Of a stretch of DNA of 27,278 nucleotides, positions 1-27,278 are shown piece after piece. The stretch is from Bdellovibrionales bacterium (GTDB lineage Bacteria; Bdellovibrionota; Bdellovibrionia; Bdellovibrionales; DASUEL01), in the NCBI GenBank assembly GCA_050250255.1, contig JBFWOZ010000039.1, positions 1 through 27,278 of the forward strand. The letters are read 5' to 3'. The position numbers and the translations under genes were made by a program. How positions within the stretch are numbered: the stretch's first letter is position 1; each line of letters opens with the position of its first letter. Below the pieces are notes generated by a model. It searched no databases. It was not told the DNA's origin and saw only the letters and a program-made list of their open reading frames with translations.

Positions 1-1128
1 ACCCATACCATTTTCGCGAATACGTATTGGTAAATCACTCTGTACGAAGTCAAAAGCTTCATCTTTAAAAAAAGGTTCCATAGTCATAAGACACGTTTGA
101 TAAAAGAGTTCTTTTACTTCTTCCGATTCCTCTTGCGAAAGGAAACCCATCTTATCTGCGACAACTAAAGATTGCTCACGGTTACGATCAAGGAGTGCAA
201 TAACAAACTGTTTGTAATGCGCGACAAGCTCCGGAGAGAAGGTTTTTGTTGCACCGAAATCAAGTAACACGACTTGGCTTTGATCGCTTTTTCGAATGAG
301 GTAATTTCCAAAATTAGGATCTGTTTGAACCGTGTTCAATTGATAAAATTCTTTTAAGTACAGTTCAAAGATCGCACGGCCAATCTGTTCTCGCTCTTTA
401 TATGGAGACGGGTACTGTAAGTATTTTTTAAAAGATACACCTGACTCTTCACTCATGCAAAGCACTCGATTGGTGGAATACCCTGGGTAATACTGCGGAA
501 CCACAAACCGTGAATCTCCACTTAAAGAATTTTTGAAAAACTGCAGGCACTGCCCTTCACGGACATAATCAACTTCATGCAAAAGCAAAGAACGGATTTC
601 CGCAATCAGCGGATCCACCTCGAGTTCACCCATATACACTTTTGCGAACAAAGAGAGCACGCGTTTCAAAACGGCCACCTCAGAATTCATGGCTAAATCA
701 ATTCCAGGGTATTGAATTTTCAAAACTGCCCTCGTCTCATCCGGTAAAACAACCCGGTGAACCTGCCCAATACTCGCCGCCGCGAGAGCTTCTTGCTCAA
801 AGCGCAGATCTTTCGCACGATCCCCTAACTCTCGTTCAACAATTTTCCACATTTCTTGTGAAGAAAAAGCAGGAACCGCATCTTGAAGTCGTGAAAGAAT
901 AGCTGCAACTTCTGGAGGCAAAAGATGTTCTCCTTGGATCGAAAGCATTTGCCCAAACTTCATCGAGGCGCCCTTGAGCTCTGCAAGAGTCTGGGTAAGC
1001 AATTTTGCTTGCTCAATACGAGTCTGAAGTTTCGTTTTTGCAGCTAAGGTATTAATGACCGACTGGCCAACAACTTTGGCTCCGACTTTTACTAGTTGTC
1101 CTAAGCGTCCCGCTTTTGATGTTTTCAA
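1..1128 (-). CDS. AarF/ABC1/UbiB family atypical protein kinase (3' end runs off the window)
   Basis: Not in the ORF track because there is no stop in the window. Manual translation from TTG at 1128 (AGGAG SD upstream) gives LKGASMKFGQMLS, AASIGQVHR, LKIQYPGI, QTDPNFGNY and LLDFGA, all hallmark ABC1-kinase motifs. Confidence 0.9.
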   Translation of the reverse strand, partial: MKTSKAGRLGQLVKVGAKVVGQSVINTLAAKTKLQTRIEQAKLLTQTLAELKGASMKFGQMLSIQGEHLLPPEVAAILSRLQDAVPAFSSQEMWKIVERELGDRAKDLRFEQEALAAASIGQVHRVVLPDETRAVLKIQYPGIDLAMNSEVAVLKRVLSLFAKVYMGELEVDPLIAEIRSLLLHEVDYVREGQCLQFFKNSLSGDSRFVVPQYYPGYSTNRVLCMSEESGVSFKKYLQYPSPYKEREQIGRAIFELYLKEFYQLNTVQTDPNFGNYLIRKSDQSQVVLLDFGATKTFSPELVAHYKQFVIALLDRNREQSLVVADKMGFLSQEESEEVKELFYQTCLMTMEPFFKDEAFDFVQSDLPIRIRENGMG

Positions 1129-1268
1129 GGGATGACTCCTGAAACTTGATTAAGCCCCTCTTTCTATAAGGGATCAATCGCTCACGCATCGCTCTAGTCT
1201 TATATTTCATGGCCCGTAATTTGTAGCTATCCCCGTTGTTGAACTTATAAATGACTATAGGAGCTCTT

Positions 1269-1613
1269 ATGAAAAAGTTTACGACGATTTTTGGCTTAAT
1301 GGTAATAATCTCAACGGTAACTACCAATGTGCTTGCACAATCAATCAAAAATAGTATCGATGAACAAAGATACGAAGTGCATACCTCATCCTATGCTCCT
1401 CACCCTTTAGCTTTAAGGATAAGAGATGGGTACAATTTTGCTTTTTGTGATTCTGGCGACAAACTCGTTTCCGGCGGATGCGATGCTGTAGGAGTGATTC
1501 AAACCAGTCATCCCTTCTTTAGTGAAGGAAAAGAGGGCTGGAGATGCATTTCACGGTCAGCAGAAGAAAGAAAAAACGAGGTCGGAGTCTTTATTATCTG
1601 CCAGAAAAAATAG
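1269..1613 (+). CDS. Small secreted hypothetical protein with a four-Cys C-terminal domain
   Basis: AGGAG SD before ATG 1269. Signal-peptide-like MKKFTTIFGLMVIISTVTTNVLA. Pattern C-x2-G-x3-VSGGC...S-x-P...GWRC...IIC. Confidence 0.7.
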   Translation: MKKFTTIFGLMVIISTVTTNVLAQSIKNSIDEQRYEVHTSSYAPHPLALRIRDGYNFAFCDSGDKLVSGGCDAVGVIQTSHPFFSEGKEGWRCISRSAEERKNEVGVFIICQKK

Positions 1614-1652
1614 AGTTCTATACTTCTTTAAACGCGAGCAAAAAAACTGCAG

Positions 1653-3047
1653 TTACTTTTTACGACGGAAAATGATCAAGCGGCTTGTGAAACCAAGGGC
1701 CGGGCGAAATCCAGTGGCCTTTAGAATAACACTCGAAGCTTTCACCGGTGCTACAATTCGAACTTCGTTAATTCGCGGAACGAAGAGCATATAAGCCACG
1801 AGGCGAACGAAAGAACTCCCAATAAAGACTAATGAAAATTCATGACCAAAAGAAAGTGGCTGCATGACGATGAAAGCACCTACCATCCCTCCAACTAAAG
1901 CGGCAGAAGTACAAATGATGCTGCTATAACTTGCAACTCGCGCTCTCTCGGAAGGTTTCACCGCATCGAGAAGAAACGTGAACGTGGATAACTCATATCC
2001 CGACCAGATAAAGCCCGAGAACAGCTGGTACATGAATAAAAGGCCTGCATCTTTTGTAAAAGCCCACGGCAAAATAGAAAATGGCAAAAGCAGTCCTGTC
2101 CATGCCACTACTTTTTTCGGACCCAGATTGTCACAAATTTCGCCCCAAAAAGTGGAACTCATCATCTTCGCTAAAGCTACGGCGCTGATAATGCTCACAA
2201 ACGTACTGTAGCTAAATTTTAAATTCTTAAGTAAATACGGTGTGCAATAAGCGGCCGACATGTAGACGGCAAAGTTTACCGATGCCATGTAAAGAATGAG
2301 GCGACCTTCATTTCTTGAAAAAATATTTTTAATAAATACGAAAAATTGATCTAAATCTCCGTTCATAGATTCAAAAGCAGGCTCTGCTTTTCGTGAAAGA
2401 AAAAAGACACTCCCTAAACGGGCAAGAAAAGCCAAAATAAAAACGCAAGCAAATCCATAATACTCTAAATTGGAAGAAGTAAATTGTCTTAGTAGAAAAC
2501 CACCTAGTAACATCGAAACAAATGTCCCCACCGTCACCATACGGTTTCGTTTACCAAAATAAGAGCCGCGCTGTTGAGGCGCAACAAGATCACCAATCCA
2601 ACTATTCCAAACAGGGCCAATCACAAGACCCGACACCGTATACATCACAACAAGCGCGATACAATACTCGAGCTTTATACCTTCTATGAAATAGGCGCCA
2701 AGCAAAGGAAGCAAAAAACAAGCTTGAACGAACGCCATTGTGGCGACCATTTTTCTTCGTGTCTCAAATTTTTTAAGTAATTTTAAAGTAAAAAATTGTG
2801 AGAGCCCCGCCATGAAAGGCGGAAGGCTCACGAGCACCGCGAGTTGAAAATTGTTAGCGCCTAAAAAAACAGCGTAAGCACCAAAATAGGTTTCACCAAG
2901 CCCTACCATCAAACTATAGAAAAATCCGTCATAGAGAGAATAACGAAGTGAATTTTGAATTTGCTCAGATGATGGAGCGGTCCCTTGATGTTCTAAAGAC
3001 GGTTTAAGTTCTTCGGATTGGCGTAAAGCGAGAGCCACAGAGATCAC
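1653..3047 (-). CDS. Major facilitator superfamily transporter
   Basis: About 12 hydrophobic segments. MFS-type loop motifs WGEICDNLGPKK and DLVAPQQRGSYFG. Confidence 0.85.
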   Translation of the reverse strand: MISVALALRQSEELKPSLEHQGTAPSSEQIQNSLRYSLYDGFFYSLMVGLGETYFGAYAVFLGANNFQLAVLVSLPPFMAGLSQFFTLKLLKKFETRRKMVATMAFVQACFLLPLLGAYFIEGIKLEYCIALVVMYTVSGLVIGPVWNSWIGDLVAPQQRGSYFGKRNRMVTVGTFVSMLLGGFLLRQFTSSNLEYYGFACVFILAFLARLGSVFFLSRKAEPAFESMNGDLDQFFVFIKNIFSRNEGRLILYMASVNFAVYMSAAYCTPYLLKNLKFSYSTFVSIISAVALAKMMSSTFWGEICDNLGPKKVVAWTGLLLPFSILPWAFTKDAGLLFMYQLFSGFIWSGYELSTFTFLLDAVKPSERARVASYSSIICTSAALVGGMVGAFIVMQPLSFGHEFSLVFIGSSFVRLVAYMLFVPRINEVRIVAPVKASSVILKATGFRPALGFTSRLIIFRRKK

Positions 3048-3080
3048 CCCAGTAGTTCTATTCTACGATTTTCTGAGGGA

Positions 3081-4499
3081 TTAGAGAAGGTCGCTTGGAC
3101 TCTTTACTTCAATGGGTTCCCATTGTTTTAGCAAAGGACGAACTAGACTTTGGTTAGAAAAAACCAAAACCTTCATGTGTTCAGGACGAAAGTAGGTTTT
3201 GATAACACGATTCACGTCAGCCGCCGAAATGCGGTCTACGTTGTCTTCAAAATCTGTGAGGTAGGAATCAGAGATGCCATAACTTCTTAACAAAAGTAAG
3301 TTGTAAGCCAAACGCTCTGCCGTTTCGAGTGCGCGCCCAAAACCTCCCTGCAAAAATCCCTTAGCGTTTTCTACTTCTGCGGACGTCACACCTTCACTCA
3401 CAAACTTTTTATACACTTTTAAAATTTCATTAATCGCTTCGCTGGCTTTATCATTTCGCGTGAAGGTGGAGATTTCAAATCCTCCCGTGTTCAACATCGC
3501 TTCTAGATCCGACGAAATATGGTAAGTAAGCCCAAGATTATCGCGCACTTGATCTACTAACCGACTGCTAAAACCTTGCCCCAAAATAATATTGGCTAAA
3601 CGCAAAGTTAAAAAATCTTCGTTCGCGCGAGAAATACCTTCATGGCCCATACGAATTTGCGCTTGATTTAAATCTGCCTTATGAACTAAACGAAACTTCA
3701 CACCCTGAATCGGATCTGCTTTTCCGTACTCTAGCGTCTTCACCCTGCGTGAACGCCACGCTTTTAAAGCGTTTTCAAGTTGTATGAGAATTTGATCGGG
3801 ATAGTCGCCTACAACCGCTAAGATAGAATTATTAGGTCGTACATTCTCTAAGTAGAAGCGAATAATCTGTGCTTTTTTAATTTTCGCAACATCTTGCTTT
3901 TTTCCCATTGGCTGACGGCCATAAGGATGAGCGCCATAAAGGTATTCTTGAAAAGCCTGACTCGCAAATTGACTCGCATTATCCACAGCTTGAGTTTGGC
4001 GAGCGAGAATTTGCTTACGTAGCCTTTCAATTTCCACATCTTGAAAAGATGGCTTTGTAATGATCTCAACAAAGTTTTCTAAAACCTTTTCGCGATGGAG
4101 AGACAAACCAGTGGCCGAAAGATAGGTCATATCCGCGTCTGCTGCTGCCGAGAAGTCAGCGCCGATTTGGGCTAAGTCATCCGCAATCTGTGTAGCATTT
4201 CTTTTCTGCGTGCCCTTTTCTAATAGCGCCGCAACCATTTGAGAAGTACCCCACGCACCTGCTTGGTCTCGGGTGTAACCCGACTTAACGAGCATGTGAA
4301 AGCCTATGAGAGGAAGGGAATCATCTTTAATGAGAAGAACGCGAAGGCCATTACTCAACGTGTGCTCCGAGTATGGTCTTAATTTTTTGGGATTGGCTTT
4401 ATGAAGAGTCGTCACGCCTTCAGGCACAGTCGTTTTGTGATCTGCCGTTGTGCAAGAAAAAAGAACCGGAATGAGAAGTACGAATAACCACTTATTCAT
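3081..4499 (-). CDS. M16 (pitrilysin/insulinase) family peptidase, non-catalytic partner subunit, probable lipoprotein
   Basis: TLSNGLRV N-terminal motif. HxxEH is replaced by SQMVAALL. ILGQGFSSRL...RDNLGLTY (R/Y pair) present. Start moved to ATG 4499, which overlaps the upstream stop and gives the lipobox signal MNKWLFVLLIPVLFSC. Confidence 0.88.
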   Translation of the reverse strand: MNKWLFVLLIPVLFSCTTADHKTTVPEGVTTLHKANPKKLRPYSEHTLSNGLRVLLIKDDSLPLIGFHMLVKSGYTRDQAGAWGTSQMVAALLEKGTQKRNATQIADDLAQIGADFSAAADADMTYLSATGLSLHREKVLENFVEIITKPSFQDVEIERLRKQILARQTQAVDNASQFASQAFQEYLYGAHPYGRQPMGKKQDVAKIKKAQIIRFYLENVRPNNSILAVVGDYPDQILIQLENALKAWRSRRVKTLEYGKADPIQGVKFRLVHKADLNQAQIRMGHEGISRANEDFLTLRLANIILGQGFSSRLVDQVRDNLGLTYHISSDLEAMLNTGGFEISTFTRNDKASEAINEILKVYKKFVSEGVTSAEVENAKGFLQGGFGRALETAERLAYNLLLLRSYGISDSYLTDFEDNVDRISAADVNRVIKTYFRPEHMKVLVFSNQSLVRPLLKQWEPIEVKSPSDLL

Positions 4500-5871
4500 C
4501 TTTTTTAGCCTCAGGCTCTTGCGGCGCCGGTGCCGTAGGAGCAAACCGCGCCACAACGATTAAATTTCTCTGATTCGTATTCAAATATTTCGCCGCAACT
4601 TTACGCAAAGATTCCGCGGTCACATTAAAATAATGATCTAGATCTTTAAAAAGAAACTCGTAGGATCCTAACACGATTTCATTGTAAGCGAGCGCCATCG
4701 CTTTCCCATTTACCGTACGTAAAGCATCCACATAGTTTCTCATGACTTGATTGCGCGCTTTTTCCATTTCTTTTGGTGTGACTAGCTTGTTACGTAAATC
4801 CCACATTTGAGAGTAGGCCGTTTGCAAAGCTTGGTCATGGCTTCCACCTGGTTTTAGCTGCATCAACACCTGAAACACTCCAGGCCCCATAGCTCCAGAA
4901 TGTTGAACGCCTACTGCAGAAGCAACCTGCTGGTCGTACACTAATTTTTTATAAAGACGGCTTGAACTTCCTTCTCCAAAAACGCCCGCTAAGATGTCGA
5001 GGTCATAATAGTCAGGATGGCCCGCCGGTACGGTCTTAAAAGCAATAGAGATACTTTCATTCTGTACCTGCTTAGAGACATTCCGCTGTCTCATACTCGT
5101 CTGGGGAGGCTCTTCAGGAAGTTTTTTAGCCACAAAAGGATGCGAAGGAATTCCGTTATAATATTTTTGAATTAAACGTAAGGCCTCATCTGAAGCAAAA
5201 TCTCCCGCTACAACAATGACGGCGTTGCTTGGCGAATAATACTTCGTAAAAAACTCTCTACACTTTTCTACGGTAATACGGTCAAGATCTGCCATCCATC
5301 CAATGATAGGCCAACGATAAGGATGTTGGCGAAACACGGTAGAATAGGTCGCCTCACTGAGAAGACCCATTGGACTGTCTTCCACACGATAACGACGTTC
5401 CTCTTTTACAACTTCTCTCTCGCTTTTGAGGTTGGCTTCAGAGATCTGAAGGTTGGCCATACGATCGGATTCCAAATCGATAATCAATTCTAACTTATGA
5501 CTTGGTAGAGTCGCGTGGTAGGCCGTAAAATCACGTGTAGTAAATGCGTTGTGACTTGCGCCATTAGCCGCTAATAACCGGTCAAAGGTTTTTCCATCGT
5601 ACCGTTTTGCACCTTTGAACATCATGTGTTCAAACAAATGAGCAATTCCCGTATATCCTATCTCTTCGTCTTTTGAACCCACGCGAAACCAAGTGTGATA
5701 ACTGACAAGTGGTGCTGACTTATCCTCATGTAAAAGAATAGTGAGCCCATTTGCCAAGGTATGTTTTTTCACATCAATTTTAACTTTTATTTTCTGATTT
5801 TCTTTTACAGGCGTTGCAAAAGAATGAGAAGCGCAGAATAAAGAAGCAAACAATATAAGTTTAAGAGTCAC
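4492..5871 (-). CDS. M16 family zinc metallopeptidase, catalytic subunit, with signal peptide
   Basis: GIAHLFEHMMFKG (HxxEH), NAFTTRDFT and EREVVKEERR motifs. Signal peptide MTLKLILFASLFCASHSFA. GGAG upstream of the GTG start. Confidence 0.95.
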   Translation of the reverse strand: MTLKLILFASLFCASHSFATPVKENQKIKVKIDVKKHTLANGLTILLHEDKSAPLVSYHTWFRVGSKDEEIGYTGIAHLFEHMMFKGAKRYDGKTFDRLLAANGASHNAFTTRDFTAYHATLPSHKLELIIDLESDRMANLQISEANLKSEREVVKEERRYRVEDSPMGLLSEATYSTVFRQHPYRWPIIGWMADLDRITVEKCREFFTKYYSPSNAVIVVAGDFASDEALRLIQKYYNGIPSHPFVAKKLPEEPPQTSMRQRNVSKQVQNESISIAFKTVPAGHPDYYDLDILAGVFGEGSSSRLYKKLVYDQQVASAVGVQHSGAMGPGVFQVLMQLKPGGSHDQALQTAYSQMWDLRNKLVTPKEMEKARNQVMRNYVDALRTVNGKAMALAYNEIVLGSYEFLFKDLDHYFNVTAESLRKVAAKYLNTNQRNLIVVARFAPTAPAPQEPEAKKDE

Positions 5872-5906
5872 GTGATGCCTTCTCCCAGATACGTGTTAAC
5901 TCTTAA

Positions 5907-5935
5907 AGTTTGTACCCGCAGAGGACTTCTGTCAA
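5907..5935 (-). promoter_or_regulatory. Putative sigma70 promoter for the M16-M16-MFS unit
   Basis: Minus strand TTGACA (5935-5930), 17-nt spacer, then CAAACT (5912-5907). Confidence 0.45.
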
Positions 5936-5955
5936 CGGGAGGGGCCCAGGTGAGG

Positions 5956-6480
5956 CTACTGAACTACGAACTCGTTAAAGTAGATATCTCGAATCATCCC
6001 TGTTTTGAGCTGACGAGAGACGATCGTTGTAATCTGATCTTTTAAAGTGAGTTTCCCTTGAATGGATTCAATATCAATAAAGGTTTTTCCGTTTAGAAGT
6101 CGGCCGATTTCATCTCGCGGCTGAGCCCCAAGCTGAACAAGTTCTTCAAAACCCTTTTCATCCATCAACTCAAAGCTCATGGTAGCGCGAATGGTTCTAC
6201 GAGGTTGACCTGACAGATTGACCGTAAAAGACTCCATTGTGTAAACAATAGGATCTTCTTCTCCCTTATGTTCTTTTGCTTTTGCGAGCTTTTCTGCTTC
6301 AGATTCTTCTGTAATAGGCGTTCTTTTAAATCCAAGAGTAGACATATAGACAAGAGCAGCCCCCCCGCCGACTGTAACGACGTTCACAACCAAGAAGAGC
6401 ACGGTAAGGAGGGTTTTAACTGGCATGCCCTTCTTTGGCTCAGCCGTCCCTTCTGGTTTTTTTTCTGCTGCCTTTTCCAT
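5956..6480 (-). CDS. fliL: Flagellar basal body-associated protein FliL
   Basis: Single N-terminal TM helix ending GGGAAL, then FTVNL, RDEI...L and C-terminal IYFNEFVVQ, typical of FliL. Start ATG 6480 preferred over 6513. Confidence 0.9.
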   Translation of the reverse strand: MEKAAEKKPEGTAEPKKGMPVKTLLTVLFLVVNVVTVGGGAALVYMSTLGFKRTPITEESEAEKLAKAKEHKGEEDPIVYTMESFTVNLSGQPRRTIRATMSFELMDEKGFEELVQLGAQPRDEIGRLLNGKTFIDIESIQGKLTLKDQITTIVSRQLKTGMIRDIYFNEFVVQ

Positions 6481-6643
6481 AATAAATCTATCGGTAACAA
6501 GACCAAAGACCATAAGAAAAAAGTGAGTGAAGGCAAGAGCTTCTCAAACTAAGACGAAGGTCTGATAACTCATATTATTAGAAGCTTGTGAGATTGATGT
6601 TTAGCATTCAAATCTCATAATGGAACATCTTTAAGAAGATGTT

Positions 6644-6832
6644 TTAGGCGATATCGTCAATCGCAAACGTTTCAACATTATCTGCTGAATCTGGAAGCGT
6701 GCTTGCATGATCTTTAATGTCTTTTTCCTGGAGAACTTTGTATTTCAAGTTCCACTCAAGGAGACGTGCATCAAAGCGAAGATGAGTTTTAAACTTATCG
6801 GATTTTGTATTGTTATTTGCGTCGTTTTTCAT
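6644..6832 (-). CDS. Small hypothetical protein (62 aa)
   Basis: GGAG SD before ATG 6832. Co-oriented with neighbours. FDARLLEWNLK...LPDSADNVE looks like a real small soluble protein. Confidence 0.65.
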   Translation of the reverse strand: MKNDANNNTKSDKFKTHLRFDARLLEWNLKYKVLQEKDIKDHASTLPDSADNVETFAIDDIA

Positions 6833-6901
6833 AAAGGCTCCCATGCAAGTATTGGGTCTAACATAGAACAGACTCAGACACAAGCCATGGTAACTTCGAG
6901 C

Positions 6902-7651
6902 CTAATTCCAGTATTTCGGCTGCTCTTTGTCGTTATTTACAACAAGCTTCAGTTTTCCTCTGCCTGCTTTGGACTGGCGCCTCTGAATCCTTGTCCAAGT
7001 GATCAAAAAGAGAAAGCCCGTGATTAATCCCCCCAGGTGGGCGAGGTTGGCCACATTACTGCCACCGACACCGTTATTGAGGAGCATGACGACTTCAATG
7101 CCCCCAAGAATCATAACGAAAATTCGCGCCTTCATAGGGAATACAAAAAAGAAATAAACCGTTCTCTCGCCAAAAATAATTCCGTAAGCGAGCATAAGAC
7201 CAAAAATTGCCCCTGACGCCCCTACAACAGGAGTAAAGAGAGGCTGAACCTTTTCCGTCGCGAGCGAGAAAACCAAAATGGCAATAGTATAAAGAACCGC
7301 GGCGCCTACCCCACAAACGATGTAGTAGAGCGTAAAAAACCGTTTTCCCCACTGTTGTTCAAGTTCGGAACCTAACCACCAAAGGAGGAGCATATTAAAG
7401 AGAATGTGAGTGATGCCATCGGTGGAGTGCAAAAACATGTAAGTCAATGGCTGCCAAACAAAGAATTTTGTAATGAGAAGCTCAGGGATCAAACCAAAAA
7501 AAGTTGTAAGCTGTTGTTCTTTTAAAAAATACTGCTCGACGATCACTTGCCCGATAAGCCAGATACCAACATGAGCGATCATGAGCTTTTTCACAACCGG
7601 AGTGAAGGGAACCGACATTTGCATTTGCGGACCAGCTCCTCTAAACCCCAT
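6902..7651 (-). CDS. Rhomboid family intramembrane serine protease
   Basis: WQPLTYMFLH, HILFNML, catalytic GASG and AHLGG motifs. Confidence 0.95.
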   Translation of the reverse strand: MGFRGAGPQMQMSVPFTPVVKKLMIAHVGIWLIGQVIVEQYFLKEQQLTTFFGLIPELLITKFFVWQPLTYMFLHSTDGITHILFNMLLLWWLGSELEQQWGKRFFTLYYIVCGVGAAVLYTIAILVFSLATEKVQPLFTPVVGASGAIFGLMLAYGIIFGERTVYFFFVFPMKARIFVMILGGIEVVMLLNNGVGGSNVANLAHLGGLITGFLFLITWTRIQRRQSKAGRGKLKLVVNNDKEQPKYWN

Positions 7652-8057
7652 GTCTCTCCTCGCTCAACTCAAGCAATGTGCCACTTGTACTTGCTGGGTG
7701 CACAAAGGCCACGTAACAGCCCTTCGCTCCCGGCTTTGCCGTTTCATTCACTAGACGAAAACCTTTTTCTTTTAAAACTTTTAAATCTTGATCAATGCTT
7801 TTTGTACGAACACAGATGTGATGAATTCCTTCACCACGCTTTTCGATAAATTTTGCGACAGGGCTATCATCGCTGGTGGCTTCTAAAAGTTCGATATGAA
7901 CGTTGTTCAAAAAACTAATGAACCCCACGCGCACTTTTTCCGAAGGCACTTCCTCTATTGTTGGCTCTGTCCATCCCAGCGCTCGATAAAATTCAAAAGC
8001 CTTTTTAATGGACCGAACCGCGATCGCAATATGTTCGATTTCGTATTGTGGAGTCAT
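7641..8057 (-). CDS. mce: Methylmalonyl-CoA epimerase (VOC fold)
   Basis: IEHIAIAV, IELLE, FIEKRGEGIHHI, AFVHPASTSGTLLEL. Start ATG 8057 lies just after the HIT gene stop. Confidence 0.9.
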   Translation of the reverse strand: MTPQYEIEHIAIAVRSIKKAFEFYRALGWTEPTIEEVPSEKVRVGFISFLNNVHIELLEATSDDSPVAKFIEKRGEGIHHICVRTKSIDQDLKVLKEKGFRLVNETAKPGAKGCYVAFVHPASTSGTLLELSEERHGV

Positions 8058-8064
8058 TTCAATA

Positions 8065-8679
8065 TCATCCCTTGAAATAGGGTAACAAACGCTCATAGGT
8101 CTGCTCAAGTGTTTCAGAGATGACCTTGGTCTTGGCAATCAAAGGAAAGAAATTAGCGTCCCCTAACCAGCGAGGAACGATATGAACATGAAGATGCCCC
8201 GGAATCCCTGCGCCACCAGCAGCTCCCAGGTTTATTCCCACATTCATTCCGTCAGGCGGTTTACGATAGGACTTGCGCAAAGCATTAATTGAGTGACGAA
8301 CGAGATTCATTACGTCGGCCATTTCTTCTTCTTTGAGCTCTGTGAGATCGCCGATGTGCCTTTTAGGTAAAACCATCACATGACCGTTGTTGTAGGGAAA
8401 CCGATTCATCACCGCAAAAGAGTGTTTCTGAGTCGCCAAAATTAAAGACTCAGAGCTTTCCCCTAATTTTTGGAGATAACAAAACACACATTCGTCATTG
8501 TGCTGACCTTTATTAGGACTTGTGAGGTACTCCAGACGCTCTGGTCGCCAAAGAATGTCTCTTTTATCAGGAGACATTTCGGTGAGTTGATCCTTCATCG
8601 ATTTTTTAGATGATAATTTTTTTGCTTTTTTTGAGGTTTTTACTGATTTCGAAGATTTTTTCTTTGTTGTTTTACTCAT
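8065..8679 (-). CDS. HIT family nucleotide hydrolase (Ap4A phosphorylase-like) with Lys-rich N-terminal tail
   Basis: CVFC zinc motif, NRFPYNNGHVMVLP, GMNVGINLGAAGGAGI, histidine triad HLHVH, PRWLGDANF. Confidence 0.92.
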   Translation of the reverse strand: MSKTTKKKSSKSVKTSKKAKKLSSKKSMKDQLTEMSPDKRDILWRPERLEYLTSPNKGQHNDECVFCYLQKLGESSESLILATQKHSFAVMNRFPYNNGHVMVLPKRHIGDLTELKEEEMADVMNLVRHSINALRKSYRKPPDGMNVGINLGAAGGAGIPGHLHVHIVPRWLGDANFFPLIAKTKVISETLEQTYERLLPYFKG

Positions 8680-8697
8680 TGTTCGTCAGCACTTCTG

Positions 8698-9645
8698 TTA
8701 GTGAGAAAAAGCTCTTACCGCACCCGAATAGATGAGGAGAGGTTGACCGCTCAATTTCAATTGCAAGAAGTCATCGATCATCTGACGCGCGATTTGAGCC
8801 GTCGACTCGGCTTCTTCCTCATTCATCTCTTCTAAAAACTCAAAAAGATTACGTGGAGTTCTAGGGATTTCGAAAACTTCAGGATCTTCTCCTAGTTGCG
8901 CCATCTCTGAGGCTTTCGCAATCGCATCTTTAAAAGATCCGAGTTGATCTACAAGGCCTGACTCTTGAGCCATTTTCCCTGTAAGAATACGTCCGTCGGC
9001 CAGAGTGTTTACTTTTTCTAAAGTGAGCTTACGACCATCTGCCACCGCTTTTTTAAATTGCATGTAAACATCGTTGATCACCGTTTGCAGGAGCGCCTTT
9101 TCATCAGGGCGCATAGGACGATAATCTGCACCAATATCTTTAAATGGACCGGTCTTGATTGAGTAACGTTCGACTTTTGCCCACGAATAGAGGTCTTTCA
9201 AATTGATAAACTCCATGATCACACCAATAGAACCAATTAAGGATCCTGGTTGGGCAATCACAAAGTCCGCGCCGGCGGCTGCATAATAAGCTCCACTGGC
9301 CGCTAAAGACTCCACCGACATCACAACAGGGAGCTTATATTTCTCACGCGTGTGTTTGATTTCTTCATAAATTTCCTGACTTGGGCCTACAGCACCGCCA
9401 GGAGAATTCACACGGATAACAATGGCTTTGATGTTTTCGTCTTCTCGATATTTTTTTAATTTTTTTACGAAGGATTTGCTCTCGAGAATCACGCCACTTA
9501 AATCCATGGCAAGAATGCCAGGCTTATCGACACGCACTTCTTTTCTTTGCAAAAGAGAGACGCAAGAACCGCCCAAAAATAAAATGCTCCCGCCAAAAAA
9601 CAGGAGCATAGCAATCGCTATATAAGACCAAGGAGACTTCTTCAA
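8698..9645 (-). CDS. sppA: Signal peptide peptidase SppA (S49, 36K type)
   Basis: RVNSPGG, AASGAYY, IGSIGV, KTGPFKD and DGRILTG motifs. N-terminal TM segment. AGGAG before the TTG start. Confidence 0.95.
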   Translation of the reverse strand: MKKSPWSYIAIAMLLFFGGSILFLGGSCVSLLQRKEVRVDKPGILAMDLSGVILESKSFVKKLKKYREDENIKAIVIRVNSPGGAVGPSQEIYEEIKHTREKYKLPVVMSVESLAASGAYYAAAGADFVIAQPGSLIGSIGVIMEFINLKDLYSWAKVERYSIKTGPFKDIGADYRPMRPDEKALLQTVINDVYMQFKKAVADGRKLTLEKVNTLADGRILTGKMAQESGLVDQLGSFKDAIAKASEMAQLGEDPEVFEIPRTPRNLFEFLEEMNEEEAESTAQIARQMIDDFLQLKLSGQPLLIYSGAVRAFSH

Positions 9646-9654
9646 CGCGTCTCC

Positions 9655-11496
9655 TTAGTTGTTTTCGCCACCTGGACGTTCAGTTGCGTTCTTCAAAGTG
9701 TCTCCGAACAAATCTCCGAAGCTTGTCTTAGAAGTCGATTTCGCTTTCTTCACGTAATCTTCCACATCAACGCGTTCTCCACGAAGAGTCACAAGCTTGC
9801 TGCTAAGAGCGATCTTACGTGCATCTTTATCGATCGTGAGAACTTCGGCTTTGAGCATATCGCCCACTTTTACGATATCTTCTGGCTTATCTACTTTTTG
9901 AGTTGAAAGTTCAGAGATATGGATGAGGCCTTCGATGTCTGGCTCAAGCTCAACGAACACACCAAAATCGGCAATCTTCACAATTTTAACTTCGTGCTGA
10001 CTGCTGATTGGATATTTATCGTCAACATGTTGCCATGGATCGGATTCCAACTGCTTCACACCAAGACTGAATCTTTCGTTTTCTGTGTCTACTCCAAGAA
10101 CGACGGCGCGGATTTTTTCACCTTTAGTGAACATCTCTGAAGGATGGTTCACACGCTTTGTCCAAGAGAAGTCAGAGATGTGTACGAGACCATCGATTCC
10201 GTCTTCAACACCAACGAAGATACCGAAATCTGTAATCGACTTCACTTCACCTTCAATGATGGTACCTGGAGAATAGCTCTCTTTGAGTTGGACCCATGGG
10301 TTTGGCTCAAGTTGCTTCATACCAAGGCTGATGCGGCGATTAGCAGCATCAATATCAAGAACGATCACGTCCACTACATCATCAGCTTTTACAAGCTGAG
10401 AAGGATGCTTAATACGCTTGATCCAGCTCATTTCGCTCACGTGGATAAGACCTTCAACACCATCAGCAAGTTCTACGAAGGCACCGTAGTCAGCAAGACT
10501 AACGATCTTACCCTGACATTTTGTACCAACAGCATAACCTTGAGTTACGGATTCCCAAGGATCTGGGCTCAACTGTTTGAGACCTAAGCTTACGCGCTCG
10601 CGCTCGTTATCATATTTTAATACGCGAACAGAGATTTCATCGCCCACTTTGAGCATTTCGCCAGGATGTTTTACACGGCCCCAGCTCATATCAGTAATAT
10701 GGAGAAGACCATCCATACCACCAAGGTCAATGAAGGCACCGTAATCGGTGATGTTCTTCACGAGACCCTTAACCACTTGCCCTTCTTTGATATTATCAAG
10801 AATTTGGGACTTAAGTGTTTCACGCTCTTCTTCGAGAAGTGCACGACGAGAAAGAACGATGTTTCCACGCTTTTTGTTGAACTTAATAACTTTGAATTTA
10901 AACTTCTTCCCGATGTAAGCATCGAGGTTACGAACAGCACGAAGATCAATTTGGCTACCAGGCAAGAAAGCCTTAACGCCGATATCCACGCTGAGACCGC
11001 CCTTCACTTTTGCGATCACAGTTCCTTCAACAAGCTCTTCATTTTCTGCAGCACGGGAGATATCGCTCCAGGCTCTCATCATGTCGGCTTTGTCCTTAGA
11101 GAGAACAACCATGCCGTTTTCGTTTTCAACTTTATCGATGAAAACTTCTACTACGTCTCCAGGAGACACTTGAGGCTTGCCGTCAATGGTACGGAATTCT
11201 TCGATAGGGATAAGACCTTCTGATTTGTACTTAATGTCGACAAGAACATAGTCTGTTTGAACTTCAACGACCGTGCCTGTAACCACATCACCAGGATTGA
11301 AATCATTTTGCTTCAATGAAGCTTCAAATAAATCGGCGAATGATTCTTTCGATCGACCTGACTGAATCGTGTGTGGATTCGGTCTAACATCTTTATCGCC
11401 TTCCTCTAACGCTTTCAGAACTTGTTCATTCACTTTATAGTTTTTCAATTTCTTCATATCCTTCTTCGTGTTTGATTGATCCATATACCCTCTCAA
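9655..11496 (-). CDS. rpsA: 30S ribosomal protein S1
   Basis: Six S1 repeats (FLPGSQID, DGLLHITDMSW, EGLIHVSEMSW, DGLVHISDFSW, EGLIHISELS). TTG 11496 has GGAGG 6 nt upstream. ATG 11484 is an alternative start. Confidence 0.98.
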   Translation of the reverse strand: MRGYMDQSNTKKDMKKLKNYKVNEQVLKALEEGDKDVRPNPHTIQSGRSKESFADLFEASLKQNDFNPGDVVTGTVVEVQTDYVLVDIKYKSEGLIPIEEFRTIDGKPQVSPGDVVEVFIDKVENENGMVVLSKDKADMMRAWSDISRAAENEELVEGTVIAKVKGGLSVDIGVKAFLPGSQIDLRAVRNLDAYIGKKFKFKVIKFNKKRGNIVLSRRALLEEERETLKSQILDNIKEGQVVKGLVKNITDYGAFIDLGGMDGLLHITDMSWGRVKHPGEMLKVGDEISVRVLKYDNERERVSLGLKQLSPDPWESVTQGYAVGTKCQGKIVSLADYGAFVELADGVEGLIHVSEMSWIKRIKHPSQLVKADDVVDVIVLDIDAANRRISLGMKQLEPNPWVQLKESYSPGTIIEGEVKSITDFGIFVGVEDGIDGLVHISDFSWTKRVNHPSEMFTKGEKIRAVVLGVDTENERFSLGVKQLESDPWQHVDDKYPISSQHEVKIVKIADFGVFVELEPDIEGLIHISELSTQKVDKPEDIVKVGDMLKAEVLTIDKDARKIALSSKLVTLRGERVDVEDYVKKAKSTSKTSFGDLFGDTLKNATERPGGENN

Positions 11497-11509
11497 AATT
11501 TACCTCCAG

Positions 11510-11634
11510 CGAGGTTATCCGTAAAGCTTCGCATCCTTCGTTGCTCGGTCGGGTCGCTTGTGCAACATACAGGAAGTATGTTTCCGCGCTTCCCTCGGTC
11601 GCGCCTTGACTGCGAACCTTTACGGATAACCTCG
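11510..11634. repeat. 125-bp palindromic element (REP/RPE-like) in the rpsA leader
   Basis: Arms CGAGGTTATCCGTAAAG-c-TTCGCA (11510-11533) and TGCGAA-c-CTTTACGGATAACCTCG (11611-11634) pair at 23 of 24 positions. Central hairpin AACATAC-aggaa-GTATGTT (11564-11582). Confidence 0.85.
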
Positions 11635-11840
11635 ACTCACCTTTATTTTGCCCTAACAACTTTCAGACCGAGCTTTCATTCATTACCAAAACTACACCTC
11701 TATCGAAAAAGTGAGCGGTTCTATAGAAATAATAATGAGTTTGAGCCGTGTCTTGAGTCGACAGGTACAACTTGTAAAGGATCGCCTTTTCTTAAAAACA
11801 ACCTCTCGTGGAGTGGTCCCCGATCGAGATGGAAGCTTTT

Positions 11841-11868
11841 TGTATAGAAAAAGGGGCCCTTCTGTCAA
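11841..11868 (-). promoter_or_regulatory. Putative sigma70 promoter upstream of rpsA
   Basis: Minus strand TTGACA (11868-11863), then TATACA at 16 nt spacing (or TACAAA at 18 nt). Confidence 0.4.
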
Positions 11869-11924
11869 ATGAGAACTAGCGTTATATCTCTCTAAAGGGT
11901 CATATTTTATAGGGAAAGAGTCTT

Positions 11925-12728
11925 TTAAGAGCGTCGGGAGTGCCGGATCACCCATTTATGGAGGGTTCCGACGACCTCATCGAAACTTAAATCGCTCGTA
12001 TCGACGACTTTAGCCTCTGAAGACACCTGAAGAGGGGCTGTCGCTCGCTGAGAGTCTCTCTTATCACGACGAGACTGATCCTTTTTAATCTGAGAGATGG
12101 TGGCTCCCTGCTCTTTCGCGCGTCTTTGAGCACGATCATCGCTGCGGGCCGTAAGATAAATCTTGATCGGGGCCTTAGGAAATACGACCGTTCCACAATC
12201 ACGGCCTTCCGCAATCAACCCACCTTTGATTCCCTTGAGACAGTTTCTTTGAAGCGGGAGCAACTCCGCTCTTACCAGAGGAAATTGGCTAATCTGGCTT
12301 GCCGCAGTACCCACGGACTCTTCATTAATACGAGCCGTAACATCTTGATCTCTCAAAAAGACCTTTGTTTGCTCGGCTTGCATTTCCACACGCCAGATTT
12401 TCGATTTCGCAAGCTTCACGATGGCTTTTTCGTTTTTAGAATCCACGCCCTCTGAAAGAGCCGCCAGTGCCAACCCACGATAAAACGCGCCGGTGGAAAC
12501 CCACTTCCATTCAAGAAGACGGGCTAATTCTCGGCTCACACTGGTCTTGCCAGACGCCGCTGGTCCATCAATTGTTACAATCATAGGAGTTGCAAGAGCG
12601 GCCCGCGTATTTGGGCGGGCCTTTTTGAGGTTTTTCGCGCTCGGCTTTAAGCTCTTCTTCCCGCTTTTTTTCGCAGGTTTCTTTATCACTTTTGGATCCA
12701 CTTTAGGCGTGACCTTACGAGCAATCAT
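11925..12728 (-). CDS. cmk: Cytidylate kinase with Lys/Pro-rich N-terminal extension
   Basis: IVTIDGPAASGKT, STGAFYR, AEGRDCGTVVFP, KIYLTA, RRDKRDSQRATAPL. Classic position upstream of rpsA. Start uncertain (12728 has GGAAG upstream; 12758 and 12767 are alternatives). Confidence 0.95.
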   Translation of the reverse strand: MIARKVTPKVDPKVIKKPAKKSGKKSLKPSAKNLKKARPNTRAALATPMIVTIDGPAASGKTSVSRELARLLEWKWVSTGAFYRGLALAALSEGVDSKNEKAIVKLAKSKIWRVEMQAEQTKVFLRDQDVTARINEESVGTAASQISQFPLVRAELLPLQRNCLKGIKGGLIAEGRDCGTVVFPKAPIKIYLTARSDDRAQRRAKEQGATISQIKKDQSRRDKRDSQRATAPLQVSSEAKVVDTSDLSFDEVVGTLHKWVIRHSRRS

Positions 12729-12833
12729 TTTTCTTCCGAGAGTTTCGATATCTTGCATGGGTAACAAATTGGCAAAAAACAGATTTAATGACCAGATTTT
12801 TTTTGAGAATTCCGCAATTGTCGCAGTTTGCTA

Positions 12834-12856
12834 GGGTCAAGTTTTTAGATTGACCC
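12834..12856. other. Short inverted repeat between the large AAA+ gene and cmk (terminator or operator candidate)
   Basis: GGGTCAA-N9-TTGACCC, 26 nt past the stop at 12883. No clear U-tract on the minus strand. Confidence 0.3.
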
Positions 12857-12882
12857 AACAAAAGGAAGCCGATTCACGCCAA

Positions 12883-15800
12883 TTATTCAAAAGAAGCGGT
12901 TTTTAAAACAGATCCACAGAATCTCGCAGACGAAGCTGGTGAAATGCTCGTCGTACTTGGGACAGCCGCCTTCACAATCGGAGCTTCTACGCTCGCCTTT
13001 TTCGTAAAACCCTCAGCGAGAGGAATATTGGATGGCAAAGAAACTTGATCAATCTGCGCCTTCTTAAGTCCTGCTACAATCTCGGCAATATCCGCAACCT
13101 GAGAAGGCGGCGGAACATTTGCTTTTAATTTTGAGTCTAAAGTTTGAGCTGCAGCAGATCTTGATGTAGGGGTCCCCTTCCACCAGCTGACAATACTTTG
13201 TAAGATAGAGCTCGCGGCACTTGACGTTTCAGGGGCACTTCGAACTGACTCAACAGGAATCAATTTTTTTCCCTTATAGAACTCTTCTAATTGCTCCGCG
13301 ACAAGATTTCCCTTTTCTGCAAGAAGATTTCCTAACGGAAGAAATATCTGTTCGGAATTGGCTACAAGAACTCTTCGCGCCAAGCCTTCTGCCTCTTGAA
13401 GTAGAGCACGAACTTCATTAAAGATTTTTTGTTTTTCCGCTTCAGGGATAAGACTGGCATCTATAACTTTCTTGCCGTCATGGTTCGTGACAACAATGTT
13501 CCCAAGTCCCTGAGAAAGGCCCCATGAGATCACGGCTTTTCTTGCTATCTCAGTCGCGCGATCGATATCGTTTTGCTTTCCGGCACCGATTACATCTCCA
13601 TCTATCACGATGGATTCTGCAACACCACCCGCAAGAAGAGTTGCCATTTCACGCACAACCACTTCCCGATTCACTCCAACTTGCTCCACTTCTTCGTGGC
13701 GAGCAAAGCCAGCAGCATGAATCCATTCATCACGGATCTTTACAACGGAAGGAATAATCGTGATCCGAATAGACTTTTGTTTGTCACCAAAGAGAACCCG
13801 CCTCACCACCTCATGTCCGGCTTCGTGATAAGCGGTCTTCACAAGTGCCATTGGAGGTCGTACGGCTTCTTTTTCGATCGTTTTTCCAAGCGAACTGAAA
13901 GTCAGAGATGGTTCACCTGCTCGAAGTACTTCGAACTCTGTTTTTAAAACGGTCTTCTCTTGGCGCGGTTCTTTCACTTCTTGAGTGCCCTTGTAGCGCA
14001 AAGCCACTTGGGCCTTGTTAGGAACACCTCTTAAAATATCTCGAAGCCGTTTTCTAAAATGATCATCTACGTAGTTTCCAATAGAGGCTCCCTGCTCTTC
14101 GATGCGAAAGCCTTCGCTCTCCACCATTTCCACAAGTTTGATAAAGTCTTGCTGGGAAGCAAAACGAACATCCCATCCCAAAATACCCTTATCCCATTTT
14201 AGACTTTCAAGAGCTCCCATCACTTTGCTCTGAGTCAGTTCTCTCACAGATTTAAAAGTATGAGGTCCAAAGAAATAAATATTGTCCATTCCGACACGTG
14301 CCAGAAAAGCAGCACCAAAACGCCCATTCAAAACCGCTCTTTTCCCTGCTTCATCTTGTGAGGCAAGCCTATAAATTTCCTCGTAAGCGGCCATTCTTTC
14401 TTCAAGAGGTACCGTTAAAGGAACAGACTCATAATTTTTTGTGCCCAAATTACCTGTTAAAATGAACAAACACTCTTCCATCGATCGATTGCCATCGATG
14501 AATGAAGCATGTCTGTCGCGGAGAAATTCGAAAAGATATCCTTCAATACCAGGGTAAGCGTTCACAAATTCGTCGAGAAGAAAAATACGACGGCCCTGAT
14601 CGAAGGCTTTTGCAAAAATGGATTTGATAATTTCTTTGCCTTCTTTAGATCCATACAGCACTTGTTTTGCGGCCTGTTCATCTTTAACATGATTGAAGTC
14701 AATTTTGAAAACAGCGTCAGGGTCATTAAGAAGAACACGACCAAGCGCACGGGCCAGTTCAGTTTTTCCCACTGAAGTCAGACCTAGAAACATCAGCACC
14801 TTCGCCTTACCGTGAAGGTTCCCCCTTCCTGGATCTTCCTGATCCAGGATCGCTCTCCCAAGAGCTTCGATGACCCCTGTGGCGCCGAAAACCTGCTTTT
14901 GCAGTTCCGGGACCATCGCTCGCAGTTCGGCAATTCGCTCTGGAGTGATGGGCTGTTTTTCTTTTAATTTTAAAGAACCACGTATAAGAACTTCTGACTG
15001 TTTCGCTGATGAACTTACAATCGCAGGACCTGTTCCACTGACCTCATTAATCAAGAGCGTTGAAGTTCCGTCGGCATTTACTCGTACAGAAAAAGTAATC
15101 GTTCGCTCTTCTGCTGATGGAAGAATGAGTTTTTTCGCAAGTGCGTCTGATAAAGCATTTAAAAAGAGAGATTTGATACGATTATCGAGAGGTCTTGCCA
15201 TCTCTTCTGCCTCGTATTGAAAACTTTGAATGTATTGTATTAGCTCACGCGTAACTACAAACTCTGTCTGATAAAATTTATTCGCATTGACCGGCGCTTG
15301 TACAATTTCTCTCAATGCTCTTCGTAAATTAAGACGAACAATTCTCTGCAAATCACGAGGAGACAAAGGCGCAAGCAAAATCATATCGTCGTCATAAACC
15401 CGATTCAATGTTTCGGGAGAGACCCGTGCATTTCCCTCTCGATCTTTAGAGCGACGAAGCATATCTTTTAAGAGTGTTTTGTTCTCAAATACCTTTTGGT
15501 ATTGAGCAAACATGCGTTCGTAAGGCATCGGATCACCAAAGCGGCTGCCATCGGCCTGGAGAGAGCTAATCAACTCAATGCCGTCGTTACTCGCAATAAA
15601 TTTTTCACCTCGATAAACTAACTCGTTCACGGAGCTTTGACCCGGACTTCTCAAAGGAACAATCCCCAATTCCAAAAATCTCTTAAGAAACGCATTTGAA
15701 CCTTCAGTCGTCCAATCATGAAACTCGTTCACGTACACAGCAGACTTTGCGGGATCCTTATATCCTTCAATCACCATTCCCGGTTTCCAATCAGGATTTT

Positions 15801-17127
15801 TATGGACAGACCAAGGTTGTTCACCCGGGCCAGCCCCCTCATTCCATCGCAGAAGATACTCTCCCCCACTATGAGTCACCACAAACCGAACAAGCCCAGG
15901 TATCTCTGCGGAACCTACGTAACCGGTTTCGGAACCTAAAAAAGCCCCTAGGTTTGCTTGGTTTTTTACTACAGGAACATGAAAAAGATCGTCGACATGG
16001 GCACCATCTCTTCCATTCACTGCATCCACGTGAGCTTTAGCAATTGTGTCTTTTCCAGTACCTGGCATTCCCATCAAGAAAATGTTGCGATTTTCTCGAA
16101 CACCTAAATTGCTTTGTCTTTGATAAGCATTGACGAGATTTCGAATCGCTTCTTTTTGCCCAATGACGTTTTTCAAAAGCCAACGGAGATAGCTCGAATT
16201 TTTCACAGGCGTGGCATTTAATTGTGTTGTCGCATCTACAAAAGAGGCTTTTTGAGATTGAACAAGCTCGGCGAGATCCGAACGAACAGAAGATCCCTCA
16301 AGAGAAGAAGACAATTCAAACTCTTCTCTTGGCACGTCCGTAGGTAAAGTTCCTAAAACCTTTGCTTCCGCTGTAACATCTCGACGTTCCTGAGAAAGTG
16401 ATTCAATCGTAATAAATGGATTTTCAGACGTTCCTGTGCGGATTTTGTGATCCGCAGCTCTTAAACCTACGGTTCCATCCTCTTGAATTAAAAAATACTT
16501 ATAAGGCATGCGAGCAGAATCAAAATCCTGGGCATTAAAGGTCCTAGGTACCATGACTCCATCTCCTTCACGCACAAAATAGGCATGAAGAAGTTTTTTG
16601 CCCTTCATTATCTCTTCTTTAAATAAAAAAACAGAAACGGCACGGGACGATTTAACGTCTGAAGCTGGTGATGAGTGAATGATCTCTGTCACTTCAATAC
16701 GGGGAAGTCGCGACGTGAGGTCTCGTGGAAGAGAGACAAAACGACTTTCGTTAACGATCAGGAATGGAAGCCCTCGAATAACAACAACTCCAAATGATCC
16801 CATACTCTGAAAAGGAATTGTGTCAATAAAACGTGTTTTTACAAAAGCAGGAATCTCATGAGTGACCGTGCGATCATTAACGACAACAGAATCTACAACT
16901 CCTTTATAGAGAGGGGTCTTATTTGAGCCCACCTCATAAGTGATTTGCATTTCACCCGTTGGGCTAACCGTGTAGACGATGGTTTGATCTGTATCGAGTT
17001 TGTGTTTACGAACGTAATTTCCAGAGGAATCGACTTGCGCAAAGACTTCTGAGAAATAAATCATCGCTACGAGAACACTTAAGATAAGGCGTACAGCGCG
17101 AGAACCATAAACTACTTTTTTGAACAC
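12883..17127 (-). CDS. Large multidomain protein: signal peptide, unknown N-terminal domain, two ClpB-D2-like AAA+ modules and an FtsH-type peptidase M41 domain
   Basis: AAGGAG SD precedes GTG 17130/17127. Module 1: VIGQKEAI, GMPGTGKD, GYVG, VYVNE, PETLNRV, MARPL. Module 2: QVFG, FLGLTSVGKTELARAL, FLLDE, FILTGNLG, FLARV. Protease: TAYHEAGH, ITIIP, LLAGGVAE, NDIDRAT, WGLS. Confidence 0.9.
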   Translation of the reverse strand: MFKKVVYGSRAVRLILSVLVAMIYFSEVFAQVDSSGNYVRKHKLDTDQTIVYTVSPTGEMQITYEVGSNKTPLYKGVVDSVVVNDRTVTHEIPAFVKTRFIDTIPFQSMGSFGVVVIRGLPFLIVNESRFVSLPRDLTSRLPRIEVTEIIHSSPASDVKSSRAVSVFLFKEEIMKGKKLLHAYFVREGDGVMVPRTFNAQDFDSARMPYKYFLIQEDGTVGLRAADHKIRTGTSENPFITIESLSQERRDVTAEAKVLGTLPTDVPREEFELSSSLEGSSVRSDLAELVQSQKASFVDATTQLNATPVKNSSYLRWLLKNVIGQKEAIRNLVNAYQRQSNLGVRENRNIFLMGMPGTGKDTIAKAHVDAVNGRDGAHVDDLFHVPVVKNQANLGAFLGSETGYVGSAEIPGLVRFVVTHSGGEYLLRWNEGAGPGEQPWSVHKNPDWKPGMVIEGYKDPAKSAVYVNEFHDWTTEGSNAFLKRFLELGIVPLRSPGQSSVNELVYRGEKFIASNDGIELISSLQADGSRFGDPMPYERMFAQYQKVFENKTLLKDMLRRSKDREGNARVSPETLNRVYDDDMILLAPLSPRDLQRIVRLNLRRALREIVQAPVNANKFYQTEFVVTRELIQYIQSFQYEAEEMARPLDNRIKSLFLNALSDALAKKLILPSAEERTITFSVRVNADGTSTLLINEVSGTGPAIVSSSAKQSEVLIRGSLKLKEKQPITPERIAELRAMVPELQKQVFGATGVIEALGRAILDQEDPGRGNLHGKAKVLMFLGLTSVGKTELARALGRVLLNDPDAVFKIDFNHVKDEQAAKQVLYGSKEGKEIIKSIFAKAFDQGRRIFLLDEFVNAYPGIEGYLFEFLRDRHASFIDGNRSMEECLFILTGNLGTKNYESVPLTVPLEERMAAYEEIYRLASQDEAGKRAVLNGRFGAAFLARVGMDNIYFFGPHTFKSVRELTQSKVMGALESLKWDKGILGWDVRFASQQDFIKLVEMVESEGFRIEEQGASIGNYVDDHFRKRLRDILRGVPNKAQVALRYKGTQEVKEPRQEKTVLKTEFEVLRAGEPSLTFSSLGKTIEKEAVRPPMALVKTAYHEAGHEVVRRVLFGDKQKSIRITIIPSVVKIRDEWIHAAGFARHEEVEQVGVNREVVVREMATLLAGGVAESIVIDGDVIGAGKQNDIDRATEIARKAVISWGLSQGLGNIVVTNHDGKKVIDASLIPEAEKQKIFNEVRALLQEAEGLARRVLVANSEQIFLPLGNLLAEKGNLVAEQLEEFYKGKKLIPVESVRSAPETSSAASSILQSIVSWWKGTPTSRSAAAQTLDSKLKANVPPPSQVADIAEIVAGLKKAQIDQVSLPSNIPLAEGFTKKASVEAPIVKAAVPSTTSISPASSARFCGSVLKTASFE

Positions 17128-17417
17128 CACAGGCTCCTTATTGCTACCCCCCTGTGACGACTTGAGGTTGTTTAGAACAGGTTCGCGCAACAAGCAAAAA
17201 AAGTTTTCAGATAAGAAGTCACATTAGATTTTTTTCTCACTCATTTCCCGAAATCGTTTCAGGCAGCTCTCATCATATTGATGAATTAATTTAATTAATG
17301 CTGCTCATAATTTGTCGTAAAACAAAATAGAAAAAAATTCACAACTTTGATTTCAACTGAGTTCAACTTGTGATCCGAGAATTAACTTTTTAAACCACAT
17401 GCTCACGTGAGGGTTTC

Positions 17418-18239
17418 ATGAAAATAACTATTCTCATACCAGCCATACTGCTGCAGTCCTTTGCTGTTATTGCAGCTCCGCACAGTCGTGCACAATTTTG
17501 CGAATTGAGAAAAAATCCAAGTTACTTTATTGAACAAGCACGTGATGTCACTAACCATTTAGCCTTCAGTAATTATGGTGGGCTTTTTAATGGAGGTGTT
17601 TGTTGGTGGCATTCTCTTTTTCAACGAGCTTCTCTTTATCTCGTTGTCTTTCGGCCTGAACTTTCAAAGCCAGCTCTCACTCAAGCCAAACTTTTGATCC
17701 ATTCTATCGCTGCGGGCAAGCGTGTTATTGAAATTCCTGGCTATTCCAACATGCTAGATTTCTCTAGAGACTATGAGTCCCTCATTCAGTCCAAACTGGA
17801 GGAGTGGCAAAAAATCGATGGGTTTTTAAAGTTTGCCTGGATTCAAGGCCTCTCAGGCTCTACATCAACTTCACCAGACATCATCAAACGAAACATCACT
17901 CAATTTCATACGCTCCTCACCACTCAATATGAAATTCCCTGGGTGATGCTCCAGCTAAAGGGAATCGCTTCACATTCGATTCTTCCAGTGGGAATTAACA
18001 CCACTTCCATCGGAGTCACCATTCCTCACCTGGATAGTAATTATATTGGAAGGGTTCTTCAGTTTTCATATGTATTTGGAGAGCGCTCGCTCTACACTTC
18101 TGGTTACGGCCATTTTGTTCCCTATTTAGGACGACACAGCGATTTTTCTTATTTTTATCGAGCAGCAAATGAATATTGCTCTTCTGAACCCAAAGTCGTT
18201 CCTCCAAGCGAAGAAGTCCTTAGCAATCATTTTGATTAA
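17418..18239 (+). CDS. Secreted hypothetical protein, candidate papain-like cysteine hydrolase
   Basis: Signal peptide MKITILIPAILLQSFAVIA. GGVCWWHS, ASHSIL and LDSNY occur in C-H-D order. GAGG before the ATG. Confidence 0.75.
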   Translation: MKITILIPAILLQSFAVIAAPHSRAQFCELRKNPSYFIEQARDVTNHLAFSNYGGLFNGGVCWWHSLFQRASLYLVVFRPELSKPALTQAKLLIHSIAAGKRVIEIPGYSNMLDFSRDYESLIQSKLEEWQKIDGFLKFAWIQGLSGSTSTSPDIIKRNITQFHTLLTTQYEIPWVMLQLKGIASHSILPVGINTTSIGVTIPHLDSNYIGRVLQFSYVFGERSLYTSGYGHFVPYLGRHSDFSYFYRAANEYCSSEPKVVPPSEEVLSNHFD

Positions 18240-19012
18240 ATTTTGTAAAATCCCAATTCGCTCGCCACTCGCACAAGCAAAAGACCCACAACGATAAGTA
18301 GAGCGACTCTCACGACTTTCGCGGAATTGGGATGTCGGCTATTGTACGAAGCACCTATAAAAGATCCAATCATCATACCGAAAGCTAAGGCCCAGCCCTC
18401 TTCCCAATGAACGTAACCTCCGACAGCATATCCCGTAAAAGAAAACAAAGCAGAGACACAATTCGCAAGCTTTGAGGCCGCGAGAGCTTCCATCAAAGGC
18501 ATGTGACAAAAGAGAATCAAACTTAAAAATAAGAAGGTGCCACCGCCGGGGCCCCAGAGACCGTCATAAAATCCGCAAATCGCCGCGCTGATAAAAAGTG
18601 CCACAACAGAAACTGGCTGCGGTCGTTCGGACTGAACCACTTTGACCCACATATCTTTTTTGAAAATAATGAAGAGAACGATGGGGCAGGTCATAAGTAG
18701 AAACCAGGGGAAATAATTTTTTGGAATGAGCGGAGTGACTTGGCTTCCCAGAAAAGAAAAGATACCGACAACGAGAGTAAACCCGATCGTTCGTCGCCAC
18801 TTCAAATGCGCTTTTTTTAAGTAAATCAAAAAAGAAACGAATGTTCCCAGGACGGCCGCGAGCTTATTGGTACCGATAGCATGGGCGCCATATCCCAAGA
18901 TCAAACTGAGTGCTGGAACCGTGATGAGCCCACCACCACCCGCAATTGAATCAATGACCCCTGCAACAAAACCAACAGCAGCAAGAAGAAGTACCGGATC
19001 AAGAATGTCCAT
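18236..19012 (-). CDS. TSUP (TauE/SafE) family transporter
   Basis: AGVIDSIAGGGGLITVPAL, AIGTNK and GFYDGLWGPGGGTF motifs. TAATG overlap with ilvA. Confidence 0.93.
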   Translation of the reverse strand: MDILDPVLLLAAVGFVAGVIDSIAGGGGLITVPALSLILGYGAHAIGTNKLAAVLGTFVSFLIYLKKAHLKWRRTIGFTLVVGIFSFLGSQVTPLIPKNYFPWFLLMTCPIVLFIIFKKDMWVKVVQSERPQPVSVVALFISAAICGFYDGLWGPGGGTFLFLSLILFCHMPLMEALAASKLANCVSALFSFTGYAVGGYVHWEEGWALAFGMMIGSFIGASYNSRHPNSAKVVRVALLIVVGLLLVRVASELGFYKI

Positions 19013-20226
19013 TATTTTTCAAGAAGGCGTACGCCCATACCGACGAGCGTTTTTTTGATGGTTTCGATATGTTCGAGACTATTTGTCTCAAGAGTAAAAT
19101 CAATTCGAGTTTCCATGAGAGCCACGCCTTGATCGATACGATCATGGCTCACTTGTAAAACATTAGCGCGCAAATTTGCGAAACAACCAGTGAGTCGGTT
19201 CAGAGTTCCCGGAACATCTCCCACGATCACCGAAAGACGCGTGATACGGCCATGTCGGCTCAAACCACGATCGATGACTTTCTCAACGAGATTCATATCG
19301 ATGTTTCCACCGCTTAAAACCACACAAGTGTTTTTTCCTAGAGGAAGCTTGCGATTTAAAACTGCGGCCATTGAAGAAGCACCTGCTCCCTCCACTACGG
19401 CTTTTGATCGTTCCATCAAATGCACGATGGCTTCGGCAATTTCGTCTTCGCTCACCGTCACCACATCATCGACATACTTTGAAATGTAGTTGTCATACAT
19501 GTATTGGCTTGGACGTTTGACCGCAATACCATCGGCAATTGTGGGAAGTACGGTCACTTCTGTCGGAAGTTTTTTGTTGAGAAATGCGGTTGCCATGGAA
19601 GAGACTCTCGTCGCTTGAACGCCATAGATCTTACATTTTGGCTTGAGGGCTTTTACCGCGATCGCAATTCCAGAAATCAATCCGCCACCACCAATGGGAA
19701 CCACAATCGAATCCAAATTTTCGATTTGCTCGAGAACTTCAAGCCCTAGAGTGCCTTGCCCAGCAATCACATCTGGGTCTTCAAAGGGATGGAAAAATGT
19801 GTAACCAAATTGTTGTGAGAGCAGGTGAGCATGCTCCGCTGCCTCATCATAAATTTGGCCCTTGAGAATGATTTCTGCGCCATAATCTCGAGTGGCTTCG
19901 ACTTTTACTAAGGGGGCCGTTTCGGGCATCACGATCACAGATTTGACATTGGCTAAACGTGCGCTAAGGGCTACGCCTTGCGCATGATTCCCCGCTGAAC
20001 AAGCAACGACACCCTTCGCTTTTTCTTCTGGCTTTAAACAATGCATTTTGTAGCTTGCGCCACGGATTTTGAAACTACCTGTACGCTGTTCGTTTTCTTT
20101 TTTAAGAAATACTTCTGTTCCGGAGAGGTGAGAAAAACTACGAGAGTAGTCCACGGAGGTTTTGTGAACAAGCGAATGAATCACCTTTTGTGCCTGCTGA
20201 ATGTCTGAGAGAGATGTGATACGCAT
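19012..20226 (-). CDS. ilvA: Threonine ammonia-lyase (PLP) with a single C-terminal ACT domain
   Basis: ENEQRTGSFKIRGA (PLP lysine), SAGNHAQG, PIGGGGLISG, VLSGGNID, ACT-like DVPGTLNRL. Confidence 0.95.
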   Translation of the reverse strand: MRITSLSDIQQAQKVIHSLVHKTSVDYSRSFSHLSGTEVFLKKENEQRTGSFKIRGASYKMHCLKPEEKAKGVVACSAGNHAQGVALSARLANVKSVIVMPETAPLVKVEATRDYGAEIILKGQIYDEAAEHAHLLSQQFGYTFFHPFEDPDVIAGQGTLGLEVLEQIENLDSIVVPIGGGGLISGIAIAVKALKPKCKIYGVQATRVSSMATAFLNKKLPTEVTVLPTIADGIAVKRPSQYMYDNYISKYVDDVVTVSEDEIAEAIVHLMERSKAVVEGAGASSMAAVLNRKLPLGKNTCVVLSGGNIDMNLVEKVIDRGLSRHGRITRLSVIVGDVPGTLNRLTGCFANLRANVLQVSHDRIDQGVALMETRIDFTLETNSLEHIETIKKTLVGMGVRLLEK

Positions 20227-20236
20227 ACTCTCTCAG

Positions 20237-20265
20237 AGCATGACACTGGCTTGCTAGGTCGTCAA
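20237..20265 (-). promoter_or_regulatory. Putative sigma70 promoter of ilvA-TSUP (near-leaderless)
   Basis: TTGACG-N17-CATGCT with an extended TG. The -10 box ends 10 nt before ATG 20226. Confidence 0.45.
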
Positions 20266-20271
20266 TCTCGT

Positions 20272-20583
20272 CTACGGCTCTTGAGCTTCCGTAGACCATC
20301 TTGCTGACAGGCCGATCAGCGGGCCATAAGAATTAGGGGGGATCACATAATAAGGTCTCACTCCAGTATCGGAAAAATGAAGTTTATGATCATCAAAGTA
20401 GAAAAAAGGAGCGATAAACTTGCCACAGCGCTGACAGTTTTGATGCTCTTCAGAATGTGCCAAGACTTCTTCGCAGCTATGACAGCGACGAAACTGCTGC
20501 ATCTCTTCTTTAGGACCACGGCTTGGTCTTTGGATCGTCTCTTTCGCTTTAGGACGCTTGGGCTGACTCACAAATTCCTCCAT
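20272..20583 (-). CDS. Hypothetical zinc-ribbon protein
   Basis: RRCHSC-x11-CQRCGK followed by APFFYFDD and YGPLIGLSARW. Confidence 0.75.
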   Translation of the reverse strand: MEEFVSQPKRPKAKETIQRPSRGPKEEMQQFRRCHSCEEVLAHSEEHQNCQRCGKFIAPFFYFDDHKLHFSDTGVRPYYVIPPNSYGPLIGLSARWSTEAQEP

Positions 20584-21013
20584 TCAGTAACTTTCTTATA
20601 AAGAAAGCAAAGCTTTGCCAGCTGAACTTATTCCATAGGAATAAATTCAATCATTAGCCCACAAATTGTCCCACAAAGTTTTAAGAGTGATTCAGCGAAG
20701 CCCATTCGCCTAACCCTTCATCGCAGCCTTATCTGTTTCTGATAGCCCTTACCGAAACCTTCAGTACTTTGACTTACTACTATTCTAACGCCAAGACCTT
20801 GGTCCCGCAAGATTTCTGCAAGCATAGCTCACCAGATCATGTTTGATTTATTCATCAATGACTCGACACTCTATCGTTTTTGAGACGGGAGATTGTCTCG
20901 AATTGAGACGATTGGGAAAATGATCGAAACATTCACGTATCGATACACCTTATGATTCTGGTAATGCATGTGTTTCGGGTCAGGGTATGATCATCAAACC
21001 AGTGTTTTATGAT

Positions 21014-21304
21014 CTACTCGCCGATAAAATTACCATTAGGAGAAATAATGAAATCTGTCGAAAGAGGGAACATACTTCTAAAGAATCCTCCGTCATCTAC
21101 CATAACGGCCACGCGAAGATTTCCATTCTCATTACCATCCCAAAAAGCTTCGATCTGAAGTTGATATTTTGTTCCAGATGCACCGACGGCTTCCACAGTC
21201 ATTGCGCCCTGAGGACCAATTAACTTTTTAAGTTCTTGGTATGGTTGTCGACGTAGCTCAAGAATTTTGACATTCGCCACTGCCAGCGCTTCGGTTTTAT
21301 TCAT
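21014..21304 (-). CDS. Hypothetical protein (96 aa), alpha+beta
   Basis: Clean ORF with its own promoter-like element (TTGACC-N16-TAAGAT). SGTKYQLQIEAFWD...VDDGG...PLSTDFII...DG/NG-x-F-x-GE resembles a widespread uncharacterised family (from recollection). Confidence 0.75.
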   Translation of the reverse strand: MNKTEALAVANVKILELRRQPYQELKKLIGPQGAMTVEAVGASGTKYQLQIEAFWDGNENGNLRVAVMVDDGGFFRSMFPLSTDFIISPNGNFIGE

Positions 21305-21630
21305 TAAAAAATCTTAGAACATCGATTGAAATGGTCAAGAACCAAATGATTTCTGCTCAACTATTGGCTCGAAAAGCATCGACTTGTTGAGTAAATGCCG
21401 AGAATTTATTTGACTAGATTTGAAGGCATTTAAATTCTCTGCAATCCATCACTTTATAAATTTCTTTTGTTTTAAACCGTCTTTGAAAATGTATCGATCT
21501 CAAGCAATTTATAGAAGTTTAGACAGATTTTCAAAAGCGTACCTTTCAGTTTCATTTTCAACAAAACAGCATTTTTAAAACCCATGTTACGGGTATGGTC
21601 ACTTCAACTTTTTTCTTAGAGGAGAAATCC

Positions 21631-22434
21631 ATGACAAAACATATGCAAATTCACGAAAAAGCTCTCGAAGTGGCTAGCCGCTTTCGAAAGGCCGAGAGTG
21701 ATCTGATCGATATTCTTCAGCAAGTGGACGAGCATCGCGTGTACTTACATCTTCAATGTAAAAGTCTTTACGAATATGCGACCACAATTTTGAAACTGAG
21801 CGAAAGTACGGCCTACAACTTCATCACTGTCGCAAGAAAAGCAAAAGAAGTTCCCGCACTCAAACAAGCGATTCGGCTGGGAGAACTGACGGTTTCAAAT
21901 GCGAGAAAGATCACGCCGGTGCTTAATAAGTCTAATCAAGAAGAATGGCTTAAGATGGCTATCGAACTTCCACAGAAAAAACTCGAACAACAAGTTGCTA
22001 AAGTTTTACCGAAAGAAGCGACACCTGAACGATTAAAGTATGTGAGCGAAGATAGACTGGAATTGAAATTTGGTTTTTCTGAAGGCATCAGCCAAAAGTT
22101 AAAAAGAGTTCAAGAATTAGAACCCCAGCGCCAACAGAAAAAAGTAAACTTTGAGGAAACCTTAGAAGCTTTGCTTAATGTGTACTTAGAGAAGAAAGAT
22201 CCTGTGCGAAAAGCTGTAAAATTGATGCACAGAGCCCACCAGCCTGTCTTAAGACAGGTTCAACTGCGTGATCAGGGTCAATGCACATATGAAAATCAAG
22301 AAGGTATCCGTTGTACGGAAAGAAAATGGCTACACACGCATCATGTAATTCCTAAGAGTAAGGGCGGCCAAGATACTTTTGAAAATCTCACGACGCTTTG
22401 CTCGGGACACCACAGATTAACGCATTCGCATTAG
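21631..22434 (+). CDS. HNH endonuclease with DUF222-like helical N-terminal region
   Basis: GAGGAG SD before ATG 21631. C-terminal RDQGQC-x8-C...HHVIPKSKGG...NLTTLCSGHH is an HNH domain with zinc ligands. The N-terminus has VDEHRVY...SLYEYA...LKLSE. Confidence 0.9.
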   Translation: MTKHMQIHEKALEVASRFRKAESDLIDILQQVDEHRVYLHLQCKSLYEYATTILKLSESTAYNFITVARKAKEVPALKQAIRLGELTVSNARKITPVLNKSNQEEWLKMAIELPQKKLEQQVAKVLPKEATPERLKYVSEDRLELKFGFSEGISQKLKRVQELEPQRQQKKVNFEETLEALLNVYLEKKDPVRKAVKLMHRAHQPVLRQVQLRDQGQCTYENQEGIRCTERKWLHTHHVIPKSKGGQDTFENLTTLCSGHHRLTHSH

Positions 22435-22435
22435 A

Positions 22436-22492
22436 ACTTTTCAAAACTTGCCCCGAAGGGGTTCGCTCATGGATGAGCGAATTTTGAAAAGT
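22436..22492. repeat. 57-bp REP-like branched palindrome immediately after the HNH stop
   Basis: Outer 11-bp inverted repeat ACTTTTCAAAA/TTTTGAAAAGT encloses CCCC-GAA-GGGG and TTCGCTCAT-GG-ATGAGCGAA. Confidence 0.75.
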
Positions 22493-22559
22493 CACACACA
22501 TGGATGACTCAGTAACTTTGCTTTTAAGAAGAAACGAAATGTTTTTATATTAATACAGA

Positions 22560-22646
22560 TTTTCTGGGATACCGGAATCCAAGAACACAGGGATTCAGGA
22601 GTTATTCCAGGATACCCGTGGTCGTGGATTCCGGTATCCCAGAAAA
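22560..22646. repeat. Perfect 22-bp inverted repeat / long hairpin between convergent genes
   Basis: TTTTCTGGGATACCGGAATCCA (22560-22581) and TGGATTCCGGTATCCCAGAAAA (22625-22646), with a 43-nt partly paired interior. Confidence 0.85.
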
Positions 22647-22681
22647 CCGGTAGATTTGTGCAGATTAAGAGAATAGAAGTG

Positions 22682-23767
22682 TTAAGCAGCAGGTTTTTTC
22701 ATTTCAGGAGCAGGAGTTGTATCAGCTACTGCTGGCGCTGGCGCTGCGGCATCCGCAACAGGCACTGGAGCAGCGGCTGCGGCCGCCGCTGCCAAACTTG
22801 CAGCTGACGCTGCAGCTTGTTTGTAATCTTCCAAAATCGGAAAGTACTCGACACTGTTCAGTACGAGACTCGCGACGTTGGCGATCAGCTGGCAAAAACG
22901 AATGTCTTGATCGGCAAATTTTTTCGCTTTCGAATCCATGCGGGCTGACACAGCCCCGAACACTTCACCGTTAATGAAAATCGGTGCCACAACGATCGAG
23001 TTAAACGCAATTGTTTTCACAGTCTTTTTCATTTTGGCGAGCTCAGGATTGAAATCAATATTTTCGATGATCACAGTTTTTTCAGTGTTCACTGCGTGAG
23101 TGACCTCTGGATAACGAGCGAGATCGATCGTGATTTTTTTTACACGAACATCGTCACTTGAAGCGATCACATCCCCTTTTAACGTGTGCATGTCACAGCG
23201 AATGACAGAGGCTCGCACAGCTTTCATGGTGATCGCTAACATCTGTGTGATGTTGAAGAGACGCTCTTTAGGGTCACGCACTTCCGTGGCTTCACTCAAC
23301 ACAAGTTCCATCAAATGAAGTTGCAAATCCGAACCTTGTTGAATCTGTCGAGGTGCTTCCTCTTTGGCTGGTTGCGCGACGATACGTTTTGCCTGCATAT
23401 GGAACACGAGGCGATTGAAGATGTCTTCCACTTTGTAGGGCTTAACGACGTAGTCGACCGCACCCGCTGCAAAAACTCTTTTCACGTTAGCTGGGCTATT
23501 ATGACTGGAACTTACAAGAACACGTACTCCTGATTTACTCAAAATTGGATGTTGCTTAATGAGGCTTAAGAGTTCTGTTGCGGGACACTCTGGCATGAGA
23601 AGATCGATAAGAATAAAATCAGGAATCCAATTCGCAACAACGTTCTTTACTTGTTTACCACTGTTGATCACTTGGCATTCAAAGCCGTTTTCCGTGAGGA
23701 ATTCAGCAATTCGGCGCGCAACCAGGGTTTCCCGGTCAGCAATCATTACTTTTAAAGCATCAGCCAT
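22682..23767 (-). CDS. Response regulator receiver domain plus GAF domain, Ala/Pro-rich tail
   Basis: REC: KVMIAD, ILIDLLMP, VSS, GAVDYVVKP. GAF: LARYPEV, SIVVAPI...GEVFGAV, FADQDIRFCQLIAN. Confidence 0.88.
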   Translation of the reverse strand: MADALKVMIADRETLVARRIAEFLTENGFECQVINSGKQVKNVVANWIPDFILIDLLMPECPATELLSLIKQHPILSKSGVRVLVSSSHNSPANVKRVFAAGAVDYVVKPYKVEDIFNRLVFHMQAKRIVAQPAKEEAPRQIQQGSDLQLHLMELVLSEATEVRDPKERLFNITQMLAITMKAVRASVIRCDMHTLKGDVIASSDDVRVKKITIDLARYPEVTHAVNTEKTVIIENIDFNPELAKMKKTVKTIAFNSIVVAPIFINGEVFGAVSARMDSKAKKFADQDIRFCQLIANVASLVLNSVEYFPILEDYKQAAASAASLAAAAAAAAPVPVADAAAPAPAVADTTPAPEMKKPAA

Positions 23768-23927
23768 ACTCTTTTCGTATCGGTGAGAGGAACAAACTCA
23801 ATGAGGACAGAGTGAGGGCTTGGCCCTTAACCTGGACTCCTTAGCCCATTCCTTGGTCGAGCTTTATTTGATGACAAAATCTCACTCTGACGGCACATTC
23901 TGTGTAACAGGAGAGCAGGTTTTTTAT

Positions 23928-24563
23928 ATGGCTTTTATTGTATTTGAGGGTTTAGATGGAGCGGGAAAATCGACCCTGATCCAAAAACTCAAAGACCATT
24001 TGTCGCATAGCAATATTATGAGCAAAATCAGCCGCGAACCTGGCGGGACTTCTATCGGTGAAGAAGTCAGAAAAATTCTTCTGCGCACAGATGCGGAAAC
24101 ACCTGTTCCTACCTGCGAACTTCTTCTCTACGAAGCCATACGCGCTCAACATGTACAAACTGTCATCAAACCCACTCTTGAAAAAGGACATTGGGTGCTC
24201 TGCGATCGTTTTGCGGCAAGCACCATTGCCTTTCAAGCGGCTGGTCGTAGTATCGACATGAAAGATGTTGAGTGGCTCAATCAATTTGCCACCGGTGGAC
24301 TCAAGCCGGATCTTTACATTCTCATTGATGTTACAAACGATCTTTCTTTTATGAGATTACAAAAGCGCATTCAAACAACCGGTCAAGCCGCTGATCGTTT
24401 CGAGTCAGAAAAAAAAGAATTCCACGAAAAAGTGAGACAAGGCTATTTGAAACTGGCGCAGGAAGAAGCTTCTCACTGGTTGGTTCTTGATGGAGCTCAA
24501 GATCCCCAACAACTTTTCGATGTGACTTTAAAATATTTGAGGTCAAAAAAATGGCTTCCATAA
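23928..24563 (+). CDS. tmk: Thymidylate (dTMP) kinase
   Basis: FIVFEGLDGAGKST, REPGGT, LCDRF, PDL and DRFE motifs. Start set at ATG 23928. Confidence 0.97.
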   Translation: MAFIVFEGLDGAGKSTLIQKLKDHLSHSNIMSKISREPGGTSIGEEVRKILLRTDAETPVPTCELLLYEAIRAQHVQTVIKPTLEKGHWVLCDRFAASTIAFQAAGRSIDMKDVEWLNQFATGGLKPDLYILIDVTNDLSFMRLQKRIQTTGQAADRFESEKKEFHEKVRQGYLKLAQEEASHWLVLDGAQDPQQLFDVTLKYLRSKKWLP

Positions 24564-25501
24564 AAGGTCAAGACCGAGCTCTTCAATTTTTATCTCAAGC
24601 TCTTCAGAGCGGTCGCCTCCCCTCCGCACTTCTTTTTACCGGCCCCTCAGGTGTGGGTAAAAAAATGTCCGCTTTTTTTATCGCACAAAAACTTTTGTGT
24701 GAAAAAAACCAAACAGGCTGTGGTGTCTGCGGCTCTTGCGTTCGTGTTTTACAAAAGCAACACGAAGGCTTGCTATACGTCGATCCCGAAGAAACCACCA
24801 TTAAGTTAGAACACATCCAACCTGTTCACGATTTTTTTAAGCTCCGACGGCTCAATCAAGCACGTATCGTAATCATAGATCAAGCACATCGCATGAATCC
24901 GTTTGCGGCCAACGCTCTTCTCAAAGTGCTTGAAGAGCCTCCAGAAAAGACGCACTTTTTCCTTATTACTTCTCAAGAGAACGTGCTCCCCATAACAATT
25001 CGCTCCCGTTGTCAGAAGGTACGTTTTGTTCCACTCGCCGAAAAATATCTCCAAGAAATCCAAACGGCTCCCACTTGGGCACTAAGCGCGGCTCAAGGGC
25101 GATTAGATTTGTTAGCCCAGATGACAGAGCCCAGCCGAGCGGAATTAAGAAATAACGCCACCCAAGTGCTTCAAGCTCTCGTTTTTGGTAGTCGTCTCAC
25201 CGCTTTTAGTTCGTTTAAAGCCATCACTGAAAGCAAAGAAGATCTTCTGTTCGCACTCCAACTTTGGAAACAACTTCTTCGCGACGCTTGGATTCAGCAT
25301 TTGAATAGCCCAAGCTTCATTCACATGGATAAAAAAGAATTTATTGTGGAACTCACAGAACTTTCAACGGAAGAACTCGATCTCTTTTACCAACGCTTTG
25401 AACAGATGGAACAAAGTATTTTGCAAAATGCCGACAAGATGGTGAACTTAGAAAACCTTTGGATGGAATTTCATCCCTCATCACAGGCTGCTTCCTTGTG
25501 A
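24551..25501 (+). CDS. holB: DNA polymerase III subunit delta'
   Basis: ALLFTGPSGVGK, CGVCGSC zinc module, AANALLKVLEEPP, TIRSRC. Lies in the conserved tmk-holB-tatD order. Confidence 0.93.
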   Translation: MASIKGQDRALQFLSQALQSGRLPSALLFTGPSGVGKKMSAFFIAQKLLCEKNQTGCGVCGSCVRVLQKQHEGLLYVDPEETTIKLEHIQPVHDFFKLRRLNQARIVIIDQAHRMNPFAANALLKVLEEPPEKTHFFLITSQENVLPITIRSRCQKVRFVPLAEKYLQEIQTAPTWALSAAQGRLDLLAQMTEPSRAELRNNATQVLQALVFGSRLTAFSSFKAITESKEDLLFALQLWKQLLRDAWIQHLNSPSFIHMDKKEFIVELTELSTEELDLFYQRFEQMEQSILQNADKMVNLENLWMEFHPSSQAASL

Positions 25502-26292
25502 GCTCTTTTCCTGTTTCTTGGATCGACGTCCATGCCCATTTAGAAATGCTTGAAACCAACCCAGAAGAAACTTTGAAGTTGGCCGAAGCTTCTGGGGTCA
25601 ATCACATGATCACTATCGGTACTCATCCTGAAGATAACAAAAAGGTCCTTGAACTTGCGAAAAAATATTTCCCTCGCGTCGTTTGCACTCTTGGCATCCA
25701 CCCTCATGAATCCAAGCACTACACGGATGATGTGGAAGAAAGCATGCGTCAGGAACTGTCTCTCCCTCACGTCGTGGGAGTTGGCGAAATTGGATTAGAT
25801 TATTACTACGACCATTCGGATCGCACGGTTCAAAAAGAAGTTTTTGATCGCCAAATGAAATTGGCCCAAGAGTTTGGTTTGCCCGTGGAAATTCATACCC
25901 GTGATGCCGAAGCCGACACCATCGAAATTTTGGCTCGCTACAAAGGCACAGTAAAAGGTTTAATCCACTGCTTCACAGGAACCCAGTGGCTCGCCGACGA
26001 AGCCTTGAAGCTCGGTTATAATATCAGCTTTAGCGGTATTTTGACCTTCAAGACGGCGCAAAATCTTCGCGACACACTTAAAACCGTTCCCTTAGATCGA
26101 ATTCATGTAGAAACCGATGCCCCTTTCTTAGCCCCCGTCCCCCACCGAGGAAAGAAAAACACTCCAGCCCTCCTCGTTCACACCGCGCAACTGGTTGCAG
26201 AGACGAAAGGTGTAGAACTTGAGGAACTCCGCCAACAAATTCATAAAAATGCTCACACCCTCTTCACGAAATGGGACGAATTATCTCTTTGA
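25498..26292 (+). CDS. tatD: TatD family DNase
   Basis: IDVHAH, GIHPH, GEIGLDY, IHTRDA, IHCFTG and ETDAPFLAP motifs. GTGA overlap with the holB stop. Confidence 0.95.
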   Translation: MSSFPVSWIDVHAHLEMLETNPEETLKLAEASGVNHMITIGTHPEDNKKVLELAKKYFPRVVCTLGIHPHESKHYTDDVEESMRQELSLPHVVGVGEIGLDYYYDHSDRTVQKEVFDRQMKLAQEFGLPVEIHTRDAEADTIEILARYKGTVKGLIHCFTGTQWLADEALKLGYNISFSGILTFKTAQNLRDTLKTVPLDRIHVETDAPFLAPVPHRGKKNTPALLVHTAQLVAETKGVELEELRQQIHKNAHTLFTKWDELSL

Positions 26293-26347
26293 TTTTTCGT
26301 TTTAAAAGCTCTATTTTTTCCTAACAAATAAAAGGAGCTTTGAAGTT

Positions 26348-27278
26348 ATGGCAAAACTACGTGTTGGGATTAATGGTTTTGGTCGTATCGGTCGTGTTTT
26401 TTTCCGTGCGGGTTTCGACAAGTTGGATATCGTGGGAATTAACGATCTCACAGACGCCGCCACTCTCGCTCATCTTTTAAAATACGATAGCAGTCATGGA
26501 ACATTTCCTTACGAGGTGAAAGCCGAGGGCCAAGCGATTATCGTGAATGGCAAACGCATTCCTGTTTCAGCGACAAAAAATCCTGCCGAAATTCCGTGGA
26601 AGAGCTGGGGCGCAGAAATGATCGCCGAGTGCACAGGCGCCTTTAAGAAAAGAGAAGACTTTCTGAAACATTTAGACGCCGGAGCCCAGCGCGTTCTTGT
26701 CTCTGCCCCTGCAGATGGCATTGATACGATGCTCGTGTACGGTGTGAATCATGAATCTTACGCGCCCGACAAACATAAAATCGTAAGCAATGCCTCGTGT
26801 ACGACAAACTGCCTCACACCTGTCGTAAAGGTGCTTCATGACAAATTTCAGATTGTGCACGGTCTCATGACCACTGTTCACAGCTACACCAATGATCAAA
26901 ATATTCTAGATGCTCCTCACAAAGATCTTCGCCGCGCTCGCTCAGCGGCTCTTTCGATGATCCCCACCACAACTGGTGCGGCAAAAGCTGTGGGCAAAGT
27001 TCTTCCAGAACTAGCTGGCAAAATCGACGGAACTTCTATTCGTGTACCAACTCCCAATGTGAGTCTTGTGGATTTTGTTGCGACGACTCAAAAGCCCGTG
27101 ACCGTGGAAGCGATTAACGAAGCTTTTCAGCAAGCAGCAAACTCTTCTCTCAAGGGCGTTCTTCGCTGTGAGGCCAATGAGCTTGTAAGCCATGACTTTA
27201 ACGGAGATCCTGCAAGTTCTATCGTGGATCTTCCAAGCACCATGGTTTCTGGGCCAAACTTGCTCAAGGTTTTCTCTT
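26348..27278 (+). CDS. gap: Type I glyceraldehyde-3-phosphate dehydrogenase (3' end runs off the window)
   Basis: Not in the ORF track because there is no stop in the window. AAGGAG SD. MAKLRVGINGFGRIGR, SNASCTTNCL, TTVHSYTNDQ, IPTTTGAAKAVG, RVPTPNVS. Confidence 0.98.
   Translation, partial: MAKLRVGINGFGRIGRVFFRAGFDKLDIVGINDLTDAATLAHLLKYDSSHGTFPYEVKAEGQAIIVNGKRIPVSATKNPAEIPWKSWGAEMIAECTGAFKKREDFLKHLDAGAQRVLVSAPADGIDTMLVYGVNHESYAPDKHKIVSNASCTTNCLTPVVKVLHDKFQIVHGLMTTVHSYTNDQNILDAPHKDLRRARSAALSMIPTTTGAAKAVGKVLPELAGKIDGTSIRVPTPNVSLVDFVATTQKPVTVEAINEAFQQAANSSLKGVLRCEANELVSHDFNGDPASSIVDLPSTMVSGPNLLKVFS

Follow-up and report, generated by a model that had tools for sequence, protein, structure and literature searches.

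Clp-D2 motors fused to an M41 protease domain behind a predicted export signal: a protein family of Bdellovibrionota

The window analysed here, a stretch of 27,278 nucleotides from a Bdellovibrionales bacterium (assembly GCA_050250255.1, contig JBFWOZ010000039.1), carries on its minus strand an open reading frame (12883-17193) free of internal stops. The GTG at 17127, with an AAGGAG 6 nt ahead of it, is the likely start, in agreement with the 1414-aa database call P0002. A preliminary description of this DNA had proposed a single intact frame encoding two AAA+ modules and an M41 domain. This was borne out, and the motifs it named were all found in place (VIGQ at 16167, QVFG at 14895, HEAGH at 13827-13813, LLAGGVAE at 13638, NDIDRAT at 13572 and WGLS at 13524). 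A promoter/terminator scan of the locus gave a result below shuffle expectation, and a tRNA search returned none. The features are collected in Table 1.

Table 1. Features of the fusion gene and of its predicted product.
Feature	Position	Strand	Basis or content
Whole gene	12883..17127	-	1414 aa: predicted signal peptide, variable N domain, two ClpB-D2-type AAA+ modules, M41, linker, Cys tail
Shine-Dalgarno-like AAGGAG	17134..17139	-	Sequence
Predicted Sec/SPase I signal peptide	17038..17127	-	Hydropathy and family anatomy (heuristic)
Variable N-terminal domain	16201..17037	-	Predicted beta-rich, low confidence
AAA+ module 1, ClpB-D2 type	15136..16200	-	Motifs, profile comparison
Module 1 Walker A GTGKD	16071-16048	-	Motif
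Module 1 GYVG pore loop	15936-15910	-	Motif
Module 1 Walker B VNE	15738-15721	-	Motif
Module 1 Arg finger	15414-15397	-	Motif
Module 1 sensor-2 ARP	15204-15190	-	Motif
Predicted three-strand beta linker, 3' of module 1, repeated after module 2	14983..15105	-	Model
AAA+ module 2, ClpB-D2 type	14032..14943	-	Pfam, motifs, profile comparison, structure
Module 2 canonical Walker A	14784-14761	-	Motif
Module 2 Walker B DE	14583-14566	-	Motif
Module 2 sensor-1 TGN	14460-14449	-	Motif
Module 2 Arg finger	14307-14293	-	Motif
Module 2 sensor-2 position, Ala	14097-14083	-	Motif
Predicted three-strand beta linker joining module 2 to the protease	13879..14010	-	Model
M41 zinc protease domain	13276..13854	-	Pfam, motifs, alignment, structure
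HEAGH zinc motif	13827-13813	-	Motif
NDIDRAT with third zinc ligand Asp	13572-13552	-	Motif
P-x-x-V-A-D-I helix, partly conserved, in the post-protease linker	13060..13113	-	Model, family comparison
One-cysteine C-terminal tail, family consensus C-x-x-L-L/F	12904..12918	-	Sequence, family comparison

Both modules were assigned to the D2 type of ClpB, which belongs to the HCLR clade, as had been proposed from their motifs. Indeed, profile-profile comparison with hhalign matched module 1 to ClpB D2 with a probability of 99.6% over 264 columns and module 2 with 99.8% over 263 columns, against only 46-104 columns, with E 5.6e-7 or worse, for ClpD1 and FtsH. On the two modules, the FtsH profile scored 2 and 0 bits and the ClpD1 profile 1 and -1 bits. 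Trees, obtained by quick searches with SH-aLRT support only, placed both modules on the ClpD2 side rather than in the FtsH AAA clade, module 1 grouping loosely with the last module of a three-motor sister form (support 93). Of the PEFLNR-like arginine finger seen earlier, the D2 type was retained and the literal motif was not, the residues here being ETLNR and AFLAR. The earlier Pfam forecast held for Peptidase_M41 (E 1.8e-22) and for one AAA_2 match, on module 2 (E 1.5e-6); the second AAA_2 was not obtained, module 1 being too divergent for any Pfam match, and neither ClpB_D2-small nor a Clp_N or middle domain was matched in the query. An NCBIfam LonB match spans only 52 residues around Walker A.

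In module 2, the Walker A Lys, Walker B Glu, sensor-1 Asn and Arg finger are invariant in 83/83 relatives. Hence, ATP use appears to be under selection, although the periplasm is described as devoid of ATP in an excerpt of PMC7053576. The sensor-2 position of this module is Ala in 62/83 and Arg in 15/83, and no aromatic pore loop is conserved in it among the 83 members. Module 1 keeps a GYVG pore loop and the sensor-2 Arg, but with a swapped K-D/N-E ATP site that, as read from the residues, is non-canonical; K-D occurs with N-E in 58/83 members, and the catalytic residues of the module vary in about a quarter of them. The canonical D2 feature set is therefore split, neither module having Walker A/B, the sensor-2 Arg and an aromatic pore loop together.

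The His, Glu, His and Asp of the M41 zinc site are likewise invariant (83/83). The domain aligns to FtsH 7vhp (E 7e-14), and the model superposes on the protease domain 2di4 with Z 16.5 and rmsd 2.4 over 169 residues. The M41 domains of both subfamilies nevertheless split from 21 FtsH-type domains with a branch support of 99 in a quick tree, the FtsH model TIGR01241 scored 91 bits against a cut-off of 600 bits, and the query has M41 instead of the Ser-Lys protease domain of Lon. The earlier view that the protein, made of two D2-type Clp motors fused to M41, stands outside the known FtsH, Clp, Lon and HslUV layouts is supported.

The taxonomic range of the architecture was checked, and matches with this layout were found in 32/400 other genomes of the phylum; the same layout recurs in 83 full-length representatives (50% identity), and 29/30 named loci belong to Bdellovibrionota, one being without assignment. 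The sister subfamily carries three motors (D1-D2-D2-M41) together with signal and tail, with D1 kept, Walker A motifs mostly canonical, and a helical N domain in 10/22 triple members tested. The two subfamilies together occur in only 69/400 genomes, and neither was found in 26 genomes of one genus, probably Bdellovibrio judging from genome size and number. Such a patchy presence indicates that the protein is not a core predation factor. Besides, the same genome has ordinary FtsH, ClpB, ClpA-like, ClpX-like and three Lon-like genes, hence the fusion protein would be an accessory enzyme. Single-motor fusions of Clp-D2 and M41, of 580-720 aa, also exist in phage and Bacteroidota clusters (Atlas score 0.90-0.91), so that the fusion by itself is not as exceptional as was claimed earlier. 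No published description of double-, triple- or single-motor fusions or of the Cys tail was found in a literature search that covered main texts, mostly outside subscription journals, and the earlier claim of an undescribed system stands in this respect. Viral contigs gave only partial, M41-centred matches (80 kept of 84 loci), and in 17/18 non-redundant ORFs examined among them Walker A was of the FtsH type. The family appears to be an unstudied, phylum-level one of presumably predatory, Bdellovibrio-like (uncultured) hosts. Across 31 loci and 266 ORFs, no conserved neighbour was common to more than five loci, those shared being generic or from close kin, and no delivery-system or channel gene was conserved nearby. 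The genome has four secretin genes; it gave no match to the T6SS component VipB, nor to an ATP/ADP translocase (TLC), a search whose controls gave no match either.

The N-terminus of the query, which holds its sole strongly hydrophobic stretch by hydropathy, has the anatomy of a signal peptide as called by a hydropathy/anatomy heuristic, not SignalP: a basic n-region, a hydrophobic core and VFA ahead of the predicted cut, with neither lipobox nor twin-Arg. A hydrophobic core was found in 70/83 members. Among these 70, the n-region is basic in 64, an AxA-like site is present in 57, no lipobox occurs, and neutral or acidic residues follow the core in 57. This core test was passed by 8/118 Clp/FtsH controls and failed by 13/83 members, several of which look like mis-called starts. 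A second hydrophobic helix occurs in only 3/83. Instead of a membrane anchor that would keep the motor cytoplasmic, as in FtsH, a single N-terminal segment with signal anatomy is thus predicted. The N domain that follows is hypervariable (median identity 4%), and 51/83 relatives carry a shared helical domain at the position of the query's variable domain. For the latter, no homologue was matched in the Atlas and no shorter one among 2624 candidates; its best local family match had E 0.017, and its single-sequence model a pLDDT of 42.6.

At the opposite end of the chain, the tail lies mostly 4-12 residues from the end across the family. A Cys is present within the last 22 residues in 79/83 members and within the last 14 in 75/83, versus 1/118 Clp/FtsH controls, and 40/83 have no other mature cysteine. 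P0202, the only apparently complete member that lacks the C-terminal tail, carries this motif directly after the signal peptide. The tail is also found on M28 peptidases, which need no ATP, on unrelated ATP-using enzymes with signal peptides, namely on ABC1-type kinases (P0270-P0272, L082 and L081, the last with its N-terminus cut) and on 8/11 complete C-termini of an M48-plus-UbiB-kinase family; it is missing from 3/11 of these and from 2 signal-bearing ABC1 relatives. Within the query's genome, tail enrichment was strong with a family-trained matrix (17/783 vs 6/1945, query included) and modest with a plain pattern (14/386 vs 13/956, odds ratio 2.7, p 0.016). Relatives of two other tail-bearing proteins were absent from 150 genomes of the order. 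The first description took the protein, with motors and intact M41 in one chain, for a self-contained protease; it had overlooked the signal peptide without a second membrane helix, the C-x-x-L-L/F tail, both of them family-wide, and the triple-motor sister subfamily, and was incomplete also as to the non-canonical ATP site of module 1. Given this signal and tail, localisation is the real puzzle.

It is in our judgement an even call that the protein is an exported, ring-forming, ATP-dependent protease, which would unfold and degrade proteins, presumably those of the prey, in a compartment that contains ATP and lies beyond the predator cytoplasm, probably inside the prey. From the family-wide anatomy, it would be exported by Sec and cleaved after VFA, and the Cys tail might then tether it, or route it onward via a secretin system or via the junction between predator and prey. 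By analogy with Clp and FtsH, six chains would form a stack of three rings, one of module 1 at the top, one of module 2 below it and one of the protease domain. The variable N domain may pick the substrate, module 1 would grip it by the GYVG loop, module 2 would provide most of the ATP hydrolysis and the M41 site would cut, these roles being suggested by the residues present in the latter three. Such a protein may have originated from a ClpB-like D1-D2 protein that duplicated D2 and fused to M41, the double-motor subfamily later losing D1. We also tentatively entertain, as something short of probable, that C-x-x-L-L/F is a portable tag, located near the start or the end of the mature chain, routing Sec-exported ATP-needing enzymes (multi-ring AAA+ proteases, ABC1/UbiB-type and SelO-like enzymes) into the prey cytoplasm, the present protein being a secreted AAA+ protease effector powered by the victim's ATP. 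No report of such an effector in bacteria was found in a literature search. The epibiotic junction is modelled as an access route to the prey cytoplasm in a passage of PMC12428579, and a passage of PMC12622784 presents enzyme delivery to prey by Bdellovibrionota as largely unexplored. The Cys tail offers this question a concrete handle that can be mutated. The apparent division of labour, module 1 gripping and module 2 hydrolysing ATP, together with the paired Asp/Asn swap, would also offer a natural test of work-sharing in two-ring motors. In the textbook view, bacterial AAA+ proteases form five cytoplasm-facing classes and the periplasm is ATP-free. A conserved family in which an intact ATP motor follows a predicted export signal would break this rule either way, by delivery into prey or by ATP use outside the cytoplasm.

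If the Cys tail merely held the protein in the periplasm or at the surface, it could instead be a resident quality-control protease using a local nucleotide pool, or one whose AAA rings act mostly as a gated scaffold. Such a location would agree with a Sec signal, which alone reaches the periplasm only, with the tail of the ATP-independent M28 peptidases and with the non-canonical site of module 1. We find it rather unlikely, since the four invariant residues of module 2 are hard to explain without ATP (PMC7053576, in the excerpt concerned), and a patchy distribution and hypervariable N domain suit conflict better than housekeeping. An extracytoplasmic threading motor at the predator-prey interface, which would mainly draw proteins through a membrane instead of degrading them in bulk and the M41 ring of which would trim the cargo, can also be envisaged, by comparison with Plasmodium HSP101 in PTEX and plastid Ycf2-FtsHi. 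A stack of two or three rings is more than FtsH needs, and the model matches PTEX (Z 23.0, rmsd 15.5, 537 aligned) and Orf2971-FtsHi (Z 17.7, rmsd 7.8, 375 aligned). However, these matches reflect merely common AAA+ folds, the zinc site that FtsHi subunits have lost is invariant in the fusion family, and no conserved channel gene was found nearby, which leaves this function distinctly unlikely.

The ATP paradox would disappear if the N-terminal segment were an uncleaved anchor, or unused, and the motors and protease formed a cytoplasmic, accessory FtsH-like enzyme. The single-motor clusters of phages and Bacteroidota would fit such an enzyme, as would the 13/83 members in which no signal was seen, though several look like mis-called starts. 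Against this, the basic n-region, the residues past the core and the AxA-like sites point to an N-in, C-out orientation followed by cleavage, and the chain has no second helix by which to return; a cytoplasmic location is accordingly quite improbable. An assembly chimera had been raised from the start, and the 95 contigs of the assembly might suggest one. The probability of such an artefact, or of clp and ftsH fragments having been joined in frame by chance, is negligible: dozens of independent genomes show this domain order at about 30% identity, intact copies of ftsH and clpB lie on other contigs of the genome, and the independent full-length homologues, 83 representatives at 50% identity, refute it.

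FtsH, Yme1 and AFG3L2 (M41; TIGR01241) share with the protein the HExxH and Asp ligand and the presence of motor and protease in one chain, whereas the fusion has two modules rather than one, a motor outside the classical-clade AAA and no pair of membrane helices. As in class 1 Hsp100 proteins (ClpA, ClpB, ClpC and Hsp104), both modules match the D2 ring, and the best Foldseek matches of the model are ClpC and ClpB; in the structural comparison, ClpB NBD2 gave Z 23.4 and rmsd 3.9 with 289 residues aligned. Unlike them, the fusion lacks D1, found only in the triple subfamily, doubles D2, bears a predicted signal peptide and has its protease fused instead of supplied by ClpP. Lon joins a Ser-Lys protease to one AAA+ module, against M41 and two modules here. 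Skd3/human CLPB (Z 25.8, rmsd 3.9, 324 aligned) and TorsinA (Z 17.6, rmsd 3.9, 247 aligned) share the D2-type fold, but these two and Plasmodium HSP101 are eukaryotic and without a fused protease. All three are Clp-type motors that act behind a targeting signal outside the cytosol, in compartments that hold ATP, whereas the bacterial periplasm does not. In the single-D2/M41 fusions of phages and Bacteroidota, a D2-type motor is directly followed by M41, as in the query, but with one motor and 580-720 aa against 1414 aa, while the triple-motor Bdellovibrionota subfamily differs by its retained D1 and mostly canonical Walker A.

Each motif listed in the preliminary description was recovered in the query at its position, and the layout drawn there holds, although a predicted export signal and a cysteine tail had been overlooked. 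Translation from the best start gives the length of database record P0002. The gene, single-copy in the host genome, has a GC content of 42-48%, resembling the remainder of the window; the host also carries normal FtsH, ClpB, ClpA-like and ClpX-like genes and three Lon-like genes. Where Pfam had been expected to return AAA_2 plus ClpB_D2-small twice and Peptidase_M41, M41 was matched (E 1.8e-22) and AAA_2 in module 2 but not in module 1, while the NCBIfam FtsH and ClpB models both match far under cut-off. In profile-profile alignment, modules 1 and 2 matched ClpD2 at 99.6% over 264 columns and 99.8% over 263 columns, against only 46-104 aligned columns for D1 and FtsH. This is in line with a quick tree of 87 modules, in which both modules, ClpD2, ClpX and Lon stand apart from FtsH and D1 (support 95); hence the modules are D2-like, as first proposed, and fall outside the FtsH AAA clade. 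A structure model of residues 332-1436 (pLDDT 82.9, pTM 0.61) matched ClpC and ClpB in Foldseek and, by VIA, Skd3 (Z 25.8), ClpB NBD2 (Z 23.4) and the FtsH protease domain (Z 16.5, rmsd 2.4). A three-strand linker is predicted in this model behind each module, as expected for a duplicated unit.

Features of the window and tail-bearing loci elsewhere in the host genome (G000)
Location	Strand	Feature	Remarks
window 12883-17193	-	Uninterrupted ORF of the protease	no internal stop
window 17127	-	Best start, GTG	AAGGAG six bases ahead; 1414 aa
window 17418-18239	+	273-aa signal-peptide protein	divergent, upstream region common with protease gene; no Pfam or NCBIfam match; not kept beside relatives of protease gene
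window 21595-22434	+	279-aa protein, C-terminal HNH domain	lowest-GC kilobase of the window; a pair of short unknown ORFs on one side, a response regulator on the other; may be mobile
window 22682-23767	-	Response regulator receiver-GAF fusion	Ala/Pro-rich tail
window 1-1128	-	ABC1-like ORF	no evident signal peptide by eye, unlike L065
contig C14:40592-45427	-	L062, M48-like peptidase plus UbiB-like kinase	1612 aa; signal peptide, cysteine tail
contig C6:13304-15418	-	L065, ABC1/UbiB-type kinase	signal peptide, cysteine tail
contig C50:4761-10664	+	L064, three clustered tail-bearing genes	amidoligase_2 plus SelO-like protein, two tandem M28 peptidases

The two modules, searched against 401 phylum genomes, matched 34, host included; one (G216) was dropped as a cross-match from the sister group, which leaves matches in 32 of 400 other genomes. 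Of 30 loci retrieved, 27 have a full-length ORF and three are fragments. Scanning the species-representative collection with a pattern returned 31 loci, of which all but one span motor and protease (29 loci titled as Bdellovibrionota taxa and one as 'bacterium') and the last matches mostly M41; in the ESM Atlas the family is a 68-member cluster titled 'hypothetical protein'. Because relatives of like layout recur in these independent sources, an assembly chimera, raised at the outset, is excluded. By inference from these relatives, the host belongs to this phylum. Among the best 150 matches listed by a profile search, the top group of 93, minus 10 under 1230 aa, left 83 sequences including the query. 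Their median identity to the query is 31-34% across the catalytic domains and falls to 4% across the N domain.

Among the matches listed were also 26 further proteins above 1000 aa, with three Walker A motifs in 20 and HExGH in 25. In tree and profiles, module 1 of this sister group joins ClpD1 (support 99), and modules 2 and 3 fall with D2. It occurs in 40/401 phylum genomes, three of which hold both subfamilies. A helical N domain, lacking in the query, is common to 51/83 two-motor and 10/22 three-motor proteins, and an M41 tree sets both subfamilies off from 21 FtsH-type domains (support 99). In the simplest history, a D1-D2-D2-M41 fusion would have arisen once and D1 would have been lost afterwards. 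Of two triple-motor variants (P0238, P0253), one (2327 aa) ends in an FGE-sulfatase-like domain, and one has three motors and a hydrophobic N-terminus without the M41 motif.

Across the 83 sequences, the M41 zinc site (HExxH and Asp ligand) is invariant, as are the Walker A Lys, Walker B Glu, sensor-1 Asn and Arg finger of module 2. At the sensor-2 position of this module 62 members have Ala and 15 have Arg, and its pore-loop region conserves no aromatic residue. Module 1 keeps the pore loop G-S-x-x-G-Y-V-G-S (Tyr in 53, Phe in 13), with an Arg finger in 68 and a sensor-2 Arg in 69. In 58 members it carries a paired swap, Asp for the Walker A Thr and Asn-Glu in Walker B, which may preserve Mg-ATP binding; in others, such as P0003, it is degenerate. 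These residues suggest that module 1 would grip and module 2 drive.

The only hydrophobic stretch of the query is N-terminal. By a heuristic call, such a core occurs in 70/83 members and in only 8/118 Clp/FtsH controls; among the 70, a basic n-region is present in 64, neutral or acidic residues follow the core in 57, an AxA-like site occurs in 57 and a twin-Arg-like motif in one, and none has a lipobox. At the other end, the tail (consensus C-x-x-L-L/F) places a cysteine within the last 22 residues in 79/83 members and within the last 14 in 75/83, versus 1/118 controls. The four exceptions comprise a chain with the motif 23 residues from its end, two chains that break off in or just past M41, and P0202, which carries the motif, with its only mature cysteine, directly behind the signal peptide rather than C-terminally.

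In the host genome the tail is enriched on signal-peptide ORFs: a family-trained matrix found it on 17/783 of them versus 6/1945 in the comparison (internal null 0.3-0.4%); the plain pattern, query left out, gave 14/386 versus 13/956 (p 0.016), and 10 of those 14 bearers have no other cysteine. A Pfam scan of 18 candidates gave no match for 11; bearers include an ABC1 kinase, an M48-plus-UbiB-like kinase, an amidoligase/SelO-like protein and two M28 peptidases. The tail is kept in four of six ABC1-type relatives (P0271, P0272, L081, L082; absent from P0273 and P0274), and the housekeeping-type UbiB L083 lacks it. In the M48-kinase family it ends 8 of 11 complete chains, host copy counted; relatives of L062 (L176-L189) occur in 12/150 order genomes, and the L064 cluster has none there.

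The periplasm is described as devoid of ATP (PMC7053576), and module 2 is catalytically invariant despite this. A second hydrophobic helix was flagged in 3/83 members; because the query has none, its motors would end up outside the cytoplasm. As an even prospect, the sequences point to an exported, ring-forming ATP-dependent protease whose rings would use ATP encountered in prey material. A further, less likely reading would have the tail serve as an export tag. In the reference list of PMC13689555, one title names a system for ATP transport in intracellular B. bacteriovorus. The four secretin genes and several T2SSF-domain genes of the host are of kinds common in the phylum and prove no export route.

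The patchy spread of the combined subfamilies (69/400 genomes), the finding of neither in 26 genomes of one genus (g9) and the lack of any conserved neighbour across loci count against the prey-protease reading. The rival readings, a resident envelope protease, a threading motor at the interface and an anchored enzyme facing the cytoplasm, are each unlikely, the first slightly less so.

Neither the fusion architecture nor the tail was found described in searches of open-access literature; in the Omnitrophota-centred giant-gene preprint (10.1101/2023.11.21.568195), AAA domains are named only in a giant-protein legend. Compared with FtsH and with ClpA/B/C, the query protein would be AAA+ protease-like in its working, yet it is a member of neither.
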